From contig RBZT01000563.1 in assembly GCA_003693705.1 (NCBI GenBank), positions 152,055-216,054 of the forward strand: a stretch of 64,000 nucleotides of DNA. The letters run 5' to 3'. Origin of the DNA: Polymyxa betae A26-41. Its lineage: Eukaryota; Protista; Endomyxa: Phytomyxea. Positions 1 through 64,000 of the stretch are shown here, in pieces (positions within the stretch are counted from its first letter, which is position 1; each line of letters opens with the position of its first letter). The notes under the pieces were generated by a model that did no database searches, was not told the DNA's origin, and saw nothing but the letters and a program-made list of their open reading frames with translations. The position numbers and the translations under genes are program-made.

Positions 1-1104
1 TTGGTAATTATCAATGCAGAATCCGGGGACATTGCGATTATCACTGTTCTCGCAATTACAGATGCAATCCTTGAAATCGAATGTGCCTCTAGCACACCCT
101 GCTTTCGGCGGAAGACATGAATTTTCCTCTGCACGATTACTACAAGTTAGCAATTCGTGGATTAGATGAATGTCCTTGGGTGTTTGCATGTACGAGACGA
201 GCTGAGCATTTGTGACAATCCAGACATTCTCAAAGTCAAGGACTTGGCCGATGAACTTGCTGAAGGCTTCCATGGCGGTATCATCTTCCAGCAGATTTTT
301 GGACAGCGGGATGGAAACCGGAGCACGATTTCCATAGAAGCTTGCTGCAAAGTTGAATGCCAGTAATGAAGCCCAATCCGGATTGGAACTTAGGGCATTG
401 CCAAGTGAGACATCGCTTTGACCGCCATTTCCTGTCTTGTTGTGCCTGTCTCGAAATTCCCAAACAGGAATCTCAATCAGTCCAGGATGCCGCTCTCGAG
501 CATCACACATAACATGGGGATCGCTGCAATCCTCAGCAATTCCAAAATCCATCGTATATGGCCAATGCCGTTCGCCAGGGTTTTGAACTGCTTCCAGAAT
601 ACTGTGGTCGTATTTGAATCCAATCTGGCCCAGGATCGATCGGGTCCCGATTCCGTTGCTCCATTTCGGCGCGCGAAACCCTATGATTTGATCAGCAGGG
701 ATCTGTGAGCTTTGAACAAGCCAATCCCTGGCCTTGGTAATCTGCGATTGGATATCGCCTCCTTCGGCAGCTGCTGTGACAGCAATTTCAAAGTAACGGT
801 TGAAAGCATTACGAATCATGTCGGCATTCGAATGTTCACGAATGTACCATGTAATTGGAATATTGCAGCCATTCAGGTTTTTATGCCTCCTCGTCAGTTT
901 CACCATTCGGGAGAACGTCGATTGTGTCATGAGCTCGTCCGTATACAGAATAACGAACTGTGGCGTATTATCGCGATCGAAACGCCCAGGCGATGTGGTT
1001 GAAGGGCATATACAGGATGGCAACTGACATTCATCTGGGCATTGATCGTCTGCCAGAATCACAGTAATAGTAACAAAGCATATCCATAACGCTTTTCTCT
1101 TCAT
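1..1104 (-). CDS. Secreted CE4 / chitin deacetylase-like (CDA-like) protein, 3' end outside window, catalytic motifs degenerate
   Basis: Not in the ORF track because it has no stop within the window. Manual translation from ATG 1104 is open for 368 codons: signal peptide MKRKALWICFVTITVILA, then CPDECQLPSCICPSTTSPG..TPQFVIL, NGCNIPITWY, IIGFRAP, GFKYDHS, WPYTMDFG, HPGLIEIPVW, GNRAP, ENVWIVT..QLVSYMQTP, then a Cys-rich tail. These are CE4 CDA-like motifs. Confidence 0.85.
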   Translation of the reverse strand, partial: MKRKALWICFVTITVILADDQCPDECQLPSCICPSTTSPGRFDRDNTPQFVILYTDELMTQSTFSRMVKLTRRHKNLNGCNIPITWYIREHSNADMIRNAFNRYFEIAVTAAAEGGDIQSQITKARDWLVQSSQIPADQIIGFRAPKWSNGIGTRSILGQIGFKYDHSILEAVQNPGERHWPYTMDFGIAEDCSDPHVMCDARERHPGLIEIPVWEFRDRHNKTGNGGQSDVSLGNALSSNPDWASLLAFNFAASFYGNRAPVSIPLSKNLLEDDTAMEAFSKFIGQVLDFENVWIVTNAQLVSYMQTPKDIHLIHELLTCSNRAEENSCLPPKAGCARGTFDFKDCICNCENSDNRNVPGFCIDNYQ

Positions 1105-1577
1105 GCTTTAGACCGACTGCATCTAGAATAACTTAATATTGTTTAGCAAATGATTCAACATCGTTTGGCGAGCCATGCAAGATCTGATGACTCATCCGAC
1201 TTCAGTCCCCATGTTGTTTTACTCTGCGAAAGCCATTTGGCTCGCATGTTTGGTTATGCTTGGTGCTGACTTGCATGATCGCCGCTAACAAATCTGGCTG
1301 TTCGGGCGTCGCCTCGACTCCGATCACACCATCACCAGTTCATATTTATAAAGGATGCAAATCAGTGAAAATTTGTAATGTGTATTGGCGACAGAGCTTT
1401 GAAAGGGGAGGCTCCATCCACACAGATAACGTTTCATGGCAGGCTGCTCTTCGACCTGCTTCAGCTTGATTATACAGAGCTCTCCCTTTAATGTTAAGCT
1501 CTGGATAGAGACGTCGATTGTCTTCATAATCGTTATCGAGGTTCAAAATTGAGGCGCCGGTTCCGAGCAGCCGCCGG

Positions 1578-4205
1578 GTGTCGGCTGCAGGCATCGCCGG
1601 TTTGGATGGCGCCGCCGTGCCTGTTTCTGTGCCGCTGGTCCGGCATTTGCTCCTGGCCGAGTTCGACATCGATAAGGGCAGTATTATAAAGTATCAGATT
1701 CCGGGTCCGACCGGAGCGCCTGAGACCAGCTTGGCTGAATGCATGCTTCCCGAGGGAGGCCATCTGCACGAAACCGACTCGACCATATTCTTCATCGCAC
1801 CGCAGAACGTCAAAGCTAATGACGATGCGACTGAATCATGGCTGGAGGAAAGCGGAGATGCTATCGATGCTTTTCGGATATTTCCTTTACAACAGCAATG
1901 CCAGACGGAAGTCTGCGAATCGCTCTGGCAAGTTCGCTGTTATGCGATGGATCCCGAAGACAAACAGTACGGGCTCATCAACGACGATGGCGGTCTCGTT
2001 CGTGTTCGATTTCGTGTGACAAAAGAAGCCACACAGGCGGCTCCGCCTCAGTATTCGTTAGATGTGGAACGTCTCGACGATAAGGGTGTCATTCGATCGA
2101 TTGTGGTTACGATGGATCTTCGTTATGCATTTCGGGACGAAGATCGATTCGCCGTCATCGATTTCGATTCGGAGTCTTCATGCAGTTTATCGCTGCAGTT
2201 TGAATCGCAAGACGACCTGCTTCGATTCGAAAGCGTCATTTGTAAAGTCGTTGATTCGACCGCCGGCAACGTGTACGCCTGGGATAACGTCAACGATTCC
2301 GTTCAGGACATTTTAGACCCGGAATTGGAAAAACGATACGCCGATTACAGAGAGATGGACGCCGCTTTATTCGTCTGCCTGAATATCGTCCAAACACGAA
2401 AAGTGCAATCTGTACGAAGGGGCGCCGTAGTGAAAGCGCTCGCTGTCGTTACCTCTCGACGATATGTTGAAATGTTTCGGCCGTTATTATCGAAAGCGTT
2501 GGACGAGATCTTCATCGCTCGGAACGATGAGCAGGTTTTATCGTTCTTAAATCAACTCCATGCAGTTTTATCAACGGTTCAATGCCCAACAGTTCAGGCA
2601 TCGCCCTTACATACTCGAGTCATTCGCGGGCTGTGTGGATACGGTACTGGATGCCCGTTCTCCGCTTTCGAAGTCCCGCTGGCTGGAGAGTCGTTTACTC
2701 TAAAATTGCCCATAGTCGATATCTATGAGGATGAACTCGGCGGGGTCAGTATTGTCGAGTTGGTGCGAATTTTCGGCGAGTCGGTTATGATCCTCTATAA
2801 TGGCATCTTCCTCGGGAGGCGGGTTCTGTTTCTGGGACATAATATGGCCGCCTCTCTCGTTTCTCGACTCGTACTTGCTGCCGCTGCAATGGTTCGGCCG
2901 CTGTCAGCTGGCGTCCTGCATCGTCTATTTCCTTATGCACATCTGACTAATCTCACATTCTTGCAGACTCCTGGTTTTATTGCTGGTGTTACCAACCCGA
3001 TATTTGCAAATCATTGGGAATGGTTTGATATATTGGCTGATATCAAGCAGGGAACTGTGCAGCTCTCGTCGCAGCAAGCCAATCAGGCTTCGGTTAGCGG
3101 CGCCAATGTAGTCCCTTCGTTAACGCCAGAAAAGCTTTTAGAGTCTTCAAGTGTTTCTCACGAATCGATTGATTTAGAAATGTACGCTCAGATGACGTCG
3201 GCGGGGACGGCTACTTTTGGTGAAGAATACACGAGGGCGGTGTTTTATGATCATACGCTATCGCTACTCGATCAGGTCGTGTCAAAAGAGCTATTCCGGG
3301 ACGATACTAGACGCCGTTATACGTTTGATGGAAATTCAGCTAGGCTGTCCGAATATCGTGCTGCGAAGCATCACGACTACCACGACGTATCAGTAAAATG
3401 CGCCCAGAGGCATTCGCTCTTTGGAAGGCATTTTAACACGATCAAAACCGTAAGATATTCGCTTTGCATCTCATAGAAGTATTCAGTAATGTTGTAGTCG
3501 GCGAGACTGCTTCAGGTTCGGCGACTTCCATCACGCCAATTACAAAACATTTTCGAGGAGATCGCATCCAGATTAATAACCGAAGAGCACGTTTGGCAGC
3601 TCCTGGATCTATTGCCTGAATGCCGCTCCGGCCTATTGCCAATTGCTATTAGCTTATTTGGACAGCAATTTGTACAGAAAGCCGCATTTGATCTTCTGGA
3701 AAGAATCGAGTCGACCGGTGTTGGAGCTAAAGCGATCGACCAGCTTCCGTTAATGCTATTGATGGCATATCGGAGGTTGAAGCGAGAGAAGAAGGAATCG
3801 CAGCGCAGGGAATCGACTGTTCTACCAGATTATATCCAGCAACGGGATTCATTTTCCCGATTAAGGCCCACCGTATCTGCCTCGTTCAAAGATTCACCCA
3901 GCTCATCCGACATAAGCAGGCTGACGTTCCCGAACTCAAGCTTAGTTGGACTGAACGCAACAGCGATGTTACCCATGTCGAGAACAGATTTGAACGCAAA
4001 AGGGGTGTCCCCGGAGGTCGTTATCTCCATGGTTCGTCAAGATACGGGATCATCGGGTCCAATACGTCCAGCCAGCCTCGAGTCAGATTTCCAAGCCGGG
4101 TCCAGCGACGACGACGCTATCGATAACGACGCCAATAGGCTGATGCAGCAGATTCAGAGCGACGACTCGGCCTATGCCAGGAGCGACATTGGCTCTGAAG
4201 ACTAA
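1578..4205 (+). CDS. Afi1/MesA-like DENN-related polarity protein (Afi1 + SPA domains), start uncertain
   Basis: Motifs LLAEFDIDKGSIIKYQIP, LAECMLPEGGH, VRRGAVVKALAVVT, RLFPYAHL, PGFIAGVTNPIF..WFDILADI. Intron 3450-3497 joins to QLLDLLPECRSGLLPIAISLF. No in-frame ATG precedes the first motif. Confidence 0.8.
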
Positions 4206-4448
4206 TTAAACAGAAATAACATAATCGTACAAAGAGAGATACTGACCACTTGTGCAAACTTTTATTCCATATTGAATGGCTCTAGCTTCAATATCCATCA
4301 TTACGATGATTTCGTCCAATCCGCTCATGCTTAAGCCGTTACATACAAAGCATCGTTGTAATGCTACTTGAGTGACTGATGCAATTCTACATGATCAGCA
4401 GACCCGATCATGTAACTATAGTAAGATGGCCCGATAGATGTAAGCAGG

Positions 4449-6027
4449 ATGACGGTACGCGATACTACAAGGTTGCCCGGCCCGATGCCGGTTACGGGAA
4501 CAGCGGAATTAGGGTTTGCGTTCATGTGGTCGACGGCATCCAGCCGGATGTCCCGGGTGATGCCGGCCCGAATCGGTCGCCGCTCCTTGTCGCTGCTCTT
4601 CTCGGCGCCCACCAGGTTGCCGAGGGCACCTGCCACGCCGCCCTACCGTCGCAATGGCCGGTACATCAACCCTTGGCAGACCGCCCCGGAACGAAACATG
4701 GCCGCCGCTCTCTGGCGAATGTTACGATGTCATCTGAACTCACACGACGTTCAATTGCCAAGGACGCAGCCCGATTTCAACCTGATTCGAAACCCGCCAA
4801 ACTCCAACGACGAAGCCATTCTAACTTGGTACCGATGTTTCATCTCTTTTTTTCTCATGATTCACCTCTTACTAGGATCGGGCACTCCTCGTTTCTTATT
4901 CAAGTAAGTTCAAACCATGATCTTGCTTCTTATTCAACAATGCGTTTGTAGATAGGGCGCTATAATATTCTCACCGACCCTATCTTCTCAGAACGAGCTT
5001 CGCCATCGATCTGGTTCGGTCCTAAACGTATAGTTCCGGTTGCAAACGGGTCGCTATCGAATCTGGTCGCTGATTTACCTCCCATCGATATCGTTCTCAT
5101 CTCACACAACCATTACGATCATCTGTGCGCAGACACCGTCGACGCCTTGCACGCCTCGCATCGCCCAACCTTCTTCGTCCCGGCCGGCGTCGGCGAATGG
5201 ATGCGCCAGCGCCGTATCGACGACGTCGTCGAGATGGATTGGTGGCAAACGTCCTCCTCGCCTTGTTTGATGAGCAGCACATCTCCTCAGATTGAGATCA
5301 TCTCCTTACCTGTACAACACCTCACATCTCGCTCAATATTTGATCGTGGTGCTACATTATGTCTCAGCTATATGATGCGATTCCGAACATTGGATTCGAT
5401 TCGTCAAATCTATTTCGCCGGCGATACAGGTCCGTGTGGCTGTCGTTCGCGAATTTGTTCCTTATTCTTGAAAGGTTATCGTAACGTGCCGGAATCGTTC
5501 GTCGGTGATGAGAATGATCTCCCATCGAATCCTGTGTTCAGACAGGTCGGTGAGCGCCTTGGTCCGGTAGACCTTTCGCTGATCCCGATCGGTGCCTATT
5601 CGCCACGATGGTTCATGTCACCAATGCATTTATCTCCTGAGGACGCTGTCTGTGTTCACCAAGATCTGCGATCACGACAATCTATCGGCATGCATTGGGG
5701 CACCTTCTTCCTGTAACTCTCCTCTTTCCGCAATCAATATTCTGAAAATTTCGCAGAACCGAAGAACCAGCCGATGAACCGCCACGACGATTGCGCGCGG
5801 CGACCAGCGCCCAAGGCCTAACCGAGTCCGAATTCGGCGTGATGCAGCACGGCGAGACCAGACGCATCCAGTTCGAAACAGCAAACGAATTGATTCGCGA
5901 ATTCGAGACAACGCCGATGGCGCGCAGGTACGCCACCGACCTCCCATTGTGTTTACTAATCATCGATTGCAGCAGTAATAGGGCCGACGATGAGAGGCGG
6001 TCCAGTACGTTGCAGGCTCATCTCTAG
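4449..6027 (+). CDS. NAPEPLD: NAPE-hydrolysing phospholipase D (metallo-beta-lactamase fold, Fmp30-like)
   Basis: Spliced motifs GRYINPW, LTWIGHSSFLIQ, ILTDPIFSERASP, LPPIDIVLISHNHYDHL, YFAGDTGY, IPIGAYSPRWFM..H, SIGMHWGTFFLTEEP. Start is ATG 4449 or 4524; the 4524 start gives an Arg/Ser-rich, acid-free N-terminus resembling a mitochondrial presequence. Confidence 0.92.
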
Positions 6028-7546
6028 AAGATGGTAATCCAGCGGTTAATAACTGACGGATCCTTCTGCTGTTGATTGATGCATTCTGTGATCCAGAATA
6101 GGTTCCGCCGTTCCTGCTCTTTCAGCTTGACAAATGCCCAGATAAATGCGAAATGCGATTGCCCCTGAAACGCCTCACGATTCAGCTCGACCTCGCGCTC
6201 GTATAGCACGTCCTCGATCCTGTCATAATTAGCAGAACATTAACAGGGATCGATAGGCTGTTACTCTTTGCCTTCGTTATGAGCTCGTTGCCATAATTGT
6301 GCGAAAATCTTGTAATCTTCGAGGACGGCCCCGAGCTGGGTCGCATCACCCACCTGCGCGAATTTATCGATGGCGTTCGGGTACAAAGTCCCAAACGATG
6401 CGAACAGCTTGGCGCGATCATCGCGCCGAACGGGGTCGTTCAGCGGAGTTGCGAACGAATTAATCATGATGGAAATGGCACGGCGATCAGCCTCGAACTC
6501 GAGCAGCGTCTTCATAGTCTCCCACGTCTCACCGCCCATACGACGACAATAATCGTAGAAATCTTCCAGCCACAATCTGGGGACACGAACAATGACATTC
6601 ATAACGATACGATTAAAATGAGCGGCGTTACTTTTTGAGAATGTCGTTGATGACATCGATGTCTTCTTCAGAGAAGATCTGATGCATGTGCTGGAATGAG
6701 CTCAGCTCCTGGGTGACCGGCGCGATACATTCAAAATATTTCTCGAAATAACGAGCTACAGGGGTATCAATAAGGACCGTCGAATAGAGCTCCAAGAACC
6801 CTTCTTCTGTGTTCTCAAACGTCAATATCGACTGCCGACGACAATCAGCTATTTCTAAAAAAATGCAAAAACAAAACCGACTTTCATTCTCGGAAACCGA
6901 CCCATCGGATTGCATTTCGATAATAGTTGATCAGGAGCGCCTAGAACCAATATTCGATCTGGGTTTAGGGTTTAGGGTTTAGCTTATACCTCCTTTGATG
7001 AGGCTCAGGATCAGGAACGAGATGTTATCGAGCATGAATTCGAACGAGATCAGATCCATGAAGCTAGCCAGCGATCCGGTCGCCTGCGCTCGCACGAAAT
7101 CGTATTCCTTTCAATCGATCGGTGGCGAACATCAAGCGAAAAAAAAAACTGCACCGACCTTCTCTAATTTATTCGAGCAAGCTTCGACCACGAAATCGGG
7201 CGTCAATTTCCCTGACTGTAATGACTGCAGCGATTTGGCGTAATCGGTATCGGTTAGTGTCAGCTTCACATCGTCTACATGAATAAATCAATCGAGGGAA
7301 TTATGCATAATTCCGCAAACCGAGCGTTTCGCATTGGCAGAGCTGCCGATAATGATAATCCTGCAGGAACCCGGAACGGAACCCGCGAAAGACACCTTCT
7401 AGAAACCTATTCGAAGGTCAGAGATAGAGACATCGCCGCCGCCCTAAGTACCCATAGGAGATGTTGAAGGTGAGCAGGGAGCCGGGCGGCTCGTACGATC
7501 GGATGAACGACTCCTCCTCGTAGTAGTCGAGAGCGTCGTCGGCCAT
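6024..7546 (-). CDS. VMA6: V-type ATPase V0 subunit d
   Basis: Spliced FNISYGFLEGVFRGFRSG, LCQCETL.DVKL, KCNPMG, LYSTVLIDTPVARYF, LLEFEADRRAISIMINSF, KLKEQERRNLFWITECI; about 7 short GT-AG introns. Confidence 0.95.
6961..6982. repeat. Telomere-type (TTTAGGG)n tract inside intron 6941-6989 of V-ATPase d
   Basis: gggtttagggtttagggtttag seen directly. Confidence 0.85.
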
Positions 7547-9065
7547 GGAGTCTGTCGCCGACTGCTGATCTTGTGTCTCCGACCCCGTACAACACAGCAA
7601 TCTTCCCCGATCAGATATCGTTATAAGCCGATCTTCGACTCGCTCACAATAAAAGTCTCTCTTCTAGTGTAACGTTATGTCTTAACCAGGGTTACGTTAC
7701 TTCCATTGAGAAAAATCGCAACTTTTAAGTGTTTTTTTTTGAAAACTCAATAACCTCGCTGTGTCAAGCTATGTTGTTGGCGCCTAATGCCACCGATAGA
7801 TGGCGGGAATACGAATGAGGGAAGGGGGTTTAACCCATGCACAGCCTCTCGCAATGATTGCTTACAAATTGGAGGCCATTTGCATCCAGATTGATCAAAT
7901 CAGGAATACTGGAGTCAGACTCAGGTATTGTAGCTCTGTTCCAGAACTGAAAGTGAGTCTTATTTATCAGAGCTGGAAAATGGTATGATACTACTGACAA
8001 AATCATATTTATTTTCCGTGTCTTAAATGAGGGGATTTTTGGGATTGTTCCCAGTAATTGCTTCAATACTACTTTTTAAAGGTATTTCACATACGTGAAT
8101 CATACTGCAATCGATGCCAGCTCATGGTCGGCTCAAACTTTCTATGCCATAAGTCGCATCATATTACAAACTTTAAGCAAGACATCAATCTCCCGTCTGT
8201 TGCAGCTGATTTGATATTGGATAGACTGCAGAAGGCAGAGCTCCTGTCGTCTCCTGCAACAAAGCTCCTCTGAGAAGTCCATATGGAGACTCCTCGTTAC
8301 AACTTTGTATCGAAGCGCTTGCTAAAGTTAGTTTATGGTTAAGTTTGAGATATGCACATATTAGGAGACTTTTGCAATGGAATGGAAACATCTGTTGAAT
8401 GAAGCATAACGCCTTTCTGGCGTTCCAGCTAAGTTCCAGAAGTTTTAGACAAGAGACTTGTTTGTACGAAGTCTATACAATAGAATACTTCATCGACAGT
8501 CATGAGAATGCTCTCGCCCAGAGCTGTTTGCCAGGATTGGATTGGATTTTCTAGTTTGTTGATTTTGTCAACGGGCGGCGCGGTGACCCTCGCGCAAGGC
8601 AGGTATTACTGAGGCATCGCCTCAATCTACCAGGGGACTCTTACTTCCAGTTTCAGAGCCGATAACTAATACACCCATAGCTGTTTGCCAGGAACTTTGG
8701 ATAGCAATAAGAACCTGTTTGTTGCATTCACAGCATTTGACGAAATGTTGTGTATTTTGCTGTGTGTATCATTTGTGCACTTCGTCAAAAAGTGTCGTGT
8801 TTTAATCCGCCTGTGAATCCACGGCCTGCTATCCGCCTTCTGCTACGAAGGTGTGGGAGCTGTGGGTGAGCAGGGCAGCAGCCAGGGCAATCGCATCAGC
8901 GGCGGCAAGGCTGCAGCATCTTCAAAATAATCGCCTAACTGAACACAATCCTGATATGCTGCATGATTGCAAAGCCAATGCAAAGATCGACAACGTGGGC
9001 GAGATCGTGTGCTGTACCGGTCCTGAGGACCCCGAGCCGACCTGTGATAGTGTGCCAGCCGATCC

Positions 9066-10312
9066 ATGTCGGAGCGCCTGGTCGTCGTCCTCGTCGTCCT
9101 GTTGGCCGTGGCCATCTCGCAGGCGGCCGGTCGCCGGATTGCATTACGACGGAACGTGCAGGCGGCGCAGAATCGGCTGGCGTATGTTCGGGCGGCCCGT
9201 GAACATCATCGGCAGCTCAGCGGGAATCGAACTGATGATGATGATATCGACATTGGTCTGGTGGATTCCATCATTCACGAGTTCCTGGCCGAGGTTCAAG
9301 TAGGTGATCCAGGCCAGGTCGTTCACGTTGTATTCGATACAGGATCGAGCGAGATCTGGATGTCATCTAGTTTATGTGATGACAATACATGCTTGCTGGA
9401 AGATCACAGATTTGATCCGAACCTATCCAGCACCTATGTTGGTAGTGATCGGAGAGAATCCTGTGTCTATGGATCTGGTGAGGTCGAGGGCCTGATCGGA
9501 TATGATCAGATCCAGATCGCATCAGGCGTTGTGGTCGAACGTCAATCTATGGGTCTCATAGAAGCACAAGACGGGTCCGTCTTTGAAGGTTTGTGCAGCG
9601 TTGATCGTCCTTGGTTTGCTTATTGAGTTCATGAAATCTAGCGGGTGTTCTGGATGGGATTGTTGGCATGTCATTGAAAGGTCTTTCATCATTCCAGGAT
9701 GACGACGACTTTCAGGAGAATTTACCTCTCATTTACAACATGCGAGCTCAGGGCCTCCTGCCCCGGGGCCAGTTCGCCTTCTATTTCTCTCGTGATGAGA
9801 CCCGCCGCCCCAGCGAGCTAGTATTTGGTGCTATGGATCCGGAACTGTACACCGGCTCGATGCGCTGGGTTGACGTCGTCGGTCAAGGGTTCTGGGCCGT
9901 CCCCATCACCAAGCTCACCATCGGTGGCATCGACGTTCGCGATTGCAACGAGGACAACCCGTGCTATGGCATCCTGGATTCGGGATCCACGGCGTTCACC
10001 GGACCTACCTTCGTCTTGGAGCAGATGGCGATGTCGTTCGAGTCTGGCACCAGAATCACTGATTTACCCAGGGTGACGTTCACGATCGGCGGAGTCGATT
10101 ACATCATCGAAGGCGAAGAGTACGTCATTTGTGAAGGCGTAGAATGCTGCCCGGGCTGGACCGCCATGGACTTCCCGGATGTCAACGCCTTCATTCTTGG
10201 AGATCTGTTCCTGGCCAAATACTTCACCATCTTTGACCTGGATCGTCATCGGGTCGGATTGGCCCCTGTCGCACCGCTCGTTGGTGGCAAACGACCTGGG
10301 AATCTGTATTGA
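9066..10312 (+). CDS. Secreted aspartic protease, pepsin family A1
   Basis: Signal peptide; VVFDTGSS and ILDSGST catalytic motifs; flap YGSG; DGIVGM after intron ~9589-9641; FILGDLFLAKYFTIFD. Confidence 0.93.
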
Positions 10313-10621
10313 AATCGGCGCCTTCCCTAAGAATGTGAAGAACTGCTTTAACAATTTCAAGCAGCTTCTGTAAATATACGCCATCAAATATCACTCCATT
10401 CCGGTCGAGAAAATGATCGAATTTGTGGTTGTTTAATTCTCGAATCCTGCTCTATTATTTCGAGTCAATGAAATTTCGGTCTTAGACCGGGAATTCGGCG
10501 CCAACAAGATAGTCCTGCTACTTAAGGGCATTTTTTGATCGCCAACAGGGTGCCACAATGAGATAAGCGGATTCGATTCGCGGAAATTGAATGATTATTA
10601 GGGACGAGAGAGAGATTCGGC

Positions 10622-12322
10622 TCATTTCGGGGCCGCCATAAATACCGAATACCTTTCAACATTTCGATACGATTGAATATGCTTGGGAGAAAGCAGGGCC
10701 GTTTCTGCAGCAATTCCAAGTAGGATTAAGCGTAGCGCCAGTTTAGATGCAAACAAGATCGCGAAACAAAGAACGCTGACGATAATCACGAAACCGGTTT
10801 GGCCTCGGACCGCGCCGACGGCCAACCATAAGGAGTATATGACGCCACGCAGCAGTACGACTGCGATTGGGATCGAGACGAACCCGATTCTTCGGGAAAT
10901 GAAATGAGATGCGTCGGAGACGGCGCGTAGGGCTTTATCTGACCCGATATCGTTATATAGAACGTCCCGAAACTCGTTGAACAAATCAGTGTCGAAAGAG
11001 TTAAACTTGACAATACAGCCATGCTTGATCCAATCAACCACAAATTCCATGAACAGTAGAATCGCGAAACGCTGCGATGCTTGCTGAAGCCAATCGGCGG
11101 CGGCCGCAACCCCACCGAGGTTCGACAAATTCACGACCAGGATGACGACAGCGAACAGAACCAAATGGAAACGTTCAACAATATCACTGGTGGCAATCTG
11201 GAAGACTTGCTCCTTCGTATATTTCTTAAATACACTCGATTTCAGTTCGATGAAGTTGTTGGATGATAGTAGCGAGACCAGCGCCGAGGTGTTCGAGTTC
11301 ATGGCCACGTTCAAGCAGACAACCTGCAGATACAGAACCAGCGTGTGTACGACCGTGTAGCCGGATGCCACCACAAAATCCAGTACGGTGTAGCGGGATA
11401 GCAGACGCGCCTGCGCATTGGCGTATAAGGCGTCGAGAATATCCTCACCGAATGAGCAGCAGAGTTTATCGAAGACGGTGAGAATATTGAAGAGGACGTA
11501 AAGCTTAAAAAAGTTCTGCCCTCGAATCAGGTGATAGATCGATGAGAAGGTGATATTCAGCAACGAGAGAAGCACACAGCAGCTGACAATCAGTAGAGCC
11601 CGAACGACGTCTTTAGGCGACCATTTAGTCGCCGGCCACAGAAAGCCCAACACCAACCGCAGCGGCAATAATGTAAATATGTACAAGAATTCTTCAAGAC
11701 ACACCAAGAAACCAACCAGCCTGCAGAATCGGTCAGCTCATTAAAACAGCAAAATCGAATTATACAATAAAGGACAGCGAAATTAAAGAAGCGAAAATCA
11801 GAACAGAGGAAGATGAATTAAAAGGAATCGGGAAAAACGAAAACAGGAAGAAAATAACCAAATATAAAGAGCCGAGGATTAGAAACGCATTTACAGGAGT
11901 CGCTCAAGGCGAAACGGAATTCGAGCAAATCGGTTCAAGTTAGATATTGATGTTGATAGCAGATTAATATCACTCGTGCTGAATTGCAGTGACAGATAAC
12001 GCCAGAATGATATCGAACCAATCTCAGCCAAGCGCGTTGGCGACATGCTACGACTCCTGGAACCACTCGCTTCGGTGCTGGATGAAGATCGGCTGGAAAG
12101 AATGCTCGATTCAGACGGCAATGGTCTCAGAGGCAGAAACAAGCTTCTGGACTCCGGAGAGCGATGCCGGCGACCTGAAACCGAGAGCGACCGCAGCGTC
12201 GCCGGAACCGAGAGCGGCGCGCGCCGAGTCGGTGCCGGCGACATTGCCGCGATCATGCACGTTCGGTCGACGAGCTCCTGGATAACGGATTGAACGATGA
12301 CATGGTCGACATCGTCATCCAT
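10622..12322 (-). CDS. TAPT1: TAPT1/Emp65/POD1 (DUF747) ER membrane protein
   Basis: YHLIRGQNFFKLYVLFN, DKLCCSFGEDILDAL, SNNFIELKSSVFKK, SDIVERF, VDWIKHGCIVKFN. Exon 1 runs from ATG 12322, followed by a ~170-nt pyrimidine-rich intron (~11722-11894). Confidence 0.9.
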
Positions 12323-12993
12323 ATTAGACAATGAAGGGACAAGGCAATAGACGTCTGTTTATGTCTGGGAAGTAAGGGGGGAGGGGTTACCTTTTGTAAG
12401 AGCCATCCATATCCCATATGTTAATGTTACGCTAATGTTGGAGTCATCAAGCTTTAATTCATTTCTCTTAGGATAGAGAGAGACAGATGTGAAAGAAGGC
12501 AGTCATACAGGCAAATTGATGGAAGGCCAATTGTCAGGCGGAGCGTCCGGAGCTGTCGGTCCAAAAATACGTGTACCCAACAATTTATTATTGTGTGGAT
12601 TCCAGTTGGCCATTTTGGCAATCCACGATGCGGACCTGGTTTACTGCCGATACTGGGCGCCTCGAATGGTAATAATGTTATGTTGATATTACAACAAGGT
12701 TGAAAGAGAGGATAAAGCGGAATCGGTATTTGTTAGCGATTCTGCTCAGGTTTGTTTGATTAAGAACCGGGAGGCTTGGTGGTCGAAATCTTTTAAGGCC
12801 GCAATTACTCGCATGCTACTCGAAAGGTTATTTTACCAATTCGAGATGATTTTATATATCTCAGACGTGCTGGCAATAAAACTGATTAAGTGGGAAATTC
12901 AGCAGTCCTGTTTTCTGCCACTGTGAGTCCCGAAAAACAGTGCGCAGAAAAGCAGTCGAGTTTCTGCAAAACTGCGCACGTAACGCAGTTTTT

Positions 12994-14722
12994 TTATTGC
13001 CGGTCAGCAATTTTAAACAAAGCAATCATTCGCTTACCGTATAGGCTTGCTTGAGTTTTACTTGCGATCTGGTCAACTCCCAGCATGGTAAACTGCTGCC
13101 AGTTTTGGACCTGCCCTGATACTGGCACCGCCGCCATTATCACCAGGTTGGTTCCGTCACTGGTTGCGTACTGGCCCATGCATTGACTTGTATGGATAGA
13201 TGGAACAAATACGACTCGATTGCTCAAGTTCGTCGCTTTGGCTATCGTCAGTTAGTATGGGCTTTAACCAGTTTACTTTCTATAGGCAGGCTGTACGCCC
13301 CTGTTACCCTGCTGTGGCCATTCCGTTGCCGGTCTCGTTAATCTTCGTATTCAGGAAATTCGGCACAAGATCGAAGCCAAAGTCGGTTTACTCTCGACTT
13401 TTATTTTCGATCAGTTTTTCTTATGAAACGGTTCATTTTTTAATTCCACCGCTGTACTGACTATGCTGACTGTTCAGACAAAAGGTAAACAATGATGAAT
13501 CCATTTCTTCGAAGCTGACAACGTTTGCCTTTTTTGTTCAATTCGATGCGTTGCTGATCGTTATCCATGCTAGACAACGTAGGGAATACTGCCCCGTGCG
13601 TGTCTGACCCCGTTAAGTTGTTGTTCTGCAGGTCTTCATTCTGGTGCATTTCTCGATCCAATACCGAGTCATTCCGGAACGTGTCTCGGAGGCCTTCTAT
13701 CGTCTCACCAACGTCCAGGTACGAATGTCTCTGAAGCTCTTTTCGATCGTCGCTTACTGACCTGGTTCGCATTTAGGGCCAGATGGAGTCCTTCATATTC
13801 GATGTAAGAAGCGAATCTGTTCCTGATTTATTCGGAATTAATGTTTGCCATTTTCTATAGACGGTCAGAGCCCAGGTTCCAATGATTGTACGTCTGCTAT
13901 TGAGTTCTTGTATTCGTTAACATTGCGCTGAACGTGATCTTGTAGCCATTCGATCAGGTCTTTCTGCAGAAAGAGGTCGGTCTTTCTCTCTGACTTTACT
14001 ATCGTTTTTCTCAAATTTGGCGGTTTGCCGATTTCCCATTCTTTTACCTTGTTCGTTTTATTTGAGTTCTTCGAATCCAACGTTTCCGTTTCTTTCGGTT
14101 GTCACCGATTACTGGATTCGAACTGACGATCTCATTGTTTAACAGGAGATCAGCAAACACATCAAAGAAGGTTTTGTTTCTCGTTATCATCATGATCATT
14201 GCCCGTCTTAACGTCATAATTGTCAGAGCTATCCGAGGCCATGGAATCGTTCGGATACGAGATCATCAACTCGTAATGTGTCAGTGGTCATGCATGACTC
14301 GGCGCTGATCGTACATCTAGACTGATCACCGATATCGAACCGAGCACCGACTTGAAAAACGCCATGAACGAGATCGTTCGTCAGGAGCGCCTGAAAATGG
14401 GTCGGTTGTTGCGGACACGTACCGGCCCCCCCGGTCATACTGACTCGTACGTCTGCCAGCTGCCGAATACCAGGGCGAAACGCAGCGTATCATTGATGTG
14501 AAAACCGCCGAGGCCGAAGGTGAAAAGATTCGTATTCAGGTGCGGTGCAGTTAATGGATGTTTGCGGCTCGCTGAATCCGGTGCGGATGATAGGCGGCGG
14601 CCGATGCTGAAGCCAAGTACTTGAATGGGCAGGGTATCGCCAGGCAGCGTGCTGCCATCATCACAGGTTCGTCCAATTTGCGAATATCGTCCTTTGCAGT
14701 TCTTATGCGAAAGCATTTTCAA
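12994..14722 (-). pseudogene. Unidentified decayed coding remnant (co-oriented broken ORFs)
   Basis: Run of minus-strand ORF pieces (14435-14722, 14229-14438, 13865-14080, 13461-13772, 12994-13227) separated by stops and frameshifts. No family recognised. Confidence 0.25.
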
Positions 14723-16545
14723 TTTTGTGTGTTTTGGGTCTTCGCTTGTATTGTTTCAGGTATGTTATCCACTTATCCTGGTCGCGGTTTGATTAGATTT
14801 TTTCAAAACGGTTTTTGTCGCTGTTAGGGTTTCACTATGAGATTTCTATTAGTAACTGAGTCGAACAAAAGGTATGCGAGACGACGTCCGAAACTTCTCC
14901 AATGCCGTCGGCAACGTTGGCACGAAAGATGTTCTACACCTGATCATCCTAACCCGTACTGTTCCATCTCGTGCTCGAATCTCCTATTTTGATTTGTTGT
15001 GAATCCCGCAGAATACCTGGATACATTGCGAGATGTCGCTGCCAAATCGAACGCCAATGCCGTGTTCGTCCCGCAAAGCGCCACGACACCGACTGTCGCT
15101 GATGGTGTAGGTTACCGTTGTGATCACCCATTGAATATTTGGTTAACGATGTGAGACAGGTCCGAGATGGTTTCCTGCAGGCATCTTTATCGCAAGGACG
15201 AGGGCTTTAAAAGAATCGTCCGTTTTCCTGCTGATTTCCATTGTAATATGAGAGATCGACTTTTTTAAAGTTATTTCTGTGCTGATTGTAGCCGTCCATT
15301 ATCATCTGTCTGCTTTGCCGTCAATTGCTGTGTACCGATTATGGGTCACCAGACTTCACGTCATCAGAATTCACATTCTTAGTTTTTAGTTGGTAGAACG
15401 TTTTCGGCTGTACTTGGTAAATTCGTTTAGCCTGCATGTACATGCATGTTTGTCATCTAGGTAGTATAGAATATTTAATGATTCTTTTGGGCCAAAGATG
15501 GAATTGTTCGCCGCGCTGTTTCTTCTCTCGGTGGACAGGTCGTCAACGAAATCGTTAGAATCCTCTTAGCTTTCCTTGCTGTCAGCATCTTGAGTTTTCA
15601 AGCGATCTATTGTTGATAAGCCTGGAGTGAACACGATATTTGCCACCGTCAACGCACCCAACGTTTTCTACAGGTTATGTTGTTTTCAACAATTAGGGAA
15701 AATACCAATAGAAATCGCAATAAAAAACAATCATTCTTAGCGCCATAATCATAATATCGCCTTGATCTGTGAAGCTTTCTCTGAGAATGATGTTGATTAG
15801 AGCACAAAGGATTGGTACTTTGATATTATTTTGTCTTCAATAAGAGATAAGTGAATCCATACAGATCCGATTATGGCGGTTCCAGTTATCGATATAACAG
15901 TGCCCAGATGATCGATTAAACAGGTAGCTACAAGAAACGATGATCTTATCTGTTACTAACGATGAAGTTTAGTTGTTGGAGCATCCTCAGCAAGAATCAA
16001 TGGGAGGGAATCTGATTAGAAATTACAGAGAGAAATACACCAGATAGTATACCAGGTCCAGAGCGATATCATGCTGCCTTTGAGCCAGATATTCGTCATC
16101 CATCATCATTGAACGAATCGATTTCCAAAGAGTTTCCGTGTTCGGATGGCTTATCGTTGCCATCTTCCCTCCATTTATTGCTGACAAATTCGCCGATATT
16201 CTCGAGCCTGATTTCTGAAGAACCTTGATGGCAGATAGCAGCTGCATTCGCCCAAATGTATGCGAAATGGGACCAACAGCTTGATTTTCTTAGCAATGAA
16301 TGCTTGGAAATCAACCCGGAGGAAATCCCCAGTCATACACTCTGGCGATGCATAACCTGCTTTACCGCCGAATAAGATCCCAAATCTCCCATGTCAAGCC
16401 ATGATGATATTGTTGGACATGTTGTGTCAGAACACTATAAGAGACAGATCTCTCTATCTGTAATCAGCTGAATTGATTAATAGACGAATAGTTGCGCTTA
16501 TGTAAGTCATTATTATTACTATAGAGAGAGTATATAGTGGTGATT

Positions 16546-18293
16546 ATGACCGCCATTGATTTAGACGTCTTCCTTGATGCTATCCATGATTTCAGCTCCC
16601 TACCTCTCATAGCTATAGAGCAGCATCCAGACAAGGTCGAGGAGTTCCTGCAACGTATTGGTGGGATATCGGTCTGCCGCAGGCCCAGCCCGTGTCTAAA
16701 ACCCTAACCTCGGCCAGGTCTTACTCGGGGCTCTCGCCGCCCCGATCGACGACGATATCGTTCGTGATGATATCGCTCGCTGCTTCCGCTTGGTCCTGGC
16801 CTCTCCTTCTGGTCGTCTCGCCCTAACATCATATCCATCCATCTCACAAGCACTATTAACCGGGCTACACCATCAGGACGAATTCGTCCGCCAGATCGCC
16901 GCCGAACAATTGCTGGGCCTGTACGTTCAGGACGGGATTCGCGATCGGCTGCGGGCCGTACTGGCCGCCGACGACGTGTTCGGCGGCGTTGTGGAGTCGC
17001 TGGCGGACCCGTCGACTTCGGTGGCCGAGAATATCGCCAATCTGTTGGTGGAGATTGGCGATACGAAGAGGTTCTTTGGCGATACGTTACGATCACGTAT
17101 CAAGAGCGTCGCGGAATCCGATGCCACCGTACTGATCCGCGTCCTGACCCTGGCCGCCCGAATGGGGAATCTGTCCGAGCAGGGATTCCGCGAATTTCAG
17201 GAGAGCGGCGTACTGGCCGATGCCATGGCCAGGCTGATGGATGGTGGTGATGATCCACTGCTACAAATGTCGCTGTTTGCTGTTGTGGCGGAGATAGCGA
17301 GATCCAGGTCAGGGCTGCAATATCTGATAGAGGTCAGCCCTAAGGCGCTGGAAACCCTAAACCCTAGTCTGACCCTGGCCCAGGTTCCTCTTGGCTCTTT
17401 ACTACGCCGATTCTCTCCCGGTTCTGTCGATGTATTCGTGACAAGTTCCGCTCTGAACATATTGGACTCTATTGTTGATCAGTCCATTAAGTTCGATATG
17501 ATCAGATGGATTCATGACACCGATCTACGTGCATTCCTAACAGCCGCTATAGAGAGCCGAGACGAGGCCGTACTGGAGCCCGGTATTGCGGCCACCGCTG
17601 CGATCGGCAAATGCTACGCGGGCCTATGCGAATTCACGCAGGACCAGCACGACCTGCTGTTCCATCTGCCGCGGATCGCGATGCGCCCGGCTCTGTCGAC
17701 GAACGCACTGATCATCGCCGTGCTACATGGGTTGGCGACCGTGTTCGCGGCCCGGTACGACCGCCCGGAACAGGCCCGCGCGGACGCGCTGCGTGCCGCC
17801 ATTATCCGCGGTACGCTCGCTGATGATCGAGCTGAGGGCGTCGAACATGCTCTGCGATTTATGACGAAGATCAAGAAGTGGTGCAACAATATCGAAAATG
17901 GCAATTTGAAATTTGTTCGGTTTTGAGGGTTTCTCTTTATATTTGTATTGTAGATCTTCGTGTAGCATCGTACCGGTTCCTATCAGAATTTGGTCGATCA
18001 CGGTTTGGCCTCGAAGCGATCATATCGGCCCCGGGCCTGATCGAGACCCTGCTGGATCAGCATCGCGAACACGAATCGAAAGCGAACCTATGGCGGTTTT
18101 CGGTCGTGCAAGCCCTGTCGACGAATCCCTCGCTGGAAGACCTGGCTTCGGGGACGCCGGGCCTGGCCAGCCATATCCGCCAGCATGTCCACGAGGTCTA
18201 CCATCCTGCTCTACTCCATTCGTTGTTTATTTCTGATTGGTTTTATAGGGCCCGTATCATAAAGGTACCAGTACAGACGTTGCTGTATTATAA
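16546..18293 (+). CDS. PSMD5: 26S proteasome assembly chaperone PSMD5/Hsm3 (ARM/HEAT repeats)
   Basis: ATG 16546; introns 16672-16717, 17333-17383, 17901-17953 (GC-AG) and ~18196-18248. Motifs DDPLLQMSLFAVV, APGLIETLLD..RE, WRFSVV and C-terminal EGPYH..STDVAVL, matching the PSMD5 EGPYY tail. Confidence 0.8.
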
Positions 18294-18569
18294 AACATTT
18301 TGGGGACTTAATAAGTCGTTCCCAAACTGGAATTCGCTGAAACTATTTTTGATCTCGAATCCCATAATTATCAAAAACGACACAGAAATAAACTTAAGCG
18401 AAATCGTGGGCGAACGCGCCCCGGCGATGCGTTTGACCGGCTGGCTGCCTGACGCCGTAGGACAGTACGACACCTGAGGCAAGTGCGTTCGCCGTGCCGT
18501 GTGTCAGGGGCCGGCACGGCCCCCCAACGACTGCGCCAGACGACGACGGCCGCTGGGCGTCCCTTCATC

Positions 18570-20434
18570 ATGGTGATCTGGTCGAAGCTGATCCCTCGAT
18601 TCGGGACGGAAGCCCGGCGCCGTACCCATACCCGGCAGCGATGGCGTATGGCGATCCCGGCCGTCGCTGGACATTTATGTATCGGCTCGCCCTATGCATG
18701 GAGCCTAATAGCAGATCCAATGACCCGCGAACTTGGCATTGTGGCATCTGCTGCGGCTGATTGGGGATTGCCGGCAACAGCCGGGGTCATGTCGGTCACG
18801 TTCGCTGTGCAGGGGATCACATCGGCCCTCGTCGGGAACTGGCAGAATCGGGTCGGGCCGACGATCGCGGTCGGGACGGCGGCCTTATCGTTCGGTAGCG
18901 GGCTCATGTATGCTGATCATCGTGTGAAAATTCTGTTTACTTTTTTTATAAATTTTCTATCAGGTTGGCGGGTTATGGTCTATCCCAGCATAATCTTGCA
19001 TTAGTATATGCTGGTTATGGAGTTCTAGGTGGAATTGGTGTTGGTCTAGCATACACACCACCATTACAAGTCCTGTAAGTTCACCATCTTTTTTTGTAGT
19101 ATTTTTTTTCAACTTGTTGTGTTCAGAATGGAATATTTTCCTGATAAGAAGGCGATGGCGTCGGGTGTGACCGTGGCTGGATTCGGTAGCGGTGCACTTC
19201 TGTTCGCCCCAGTCGCCAACAAGCTCATGGAATACTTCCGTCGATCGCCCGAATATCTTGGCCTGGCCGATGTGAACGTCGTCCCTCAAGAAGGACGCCT
19301 GTTCGCCGACGTCTCGGGCAAGCTTGTCGAGGTCGTGATGGCGTCCGGGTCGACCTTCTTCGAGGATGGCTATTACGTAATCGGAACCGGATCCACCGGT
19401 ATCGCCGAAACGCTCGGCGTGCTTGGCGCCGCCTATCTCGCGGCAATGCTGGCCGCCGCCTGGGGACTTCGTAAAGCTCCTGCCGTCGCCGAGAAACCCA
19501 TCGACGACAATGCCCCTGCCAGCCTGGGCGCTAAAGGCAACGTTCATTCGAGTGTGATCATGAAGACGCCTCAATTCTGGAATCTCTGCTTGACGTTCTT
19601 CTGTGTCACAAGCGGCGGTTTAGCCTTGCTCAGTGTCGCCAAACCGCTCATGCTGCAGACGTTCGCCTCGACGATCCCGGAGCTGGTGACGCCCAGCGTC
19701 GGGTCCGGGTTCGTGGTGGCGTTGGCTGCCGGGAATCTGTCCGGGCGCCTAGCCTGGCCGCTGATCGCTCAACAAATCGGCTTCAAGAACACGGTCAATA
19801 TCATGACGGCGGCGGCAGGCGGTCTGTTCGTCGGCATGCCGACTTTGATCAATTCAGTGGCGTCGTCGCATGCGACCTTGCCATTCTACGGTTTCGTCGG
19901 ATCATCAGTGGCAATCGTCTCGATTATGGGAGGAATGTACGCCCTCATGCCTGCCTACGAGAGCTACAAATTCGGGCCCAAATACGTCGGCTCTAATCAT
20001 GGTCAGCGAGTTTCGATTTTGTTTTGCACAATGTTTGAGATATTGCAGGTCGAATGCTTCTGGGATCGACGGCGTCATCTGTTGCTGGTCCCGTCCTGCT
20101 TCTATCGCTGCGCGAGCAAAGCGTCCATGATTCATTCAAAGATCTGCTGGCCAAGGTCGACCCGGCTATGTTCGAGCATCGATTCGGGATTCCATTGTCG
20201 GAGGCTACCGAAGCGATTGTCACGGGAAGGATCACTTTAAAGAATCTATCGCCGCTCATTCCCGATCTTGTGGATCCATCCATATTTGTGTATAATTCGA
20301 CATTGTATTCGATGAGTGCCTTGATGGTATTTGCTTATGCGATGCACGCTCGTGTGAAACCAGTCGATTCCAAGTTCTTTGAGACACCCGAAGAAGCTGC
20401 CGCTAGAGGTGTGCATTCCGGCGGCGGTCATTAA
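18570..20434 (+). CDS. MFS transporter, oxalate:formate antiporter (OFA) family
   Basis: RWRMAIPAVAGHLCIGSPYAWS, LGGIGVGLAYTPPLQ, YFPDKKAMASGVTVAGFGSGA, KTPQFW, GNLSGRLAW, FGPKYVGSNHGRML; 3 introns. Confidence 0.9.
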
Positions 20435-20478
20435 ACCGTTGACGGCGCTCATAAATTATCCGAATCAATTGTTATTTA

Positions 20479-22092
20479 TCATGATGAGCCTCTTAATCCA
20501 TGAGTGCTTACGTAATATATAATAGTGGTAATCACGAGAATAAACACGATCGAGGTCGGATAGAAATCCGTTACGAACCCAGACAAGACAATCGCGAAGC
20601 AAGCCGATGCGAACGTCAGTGGCGACGCCGGAAAGCATTGCATCCGAAACGATTCGCCGATCGTACTGCCCCTTAAACGAATCACTGCCAGGCCAGCTAA
20701 GCCTGCAAATAACCATGTGGCGACTCCTGAGTAATTAATCAAGATCGAAAGGTTGTTGCCAAGTAAGACCAGAACGCAGGACCAGGCGCATAACGCCATC
20801 GTGGAATTTGCAGGGACGCCTGCCTTATTCACTTTGCCGAACCATTCTGAAAACCGCAGCTTAGCAATTTCAGAATTACAACGAATCTGGTTATACAACG
20901 GACCACTGAAAATGCCATCTCGACCTGCAGCATAGAACAACCTTGCTTGACCAAAGATGGTGGCATGCGCAGCTCCCATTGTCGCTAACATGATTGCTAG
21001 CGATAGAGCGATGGCGAAGGCCTCGCCTCCGACTTTCATGGCGAATGTGTAGCCAATGGAATCGGATGTTGCCAAAACCAGAGGGTCTATTACTCTCAGG
21101 TAAGCACTGCAATAAATGTTGATTAGATAGAAAGTCTAATCGACTAGATTGGTGCCATACTAATTGCAGAAAATGTATAAAGTGATGACGGTGAACATTC
21201 CGAAGAATGTACCGAGCGGGAGGTCCTTTTTCGGATTGTTGAACTCTTCTGATAGAGCGCACACTGAATTGTATCCAGAATATGCCCATAGAGCGCCCAG
21301 AGTCCCCAAACCGAACTTCCCTGGACTAGTTCCAGCAAAACAATCCGATAAACTGGAGAAGTTAGCGCCATCCATGAGAGATTGCGGTGTAAAGAACAGA
21401 GCCTGACAGAGTGGCATCAATGGCGATTTTAGAATGCAAAGCGACTCTTACAATAATAATCATGAAGACAGCAGCAACTTTGAAGACAACCATGGCTTGC
21501 TGAATTTCGGCCGATTGTTGGACCCCTTTTCTATTTACATGAGCTAAAACAACGATTAAGCCCACAGCTACGATTCCATGCGCTATTCCAGAGTTGATGT
21601 TGAAGATTGCCATAAAGTATTTAGCAAAGACGGTTGCCTCAATAGCTATGCTGCCTGAAGACAGCGCTAAGAAAGAGACGACAAGGAACGAGAAGGAGAT
21701 GCTCTTGTTGAAAGCTTTCTCGAAATAAGCAGCTTCTGCAGCAGAATTGACATGTCCTGTTGCTAGCTCTACATAGCATAAAGCTCCAAGAATGCTGAGA
21801 AACCCAGAGAACACCCAGACCAGAACTGAAGCGCAAGCAGAGCCTGCTGCAGCATATACAAGACCAGGTGTACTAAAGATACCGCTTCCTAAACAATCAA
21901 GTTTCGTGTTGGTCGTCTACGAGCACCATTTCATACATACGCACCGATTATATTGCAAATGATCGTGCTGTAGGCATCCTTCAGACCCAGCTTTCCTTTT
22001 AGCACTGGTTTTGAATCGAATTGCAACGGAGCCGTCTCGAGTCCTTCATCGGGATCAGTCACATGTAACAGCGCTCCGAGACGATCGACCAT
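20479..22092 (-). CDS. APC-superfamily L-type amino acid transporter (SLC7/LAT-like)
   Basis: IIGSGIFSTPGLV, WVFSGFLSILGALCYVELAT, ALWAYSGYN, EEFNNPKKDLP, QARLFYAAGRDG; multiple transmembrane segments. Confidence 0.92.
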
Positions 22093-22222
22093 AAATGGCG
22101 TCTTCTGAACCCAAAATGAAACTGAAAGAACTTCTCTATGTTGTCGAAACTACACATGCGACCCTTTACTGAGCTCTGTGTCTCGATAATGGAAAGGGGC
22201 CCGGCCTCTCTTACACGAGAGT

Positions 22223-22232
22223 GTAATGTTAC
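22223..22232. promoter_or_regulatory. Candidate promoter motif GTAATGTTAC
   Basis: 131 bp upstream of the LAT ATG. The same 10-mer occurs at 37838 (reverse complement) and 57559, with near-copies upstream of other genes. Confidence 0.4.
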
Positions 22233-22382
22233 CTCTAGAACCTGATGGCGGGTCTGAACTCCAACAAGATGAGCTCAGCCATGGTACTATTCTGTACGAG
22301 GCAAAGAACATCTATAGGATAGATCGGCTAAGAAACATGTGAATAAGTGTTTGGATCGTTTTAATGCTTCGCGAGACGCAGC

Positions 22383-22915
22383 TCATTCTTCCAAATCTCC
22401 TGTGTACTGGACTCCAGGGAATCTTCCTTCGAGGCGATCGTCATTCCATTTCTCAAGCTAGGCCAGATGTAAATAGAAGATACGATATTTGGTCAAGAGA
22501 CAGACCCAGCCGGTAGGGCAAATGCTTCGGAAGTAATGCTTCAGCTTTAAGCAATCCGGGTCCGTTGGTGATTTATCACGAGCGCAGAGAAGGAATTCGT
22601 TATAACGAGTCCAGCAGTGTCGGCTTTGATTTGTCGTCGGGAATCGGAAATCGATCGGAGCGGTCGTCGGCTTTCGAAACCGTTCCGGGAGATTCTCAAA
22701 TGGGACATTTTCGGGATCCGGTGACAAATCAGAAGTTGGCTCTTCCGGTGCTTTGTCGCCAACGACTATCCAAATAAATGAATAAAAATTATCAGGAAAA
22801 ACGTTCTAAAAAAGCGCGAGATTTGAAACCCAATCCTACCAGCCGCGGTGTCCTGAGACGACGTCGGCGCCTGTAATTCTCCAGCAGTTGGGATCTTGTG
22901 CAGATCGACACCCAT
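22383..22915 (-). CDS. COX6B: Cytochrome c oxidase subunit 6B
   Basis: TAPIDFRFPTTNQSRHCWTRYNEFLLC..DPDC..FRSICPTGW|LEKWNDDRLEGRFPG; 2 introns; N-terminal extension from ATG 22915. Confidence 0.95.
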
Positions 22916-23184
22916 GGTTATAAGCAGACGTGATCACGTTGGGATCGATACGCGGCTGTATAGAAATGGGAAACCCCTTTCAAAAACAATACGTCTTATT
23001 AAGGCAACTGAGACGTGAATGGGAACATAGCGCAGTTATCTCCATCATATACAAACTTCTACTTTTTTCTATGTTCTATACTATCAAAGCAGCTTGGCTT
23101 TGAAGCCGAAGTCAATCCGTTCAGCAAGTCAATGGCGACTTCGTAATTGTATGATTGGTTAATAGATAAACAGATATGACATGG

Positions 23185-25159
23185 TTACGGTTTAATCCCT
23201 ATGTCTACGACCGAGTTCTTCTTCGAACCTGCCTGGCTAGAGGGCTTCGGTTCGAATAGCTCAGCCGGCAATCCATCGAACGAGGGTCGTCGTTCATTGA
23301 TCAAGTCTGCGGAATGGGCGCTCTTGAAGTCCTGAACCGCCGCCGCAATGGCGTCTTTGCCTTGAGAAAGCAGCCCTTGGGGTACCATCTTGTTTGGTGT
23401 CAGCTGCTTCAGCTGAATAACCAGCTCGTTGTGCTCCCGAAGTGTCTTGTACACACGAACAAGCTTGGTCACAGCTAGAACTTTTTCTTTTAGAATGCCT
23501 CCTCGTTTTGCCAGCAGTTGGGACTTCTTAGTATTCTTTACTTTGATTGCAACAGGCTCGCTTTCGCTGTCGCTCTCTGATTCGGAGGCGTCTCCATTCG
23601 ACCCGATTACAGACGCCAGCATGTCGGTTACCTTTTCAGCAACGAATGGCAGCGACCACGAAAAAACGTCCATGAAGTTTGGGAGGTAATACGGGTGCTC
23701 ACAGTTCATAAACTGGCGAATGTTCAGCAGCTCGTCGTCAAAGTGCAAGCAGGCGCCCTTGTTCCGGTACACATCACTAAACACGGTCAACGTTTACTCT
23801 GCAATGCACAAACAGCTTGCGATTCTTACCAATAATTCGGAGCTAAAGAGCATTACGTTAGCAAAATGGAAGGAAAATCCGAGGTTAGACCTACCGCTGA
23901 ATATTGTTATTATTCTTGGTATACCGTGTTTGTTCTGCATCTGCATGCGATAACCTTCCAGCTGGGCTTCGTGCGCCCGAATGATAGCTGTCAAGTGGTT
24001 TTTCTTCAAGAACGTATCGACAGCAGAGACGCCGAATACGAACGAGCACTGACGCGTCTCGTTGTACATAAACCAGGAATCTGGTGAATCTCCATTCTGT
24101 TGCTTTAATGGACTCGCCGAAGCAGGGTTACGTCTGATACCGTCTTCGCTAGCCGCCTCGTGCTCCTGGTTCTCGTCAAATGGATCCGACCACAATAGGT
24201 CGCACATGGGTCCTTCTCGCGGAACTTCTCGAAACCGCTCGATATCGTTAATATCGTTCAGAAGAGTGATATCTGGAGACAGTCCTCCATGCATACAGAG
24301 GAACTTCTCGTTGATAGTTGCTGCCAGCGGTAGGCAATCAAAAGAGTCCATGAACTCGTTATACAGTTCGATTGTATACTTGAACACACATTCATCGCGA
24401 AAATTAAAGAACGAGGTCAGATGCCGGCATTCGTGATTACCTCGAAGCATGAAAAACGTATCCGGATGGGAAATCTTGACCGCATATAGATACAGCAAAA
24501 CCTCACAGGAAAAACAGCCTCGATCAACATAATCTCCCTATAAAAATAATTAAAGACGAGCAGTAAGCATGGAAGGATAGTGTTACAAGGAAGAGATACT
24601 GAACTTCAGCAGGATCGCCACCGACTTGCAGTAATCTCATCATATCGTAATATTGGCCATGCAGATCGCCACAGACCGTGATAGGGTCGTGAAGATGCAA
24701 GAGATTAGGCTCCTTACGAAAGACAGCCGACGCCGTTTCGATAATGCGAACAGCACAGCCATGCGTGATTTTGCCTTCGCGAAGAAAATGGTTCTTGAGA
24801 AGCTCAAGGTTAGGCAGCCGGCCATTGTCCTTGGTGAATAGCATTTCTTCGGTCATAGGACGCCGAGGGATAGGAGAAACCGAGGTCACAACGCGATCGT
24901 CGTGAGGCTCTGCAAGACTCCCATCTGGAATCTTTGCTGCGATTGCAGCATTGATGGCAGCAGCGGTAGGCGGCAGCGCTTTAGATTCTTGATCTGAAGG
25001 CAAGGGGGTTTTCTTGCCGAAGTCATCCTCTTCCTCGTCTGAAGGTTTCTCTAACTCGTCTAATTCCTTATGGTTCAAATTGCTGACAGCGTCATCAGCT
25101 TTCGGAGCCTGCGGTTCGAGATCGGAAGGAAGAGCACCTGCTGTTGACGATTTCATCAT
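23185..25159 (-). CDS. CNA1: Calcineurin catalytic subunit A (PP2B)
   Basis: GDLHGQYYD, GDYVDRG, LRGNHE, RAHEAQ, FSAPNYCDVY; CnB-binding HPYYLPNFMDVFSWSLPFVAEKV; calmodulin-binding LKEKVLAVTKLVRVYKTLRE; autoinhibitory DLINERRP. Includes a 13-nt exon at 23830-23842. Confidence 0.96.
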
Positions 25160-25789
25160 GAAACAGCTAAAGCTATAGCGTCAAAAACTACTGTTGATTA
25201 GACTTTAGACTCTTCAGAATTCACCACAGCCAGCCTGGTATCTTTCCATGTACTAGATCGATCCCGCACCTTCAGATTTCCTTTATATATTCAATCTTCT
25301 GCAAGGTACGTCAGGCTTGGAGCAAGTTTCAGAAAATATCGATATCATTCAAATCATACCATACTTAGACTTAAAGCTTTACACAGTTCAAGCAGATACA
25401 CCGAGCCTGATTGCAATGCTTTTGATCTTAAAGCTCCATCAATTATGACATAATAATAAAGCTATACCACCTATCAGGTGCCACAACAAAATGAGCAATT
25501 AGATAATTCTATGCGTTGGAATTCTTAGGAGACTCAATGGTCAATAGTAAGCAGACACTGGACTGTAAAATCTAAACTAATATGCATGGACCTTTGAAAT
25601 CATCAGAGGCTGTACTCGAAAGCAGTAGCATGGTAACTTCGTAATCCCTGGATTCATAGCAACAAATGAAATGCCTTTGATATGAGAGTTCACGCAGTTT
25701 TAAAAGGATCTCTATTGCGTGGCCTTCTGTGACAACGCTACTGGAAAAGTTTCGATACTGTTAGTGACATAGAGAATTGAATTCACATT

Positions 25790-28700
25790 ATGCAGACTTT
25801 AGGCGTTGAGGAGAAAGCATTCTATTCGTTAGACGCCCAACAAGTGGCTAAGGAATTCAATGTCGATCTCGAAAAGGGCTTAAGTGCTGAAGAAGTCCAT
25901 GCACGATTGGAAAAATATGGGCCGAATGTGCTTTCAGGAAAAACGGCTGAAAGCATATGGATTCTGCTATTTCGACAGCTGGCCAATTCGATGACGCTTG
26001 TTCTTCTTGCGGCAACTGTGCTCTCATTTATTACGAAGGATTATGCTGAAGCCATCGTCGTTTTTCTCATCATCATCGCCAACACCTTCACCGGTCTGTA
26101 CCAAGAAATGAAAGCTGAAAAGACAATGTCTGCTTTGCGAAGTATGTCATCGCCAACCGCTAATGTATTAAGAGATGGTGAGCAGAAAACCATCCCTACA
26201 ATAGACTTGGTACCAGGTATGAATAACAACACGATATCGTATTAGCACGAAATGTTTTGTAGGTGATATACTTCTGTTGAAGAATGGAGACAATATTGGC
26301 GCTGATTGCAGGCTGATCTACAGTCAGATTCTTGGGATTGATGAAGCCCTCCTTACTGGGGAAACCCACCAAGTCGAAAAGCATACAGGAGTTATTGGGA
26401 GCGAGAAAGTCCCTGTTGGCGATCAGTTCAATATGGTGTTTTCCAGTACGACCGTGACGCAAGGACGAGGCAAAGGTCTGGTGGTTCGAACTGTAGGTTT
26501 GGATTATAGTAATGGATTTCAATGGTAATGTCGGTTTCTTCAGGGAATGGAATCAGAACTGGGAAAGATTGCTAAGTCTATGTTTGAGACCAAAACCAAC
26601 GATTCCAAAACCCCTTTGCAACGCTCGCTCGATAACATGGGAACGCTGCTGATCTTCGTTTCTGAAGTTCTTGCTCTGATCGTCTTCGCTGTGAACGACT
26701 TTGTATTTAATGTCAATGTCGTCCTGTACGCTGTTGCTGTCGCCATCGCCGTTATTCCTGAAGGTTCGCGCGCACGAATAGTTCTGCAATACTCAATCAA
26801 CAAACGTTATAGGCTTGATGGCCGTCGTCACTCTGACAATGGCCTTGGGTATGCGTCAGATGTCAAAGCAGCGTGTTCTGGTCCGAAAACTGATCGCTCT
26901 GGAATCTCTCGGAAGGGTCACTAACGTTTGCTCTGATAAAACTGGCACCCTGACGCAAGCCGTTATGACCGTTACGAAAATCTGGCTCCCCGGCAATGGG
27001 GTTTATTCAGATGAGGTCCAACAGGGTGTCGACGTCTCCAAGGAAAAGGTCGTTGAACCACATGTCGAAAGTTTAATAGAGAATGGAACAAGTTCATTTC
27101 AGTTACTTGGAAAATGTGCATCATTATGCAATATGGCGGAGCTGAAATTTGATTCTGATGGTAATCTGCTGTATGGGATCGGAGATGCAACCGAAATCGC
27201 TCTACAAAAATTTGCTCACAAATACGATTTGGGAAAGAAAACAATTATTTCTGACGATGGCTATGATCTATGGGTCGAACATACGTTCGATTCTACTCAT
27301 AAGCGAATGGCTGTTGTCTATAAGAATCCACATGGTGAGGGCGCTGTAGTTTTTGTCAAAGGTGCGACAGAGAAGATCATGGGGCGATGTGTCGCGATTC
27401 AAAGAGCAAACAAGGCCTGTCCAATGTCCTATGAAGAATTGGCTAATGAGATCCTGCCGGTTGTGCAAAGGTTATCATCTCAGGGAATGAGAACTATATC
27501 ATTAGCGATGCGCTACTTGGAGAACGTCTCATGTATGGACGCTGCGAAAGAGATCCCTCGTGGGGAAGTCGAGTCGAAGTTAATGTTCCTTGGACTTGCC
27601 GGTATCACTGATCCTCCCCGACCAGAGAGCAGAGCCAGTGTCGATCTGTGCCACGAAGCTGGAATAACCGTTCACATGTTGACTGGAGATCACCTCATGA
27701 CGGCAGTGGCGATCGCGCGACAAGTCGGTATCTTGCCATCATTGGGTGACGTACGAGAAGGTGAAAGTCTATGCATTATGGAGGATGAGAACTGTCTGGT
27801 GATGACTTCATCTGAGTTTGATCACATGACCGACAATCAAATCGGTAGGTAACCAGATCTTATTCTGTCTTTGCCTAAAGTGTTGCAGATGCTCTCACGG
27901 ATCTGCCGAAGGTTATTGCAAGATGCAGTCCACAAACGAAAGTTCGAATGATTCAGGCTCTTCATCGAAGAGGATGTATTGTGGCTATGACTGGAGATGG
28001 TGTCAACGATTCTCCCAGCTTGAAGTTAGCTGATGTTGGGATCTCCATGGGACAGAATAGCTCCGACGTTGCCAAACAAGCGTCCGATATCGTCTTGACT
28101 GATAATAATTTCGCCAGTATCGTCAATGCAATTGCAGAGGGACGTCGTATATTCAGAAATATCCAGCGATTCGTTGCTGTATTGATTGGCGGAAATGTAG
28201 CCGAACTATTTGTTCTGATGCTTGGTTTGTCGTTCGTCGACTCTAGTGGTCATTCCGTATTTCCATTATCACCTATCCAGATTCTAGTTAACAATATGGT
28301 CAGGAGAAGACCTATTACTACGTGCTATATCTTACATCTGATTAACTAGGTAACTGGAACTCCATCCGCGCTAGCGCTTGGTATGGAGAAGAAAACGCCT
28401 GATGCCATGAAAAGGCCTCCTCGATCGGCAAAGCTCGGGCTCTTCGACGCCGAACTCGTCACTGATATCATTTTCTATGGTTGTATTATTGGTGCAATCA
28501 CACTCTTCGATTTCTATGCAACTATTCACTGGTTCGGGAATGGAGTTCTTGGATCTGAATGCGACGTCAATTTTACCGACCGATGCAACGATCTGTATCA
28601 AGCTCGCGGTGTCGTGTTTGCAGCATTGACAATCTTGATGCTTCTGCACACATATAACTGTCGTGATATTCGAGGTCGTATGTGGAATATGGCAGGGCTA

Positions 28701-28919
28701 CGTCGGTTCTTTGATAATCCCTCCATTACCAATGCTGTGGTTATCGGATGCTCCATTGCTATCGTATCGCTCTACATCCCTGGACTCAATGATAGAGTGT
28801 TCAAGCAGATCGGGTTTGTAGCTGAATGGAGTCTGGTTTTCGTTTCCATTCTTGTCTTCATTGTAATTTCCGAATTGTACAAAATATTCAAGACCTGGCT
28901 TCTCCCTCCGTTCCATTAG
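25790..28919 (+). CDS. ENA: ENA-type (P2D) Na+/K+-exporting P-type ATPase, copy 1
   Basis: DEALLTGE, AVIPEGL, CSDKTGTLTQ, FDSTHKRM, KGATE, DPPRPES, HMLTGDH, ARCSPQTKVRMI.ALH, MTGDGVNDSPSLK, VFPLSPIQIL; 5 introns. MLTGDH, NDSPSLK and VFPLSP are typical of ENA pumps. Confidence 0.9.
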
Positions 28920-29730
28920 TCATTTACCATTATATATCATTGTAGAACTGAGGGAGGGCGCAATCTGAATCTAACTGCAACTAATACGTTTTACAACAGA
29001 TAGGCGAGCTGAATACGTGAACATGTTTTCTGTATAAATATTGTCTTTTTGTAATTCAAAAGTTTTCAAATTTGCTACCGATGGGCCTCGACGAGCTGTT
29101 TCGACCTCTGTACTGTACAGAACGATTGACCTAACAGCAGCTTTTTCAACAGCCCTCCTGCATTTGAGAGGTGTCAGAAGGTTGCATTGGCAAATTCCCA
29201 GGCAGACAGGCAAGCGAATAATTCCGGATCAAATCTCTCCATGTTTGAACAGACGACGGAACCGAACCTTAAGCCGGCAGGATTCAGATAATACAGAGAT
29301 GAAGCGACTCCAGTAACGAAATCATCTTCTTTTGGAAATGTCTCGGAGGCTGCTCCGCTGCCTTGGCTTTTCTAGTCTGTAGATAGGCTATAGGCAGGAT
29401 CAGAACCAAACTTCATGGGCACCCATGCAGAAATCTGGGTTCAGAGACACTCATTTTTAAATCGATATTCGAGGCTAGCTCATAAGCGCGCCTGAAAATC
29501 CTCATGTTAGCAGAAGAGATTGTGTCAAACGAATCATAGGCTGGATAGAGCCTGTTTGTATCAACTCAAGGAAAGTTTCCTTAACTTGGCGAATCGACAG
29601 AACTCAGCCTCATCGCTCCGTATGTTGCCATTAGCAAGAAAATAGTTAATTTCTGTCAGGTTCTGTCCACTATGTTCTGGTTTCAATCTCCGAATCATGC
29701 GTTCATCGATCTTCAAGCTCTGTTCAGAAT

Positions 29731-32700
29731 ATGAACCGAGCCTACCATACCTTAACTGTCGACCAAATCCTGGCCGAATTATGTGTTGATCCAGATATCG
29801 GTTTATCTGACAAAGAGATCAACGATCGATTCCAGAAATATGGCCCGAATGCGCTTTTTAAAGAAAAGACTGAAAGCCCATGGATTCTACTCTTCAATCA
29901 GCTGGCCAATTCTATGACCTTTGTTCTAATTGTCGCAACTGTTCTGGCGTTCGTCACCCAAGATTTCGCTGAAGCCATTGTTGTTCTACTGATCATCATC
30001 GCCAATACTTTGATTGGTTTCTATCAAGATTATAAAGCTGAAAAGACAATGGCTGCTTTACGAAGTATGGCATCACCGACTGCTAATGTATTAAGAAACG
30101 GCGAACCAAAACACATTCCTGCATCAGAGGTGGTTCCAGGTATTCAACCAAAACCCGATTTCATTGATTTCTGAGTCTCACTTCCAAGGCGATATTCTTC
30201 TTTTGAAGGGCGGTGATAATGTTGGGGCTGATAGTAGGCTGATCACCTGCCATAGTATTGGTGCTGATGAGGCTCTGCTTACTGGCGAGACCCATCAAAT
30301 CGAGAAGCATTGCGATGTGATTGAAGAAGAGCAGGTTCCTGTTGGTGATCAACACAATATGGTATTCGCAAGCACAACGGTGACACAAGGTAGAGGACGT
30401 GGCGTCGTTGTACGAACTGTAAGTCTGTCCTTTGGTGACGTCGCTTTACTCAATCCGATCGTTTCAGGGAATGTACACGGAGCTGGGTAAAATCGCCAAA
30501 TCGATGTTCGAGACGAAATCGCGAGAATCTCAAACCCCATTGCAACGCTCGCTTAGTAATATGGGGCTCGTGTTATTAGCTGTGGCAGTCGTGTTTGCAG
30601 TCATTATTTTTGCTGCGAACGGATTTGACGTGACGGTGAGCGTTCTTCTCTATGCTGTTGCTGTTGCGATTGCTGTCATTCCTGAAGGTCCCAGATCACA
30701 ATTCGTCCGTGCTAATTGATTTAATCGCATTTAGGTTTAATCGCCATTGTGACTTTGACGATGGCCCTGGGAATGCGTCAAATGGCCAGGCAGCGTGTTC
30801 TGGTTCGAAGACTGATCGCTCTGGAGCTGCTGGGAAGAGTCACAAATGTCTGCTCTGATAAGACCGGCACCTTAACTCAGGCCATCATGACTGTTTCGAA
30901 AATCTGGCTTCCTGATATTGGGATCTATTCAGATGAGGTCTCGCAGACCTCGGAGCCACTGAAAGAGACAGCTGGAGAATCAACCTCCATCCAATCATTG
31001 GTTGAGAACAGAATAAGCTCCTTCTTGCTTTTCGTGAAATGTTCATCCTTATGTAATATGGCTGAATTGAAGTTCGATGACAGTAATCACCTCATCTCTG
31101 GTATTGGAGACGCCACCGAAATCGCCTTGCAAAAGTTTGCTCACAAGTACGAGTTCGACAAGCAGAAGATAATCTCCGAGGAAGGATGGGAGCTATGGGT
31201 GGAACATGCGTTCGATTCTCATCATAAAAGAATGTCGGTGATCTATCACCATCCGCATGATCATGAAACTGTGATCTTCACAAAGGGCGCTCCTGAAAGG
31301 GTATTGGCTCGGTGTATGTTCATCCGACGAACAGACCAAATCTCTCCAGCATCATTCGAGGAATTATCGAATGAGGTTCTGCCGGTCGTGCAAAGATTAT
31401 CGTCGCAGGGCATGAGGACTATAGCGCTAGCGATGCGTTATCTGGACAATGGCACATCAATGAACTCAGCCAAAAAAATCCCCCGGAAGGAAGTTGAATC
31501 GAAGCTGATCTTTATTGGACTTGCTGGTATCAGTGATCCTCCTCGACCTGAAAGTAAGCTCAGCGTTGCAATGTGCTATGATGCTGGAATCACGGTTCAC
31601 ATGCTGACGGGAGATCATCTGCTGACAGCAGTTGCTATAGCTCGACAGGTTGGTATATTACCCTCATTGGATCAAACATATTATCAGGAATCTCGATACA
31701 TGCTCGAGGAAGAGAAAGAATACGTCATGACATCCACTGAATTCGATAACATGACTGATAACCAGCTCAGTATGATCATCACTTTTATTTGATCGATAAT
31801 ATGCTAACTTACAGCAGATGCTCTGGAGACTTTACCGAAGGTTATAGCCAGGTGTAGCCCCCAGACGAAAGTTCGAATGATTAAGGCTCTTCATCGAAGA
31901 GGATGTATTGTGGCTATGACTGGAGATGGTGTTAATGATTCTCCCAGCTTGAAGTTAGCTGATGTTGGGATCTCCATGGGACAGAATAGCTCCGATGTCG
32001 CCAAACAGGCGTCCGATATCGTCTTGACTGATAATAACTTCGCCAACATCGTCAACGGCATCGCCGAAGGACGTCGTATTTTCAAAAACATCCAGCGATT
32101 TGTTGTTGTTCTGGTCGGGGGAAATATAGCCGAACTGTTCGTTCTGATGATCGGGTTGGCGTTCGTCGCCAATGGGCACTCTGTGTTCCCGTTGTCACCG
32201 ATCCAGATTTTAGTGAACAACCTTGTAGCTGAGCCAATCAATGCTTAGATGCCTTAACTGATCTTTTTCATAGGTGACGGGAACGCCCTCGGCGTTAGGG
32301 CTTGGAATGGAGAAGAAATCACCCGATACGATGCAACAGCCCCCTCGAAACGCCAAGTTGGGGCTTTTTGACATCGAGCTTATTACAGATATATTTTTCT
32401 ATGGATGCGTCATTGGGGCGATCACGCTCTTCGATTTTCAAGCAACTGTTCAATGGTTCGGTGATGGATATCTTGCACCGGATTGCGATTTCGTTTTCAC
32501 TGACCAGTGCAATACTCTATATCGAGCACGTGGTGTTGCATTCGCAGTATTGACAGTTTTAATGCTGCTGCATACATATAACTGCCGAGACCTTCGCGGT
32601 CGAATGTGGAATGTTGCAGGAATGCGACGGTTTTTTGACAACCATGCCATTACGGTGGCTGTTGCGATCGGTTGTTCAATTGTGGTTATATCGCTCTATG

Positions 32701-32843
32701 TCCCAGTTCTGAACAACAAGGTTTTTAAGCAACTCGGATTTGATGCCGAATGGAGTTTGGTTTTCGCCTCGATTTTCGTGTTTATTGTAATTTCGGATCT
32801 GTATAAGGTGGGGAAATGTTGGGTCCTGCGACGTCTCCATTGA
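29731..32843 (+). CDS. ENA: ENA-type (P2D) P-type ATPase, copy 2 (tandem paralog)
   Basis: Same motifs and the same 5 intron positions as copy 1; intact reading frame after splicing. Confidence 0.9.
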
Positions 32844-32953
32844 AGGGGCAGTTGCTTATGCTTATTGTTAAGTAAAAACCATGGACTACCATATACATAC
32901 CAATACAAATGTTTTACAATACTGTATACTCAACAGATTGTTCAAGATAAATC

Positions 32954-34007
32954 CTGGAAGATCATAAGACTCTTGTTATGACATTTGATGAATTCGACAG
33001 TATGATGTATCAAATCGGTAAAGAACAATATCTGCTTTCTTTGAACTGGCCCTTTTGCTAATAGCTTGCAGATGCTCTCGTGAATCTTCCGAAAATTTCA
33101 GCCAGGCGTAGCTCCCAGACGAGAGTTCGAATGATTCAGGCTCTTCATCGAAGAGGATGTATTGTGGCTATGACTGGAGATGGTGTTAATGCTTCTCCCA
33201 TCTTGAAGTTAGCTGATGTTGGGATCTTCCTGGGACAAAACAGCACCGATGTTGCCAAACAGGCATCCGATATCGTCTTGACTGATAAAGATTTCTGCCA
33301 ACATCGTCAACGGCATTGCAGAAGGACGTCGTATTTGCAGAGATATTCAGCGATTCATTGTTGTTCTGGTCGGGGAAAATATAGCCGAACTGTTCGTTGT
33401 AGTGATTGGCCTAGCCTTCGTCGATGTTGCTGGCCATTCTGTGTTTCCGTTAACGCCGATCTTGATTCTAGATAGTAGCCTGGTCATGAGGAGGAACTGT
33501 TCCTCCACTTTCTAATAGTTTCTGATGGATTAGGTGATTGGAACACCATCGACTTTTGCGCTTGGTATGGAGAACAATCTGAACATTCAATGAACCGCCT
33601 ACCCTGATGATTAAAGCTCGGTCTCTTCTAATGTTCATATGATTGGTGATTTCCATGACAATATTCAGTGGTTGGAATCCCAACTAGTTGCGACACGAGG
33701 TTTGGCAAATCACTGACGATTCGTATCGTGCTCTAGTAATGGTGATTGCTGGGTTGACGATCTTTCATGCTGTTGCATACATATCGCGATATCCGAGCAC
33801 TAATGTGGAGTATGAAAACATTCTTTGAGAATCCTGCCCATTACCCAAGCTGTGGCTATCGGCTGTTGTTCTGTCGTGATCATATCACAATACCTTCCAG
33901 GTTGGAACACCAAAGTCTTTCAACAGCGAGCATTTGCAGCACATCCACTGTTGTATTTTAATGCAATTTCTGAGTAATATAAAAAGTGTTGGATTCTTCC
34001 ACCATTT
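32954..34007 (+). pseudogene. 5'-truncated, frameshifted third ENA ATPase copy
   Basis: Homologous to the 3' third of copies 1 and 2 and retains intron positions. GDGVND is mutated to GDGVNA, there is a frameshift after LTDKDF, and further stops and deletions follow. Confidence 0.88.
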
Positions 34008-34045
34008 CTTCGAATACAGACATTAATCATAGGCCGAACGAGAAA

Positions 34046-34339
34046 TCAACGGTTCTGCTTGATTGGCTTGGTGAAGTGGCGCTTTGAAAGCCGATGCCGA
34101 CGTAGTTGGCCGATATCATGAAATGTTCTTGAGCAAACGTTGCATACTCGATCGACACCTTCGGCTGCACTGTTACTAGCCGGTTTCTTATCTGAAGCAA
34201 GGGTCAGCACAATCACCGACCGCCAACGACAGGCAGAAATACCTGATACCCAAGCCATAATTTGAAACTGGCCATGCACTGTCTTCACAGTTCGTTTGGT
34301 CCTGCGCCAAGCGCCTGGTGCAGCGGCGTTGTCAGCCAT
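34046..34339 (-). CDS. 80-aa microprotein: YY1-REPO/2W-hairpin-like motif plus one C2H2 zinc finger
   Basis: ATG 34339; in-frame 51-nt intron 34192-34242 (GTATTT..GCTGAC..TTCAG). Product is ..WRRTKRTVKTVHGQFQIMAWVSDKK..CNVCSRTFHDIGQLRRHRLSKRH.. Confidence 0.75.
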   Translation of the reverse strand: MADNAAAPGAWRRTKRTVKTVHGQFQIMAWVSGISACRWRSVIVLTLASDKKPASNSAAEGVDRVCNVCSRTFHDIGQLRRHRLSKRHFTKPIKQNR

Positions 34340-34721
34340 AGAGCATTGAGGTAGAATGGCATTATTTGATGCGGGATTACGTCGTTAAGATGCGTTACAC
34401 AGTCCCATTAGGGTTCATATCACACCAATCGACCATGTGGTTGTATGATACTGATTACGGCAGGACGGCAGCCCAGCTTCATTAGAGGTGCTCTTCCACA
34501 CTGAACGTAGGAGGCTGCTGCTATACCATCAACTGGCTCATCCGTCTCTCCAACCTCATTCGATGTTTTGTCCCCATTTGAGAGACAAACTCGGCTCATC
34601 TGGCGGCGTTTGCAAATGGTTTCCCATCAACAGTGGACGTTGTGACTTCAAGGATCATGTGTACTGTACTTGAATCGATGGGAAGTAGTACCGGTAGTGA
34701 ACCGGGTCGCGAACCTGCTTG

Positions 34722-35789
34722 ATGGCGACAGGACGAGGAAGGTCGCAGGCTGGGGCGTTCTCGGCCCAGTCGGCCCATCGAGATGATTATCGTCCGCCTC
34801 CATTACCGGCTGCACAGCCGAGTCCTGTCAACAGACCTAGACTGTTTATTCCCTTCACCGGCACCTCTACGTCAAGCGATTATCGAGCTTTTCCTCGCGA
34901 AGCGTTGCTATCTAGCTCTGTCAAACGTTCCGAGCCAATTACGAATCATATCGGCGATCGTTCGTCAGCAACCAAGTTTGATTGGTGTTCAACCAATCGC
35001 GAAGATTTTCGCTTTCATCAACGTCCGCCTGCAGAGACAGCAAAGCCTCCCTCACAGCGTCGTTTAGTTCTACCATTTACTGGCCAGAGCACCTCTCGAG
35101 CTGATTTTCAGGCTCCGCCTTCTGAAGTTCTTCGCAGCAGTCGACCCGGATCTGCTGCCCTGAAATCGTTCAATGATAGGGATAATATCCATGTTACAGA
35201 CTTGCTGGATGACGCCAAGTTTGAGGGTTCTTCTTCTTATACCAGCGAATATAAGCCCATACCTTTACCGCTTTCTCAGACGCTTTCTCAACCGACCCTC
35301 GAATATGTTCCTTCTCAAGAGCCGCCGTTGCGATTCGAAGGCGTTTCCGAGAGCCATTCGCAGTATCGCTCGATTGAGCTAGAGAAGGGGCACCGAACGC
35401 CTATTGATAGCAAGACGTTCATTAGCTCGATATCCAGTCCAGGTTCCATGTTTGAGGCAACGACAGAGTTTCGTGCAAGCTTTAAGCCGGTGCCATTGGA
35501 GAGACACAATATTGCTCTGGAGCCATATGTTATGGACGATTCCATTCCATTCGATGCGACGACGGAATCTAGAGCCAGTTACCGACCTTACGTTCTCAGT
35601 AAATCAGATGGAACTCCATCGGTATCTGGCAGAGCAAGCCCTGTATTCGAAGGGAATTCAGGCAGAGCAAGCCCTGTATTCGAAGGGAATTCAGGCAGAG
35701 CAAGCCCTGTATTCGAAGGGAATTCATCCCATCGTATTGATTATGTCCCATACTCAGATCAAAGCTGCAAACGTAATGACTCCTCATGA
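34722..35789 (+). CDS. SAXO/STOP-like microtubule-stabilising protein (Mn-motif repeats), start uncertain
   Basis: About 8 repeats of F-x-G/A-x-S/T-x4-D/E-Y/F: PFTGTSTSSSDY, PFTGQSTSRADF, FEGSSSYTSEY, FEGVSESHSQY, FEATTEFRASF, FDATTESRASY, FEGNSSHRIDY. Confidence 0.78.
   Translation: MATGRGRSQAGAFSAQSAHRDDYRPPPLPAAQPSPVNRPRLFIPFTGTSTSSDYRAFPREALLSSSVKRSEPITNHIGDRSSATKFDWCSTNREDFRFHQRPPAETAKPPSQRRLVLPFTGQSTSRADFQAPPSEVLRSSRPGSAALKSFNDRDNIHVTDLLDDAKFEGSSSYTSEYKPIPLPLSQTLSQPTLEYVPSQEPPLRFEGVSESHSQYRSIELEKGHRTPIDSKTFISSISSPGSMFEATTEFRASFKPVPLERHNIALEPYVMDDSIPFDATTESRASYRPYVLSKSDGTPSVSGRASPVFEGNSGRASPVFEGNSGRASPVFEGNSSHRIDYVPYSDQSCKRNDSS
35628..35726 (+). repeat. Perfect 33-bp x3 coding tandem repeat (GRASPVFEGNS)
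   Basis: ggcagagcaagccctgtattcgaagggaattca occurs three times. Confidence 0.97.
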
Positions 35790-35965
35790 CCTGGCGCTAT
35801 CACTTTTAATACAATTCAGACAATTTTCAAATGATCTTCATTCGTTCATCTATGACTGCCGAAAATTCACGTTGATCTCAAAAAAGTTCATTCGCCATCA
35901 TCAAGAATGGCCATTCCGAGAGGTTTTGTTGCTGATAGAATTTCCACAACAATATTGAACGATTC

Positions 35966-37707
35966 TCAGACTCGGAAGTCCAATGTTTCCGAATGAGTAC
36001 TTTCGCTAGATGCCGGATATATAGAGTCTTTCGGATTCGATGAAGGCTTCCAAATCGCATCAGCCACCCGACAAACGTCGACAGCAGCGGAAACATTATG
36101 GACACGAACGAAATCGTAGCCAGCTGCAACCGAAGCCGATATAGCAGCAGCTGTTCCCCAATCGCGATCTCGGGCTTCGCTCTTGCCTGTTATGAGACCC
36201 AGAAACCGCTTTCTTGAGGGGCCGATGAGCGACGGCCATGTCCAGTGTGGCTTCGTCCTCAGCAACTCAACATTCTGTTCAGCGTTCTTGGCGAATCCAA
36301 TCCCGGGGTCGGCCAGCAGATTATAACGGAATAGACCATGCCGCATTGCTCTCTGGCAACAGCTTTCAATGGAATCAGCGATCTCCTCGTGTAGGTTGTT
36401 ATACTGGTTGAGCTTGGTCATGCTCGCTGGATCTCCTCTCATATGCATGCATACATAAGGAACTTGTAGTTTCGCTGCAACTTTGAGCATATCGGGGTCA
36501 GCATTACCACCAGAGACATCGTTTATCTGTAACAGTTGAAAATCCTCATGCTGACGAAACCTGAACGATTTATTACCACGTGAGCCCCCGATCGAACGCT
36601 CTCCTCAGCGACGCGGGCGTGGAACGTATCGATAGAGATCAGAATTGATGGGTTCACAGAGCGAATGCGCTCTATCACCGGAATCACTCGTTCAAGTTCG
36701 GCTTCAACTGAAACGGGTTCAGCACCAGGGCGCGTTGATTGGCCTAAAACGCATTAAGAAGATACGATTCCTCAATGAAAATACAATCGCACCACCAACA
36801 TCGACAATATCGGCGCCTTGCCTCCATAATAATTCTGCATGTTCTGCAGCCAGATTCGAATCATAAAACTGTCCCCCATCGCTGAACGAATCTGGGGTCA
36901 CATTCACCTGGATTTACAGATTATTACGCATAGAAAACGGCTTTTGTGGTTTCACAATACGATTCCTATTATAAAGGTTCTTGTGCCCAATCTGAAAATA
37001 GAATCACCGATAGGTATGATTCGACAGATTTGCATTTGCTGCTCGGCAGGTAACTGATCAAGAAGTTTGCTGACAGTGAGACCATGGCCAGGAACTGAAT
37101 AATCAGGCTGAATATCGGCCCATGGTCGAAGCACGAACGCTCTTTGATGGGCTAAAGCGTGTGGAATCACCAAATCCGGTTGTGACACAACCGAGTCGCC
37201 ACTAAAGTTCATTCTTCAATGCTTCAAACATAAGAAAATCGAATATTCGATTCGTCCAAAACTCTGATTGAAAAAGACGAATACGTGCCAAGAAATGAGA
37301 TTAAAATCAGGATGTTTGATAAAACTTTTGCAATGGTTTAATGCTGCTGACCTGGCTATGATATCAAGATCGATGGGTCTTGGGCTCCTATATTACTAGA
37401 TAACGGTAAAGCCTTAAGCAGAAACAATAGATTACCATCGGGCTGCCGATAGGTCTCGTCCCAGACCAGATTCGATCGATTTCAAATGCTGTAGCAGATC
37501 GCGATGATGCAACTGCGTCTCGATCAGACACACCGTGTTTAGGAAGCGAGGCTGGCGGGTCGACGTCCCCCAAGGCTCGCTATCGTACAGGAACGAGGTC
37601 GCCTTGACCGCCGTCGTCGGCAAGGCGTTCAGGGCGAGCAGCGCCGAGCGGATGTTGGCGACCCGATTGCCGAGATTCGATCCCAGGCCGACTATTGCGG
37701 GCGTCAT
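35966..37707 (-). CDS. Bifunctional HPPK-DHPS (folate biosynthesis)
   Basis: HPPK: VGLGSNLG, QPRFLNTV, RWSPRPIDLDII, LVIPH..HQRAFVLRPWADI. DHPS: GIVNVTPDSFSDGG, DVGGQSTRPGA, SIDTF, INDVSGG, MHMRGDP, DPGIGFAK, GPSRKRF, VRVHNV; 5 introns. Confidence 0.95.
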
Positions 37708-37837
37708 CGTTCCGATTGAAGATCTGTGTCGTCGCAATCATCTCTATCATAAAGACACTGCTTTAACCTAATGACAACCAATCTCTCTCTCTCTCTCATT
37801 TCATCGAATATGAACAGTGGGAGTTCGTTACATTCAG

Positions 37838-37847
37838 GTAACATTAC
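37838..37847. promoter_or_regulatory. Candidate promoter motif GTAACATTAC
   Basis: 131 bp upstream of the HPPK-DHPS ATG. Confidence 0.4.
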
Positions 37848-40800
37848 CCACTTCATTCAAATTACAGAGATGGGACGTGAACCATGTCGGCCTCTTGGCC
37901 CCAGAAACGCAGCTGATAACCCCAAGGTGATCAGATTGCTAAGCCAGAACCACGATTTATTTTTGAACGTATTCCTAGTTGATCGAATTCAATCACCAAT
38001 TGCTGTGATTTTGATTAAAGTGCCGGCCCGAGTAATGCCGCACGGGGCAGTATTCCGGAAACATTCTCATAAAAAAGCGCGAAACTCGTCAACTCAGTAT
38101 GTTTTTTTTCAGACATTGAAATCACGCAACCGGGGCCTGGTGCTGTTTGCGAATCGGTATGCAATCAAGGCTGTCAATCCCCAACACATCTGATCGTCGA
38201 CAAAGATGCTTTCTGGGTCATGCCGACCCAGGAATTGTTTGAAGAAATGCAGACAGCGCGCCAAACCAGTATTGGAGATGAAATCGGAGGTTCTGTAACC
38301 GGACCAGCATCAATCCTTAACGCCCTTAATTTCGACTATCATCTGAGCAGCGGGAGGGCGTTCAATAAGCCCTCAACCCTGAAATGCGACTAAACAGTTC
38401 AAACAAGGCCCATCAGGCTCATATCGACTTCAAGGGTTCTCAATGTTAAGACCTGCTGCTCCGATCACATCAAGTCCCCATTTTCTTGGGAACCGTATTC
38501 ATTTATAGGGGTCCGAAACAATAAAAGAAGAGATCCATGATTTATGGGGATATGACGTGAAAATAGCATCAACGTTCTGGGGTCGTGATGTTAGAGCTTA
38601 AACTGTGTGGGCCTTCTGGATTTCACGCCGGATCATCCACAGAGAACCGAATCGATTATCGTGAGCAGCTGAGCCTGGGCGCCTGACGATTATAGACTTT
38701 GACGCAAGTTATATTCACTTTTTAACATCAGGAATCAGAATCATAATTGTATCTGGCTATGTTTGATTACCATTAGATGTGATATGCGAGAAAAAACGTA
38801 ATAAACTTTGATGTCGAATGAGGCGCTACAATCCAGTTACGAACAATAGCGGCATCCTGCGGATTTGAACACTCCAAACCCCTAAAACCCTTCTCAAATA
38901 CTTAATAAACATATAGGCCTGAAGACTGCCGGGAAGCTGCTATGCTGTTTGAGAGTTCAAGCAGAGCGCAATATCTCTGTAATGTATTATTAAGTATAAA
39001 TCTTTATTCAATACGATCATGGTTCCAAAGCGTCATCACTGATTTCATGATCTTCTCGTACGGTCAGTGTAACCATAAATCGGCTAGGTTTGGAGACTTC
39101 ATCGTATACAATGCACATTTATATTTTGGATATTGTCGCTGATGCTGAACGTAACTTTCGAACCATCATCACCAGCTCGCACAGAGGTCTACGTGTTTGC
39201 AATTAATCTGCAAGTGATCAAAACTTTGTCACGTCTAGAACACCTATCAGAATATGTTCAGCTGATCATGCAGAGCCCTATTGAAATGGAGGCAGATTCA
39301 GCATCTGTTTAAACGATTTCGGACGAAGAGCTACAGAGCACGGGCGGCTGCTAGGTGTTGCCGCTTTTTTAACAGTACGCTTGTTTCCTAGCAATAAATT
39401 TGTTTTCAGCTCACGGGTCGGTTCACAATTTGAAAAACGATCGTGAAAACCAGCGCGGCGTCGCCCGCAGAAAGCAAATTCGCTTTTCATGTCAATGCAG
39501 GTCATGAGGCAACCCATCACCAGGAAGGATTCGATGCAGATTCGGACCGGGTTCCGCATCAAATACTGAATAAGATAAACTTGGGTCGGATTCGTTGAGA
39601 TATACACGCGGTACAGGTAATCAGCGGTCTTGATTAAGAGACATTCAATTACTGTATCTAAGATCACATCTGTTGTCATCACCAGTCTCCTTCTGCTGCA
39701 TCTATTGTCGCCGATATACCATTTCCCATCAGTTTATACGAATCGTTTACGGTCTGTTATGCGGCGTGCAGCGGTGGCGGAAATTGCCCTCTGCACAGTA
39801 AGCAGGCGTTGAAGATTCGAGCCCCCTCATCACTCATATAACAATTGCTACAGATCAGACACACACGAACAATGGAACTTTATCGACAATTGATGGAAGA
39901 CGACCAATTCAGGTCCTGCGTCCGCATGACAGAACGCCATGGCGTTTCAGAACAGACTTGCGTTGAACGCGGGTCTGGACAGTTTCAAGGGCGTTGCCGC
40001 GAAATCCGGCACCCACAATGATGAGAGCGGCTTCTTAACGATTTGAGCGGTATATGGGATGTCGGTTTGCCCGATACCCTAAATCCAGAACAAATCGTTC
40101 GCGAACGATTGCCAACCCAGCCAAAGCTCCAGCGCTGGCGGAACATTCGATGTCAAAGCATAAACCGTCCTTGGCCCTGTCCAGCGATTTCTGAGATCGC
40201 GGCACTTTAACCGTTGCCTTCCAGACGCTGGTTGCGTTTCTGACGGTTGTTGGTAACAATACTTTCAGGACTATCTACGAGATTGTTCACAATTAGTCAC
40301 TACAATGACCCCAACAACAAGATTGTTTATTGTTGAATCATCACAATAATAAACACAAATTGCTAATTTTGAAATGATCATTTAAGAGATTTTAAAGCCT
40401 TACTAAGCAATGATGCAATATAAGGATTATAGGGCTATGATATCATAGGTGAACGATTGACTTCTTCAGCGGTGTGCAGCAGATGCAGGCCACGCCCGTT
40501 ATTGAAGAGCAGATGCGCTTTCAGATGGAGTATAAAACCCCGCTCTCGGTCGCCGTTTTCGCAACCGCAGACGAACACTTTACCATCGATTTTCACTATC
40601 ACGATCAGAACAACATGATACACAATAATAGGTAACGAACTGATTTGATCGGGTGCGAGATACTGTCCGGGATGACCAAGACATAAACCCTAATTCGTTA
40701 ATGGAGATCCGATCCCATCTTCTGTGATAAAAGCACAGAGTCCGCTCTATGAAATCGAGACCTGATAGTACAGAACCGTGTCTCATGATGATGGAATCTC

Positions 40801-41052
40801 AAAATGCGGCTTTAAGGCGGATTACTCCGATCTCTAATGTCGACGTCAGAGTCGAAGTGCGCGAGTTCAACATGTCACAGTCCGAGAAGTAACGTATCGC
40901 TTTATTATCATTATCTGATGCTATTTCTCGCACTTCAAATGCCGTCGAATGTGGTATCGTGGTCTGTCACAACATCTATCATGATAGTGAATAGCCAAAT
41001 ACAGATACAGAGACGGACTTTCCCTGGTGCGCAAGTCCGCAGCGCCAGTTGA

Positions 41053-41496
41053 GACCCGGACCGAATCGGACCCGGACCGAATCGGACCCGGGTCAGGTGA
41101 GTCGCCAATTTCATTGACTCGGGTCGAACCCAGGTCAAAGCCTACCTTACTGAATACCCTGTCTGATATTGGGAGTTCGGTGTATAATCCATCCGATCTG
41201 ATCTCCAAATAGCTACTTTTGCTTTATTATCAATTGGGTTGTCATATCACGACCGTTTATACTGAGAAAACATACAAAAAACTGAAGAGCTCGGCCCAAT
41301 CAGACCGTTAAAAACATGACCTGAATCCCGATTGTTTTTCAGACGGATTATTACTTGCTCCAGTTTGCGTTGCCAGACAGAAGTCTGGAAAACGTTTATT
41401 GCAATATTTTCCAGTCAACCCAGGTTGAAAACAGCGGGTCCAACCCGGGTCATAACCGGACCCGACCCGACCCTTCGACCAACCTTACCATCCCTA
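41053..41496 (-). mobile_element. Probable hAT (Ac-like) transposon end with subterminal repeats
   Basis: Minus strand reads TAGGGATGGTAAGG from 41496 (the maize Ac TIR begins TAGGGATG). It is followed by clusters of ACCCG/CGGGT motifs at 41417-41473 and 41053-41135, including a 16-bp x2.4 repeat. No partner end found. Confidence 0.5.
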
Positions 41497-43888
41497 AATT
41501 CCTCACCCTTCGGTATCCCCAAAATCGCGCGCTCGAGTTCAAAACCATGCAAACTTGGGATTTTTGTTCTATAAAATCGTCACTAAAACAACCCTATGAA
41601 TATGTGCAGGTTCAAAGCCAGTCCAGACAATCCCCTTAACACAGGGTATCTGGAGTCGATGGCAACGATGGACGGATCCATGACCACATCAACACTCAAA
41701 AGCAACAGTGCAAGATCGAGCCAATCAGATGACGCTGTATACGAAAGCCAAGATGAGAACAATTGAGGCAGTCAGATTGGAGGCGGTCGCGGTGCCAGCA
41801 ATAGGGCAGCGGTCATATATTGGCTTGCTCTAAATCACTTGTTTCTCCCAAACTAAATTCATTCTGCTATTGAGATCTATATCGTCGTATATCTTCTAAA
41901 GTTGTGGTTTGTGCCTCGCCGTCGACGCTATTAGACAGGCCCACTGCTTCTCCACCGTCGATTGTTCTTAAGCAAACCGTCATGACCTAACGGGACAACA
42001 AGGTACTTAAAGAGTTCACGGTTCGAATTATGTATTAAGCACATGTCGACCATATCATATGCGCATAAACCGAATTTTCGTTAAACGACGCCAAATGTGA
42101 CTGAAATCTTAGATTGTTGAGGAGCGATTGGATTCTGCCCGCACTGTGTAAATGCATGCGATATGCAGCGGTTTGTTCGATTGTTCTAGTTCATATAAGC
42201 ACGAGAGATGAAAATGGAAAGGCTAAGAGGGTCCAGCATGCCCGGTGAAGCAGGAACCCCCTCGTATGGTTGTGATACTGATTTTTGGTTGTTGTGAAGT
42301 CGATTGATGTTCTCCATCTGCTGAATTGTGATAATGATTAATGTTTGATTGTGCCCATGCGCCAACGGTATTCAATCGGCGACAGTTGGAGCTGTTAATC
42401 ATCAGCGATTCTTATCAACTTATTAATGCTTGGTGGAAAATGTTCAAAAAAAAGAGAGAACATCGATCAAGTGCTGCTTGGAGGAAACTGAGGTGCTGAT
42501 AAAGAAAGCAACAGAATTACTGTATTATGGAGATGATATGATAGAGAGCGTGGCCAAGAAGTTTCATTTCGTGATTCTGACGAGTCAATCGGGTCTTGAT
42601 TCGACACCGAGCTGGGCGTTTATTGCAGCGTCGGCGTTCTGTGAACAACGGATTGCCTCGGTCTACATTGAAAGCTTTTAAGATTTTGCTCTCTGAGTGT
42701 GTTAAAAATTGGTTTCGATCCGAGTTGATCTATTGTTTCTGTTATAAAATGAATTCATGTCATAGAAGAAGCAGATCCCTATATTAGCAAAGGTCTGCCA
42801 ATATCCTTTTGCAAACGACGCTGCTACTTTCATTTACTGCAACGCCTAAACCGCATCCTGATTCGTTTGGAACAGGAGATGCCATCATTGGCAAAGTGAA
42901 GCAGTGTCCCATACAACCCTAAAACCCTGTGTGTTTGGGTGCTTGAAATCTTTTTAATCAAGATCCGTTATATTGTTCCTCTCAATGAGATCTATCGAAT
43001 AACGGCGTTTGTTTTGGTGTACGGCAGCGTTCGGCTGAGCCTTAAGCGGATCTTCGCCCAGCCTTATAATCGTATAGTCTCTATAGAGTATAGATGTCCT
43101 TGACGGCTTATAGATCGGAATCGAAAATCCAATGCTTCATTGAGCTTAAATGCGCTCCGAATGCAGCAAGGACCTCGCCATCTCAGCCTTGGCAGCGCCT
43201 ATCAGACAACGAGAAACCAATTCAGAAGTCCTATCGTATTTCCGCTATTTCAGATTCGGCTATGTAGAGACGGCGCATGAGATCCTGATTTTTTGCACAA
43301 ACCCGTTACGAACAATGTCATTTATGAATAAATTAACAGAGGTCCCGAAAACTCATCTGCTTATTGGATCTGAATTAGCAGTTTGTATGATCATCGTACA
43401 GGGTAGCGTATCGCCAAACGCAACCATTAGCAAATGGCAGCAGCGAAGCAATCTACCTCGTCGAACGCAGTAAACGTTGAGTGCGTTCTTTTTGAATGAA
43501 GGCTCGATGATCATTTTCGGCTTCGCCATACATACCGTGATAACACCTGTGAATGGAAATCTAAAACACAGCAGTCTCGCTATATATAACTCGTTCTATA
43601 GATTGCGTTCGGACTTTCCAGTACCGGTCTAATGTTGTAGGAGACTTCAGACAGCGTACGATAGGGCGCTGGAACTAATCTAGATTGTGAATATGCGATC
43701 CAAGAGTTCGTAATGTACTTTGAATACACACTCTGAATACTAAAAGCTTGCGATTACTGTGGAAAGTGTTATCATCTCTATCATGATTATGTTGAGTGTC
43801 CATTCTTGAATATTGGTGTAGTGCGGATTATAGGGGCTTCTGTACGTTCTCAATCGACTATTCCTCACTCTTCCATCGTTCACCCTCT

Positions 43889-45641
<1,753 letters not shown>

Positions 45642-45707
45642 TAAACAGGAATACACATATCCACTAAACTGTTTTGATTGATCGAGCTTGTACAGTGTTA
45701 TTATTTC

Positions 45708-48700
45708 ATGTCATCTACACCTGCCGATGGAAATACTACATCGACATCTGTGCACACCAATGAACGCCCGGGGCGAGCCTCATCGCCGCCATCTAAAAAG
45801 ACGTCGCCAACCACAACGAACACCCGGAAAGCTCCAATGCAATCCATTCTGATGGAAAAGGCGAAATCGGTGCCTAAAGGCAGATATTGGGATTCAAATA
45901 TTCTTTTGGAAGGCGACGCCGAATCGCATCTGGGTGAATTCGCTGGAGTTGCCCAGTTGCCTTTTTCTCGTCTGCTCGCGCCGTTGCAAACGCGCTCCAC
46001 GATCTATGAACGGCGTCAATGTGCTTATAGTTTTGCAACCTACACGAGCGAAAAATCGCCAATCCCTGATGCTTGGGAACAGATTATCAATATGGAAAAT
46101 CATGCTGGGTTTCACTCGATAGTGGCCTTGATTACTGACAGCGATTTCGTAAGCCAACAGATGGTGACTCTATAAAGTTGCTTAGTTTCACAGGCATGCC
46201 AGCGTTATGGATCATTAGCAATGCAATTACTTGCTCAGCGACCCGAAGCGTTGCCGCACCTGAACAAGGTTAATGCAATCGAACATGTTTTGCCCAGAGC
46301 CTTGACTATGGACGATCGTCGTACGAGCTGGGATTCGGATGCACAGCGATATTGCATCATGGCTTGTGAGAACATGACCATGGACCCAGATCGTCATCTC
46401 TTTATCATGGGATTTCTGAATGAAATCGTGCATATGGTAGAGAGACCACCACATCCTTCCTATCGTGTAATTATCAGCATTCTGATGCTTTCATTTTGAC
46501 CGACGCTTCTATTCAGGCAAGTGCGATAGGTATCTGTAGGAATTTGGCGATATCTCCACGATTTCGGGCGAACCTGCTGCCAGCCGTTCGCGTCACTCTG
46601 GCAATTATGAAATCCAGCACTCAGACTATGGAATGCCGAATGAAGGCTGCCGACTTCCTATCGCTAGTCAGCCAAAGCGACCACGCCAAGGCTCATCTAA
46701 TGCAGCGCCGAATTTTCCCTATCATCGTCGAAATCGTCGAGCAATGCACAGGCGAGCCGGTAAGTCTGTAGGCCATACCTGACGCCTCGCCCTTATCTGG
46801 ACAGGACGAAGCTCGAATGTTAGGCAATGTGGCTCTGATCATCAGTAACCTGGTCCTGGTCGTAGAAGCACACGAGTTCCTTCTGCAGGACGACATGCTT
46901 CTGACGATAATGGTGCTGGGATCTATGGCACACGTTGTTGACTGCCTCATCTCAGTCTGCAGAGTAACCCATATCCTGTCATCATATTCACATGCCCTGG
47001 ACAGTATCGCCCATCTAAAAGGGTAGGTGCGGGGACCCTGCCATTTCCTTCAGTCAGACGTTTGCACTCGGGCTCAGTCAGACGTTTGAACTCTGGCTCT
47101 GTATTGCGATTAGGGTTTTACCTGTTATGCTTCAGGGCAACTAAGGTTTTATAGTTGCTTTTTCATACGGTTCAGCATATAGCTATCGGAAATTCTGAAT
47201 GTCGTCGCGACCAGGATCGAGATTGTGCTGCAGGCGTTCTTCCTCTGCGAAGATGTCGAATGCCGACTAGCGGCGTTCGGGTTTGTAGCCAATCTGGTCC
47301 ACCACCCCAGGTTCTATGAGCGGCTTGTTCATAATCAGGCGATGCAAGCGATAGCCATTGGGCTCCAGAGCAAACACACTGATTGCTTGCCTCCTGCTAT
47401 TGAAGCGGCCGCCTTTCTTACTCGACAGGAGTCTTATCGAAAACTGCTAGACGTCGAGCAAGTTCTGCCCAGAGTGTTTCGTATCTTGACGGATACGACC
47501 AAATTCTCTTTGCAAACCAGAGACTATGCTCTGGTCACTCTGGCTAATATAGCTTCCAATCCAGAATCGCACTCGATCATTATCACATTGATGAAGCAGA
47601 AATATGAATGCGGCCTGCTTGGCATCCCGAAAGCAGCCGTGCATGATGAGGTAAGCTTCCCAGTTCATGCTCAACAGGACGTGTACTCAAACGCTTGTTT
47701 GCAGACATCGATATTTTGGGGCAAATTTTTATGCAACATGTTGACGACTGAAGATAAGGTATATATCTGGCTACTAGTTTTCAAAGTTCAGTGATAAGAT
47801 TCCAAATTGCAGAACGTTCGTGCTCACTTATGCCGGCCTGTTGTTGTCCAAGCTGCTGCTGCTCTTTTACAATCAAGCAACGTTAGCATTATCAAAAGCT
47901 GCTTAGTGTTTCTATTGGGGTTAATCCGAGACGACAACCAGGTCAACAATATCATGAACTTCAAATCAAAATTTCATTCTGTACAGGTCCGAATGACTAT
48001 AATTCAACATTGCTATTCTGGATTGAAATGCGTATCGAGATTATGGTGCTCCGACACTTACCATTATCTGGTTGCTGCTTTGCTGGCGAATCTGACACGA
48101 AACAAACAAGTATATCGCATATATTAAGTGATTTCAAGAATCTCAAATTTATAGGTTGTGGCAATGGTTTCATGGGCCGAGTGGCTCGATCTGATTCAAC
48201 ATCTTCTGTCGGAGCCATACGATAAAATCTCTCGAAAGGGAATGGAATTCTTGCTGAACATTGCCGATTTGGACCAAGTCCAACATGACATTGCGCAAAG
48301 TGATTTAATCGATCGGATATTCGCTAGCGTTGTTCGTCAGGTACTGAGTTCTTCCATGTTGATTCAATATTAAACCTTTGCAGGATCATTCGTTTCCATT
48401 GGCGCTTCATATCTTAGCAAAGGTTTCCTCTGGTATACTTCCGCTTCGTCGACGTATAGCAGAACGGAACGTAGTCGGCACGTTTTCACGATTGTTGTTA
48501 TCTAGAAGTAGACACTGGAGGAAATACAGTTTGATTTCTATTGGAAACTTCTGCTCAATGCTAGAGACACCACTACCGTTATCAAAAGTCAACCTTGTCA
48601 AGCATCTTATTGATTTAGCGGATGATCCTCGACCTGATATCGAAGAATGCCGATTTTGCGCTTATGCTATCGCCAACATGTCCTTTCACGAATGCAACCG

Positions 48701-51700
48701 TATGAACAGTATCTGCTTCCTATGTAGCGGCTAATATGATAACAATATAGGACAAGATCTGCTGGACTCTGCTTCCTTTCTTTTCCGGAAAATCCCAATT
48801 CTTGTTGAGACTGGTGACACGCTGGTGTTGAGAGGCCTGGCCCAGTTCCTGTTAAACATGTGCTATCATCTTCGCGAAACACACATGTTCGGATCGAATC
48901 TCGTTGTGCAAACGATCCTGCGTGTAGCTCGATTTCTGGATACAATCACGAAGGTTTTCGCGATCGAGGCATTGCATTGTCTAGCAGAGGTTCCCAGAAA
49001 TGGCCGTGCGTTTGTTCAAGGCGGAGTTGTACAGTTCCTTAAAGATGAGGGTTTAGACTACAAGCGACGCGACGCTGAATCGACACGACAAATGTGCCAG
49101 TTTATGTCGAATGCCTGTCTGATCCGTGAAGTCGCTTCCGCATGCTCGAAACAGGAGCTCGTACCGACCTTGGTTTATCTAATGACGCATCCAGAGCAGT
49201 CTGTACAACTAGATGTACTCAAGGTGAAATCTGCTCTCGTTCCTATCATTCTTGTGATTAAATTGTTAGGTAATGGTTTCTATGGCGAAAGATCCCACCG
49301 CTCAAGATGGCTTGGTGAAAGACGCTATGATCGTCCTCGTAAATTTGCTGGAAGATGAGCACCCCGATAAGCGCCAGATGGCAGCATTAGCTATTGGATT
49401 CGTGATCTGCCGCCTTGATGCTCAACGTCTTGTTGCCAAATTCTGCAGAGACTCGATATATCGCGACCTTCTGTGTTCAAATTACCCGGAAGTGTCGCTG
49501 GTTGCTGTCTGGATGATGGCACATTTGATACATCAGAAAGAGAATAGTCATGACAACGATCAAGAAAGGTTCACTTAGCAATCATTATCGTGTCGTGTTT
49601 CCAATGGTTTTAGGGGACTAGATCTGGAGGCATCACCTGTGAATGAGAATGTTCTCAGAGATGAGGAATGCGAGCGCAACCGTATCCTAGCTATCCATGT
49701 AATAGGAAAACTTGCTGAAATAGCATTATCTTCCGATGCCGACCCGACGCTAGCAAAATACGCGACGTTGGCCATTGTGAGGTTCAGCTCGGCACCAGAA
49801 TTGCAAACAGTTCTAATTGAACAGTGTGGGCGTGTTGTGGAAGAGATGTTCGAGATTGCCTCATCGCCTGTAAGTGCTTGCGATAAGCTCCCATATTCTG
49901 GCTTAATCGGTGCTGCCAGGATCCAGAAATGAGGCCGGTAATGGTGACATTGTTGGCGAATCTCAGCAGGAATCGTGACAACCACGCGTTCTTGGAAAAG
50001 AACGTTGATGTATCACGATTGGACCTGATGGTGGGAGGCGATGATCCTGAAACGCAAGCTGTTGCGATATCGGCTGTCTCTGGTCTTGCAATGAGCCCAG
50101 GTAATGCCCAACAAATGGTCCAGGGAGGGCGCATATTACCCATCATGTCGGCCATGTGCAAAAGCGATGACCAATTCAAACTGCAATCAATCGCTGCCGT
50201 TTTTGTCAATCTCAGCGAGCACGCTCAATGCCGTATCGGAATGCTCAAACAGCAGGTTGTAATGGGCATATTGTCATTATTACAAGCTCCGGTGGCTGAT
50301 CACAATACCCATTATAATGCATGTCGTGCACTGTCCAATCTTTTATCGGAGCGCAAGGGAATCGAACTGCTGCACGAACATGATCACGACCTAATAAGTG
50401 ATTCCTTATGGGGTATGATCCGGTCGAAATCGGCATCGGTCGTTGGGGTGGCACTTCGGATATTATGCTTTCTTGGTGGTCGCAATGATTTCCTATTTCT
50501 GATGAGCAACGTCGACGGGATCAGGTATAATCTCTGAATTAATTTGAAGCATTTACGAATTCTTAAGATGCATGGACTAGATGTCTAATCAGAGTCGCAA
50601 AAGCAACGTCAGCAAGATCGCACGATCAGGACAACTGCGAATTCCATTCGGCTGTGGTTCTTCGAGCTTGTTGTGAAACGTATCGTCTGTTGCCAATGCT
50701 GGTTGAAAACAACATCGTCGGCACATTAATCTGCTTGAGCCGAGCTGGGCCACGGCCGGAGCCCGCTCCTGTACACCTGCTAGCGATCACAAGTCTAGAA
50801 GATGTTGTGCGATATCCAAATGGAAAGTTAGCGGTTATCGAAGCCGGGTTAGACCTCATTCAGGTCGTGATCGGATGCCTAGAAAAGGTGATTGTTCATT
50901 GCTGATTTCAACTGGACGGAACGAACAGCTCTGATGATTCGTCGTGATAGGGATATGCAGATCAAGCGTTGCATGCCCTGGCCATTATATTGTCTTTATC
51001 TGATAATGCTTTTTGGAATATTAAATTCAATCAAGCTCAAGGATGGAGTCATGTCATGGCTTACGTTCAGCACAAGGACGATTCAGTTCGGTGCCTCGCT
51101 GTTCGATGCATTGCTTCGTATTCTGCTCATAAATCTTCTTACGCTGTGCTATCGCAGCCGGATGTCATTGGTGTAGTGATCACACAATTGTAATTGTTCT
51201 CATTCTACTGTACAATAGGCTAATCTAGAATAGGTCCGCCTTTGCCAATGACGAGGCCATCAAGGAGAACGACGTAACTGAGGCTCTTGGATTAATTGGC
51301 ATTCTATCGAATCTGTGTCGCACTAGTGATGCTGGCCCAGATCAAAGCAAACTCGACCTTCAGTCTTTGAACGTGATTTCGCTTATGCATCGGATTCTGC
51401 TCCAAACTCACTATGATGATCGGTTAGGAGAAGTTTACTGTAACAATGTGATCCGCTATCTGACTTGAAGCATAGAATACGAGCGCAAGCACTGCATATA
51501 CTTTCTCATCGGTTACAAGATCAATCCCGGGCCATTCTTTTCACTGTTGTCGACAATGCCATGTCAGTAATAGAGACGTTGTCTACATCATCGGCAAGCG
51601 CCCGACGGATTGTGACCTCAGCTCTGGATCAGCTATGTCAGTGTCCAGGCAACTTCTTGAATCTCGCGTTAGACGTGTTGTTCAGAATGGCTGTAAACAG

Positions 51701-53136
51701 CATCGACGAACAAATTCTTGATCAATGGATCTGTTTCAAGGCCATTTATAATGTTATTTCGACTGATGAACCAAGTTTGTGGTTTTCATTCAATGTGTCA
51801 GAGGACCAGAAAACAACGCTGATTCAAGCGTTGCAATGGCGCCCAAAAACGAATCGATCTGGGCAATATTTCCATAATGCTGTAACCTGCCGCCAGGGAG
51901 CTCTTTCAATAATTCGTCACATATCATCCACATCGCGAGCGTCGTCTCTAATAGACGCTCGGATGATCGATGTGTTGCTTAGCATCATCGATGGACCCGA
52001 TCTTGATCGCTTCTATCAGTTGGAAAAGTCAGTTCCTTTGCAGTCATCCTCAATCAGGACATGGCCTGTAGATCCCAACTGGAATCACTGGATGAAGTTG
52101 ACACTATCTGGAATAGAATGTAACGATCGTGATTGGAATCAGATTCCCTTACCCGAGATGATACCGTTATTGGAACCCGGGTCTTCGCTTCCTTTCGATA
52201 TTCGACTTCGTCTGGACGCAATAACAGCGCTGTCGAATTTATCGGTTTCGGATGAAGCCCAGACGATGCTATTGCAGAATGAGGCGATACCAAAGGTTTT
52301 AAATTTCATTGAAGAGATGGCACCGGTTGCTGCCTATCAACGTCTTGCAGTTGAATGCCTTGCTAACATAGTGCAATCGTTAACCGATGACCATATTCAG
52401 CAACGTCTTGTTGATTTCAATCGACTTGGAGAATGTTTGATGCAAGCGCAAAACCAGGAGAAACGCTGTAAAAAAGGGTCGGCATTGCACGATCTACGCA
52501 GGGAAACTATCCAGAGCATGGTGTTGGTTCTAGCGCGTGTATCTGGGCATCGGTCGTTCTCTATAGATCATCGCGATCACGATTTTGTATCGAAAGGATC
52601 TTTATATCTGTTGCTGAAGTCCACAGAGACCAGAACCCAGCACTGGGCCTTCGTCACTCTTGTCAATGTCGTCGTTAAAGGACGCCCTCTACATTTCAAA
52701 CTGTACTCAGACAATGTCGTTGATAACATCATGAGGTACATACGAGTGTCTGAGGGTCGATCTGATGACATTAAAATGAAACAGGTTCTTGAGAGAGCGT
52801 GATGACGTTATTCAATTTTTAGCGTTATATGCCTTAGCTGAACTATTCGATCAATCAAACATCGGTGCTGATCATCTCATTCGGCATTCGCTGCTGACAG
52901 TGGTAATCTCGTTGGCGTACAGCGGCTATGTGGAAATCCAAAGATGTGTTGCTCGAATATTACGATCTTTAATTAGTCAATGCGGATACCGTGCAATTAG
53001 GCATTTGATACAGAGTATGTCAGCGCCTATTGACGCTTTGGCCGCCTCTAGCGATCCCGACACTGCAACCAACGCCGCTCAGGCTAAAACTCTTTTAACC
53101 GAGGCTGGTCCTCGAGTACGAACAATCACTTCCTAA
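45708..53136 (+). CDS. Very large armadillo-repeat protein (roughly 2,000 aa), function unknown
   Basis: Consecutive exons can be joined through about 19 GT-AG introns. Repeated ARM helices: ICRNLA, VANLV, TLANIAS, LLANLT, AIANMS, LLANLSRN, ALSNLL, ILSNLC, ALSNLS. Confidence 0.8.
47050..47097. repeat. 24-bp x2 near-perfect tandem duplication in an enlarged (~190 nt) intron
   Basis: tcagtcagacgtttgcactcgggc / tcagtcagacgtttgaactctggc. Confidence 0.85.
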
Positions 53137-53601
53137 ACTGTCCCAGCACATAAATCGTCACCAGAAGACAAAAAGTAGTTAGACGAATTACTGAATTGGA
53201 TTCGATTCGATCTTTCTGGTTTCGAATTGCTACAGGCGGTTTGCAGAGATTTGACGAATTACTGGATAATAGCTTAATTATAAAGACCAGTCACCTCAAC
53301 TGTTAATAAAATGTCGTAAGACCAAGATATATGTGAGAGAATCCAATCCATACAAACACCTTGATCCTATATAGGCTGCACACTGTGGAATAGCACCCAA
53401 TTTGCAACCAGCGCGCCATCCGTCCTAAAAAGTTGTATAATTGGAGTAAGCAGGGAGCGCCGAGCCGGCCGACGACACATTGTCGATTGTTAGAGAGGGA
53501 CGTAGCGCGGACACACACACATACGTCATACAAAGTACACACTGAAGTAGAACATCGGGACTGTTTCTCTTGCGTTAGCCTCTTCAGGCTATTCTGTGAT
53601 A

Positions 53602-55305
53602 ATGGCGTCCGAGATCACGACGCTGGCGCAGACATGGGGCCTAGACCCGGATTCCGACGACTTCGCCGACCGCCTGGATCAGGCGGATTCGCTCCAGCGC
53701 TTCCGTTCGGAATTCGCCGTCCAATTGCAGCCCGACCAGACCTCGATCGTCTACCTTTGCGGTTGGCGGAAGCGTGATGGATCCTCGACCCGATTCTGAT
53801 AGTTTATCTAAGGGAATTCCTTGGGGTTGATGCCGCATCGCTCTCGAGCCAATATCGAGCATATTCTTGACGTCTGGTTCGTGGTTGACACCCGACTTCG
53901 CCGATATTAAGCTTGTCAGGTCAAAGCGTGCCGTTTTGGGGCATTTCGAACATAACGCATGGGCAGACCTCCACGATCGCGCTGTCGATCTAACCACGAG
54001 CCTGGTCGGTGGCAAATCCAGCGAAATTGTCATCATGAATGGGTCGGAATTAAATTCCTAAAACCTCCAAATCCTAACCCACATTCAGGCTATCGGTCAA
54101 CCTGCATCTCCTCATGATCGCTTTCTTCAGGCCGACCTCGACCCGCTACAAAGTCATCGTCGAGGATGGCCTGTTCTGCTCCGACGCCCATGTCGTCATC
54201 TCTCAGCTTCGTCTACACGGTCTAGACCCGGACCAAGCTCTGATCCGAATCGGTCCTCGTCCTGGTGAGCGCTGCCTCCACACGGAAGACATCCTCGAGC
54301 GAATTCGCGCCGAGGGGCCCAGTACGGCCCTGGTCCTGTTTGCCGGCGTCCAGTACTACACCGGACAGCTGTTCGACATGGAAGCCATCTGCCGTATTGG
54401 CCACGAGGTCGGTGCTCTGGTGGGCTTCGATTTGGCGCACGCCACCGGCAATGTCGTCCTGGCCTTGCACGACTGGGGCGTGGATTTCGCGGTATGCGCG
54501 CGCCATCCAACGGCGACCCTGCGTTCGTGCTGACATCCCTGATGGCAAGGTCTGGTGCAACTACAAGTACCTGAATTCGGGGCCCGGAGCCGTGGCAGGC
54601 GCCTTCGTGCACGAGAGGCATCACGGTCGCAGCGATCTGAAGCGTCTGGAGGGGTGGTGGGGTCAGACCCACGCCGATAGATTCCAGATGGATCTCTGGC
54701 ATCGACCGGCACCCGGCGCTGCCGCATTCCAAATATCGTATGTCCTGGTTATCGCCGACAACGGCATTTGATTAACCGGGCAGGAACCCGAACGTGCTGG
54801 CTCTGGCGGCTTATGAAGGAGCGTCGCAGGTATGAGGAAGGTTGTCTGCGGGGTATTTCTCAGGGATGTTTGATAGGTGTTTAAAGAGGCAACAATGGAG
54901 GCCATTGTCAAGAAACAGGTGAGGAGGAGCCCAGAAAATGCCTAAAACCTTACGAAATCCGTTCTTTCAGAGACTGATCACCGGATATCTCGAATGGCTG
55001 CTGCATCGGCATTTGAAGGCAAACGATTTCGAGCAGATTACGCCAACCGACCCGAAGCAGCGCGGTTCGCAACTGTCGTTGTTGTTCCATGAAAAGGTCT
55101 GGAAGGAGTGTGATTGCTGTATTCACGCCGGGCTCAATACGCTGTGCAGGCCCAAGCTTTGCATGACTGGCTGATTGATCATGGCGTTGTCTGCGATTTC
55201 CGTCGACCGGACGTGATTCGTTTGAGTCCGGCACCGTTGTACAACACGTTCAAGGATGTTCGAAGGGCGGTATCGATTTTGCAGGAGGCGCTGAAGGCTG
55301 TCTGA
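53602..55305 (+). CDS. KYNU: Kynureninase
   Basis: [107 protein letters not shown]. Confidence 0.96.
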
Positions 55306-56137
55306 GTTTGGGACATTCGACTTGTCACAGCGAGATGTACAAACTTTGTGGACGACGATGCCCATACTTCAATTAAAACATCTAGTCTTTGCATCGCTAA
55401 CAAGAATTTAGAGAATACGAACGAAGAACTTTTTTGCCTTTAATCATCGAAGGTTCGATTGCGATCGTTTCGAAATCATGATAACATTGTGCACCGAGAT
55501 TGACTGGGAGACAGCTACTGCCGACGACATTCATAACATGATTCCAGTCAGATGCACATTTATATTATGATCGAATCCATTGGAACTTCTAAAGCTGAAA
55601 ACTAGAAAACTGATGTCGTACAGGATGTTTTGTAGATTGTAACTTTTGTACTGTCACCGCTGAGCGCATTATATGGGCTTTCCCTCTAATATTACCCCGA
55701 CCTTTTTGAATTGACAATACCGCGGCGGACTACGGTCTATGTAACTCTCAGAATCACATCCAGATTTCATTTCGTTTTGTCCAAGCCATTTTCTTGGTAG
55801 ACTTTGGTTGTGACTCGTGTTTGTAAGGTACGCTTAGTTTGGATTAAGGTTTCCTCTGATATGATGTCAATCAATTACCTACATTTTCTGTATCTATTTC
55901 CATGAAGACCAAGTTTAATCTGATCGCTTCCCTATATTGTTACATTTTCTGTACTTGAGTTTCGACCGCAATCTAATAGTTCTCTAGGATACCTGTACGA
56001 CTAGTCTATCGCCTTTGGCAGATCACGTTAGTTGGGTTCAATAAAAATTGGTCTTGTCACATTCAACAAATCTGTGTCCCAAATCATGTTGTTATGTAGC
56101 TGCTCGTCAGCGTTCATCTTGCAACTGTTCCGTAGTC

Positions 56138-57234
56138 ATGGCTGAGCCATCATTGGCGACCATGCCTGATCGCTATCTCACATCCATTATTCAGCAATCC
56201 GAATCGCTTGGTCTTCAACATCAAGAACAGATTCGGCGAGACCAAGAGCGTCTCCAGGAAGCCGTCGCCGAATTCGAACGCCTGAAGGCAACCGAAACCA
56301 AACGCCTTCAAGAAAGCGTTCAGACGTTACACCAGGTGCCGCTGCTAAAGCGAAATTTGCTTGCCGATCGCTGATGGTGGTAGGAATTTCGAGATTCGCT
56401 TGCAAGGCTGCAGGATGAGTTCGTTGCCCAGGCTCGTGAAGCCAGCGACAAATTCAGAACCGAGGTGCGAAATCGCAAACGACATTATGAGAAGAAATTG
56501 GAGACGAGAGCTCGCGAGATGGCCCTTGAACTTCGTATGTCAGCGCCCGAATCAGATCAGAAAGCAGTAAAGTCGCCAACCGCTCAAAAACCATGGTTGA
56601 AATCGCCCCGAATTCGGAGGCGGCCACTCCCTGCCAATTTGAGTTCCGACGACGACCAGGATGGGCAGCGATCGTCGACGAACGACACCACGAAGGTGCC
56701 GAAGACTTACGGGCTGATTCTGGACTGGTTCGCGGAGTCACATTCGATCCCGAAACGCCCTGAATCGCCGCCGACTGAAGACAGCAGGGAAGTAAAAGCC
56801 GAAATGTTCGAAAAGAACGCGTCCAGCAAAGATCAAAGCAAACGCGATGGCGAAAACGTCAAGAATCAGGTCATGGATAGGAGGTCGAAGCCACCTGATC
56901 TCAATTTACAACCGATTATCGCCCGAAGGCAAGCACTAGCTGCCAAAACGCAACTGCCAGCGTTTCAATCACAGGAAATCTCGTTCGTGAAAAGCAGACT
57001 GCAATCGTTTGTCCAGAACCTGGACAGGTTCGTTGTTTAACAATGTTCGATGGTGGCTGATCTCGTTTCAGGTTTGATTCCGATGATGATGATGATGTGA
57101 TAGAGAGGGCACCTTCGAGCCGCTCATTATCAAATCCAGGCCGCGACAGACCTGGTTGTGAGAACGACGAGCCGAGAATCTCGGAAGGTTTCCGACAGCG
57201 AATCCTGGCCCAGACCAGGCTGAGGCAAACGTAA
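56138..57234 (+). CDS. Hypothetical protein with N-terminal coiled coil and low-complexity C-terminus
   Basis: Three exons join in frame through plausible introns (~56336-56383 and ~57028-57071); Q/E/R-rich heptads. Confidence 0.6.
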
Positions 57235-57558
57235 CGGCGCTTGCAGCAATGCGTCAATCTCATATCAACCTATCATGTTTTTCATTCCAATAGGAATGCC
57301 AATAAATCCTCTATTTTCGTGTAAACCACCCACCGCAGGCCTTTCAGCCATAGAACTCGACTCTTTTGCTCAGATGCCGTATTCACTCTTTCAGCTGAAA
57401 TTAAAATCTTCTGAAGGTCTCCCCACGTCGATTAATGCTGGCAACTAACTCCATTGGCGCCGCAATACAGTCACCAGCATATCAAGCGAAGTGAGCTGAA
57501 TATCAAATGGAAAAAGTAGAGAGAAAATCCCGCTGCCAAATCTGATCACATTTGAAAT

Positions 57559-57568
57559 GTAATGTTAC
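57559..57568. promoter_or_regulatory. Candidate promoter motif GTAATGTTAC
   Basis: About 264 bp upstream of the nucleotide-sugar transporter ATG. Confidence 0.35.
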
Positions 57569-57831
57569 GTTTCTTAAGGGAGGCGGCGCGGCCCTTTCAT
57601 CAAGCAATAAATTTAGGGCTCGATTGGAAGCCACGCAGACGATTTTCGTCTCCGTCTACCTGATGGCTTGGAAAACTGGAACGGCGCGGCCTTACTGCCT
57701 ACACGTTGTCATTGAGTGAGTGATCGTCTGGCAGAACTCTCATCGATGATTAGAGAGGTTGTCGCCTAAAACCACTCAGATTCATTGTTTGAGTCGACTT
57801 CATCATACTTCGGCCGACACGACGCCTGTCC

Positions 57832-59222
57832 ATGCCGTCGGGTTCCGAACCCGATAGGATGGATTCAGGGCGACGGGTGCTCAGGTCGGTATCAGCGGCC
57901 GCCTTCTACATGATCGTCTCGATAGCGCTGACGCTGCTAAACAAAGCCTTGTTCGCTACATTTGGCTTTGATGGGGCGAGGTTGATCGGCAACGGAATGT
58001 TCTCTTGAACACATATTGATAATTTCCCAGAATTCTTGGCCTTGGTCAGTTTATTGCTGCTCTTTTATATCTGCGATTATTTCATCACTGTGGTCTTATC
58101 AAATTACCTCCACTGAATGTTCATACAATTCAAAAAATCTGGCCTTTGTCGGCTTCTTATCTGCTGATGGTTGTATGCGGATTTGGGGCTATGCTGGGTG
58201 AGATATAGCTGCCGCTTTTTCATAACGATTGCTAAAGACGGCATCTATAGGCACAAATCTTGTCATGTTTGGTACTCTTCGTCGTACTGGAATCGTCATT
58301 GTTTTGATGTTGGGTAAATAATGCCGATTATGAGCGGTCAGCTTGCTTTCTGACGATGGCTGTAGAGTATGTGTTGCTAAATATTCGTACTTCCGTGATG
58401 GTAATTGTATCGACCATTGTGATGGTAGTCGGGGTCCTTACAGCTGGGTTAGCTGATCTCGACTATGACCCTGTTGGCTATTTCTTTGCCTTTGTAGCAA
58501 AGTACCCCTGTTTCAGAATATTTGTATTGTTTTTGACACCAATTCTTGTAGTATCTCAACCGCAGCGTATATTGTGTTAATCAAATATTACAAAGATTCC
58601 TTGAAACTCGATGCGTTCGGAATGCTAATGTATAATGCTGTCCTCTCTACTCCGATCCTGTTCATGATCTCATGGATAAGTGGTGACTTCGAAGCAGTAA
58701 TGAATTTTGAAGGAGCTTCCAACATGTCGTTCTGGTGCGGCTAAAAATGGAAAACGTATTCGTCTCATATTAACTATCTTGAAAGGTTTGTGTTTTTGGC
58801 GTCGTGTTCCATGGGATTTGTGATCAACTGGTCCGTATTCTTGAACACAAGCATCAACAGCCCTCTAACCCAGACAGTAACTGGACAGGTAAGCTGCGAC
58901 CATATTAGCTGAACCATCAATGAACTTTTTTTCCAATTAGCTTAAGGATATTCTGGTGCTCGTGTTTGGAGTAATCATCTTCAATGACACTCACTTTTCA
59001 TTTTTAAACGCTCTGGGCGTTTGCATTGCAATGTTTGGTAAGCAAGAAAGTATTGGGGGGCTTCGATGTTCTGACATTTTGTTAGGTTCTGTGATTTACG
59101 CTGCGGTTAAATATTCAGAGATGCAGCCTCCCAAAGGTTATTCCAAAATCAACAATAACGATGAGATCGCTCTGGTTGTTAAAGACACACCTCAAACGAC
59201 ACAAGTCAATCCAAATTCTTGA
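57832..59222 (+). CDS. Nucleotide-sugar transporter (SLC35D-like, TPT/DMT family)
   Basis: FYMIVSIALTLLNKAL, NLVMFGTLRRT, DLDYDPVGY, FGMLMYN, NSPLTQTVTGQLKDI; about 7 introns. Confidence 0.88.
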
Positions 59223-59249
59223 GCAGCGTCGATCCACATTCTGATCTTA

Positions 59250-59283
59250 CAGAATGTGGCGCCTCTCAGAATGTGGCGCCTCT
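59250..59283. repeat. 17-bp x2 perfect tandem repeat between convergent genes
   Basis: cagaatgtggcgcctct occurs twice. Confidence 0.9.
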
Positions 59284-59336
59284 CCAGAAACAGAATGTTT
59301 AATAAATAATATTACCAGTAGTTGTTTACTCTCTGA

Positions 59337-62010
59337 TTACATATCAGCATCTGTGTTCCTTTCACCTGGTGAAAGTACAACAGATTCTATCAACGCTTGC
59401 TGCATTTTTTTTCTTTTCGAAATCGAAACTTTCTTGGAGAAGACGATATCACTCACGTTCATTGCTAGAGCTTGGGTGCTCTCGGATAGTTCTCCAGCAG
59501 GCATATCGTCTTCATTGGGCGCTTGCGTATGACTACCCAGAAACAGTCAATTTCGTCAAAACCAGCAGATATTTAAAAGAATTACCACGCATGATGAGGA
59601 GGGTGTAAACGATGTTCAGCTTGATCAGCAAGGTTGATCAGCAATGAAGCACCTGTCCGATCAGGGCGCCATTTCGGATGCGTCATGGCGAACGATACAA
59701 GCGACTTCTCCATTTTTTCTCGAAGCGCACCTGTAAAGATTTATAAATCAGTCTGATCAACAACCGAAAGAATTTATACTGTTTCCATTGTGGCGGAAGA
59801 AACTGAAGTCGTAGGCAGAGAACGCACAGACATCACCAACACCTTCTAGCCTGACTGTATTCTGTCGAATGAATTCCGTCATCTTTTCGGTCGCCCTGGG
59901 AAGAGTGATACCAAGCACCAGTGGCGTGACCAGAACGCAGAGCACCTCCTGTTGAATACCAGATGTCAAAACAGATGGCGAGAGAAAGAGCATTAAAGCA
60001 TTTACCTGAAAGAAAAGAACGAGCTTGAAGGGATACAGCCGCGAGAACTGAGATCGAACCAGACTGGACTGAGGTCGTTCTTTCCACAGCCGGGGCTATG
60101 CATACGCGCGCTTTTAAAGCATGAAGCAAAGCGGAACTGATTCACAAACCTGATGATGGGTATGACGGAAAATGTTCGTCATAAGCAGATTGAAATCCTG
60201 ACTAGCCTTTGGGCGAGATGACATTGAACGGCATACAGCCAGGATGGCGGTGCATGTAAGAAGATAATATCTGATAAAGGATCTCACTAAACAGAATACA
60301 TGTTTCAGTTATACTAACAGTAACGAGTGATCGAGAAATTGGATTTCCATGAGAATCGCCGAATCGCTTGCAGTGATCAGCAGCAGAACAGCAATTATAG
60401 CTCCAGCAACATATGCGAGAAATTGCGTTAGAATGAGTGGAGATGGAACCGGAAACTGGTTAATATAAGCCAGCGCATCTGAAAGCAAAATCAGGTTGAA
60501 TTGACGATAATGGGGCAAAACAGAAAGAGGGTTACCGTTATGAGATTCATCCAATCGATTCCTGAAAATGTGAGGAACTTCGTTGAATTCTCGAAATGTC
60601 CATTCAGCCAGCAGAGACCATTGTCTCGGACCTAAATAAGACCTTCCCGTTCAAGTAAGTGAAGTGCCACCTAAAAAAGGAATCGCATCATACTTTCGGC
60701 TATGAAGTTCTTCGGCGTTTTGCAGAAAGAAGAAGATAGCCATGAAAACAAGGATGAATGGCATCAGAACGAAATTCGCGATCGCCATCTGCACAATGCT
60801 CTTTAAAACGGCATTCGAATCTTTCTAATAAAACTGACCTGAATAAACAGTTTGCGAAGCATTTCCGGTTCTCGGAAGAACGTATCCTTAATCGTGAATA
60901 GTTCATCGTTAAACATCGATTCCAGAACGCAGAACCTAATATTCCATTCGAGCGATTTCCCGAGAATTGGAGATACGTGCATTTCTGATGACAGAAACGG
61001 CACTTTGAGATCGAGAACGCCTCCGTTAACCATTGCTAAAATCAACGATTAAAACGTCGCTTTGCCAAAGAAACGTCACAATACCAATGAAGTAATTATC
61101 TTTCCGCAAGATTCGGTTGGATATGTCTAACAATCAGTGGTCAGAGCGATGTCTCGCGCAACTGACAAAGGAGTCCTTACCAAGGGCGTCGTGATCTTTA
61201 ACGATGGAGATCTTGAAGCTCATTTGCAATTGCTGGATTCGATCCACGACCTCGGACCATTCCATGGTCTGTAAATCTTCCTGTACAGCGGTCAATGAGA
61301 AACAGCAAAATGTGGTGAATATATGAATGAATACTTCGGAAATGCCCAGTTTCTGACGATAGAATGAACGCATCTCGAGCCCATCACGGAGACAATGTAA
61401 GAAACTGATCAAGTTCCAGATCCAGTACAGGGTGAAGACGACGAAATAGATGCCAACCATTACTGTCAGCAGCGAATTCCTGAACAGAAACGATTTAGTT
61501 GAAGATGGTGGAAGAGGAACATCACTGAAGTACCGAGAGAGTTGGTTGGGTCGGAGAATATTGATACTTGCACAAGCACGAGCTGTGTGACAGTTGAGTA
61601 ATTCGTTCCAGTTAACGAAAAGCAACAGGAAAGTGGAGAATACAACAGTGAAGGCCAGAGTTAGCAGGCTGGTTATACGAGTGATCACCATCCTCCAGAA
61701 CCCGCGCTCTTCGAAATATTCGTATATGTAAGCAGACAGATTATTACATAGGGAAGAGCACAGATAGGGAAATCTTTTAGAAAGGATGTGTTATGGCGAA
61801 AATACGTTTGCAAAATCAACGCGAGTTGAAGCATTTAGCTGAAACAACTCCAAACAGGAAAAAACCAAAAAGCGAGGAACTTTAAGCGGCTCTTATCTTT
61901 TGGAAAAAGTTATCGAGATTCTTGACGGCGGCCCATTCCCGGGCGCGTGACGACCGAGGTGCGGTCATCTCCAGAAGCGGGATCAGACGCTCGTCGTCCG
62001 TGCCCAGCAT
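59337..62010 (-). CDS. ATG9: Autophagy protein ATG9
   Basis: KNLDNFFQK|IYEYFEERGF, NRILRKDNYFIAMVN, LEWNIRFC, GPRQWS..WTFREFNEVPHIF, GVGDVCAFSAYDF, KMEKSLVSF..HPKW. First intron has AT-AC ends. Confidence 0.94.
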
Positions 62011-63213
62011 GTTGGTGGGAATCGATCGAAAGTAGTCGTGGTCGTCGTTCCCTGTATCAGGGCCGATAACAATCAAGCTGCGGACGAATTTCGGAGAATA
62101 GTCTCCAATTACATAGACAGGACCAGAAATAAAGCGTCACGCTGTTCACTGAACAGATGAGGTTACATAAAGCGCTCTATAACTGTTATGACCGGACATT
62201 GTGCGCACAACAATGTGCGCACGAAACTGTCCCTACCAAATGTGCGGTTTTATGGGGGCAGCAAAAATCAATGACTTTTTTGGACCCTAATTAATCTGGA
62301 AGTGGCGCCAAATAAGCGCGCGTCAAGAAGGCTCCACCATCATGAGTCGCAAATGAAGTCGTTTCACTCTTGGAGTCAAACTGGATATTGTCAACGAATG
62401 GTTTTTGCCCAGGTCCTCTTCCTGCAGAGGGTTTCTTCCTGCCTTCTAATGCTTTCTTCGTGCCTTACAATTCTTTCCTTGTATTCGTGAGTTCTTGGGT
62501 AAGTTCTTAAAATCAGCGTTCGTTTGGTCTCGGTTTTGCTAATATACGAACTTTATCGTTGTTCTTGTCATACCAATGTTTTGCCCTCGTATTGTTCTTT
62601 TGTTATGTATGTACGTGGCATTTGATGGTTCCCATGCAATTCAAAGCGTCTTTCTGATAAATGCCTCCTCATTTTATGGGCTTCCAAAGACTCGGGTTTG
62701 GTTTCGGGTTCATGAAGATGGTTAGAATTGCTTTTTTGAGAGCGCGAAATCGAAAGTTCGGAAGATGAACTACTCGAACTCATGGACAGGTTGGCTTTCG
62801 ATAATCTGTATCCAACCATTTCCTCCGAATGATTATTACCCACAACGTCGTCATTTTTCGACAAGTTTTTGGCTTTGACAACGTCGCTTCAGTGAGAGCA
62901 TCATCTGACAACAGCATATTATGATAACTGACAGAATCTTGTGGCAATATGAATACTCTATCTCTGTTGTACAGACCAATGAATCTATTGTATACACTTC
63001 TGGACCACGGATCAGCTTGTAACATTATTGATTAGCTACGCACTGGGCATTCGAATACCGGTACGTACTGTAGAATGAACATTCCGTTGCGGACATTTTT
63101 AACTTTGAAAAATGAGTGACAACATTCCTCAAAAGTGCGCACGCAAAAATAAAACCAGCAAAAATTTTCCGAAATTAGAATTGGTTTTTTTATTCAAGAC
63201 AGCACTGTAGACT

Positions 63214-63263
63214 CTCTTATAATTAATAGGGTCGGGAGACCCTATTCGTATCAATTATAAGAG
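63214..63263. repeat. Long hairpin/inverted repeat (possible pogo/Tigger-type transposon end)
   Basis: CTCTTATAATT-AATAGGGTC [GGGA] GACCCTATT-(CGTATC)-AATTATAAGAG. Confidence 0.7.
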
Positions 63264-63492
63264 CGTTATAGCTTAATATTGCGTGCGAAAAAAAAGATTG
63301 CGCAGTAACGCATATATAATTGCACCACAGCGCACTTTGTCTCTCGACGCTCTTTTTGAAATGATTTGTTCAGTGTATGTGGCTTATCCGATGCCTGGAT
63401 TTGGGGCCACTGGTAGTAATCGCCATGAGATCCATGAATCAACACTCATCAACAACTTGGATTCCACAAAACGTTCCAGACGTTCATGCCAG

Positions 63493-63608
63493 CCTCTGCC
63501 TGCCCTTTCAGTTCAATTGACGTGCTATATCTCAATTTAATTGCTATTTTCCTCTGCCTGCCCTTTCAGTTCAATTGACGTGCTATATCTCAATTTAATT
63601 GCTATTTT
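63493..63608. repeat. Perfect 58-bp tandem duplication
   Basis: cctctgcctgccctttcagttcaattgacgtgctatatctcaatttaattgctatttt occurs twice. Confidence 0.95.
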
Positions 63609-64000
63609 CTCTGATAAATGAATATCTACTTTGTGACCAAACCTCGTAATGCCCATGTACGCTGCTGTTGCCATCGTAACACATCGTAATCATTTTTGAT
63701 TCTGTATTACGAACTAGATCGAGGACCAATGAAACAATCAATGCCTTACCAGTCTGCCATCAAATCTTAGACGACGCTCCACTAGATAATTTGCGGATAT
63801 CTCACCCTTCCCACTATGGGTCCCCGACCTGACGACCCAGTCTATTGGCGACCTTGCTGAAATATGCGTAAACACAAGTAAAAACAAGTGCGTTTCCAAA
63901 ATTTGTTGCGATCTGAGTTTAGTTTGCGGAAGGTTTGCGGTTTGCTGTTAGGTTCCTATCTCTTTGTCTGGCAGTGACCGTGGACCATGTCCAGAACTGT

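What the first reader, a model, noticed from the sequence alone, without database searches (positions are those of the whole stretch)
34046..34339. Minimal YY1-like microprotein: REPO/2W-hairpin plus a single C2H2 finger in 80 aa
Seen: removing a 51-nt intron gives WRRTKRTVKTVHGQFQIMAWVSDKK, followed about 13 aa later by CNVCSRTFHDIGQLRRHRLSKRH. Known: human YY1 REPO reads (from memory) [26 protein letters not shown]. The two align without gaps at W, I/V-K-T, G-x-F, V/I, W-x-S-D. This two-tryptophan hairpin class (YY1, Ies4, Rtt102, BCL7) docks on the Arp4/actin module of INO80 and SWI/SNF remodelers. The splice itself creates the W-x-S-D-K match, which supports the model. Inference: a stripped-down YY1/Ies4-type remodeler adaptor in a non-animal protist, with one finger rather than four. 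Its H-x5-H spacing is more like U1/JAZ RNA-binding fingers. A gene this small would be easily missed by annotation.
Basis: partly seen in the sequence, partly recalled or inferred. Interest (0 to 1): 0.8.

Follow-up and report, generated by a model that had tools for sequence, protein, structure and literature searches.

The report
Tiny one-finger YY1-like remodeler adaptor
The sugar-beet root parasite Polymyxa betae expresses an 80-amino-acid gene that looks like the animal and plant gene regulator YY1 cut down to its chromatin-remodeler docking hairpin plus one zinc finger, and it also carries a two-finger sister copy; the docking itself is inferred, not shown.

Summary
The gene is real. It lies on the minus strand (34339-34046) in Polymyxa betae. 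Its 51-nt intron is removed exactly as predicted in two transcript assemblies from one study. Exon 2 holds one C2H2 finger above the Pfam cut-off.

A sister gene on contig C482 (131 aa, two fingers) keeps both tryptophans, KT-x-x-G, MAW-x-S, the same intron inside the same Asp codon, and the same H-x5-H last finger. The scan had noted that gene before (s1-665477); I found it independently.

The two-gene profile ranks PHO/YY1 REPO first in PDB (E 0.06). AlphaFold2 gives a confident beta-hairpin. Shape searches put PHO, YY1 and Ies4-type chains on top. Each hit is weak alone, but they agree.

Ino80, Arp8, Arp4 and actin are in the genome. No orthologue was found outside this species.

Best reading: a YY1-derived 2W-hairpin adaptor on actin-Arp4, most likely in INO80; binding and the protein itself are untested. 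YY1-type INO80 subunits are already reported in plants and a ciliate, so the new part is the reduction to one and two fingers.

The parts
34243..34339 (-). Exon 1 (32 codons + 1 nt); first in-frame ATG after an in-frame stop
34250..34309 (-). 2W/REPO-type beta-hairpin, Trp11 to Trp30 (18 residues between), strands 12-20 and 23-31
34192..34242 (-). 51-nt GT-AG intron, phase 1, splitting the Asp codon after W-x-S; same position in the C482 paralogue
   Evidence: (splice seen)
34046..34191 (-). Exon 2: short linker, finger, basic tail, stop (12 K+R vs 3 D+E)
34076..34144 (-). Single C2H2 finger C-x2-C-x12-H-x5-H (Cys49, Cys52, His65, His71); counterpart of finger 2 of the paralogue

Best explanation
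An expressed gene for an 80-aa protein, derived with its 131-aa two-finger paralogue (G000:C482:152911-153358, +) from a YY1/PHO-type ancestor. Shown: transcription and splicing, the finger motif, the paralogy, and protein-level constraint on hairpin and finger. Predicted: residues 11-31 fold as a two-stranded hairpin with Trp11 and Trp30 at its base. Inferred from Ies4/YY1 structures (PMC9733932): the two Trp clamp actin Pro367, the hairpin lies across the actin-Arp4 pair on the Ino80 HSA helix, and the lone finger with its basic tail, 18 residues away, is held near the linker DNA that this module reads. One finger is unlikely to give YY1-like sequence specificity, so the protein probably serves as an Ies4-like stabiliser with a weak nucleic-acid contact, alternating with the two-finger paralogue in the same slot.
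For: Splice seen in two runs. Paralogue hairpin scores 51 vs next 28 among 195,579 windows, and its finger 2 is the best of 109 fingers, 68 vs 52: two separate tests point to one gene. Codon positions 1-2 are 55-61% identical, position 3 only 30-32%. Two-gene profile vs PDB: PHO 0.064, PHO 0.11, YY1 0.21 as the top three. Hairpin pLDDT about 90. Foldseek ranks 1-6 of 350,542 chains are PHO REPO and chain X of the Chaetomium INO80 A-module, taken to be Ies4. Atlas shape search: YY1-like cluster first, Ies4 cluster second. Paralogue fingers align best with the first two fingers of the YY1 chain 1ubd. Genome encodes Ino80 DBINO, Arp8, Arp4/ACTL6A-like, actins with the C-terminal Gly-Pro (34); no Pfam Ies4 and no four-finger YY1 in the finger loci inspected. 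YY1-type proteins sit in INO80 in plants and Tetrahymena.
Against: No single match is significant (best E 0.064; Foldseek E 0.7-2.3; VIA-align nothing). The paralogue's exon 1 alone does not find YY1. Foldseek uses sequence as well as shape, so it is not fully independent of phmmer; beta-hairpins are common. No orthologue in 1.84 billion representatives, metagenomes or the syntenic site of a relative. No protein, localisation or binding data. About 40 finger loci were not inspected. Which remodeler takes the hairpin cannot be read from sequence.
Confidence: 0.55

Rival explanations
1. Same hairpin and same actin-Arp4 docking, but in another remodeler: after duplication this copy fills the BCL7/Rtt102 slot of SWI/SNF (or an SWR1/NuA4 module) while the two-finger copy stays in INO80.
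For: No Pfam BCL_N or Rtt102 match in the genome; a second HSA-domain protein exists on C355; the 2W-hairpin class serves all these complexes. Two paralogues exist for one INO80 slot.
Against: Sequence and shape matches go to YY1/PHO/Ies4, never BCL7 or Rtt102. The Pfam blanks are weak evidence: short, intron-split, divergent domains are missed and the controls did not ring. Swc4/DMAP1 is present for SWR1/NuA4.
Confidence: 0.17
2. A YY1-derived competitor microprotein: it occupies the hairpin site (or another REPO partner) and so displaces the two-finger paralogue, switching off sequence-directed targeting at some life stage.
For: It keeps the docking element but has lost one of two fingers and changed two helix positions relative to the paralogue's finger 2; this is the usual anatomy of dominant-negative microproteins (own knowledge).
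Against: The remaining finger is under constraint, which a pure competitor would not need. No MBT domain over the cut-off, so the Polycomb-type partner of REPO is not evident. No stage-resolved expression data.
Confidence: 0.1
3. The likeness to REPO is convergent. The pair is a lineage-specific family of small zinc-finger proteins, with a JAZ/U1-type finger binding RNA and a two-Trp hairpin binding some other proline-containing partner.
For: Best Pfam family is zf-C2H2_jaz; all REPO scores are sub-significant; no outside relatives; language-model features see only the finger.
Against: The residues kept between the paralogues (W, V-K-T, G, W-x-S) are largely those shared with PHO/YY1, and adding the paralogue improved the match sevenfold (11 vs 69); hairpin-then-fingers order is that of YY1; Ies4-type hits appear without having been found by sequence.
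Confidence: 0.1
4. A transcribed but decaying duplicate of the two-finger gene with no current protein function.
For: Absent from the syntenic site in a relative and lying next to a broken ATPase copy in a block that looks rearranged; a short out-of-frame ATG lies 7 nt before the start; not found elsewhere.
Against: Third codon positions are near saturation while Trp, Cys and His and the open frame are intact; the intron is precisely spliced; the locus is identical over 509 nt in an independent assembly.
Confidence: 0.08

Closest known systems
YY1 / Drosophila Pleiohomeotic (PHO); plant AtYY1 and Populus YIN/YANG; Tetrahymena TTHERM_00239260
   Same: REPO hairpin with W-x18-W spacing, KT-x-x-G turn and W-x-S end, followed by C2H2 finger(s); top hits. 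Plant YY1 has REPO and associates with INO80 (PMC10146089); a four-finger YY1-like protein co-purifies with INO80 subunits in Tetrahymena (PMC12326766).
   Different: 80 aa and one finger (paralogue 131 aa, two) against four or five; 18-residue linker; no acidic activation region; last finger H-x5-H; no MBT partner evident.
Ies4 (fungal INO80 subunit)
   Same: 2W-hairpin on actin-Arp4 in the INO80 A-module; Chaetomium A-module chain X and an Ies4 cluster rank just behind PHO/YY1 by shape.
   Different: Ies4 has no recognisable DNA-binding domain (PMC9733932); Pfam INO80_Ies4 does not match this protein or genome.
BCL7 / plant BDH / yeast Rtt102 (SWI/SNF hairpin subunits)
   Same: Two-Trp beta-hairpin class with the same Trp-Pro docking principle (PMC11761322).
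   Different: No Pfam match, not returned by profile or shape search, and none of them carries a C2H2 finger to my knowledge.
JAZ/ZNF346 and matrin/U1-type zinc fingers
   Same: H-x5-H spacing; PF12171 over its cut-off.
   Different: No long inter-finger linkers or repeated JAZ fingers; the paralogue places this finger in a classical tandem pair; RNA binding untested.

Membership tests
2W-hairpin/REPO remodeler clients | Two conserved tryptophans flanking the element | tested here: met
   Trp11 and Trp30 align with both PHO/YY1 Trp (11, 69) and are kept in the 28%-identical paralogue exon (65). Cross-species conservation could not be tested.
2W-hairpin/REPO remodeler clients | Two-stranded antiparallel beta-hairpin | tested here: met
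   AlphaFold2 on the two-sequence alignment: strands 12-20 and 23-31, pLDDT about 90, five models 74-80 overall. A prediction from a shallow alignment; the single-sequence model of the unspliced ORF was uninformative.
2W-hairpin/REPO remodeler clients | Significant sequence/profile or structure match to a known member | tested here: inconclusive
   Known members rank first in four searches, but best E is 0.064 (69), Foldseek E 0.7-2.3 (82), Atlas TM about 0.5 over 24 residues, VIA none.
2W-hairpin/REPO remodeler clients | Binds actin Pro367 and Arp4 on an HSA helix | not testable with these tools
   No multimer prediction or binding assay available. Partners are encoded and actin keeps Gly-Pro (23, 32, 34, 95).
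YY1/PHO orthologues | REPO domain N-terminal to the fingers | tested here: met
YY1/PHO orthologues | Array of four C2H2 fingers binding the CCAT-core site | tested here: not met
   One finger, then stop; no further splice joints in the transcript contigs. Paralogue has two. So not filed as a canonical YY1.
YY1/PHO orthologues | Subunit of INO80 or partner of a 4MBT protein | not testable with these tools
   INO80 module genes present; MBT only one sub-threshold hit.
Ies4 (PF08193) | Family HMM match; no DNA-binding domain | tested here: not met
   No Pfam match; carries a finger.
BCL7/BDH (PF04714), Rtt102 (PF09510) | Family HMM match | tested here: not met
JAZ-type finger (PF12171) | HMM score over curated cut-off, H-x5-H | tested here: met
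   25.1 bits vs 22.6 (5); 24.8 in the genome scan. Classical finger 1 of the paralogue scores about the same, so the family label is not specific.
JAZ-type finger (PF12171) | Double-stranded RNA binding | not testable with these tools
   No assay.

The most novel reading that the evidence does not exclude
Plasmodiophorids reduced YY1 to two micro-paralogues that split the hairpin slots between them, one of them replacing the missing BCL7/Rtt102 in SWI/SNF, giving a finger-bearing SWI/SNF hairpin subunit that I found no description of, and natural intermediates between four-finger YY1 and finger-less Ies4.
Probability: 0.17. Interest if true: 0.72.

Novelty: new variant of a known kind. Interest (0 to 1): 0.5.

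Why it matters
Kunert et al. (PMC9733932) proposed that 2W-hairpin proteins are fast-evolving adaptors on a fixed actin-Arp4-HSA core, with YY1 (four fingers) and Ies4 (none) as the two ends. A natural one-finger and two-finger pair in Rhizaria would fill the gap between them and give a very small testable unit (80 aa) for asking what the fingers add to linker-DNA sensing by INO80. It extends the class to a group where I found no report of it. It also shows that such genes escape standard searches: Pfam, word search and a 1.84-billion-protein scan all missed the hairpin. It is not a new mechanism.

Tried and rejected
Word search with the unspliced ORF: only the same gene on a 509-nt contig of another assembly. 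Large search with exon 1: itself plus P0002, a bacterial repeat protein whose score is 19 summed sub-2-bit matches, rejected. Two metagenome scans blank. Synteny: L049 has calcineurin directly beside the neighbour gene with no micro-gene; L051 ends before the position and its 53-aa ORF is unrelated. ATPase neighbour gave no close orthologue to follow. Atlas feature searches: nothing for exon 1, generic fingers for the ORF (17, 51). Single-sequence fold useless. VIA-align gave nothing for the 32-residue model. N-terminal extension rejected: in-frame stop upstream and no upstream joints. Third profile hit C617 (14.5 bits) lacks the second Trp, rejected. My recollection that human YY1 has an intron in the same Asp codon could not be confirmed in two paper searches.

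Full report
Organism. The window's genome has 27,085,814 bases in 1,001 contigs. The Polymyxa betae draft is 1,001 contigs and 27,085,946 bp (PMC6328671). I take it to be this plasmodiophorid root parasite (Rhizaria). The gene has no sign of being a toxin or secreted effector.

Observation. The ORF runs on the minus strand from 34339 to 34046. The proposed intron (34242-34192) is 51 nt, GT..AG, phase 1, and in frame without a stop, so the unspliced ORF also reads through (97 aa). Contigs of runs X3 and X5 skip exactly these 51 bases. The same runs lack four GT-AG introns of the neighbouring folate gene, so they are transcript assemblies, although the library type is not recorded and both belong to one study. 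The contig also covers the divergent neighbour, so start site, strand and expression level are not shown. No other joint lies upstream to 35657 and an in-frame stop precedes the ATG, so the product is 80 aa. Exon 2 holds one C-x2-C-x12-H-x5-H finger above the PF12171 cut-off; exon 1 matches no Pfam family. Exon 1 alone returns three PDB chains at E<10, all PHO or YY1 REPO peptides, aligned without gaps, at E 0.46-0.79.

A paralogue supplies the missing conservation. No orthologue was found outside the species. While checking whether the genome has a canonical YY1, I scanned its C2H2 loci and found on contig C482 (L034) a gene of the same plan: a W-x18-W element sharing W, VKT, G and MAW-x-S (9 of 23 identical), then a predicted 52-nt GT-AG intron splitting the same Asp codon in the same phase, then two fingers, 131 aa in all. 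Against 195,579 six-frame windows from the loci held, its hairpin scores 51 and the next best 28; separately, its second finger is the best match to ours among 109 fingers, 68 against 52, and has the same H-x5-H spacing. First and second codon positions are 55-61% identical, third positions 30-32%: an old duplication with selection on the protein, on a small sample of 45 codons. A profile of both finds no third member. An earlier first-stage note (s1-665477, 448 letters, the same length) describes what must be this gene; I saw it after finding the gene.

What the hairpin is. The two-gene profile ranks PHO (E 0.064, 0.11) and YY1 (0.21) first in PDB. AlphaFold2 with that alignment gives a beta-hairpin, strands 12-20 and 23-31, pLDDT about 90. 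Foldseek's first six of 350,542 chains are three PHO REPO chains and three copies of chain X of the Chaetomium INO80 A-module, which I take to be Ies4 from the entry title and its length (E 0.7-2.3). The Atlas shape search lists a chordate YY1-like cluster first and an ascomycete Ies4 cluster second. None of these is significant alone, the searches share sequence signal, the paralogue's exon alone finds nothing relevant, and VIA-align reports nothing. The paralogue's finger pair aligns best with the first two fingers of the YY1 chain, though many finger proteins score higher in sum. I put descent from a YY1-type gene at about 0.85 and docking on actin-Arp4 at about 0.75 to 0.8.

Partners. The genome encodes the Ino80 DBINO domain, Arp8, an Arp4/ACTL6A-like gene, two actins that keep the C-terminal Gly-Pro the tryptophans clamp, Swc4/DMAP1 and a second HSA protein. 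Pfam finds no Ies4, BCL7 or Rtt102 and no MBT over cut-off; these blanks are weak. No four-finger YY1 appeared in the finger loci read, but about 40 were not read.

Mechanism. From the Ies4 and YY1 structures (PMC9733932) and the BDH tryptophan mutants (PMC11761322), the hairpin should bridge actin and Arp4 with both Trp on actin Pro367. The finger and basic tail would then sit near the linker DNA read by the INO80 A-module. One finger probably gives little sequence specificity (own knowledge), so I read it as a stabilising adaptor with a weak nucleic-acid contact, sharing the slot with the two-finger copy (0.55). Rivals: the same docking in SWI/SNF in place of BCL7 (0.17), a competitor of the two-finger copy (0.10), a convergent RNA-binding family (0.10), a decaying duplicate (0.08). 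All steps beyond transcription, splicing and homology are inferred.

Comparison with what is known. It works like a 2W-hairpin client. It is not filed as a canonical YY1, because the four-finger array is absent, nor as Ies4, BCL7 or Rtt102. YY1-type INO80 subunits outside animals are known: plant YY1 has REPO and binds INO80 (PMC10146089) and Tetrahymena INO80 includes a four-finger YY1-like protein (PMC12326766). I found no report of one- or two-finger forms or of any in Rhizaria. From memory, human YY1's first intron also falls in the Asp codon after W-S-S; two searches could not confirm this, so it is only a lead.

Limits. The joined spliced protein was translated once locally to check the observation but not sent to any search; searches used exons or the natural unspliced ORF by reference. 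The paralogue's intron has no read support yet. No multimer prediction was possible.

Verdict. Real, expressed, most likely a reduced YY1-type remodeler adaptor. New variant of a known kind; interest 0.5.

Noticed in passing
G000:C482:152911-153358 (+), L034:1230-1677: Two-finger paralogue (131 aa) with the same hairpin and intron position; predicted intron 153101-153152 not yet seen in reads.
   Followed up: yes
window 25790-33600 (+): Two full P-type Na+ (ENA-like) ATPase genes plus a frameshifted 3' partial copy (78-85% identical to them). Best relatives found are only 35-42% identical, the named ones fungal; the whole block, with the micro-gene, is absent between calcineurin and the next gene in the related locus L049.
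   Followed up: partly
A short tandem repeat near 35628-35726 is absent from both relatives and breaks the RNA contig.
   Followed up: partly
window 35815-37388 (-): Folate synthesis gene (pterin-binding domain): four introns confirmed by reads (50, 49, 53, 150 nt) and a poly(A)-like end at 35815 in X5; in X3 its contig extends to 35697, overlapping the 3' end of the convergent gene.
   Followed up: partly
L001 (assembly GCA_000510975.1, contig AYZY01101341.1): 509-nt contig 100% identical to window 34022-34530; I recall this accession as a sugar-beet assembly, which would make it parasite DNA contaminating a host genome. Not verified.
   Followed up: no
window 34346-34332 (-): A four-codon out-of-frame ORF starts 7 nt before the micro-gene's ATG and overlaps it; could damp translation if it is in the mRNA.
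   Followed up: no
G000:C885:33272-34505 (+), L008: Divergent actin-related gene, only weakly closer to Arp1 than to actin; subfamily unassigned.
   Followed up: no
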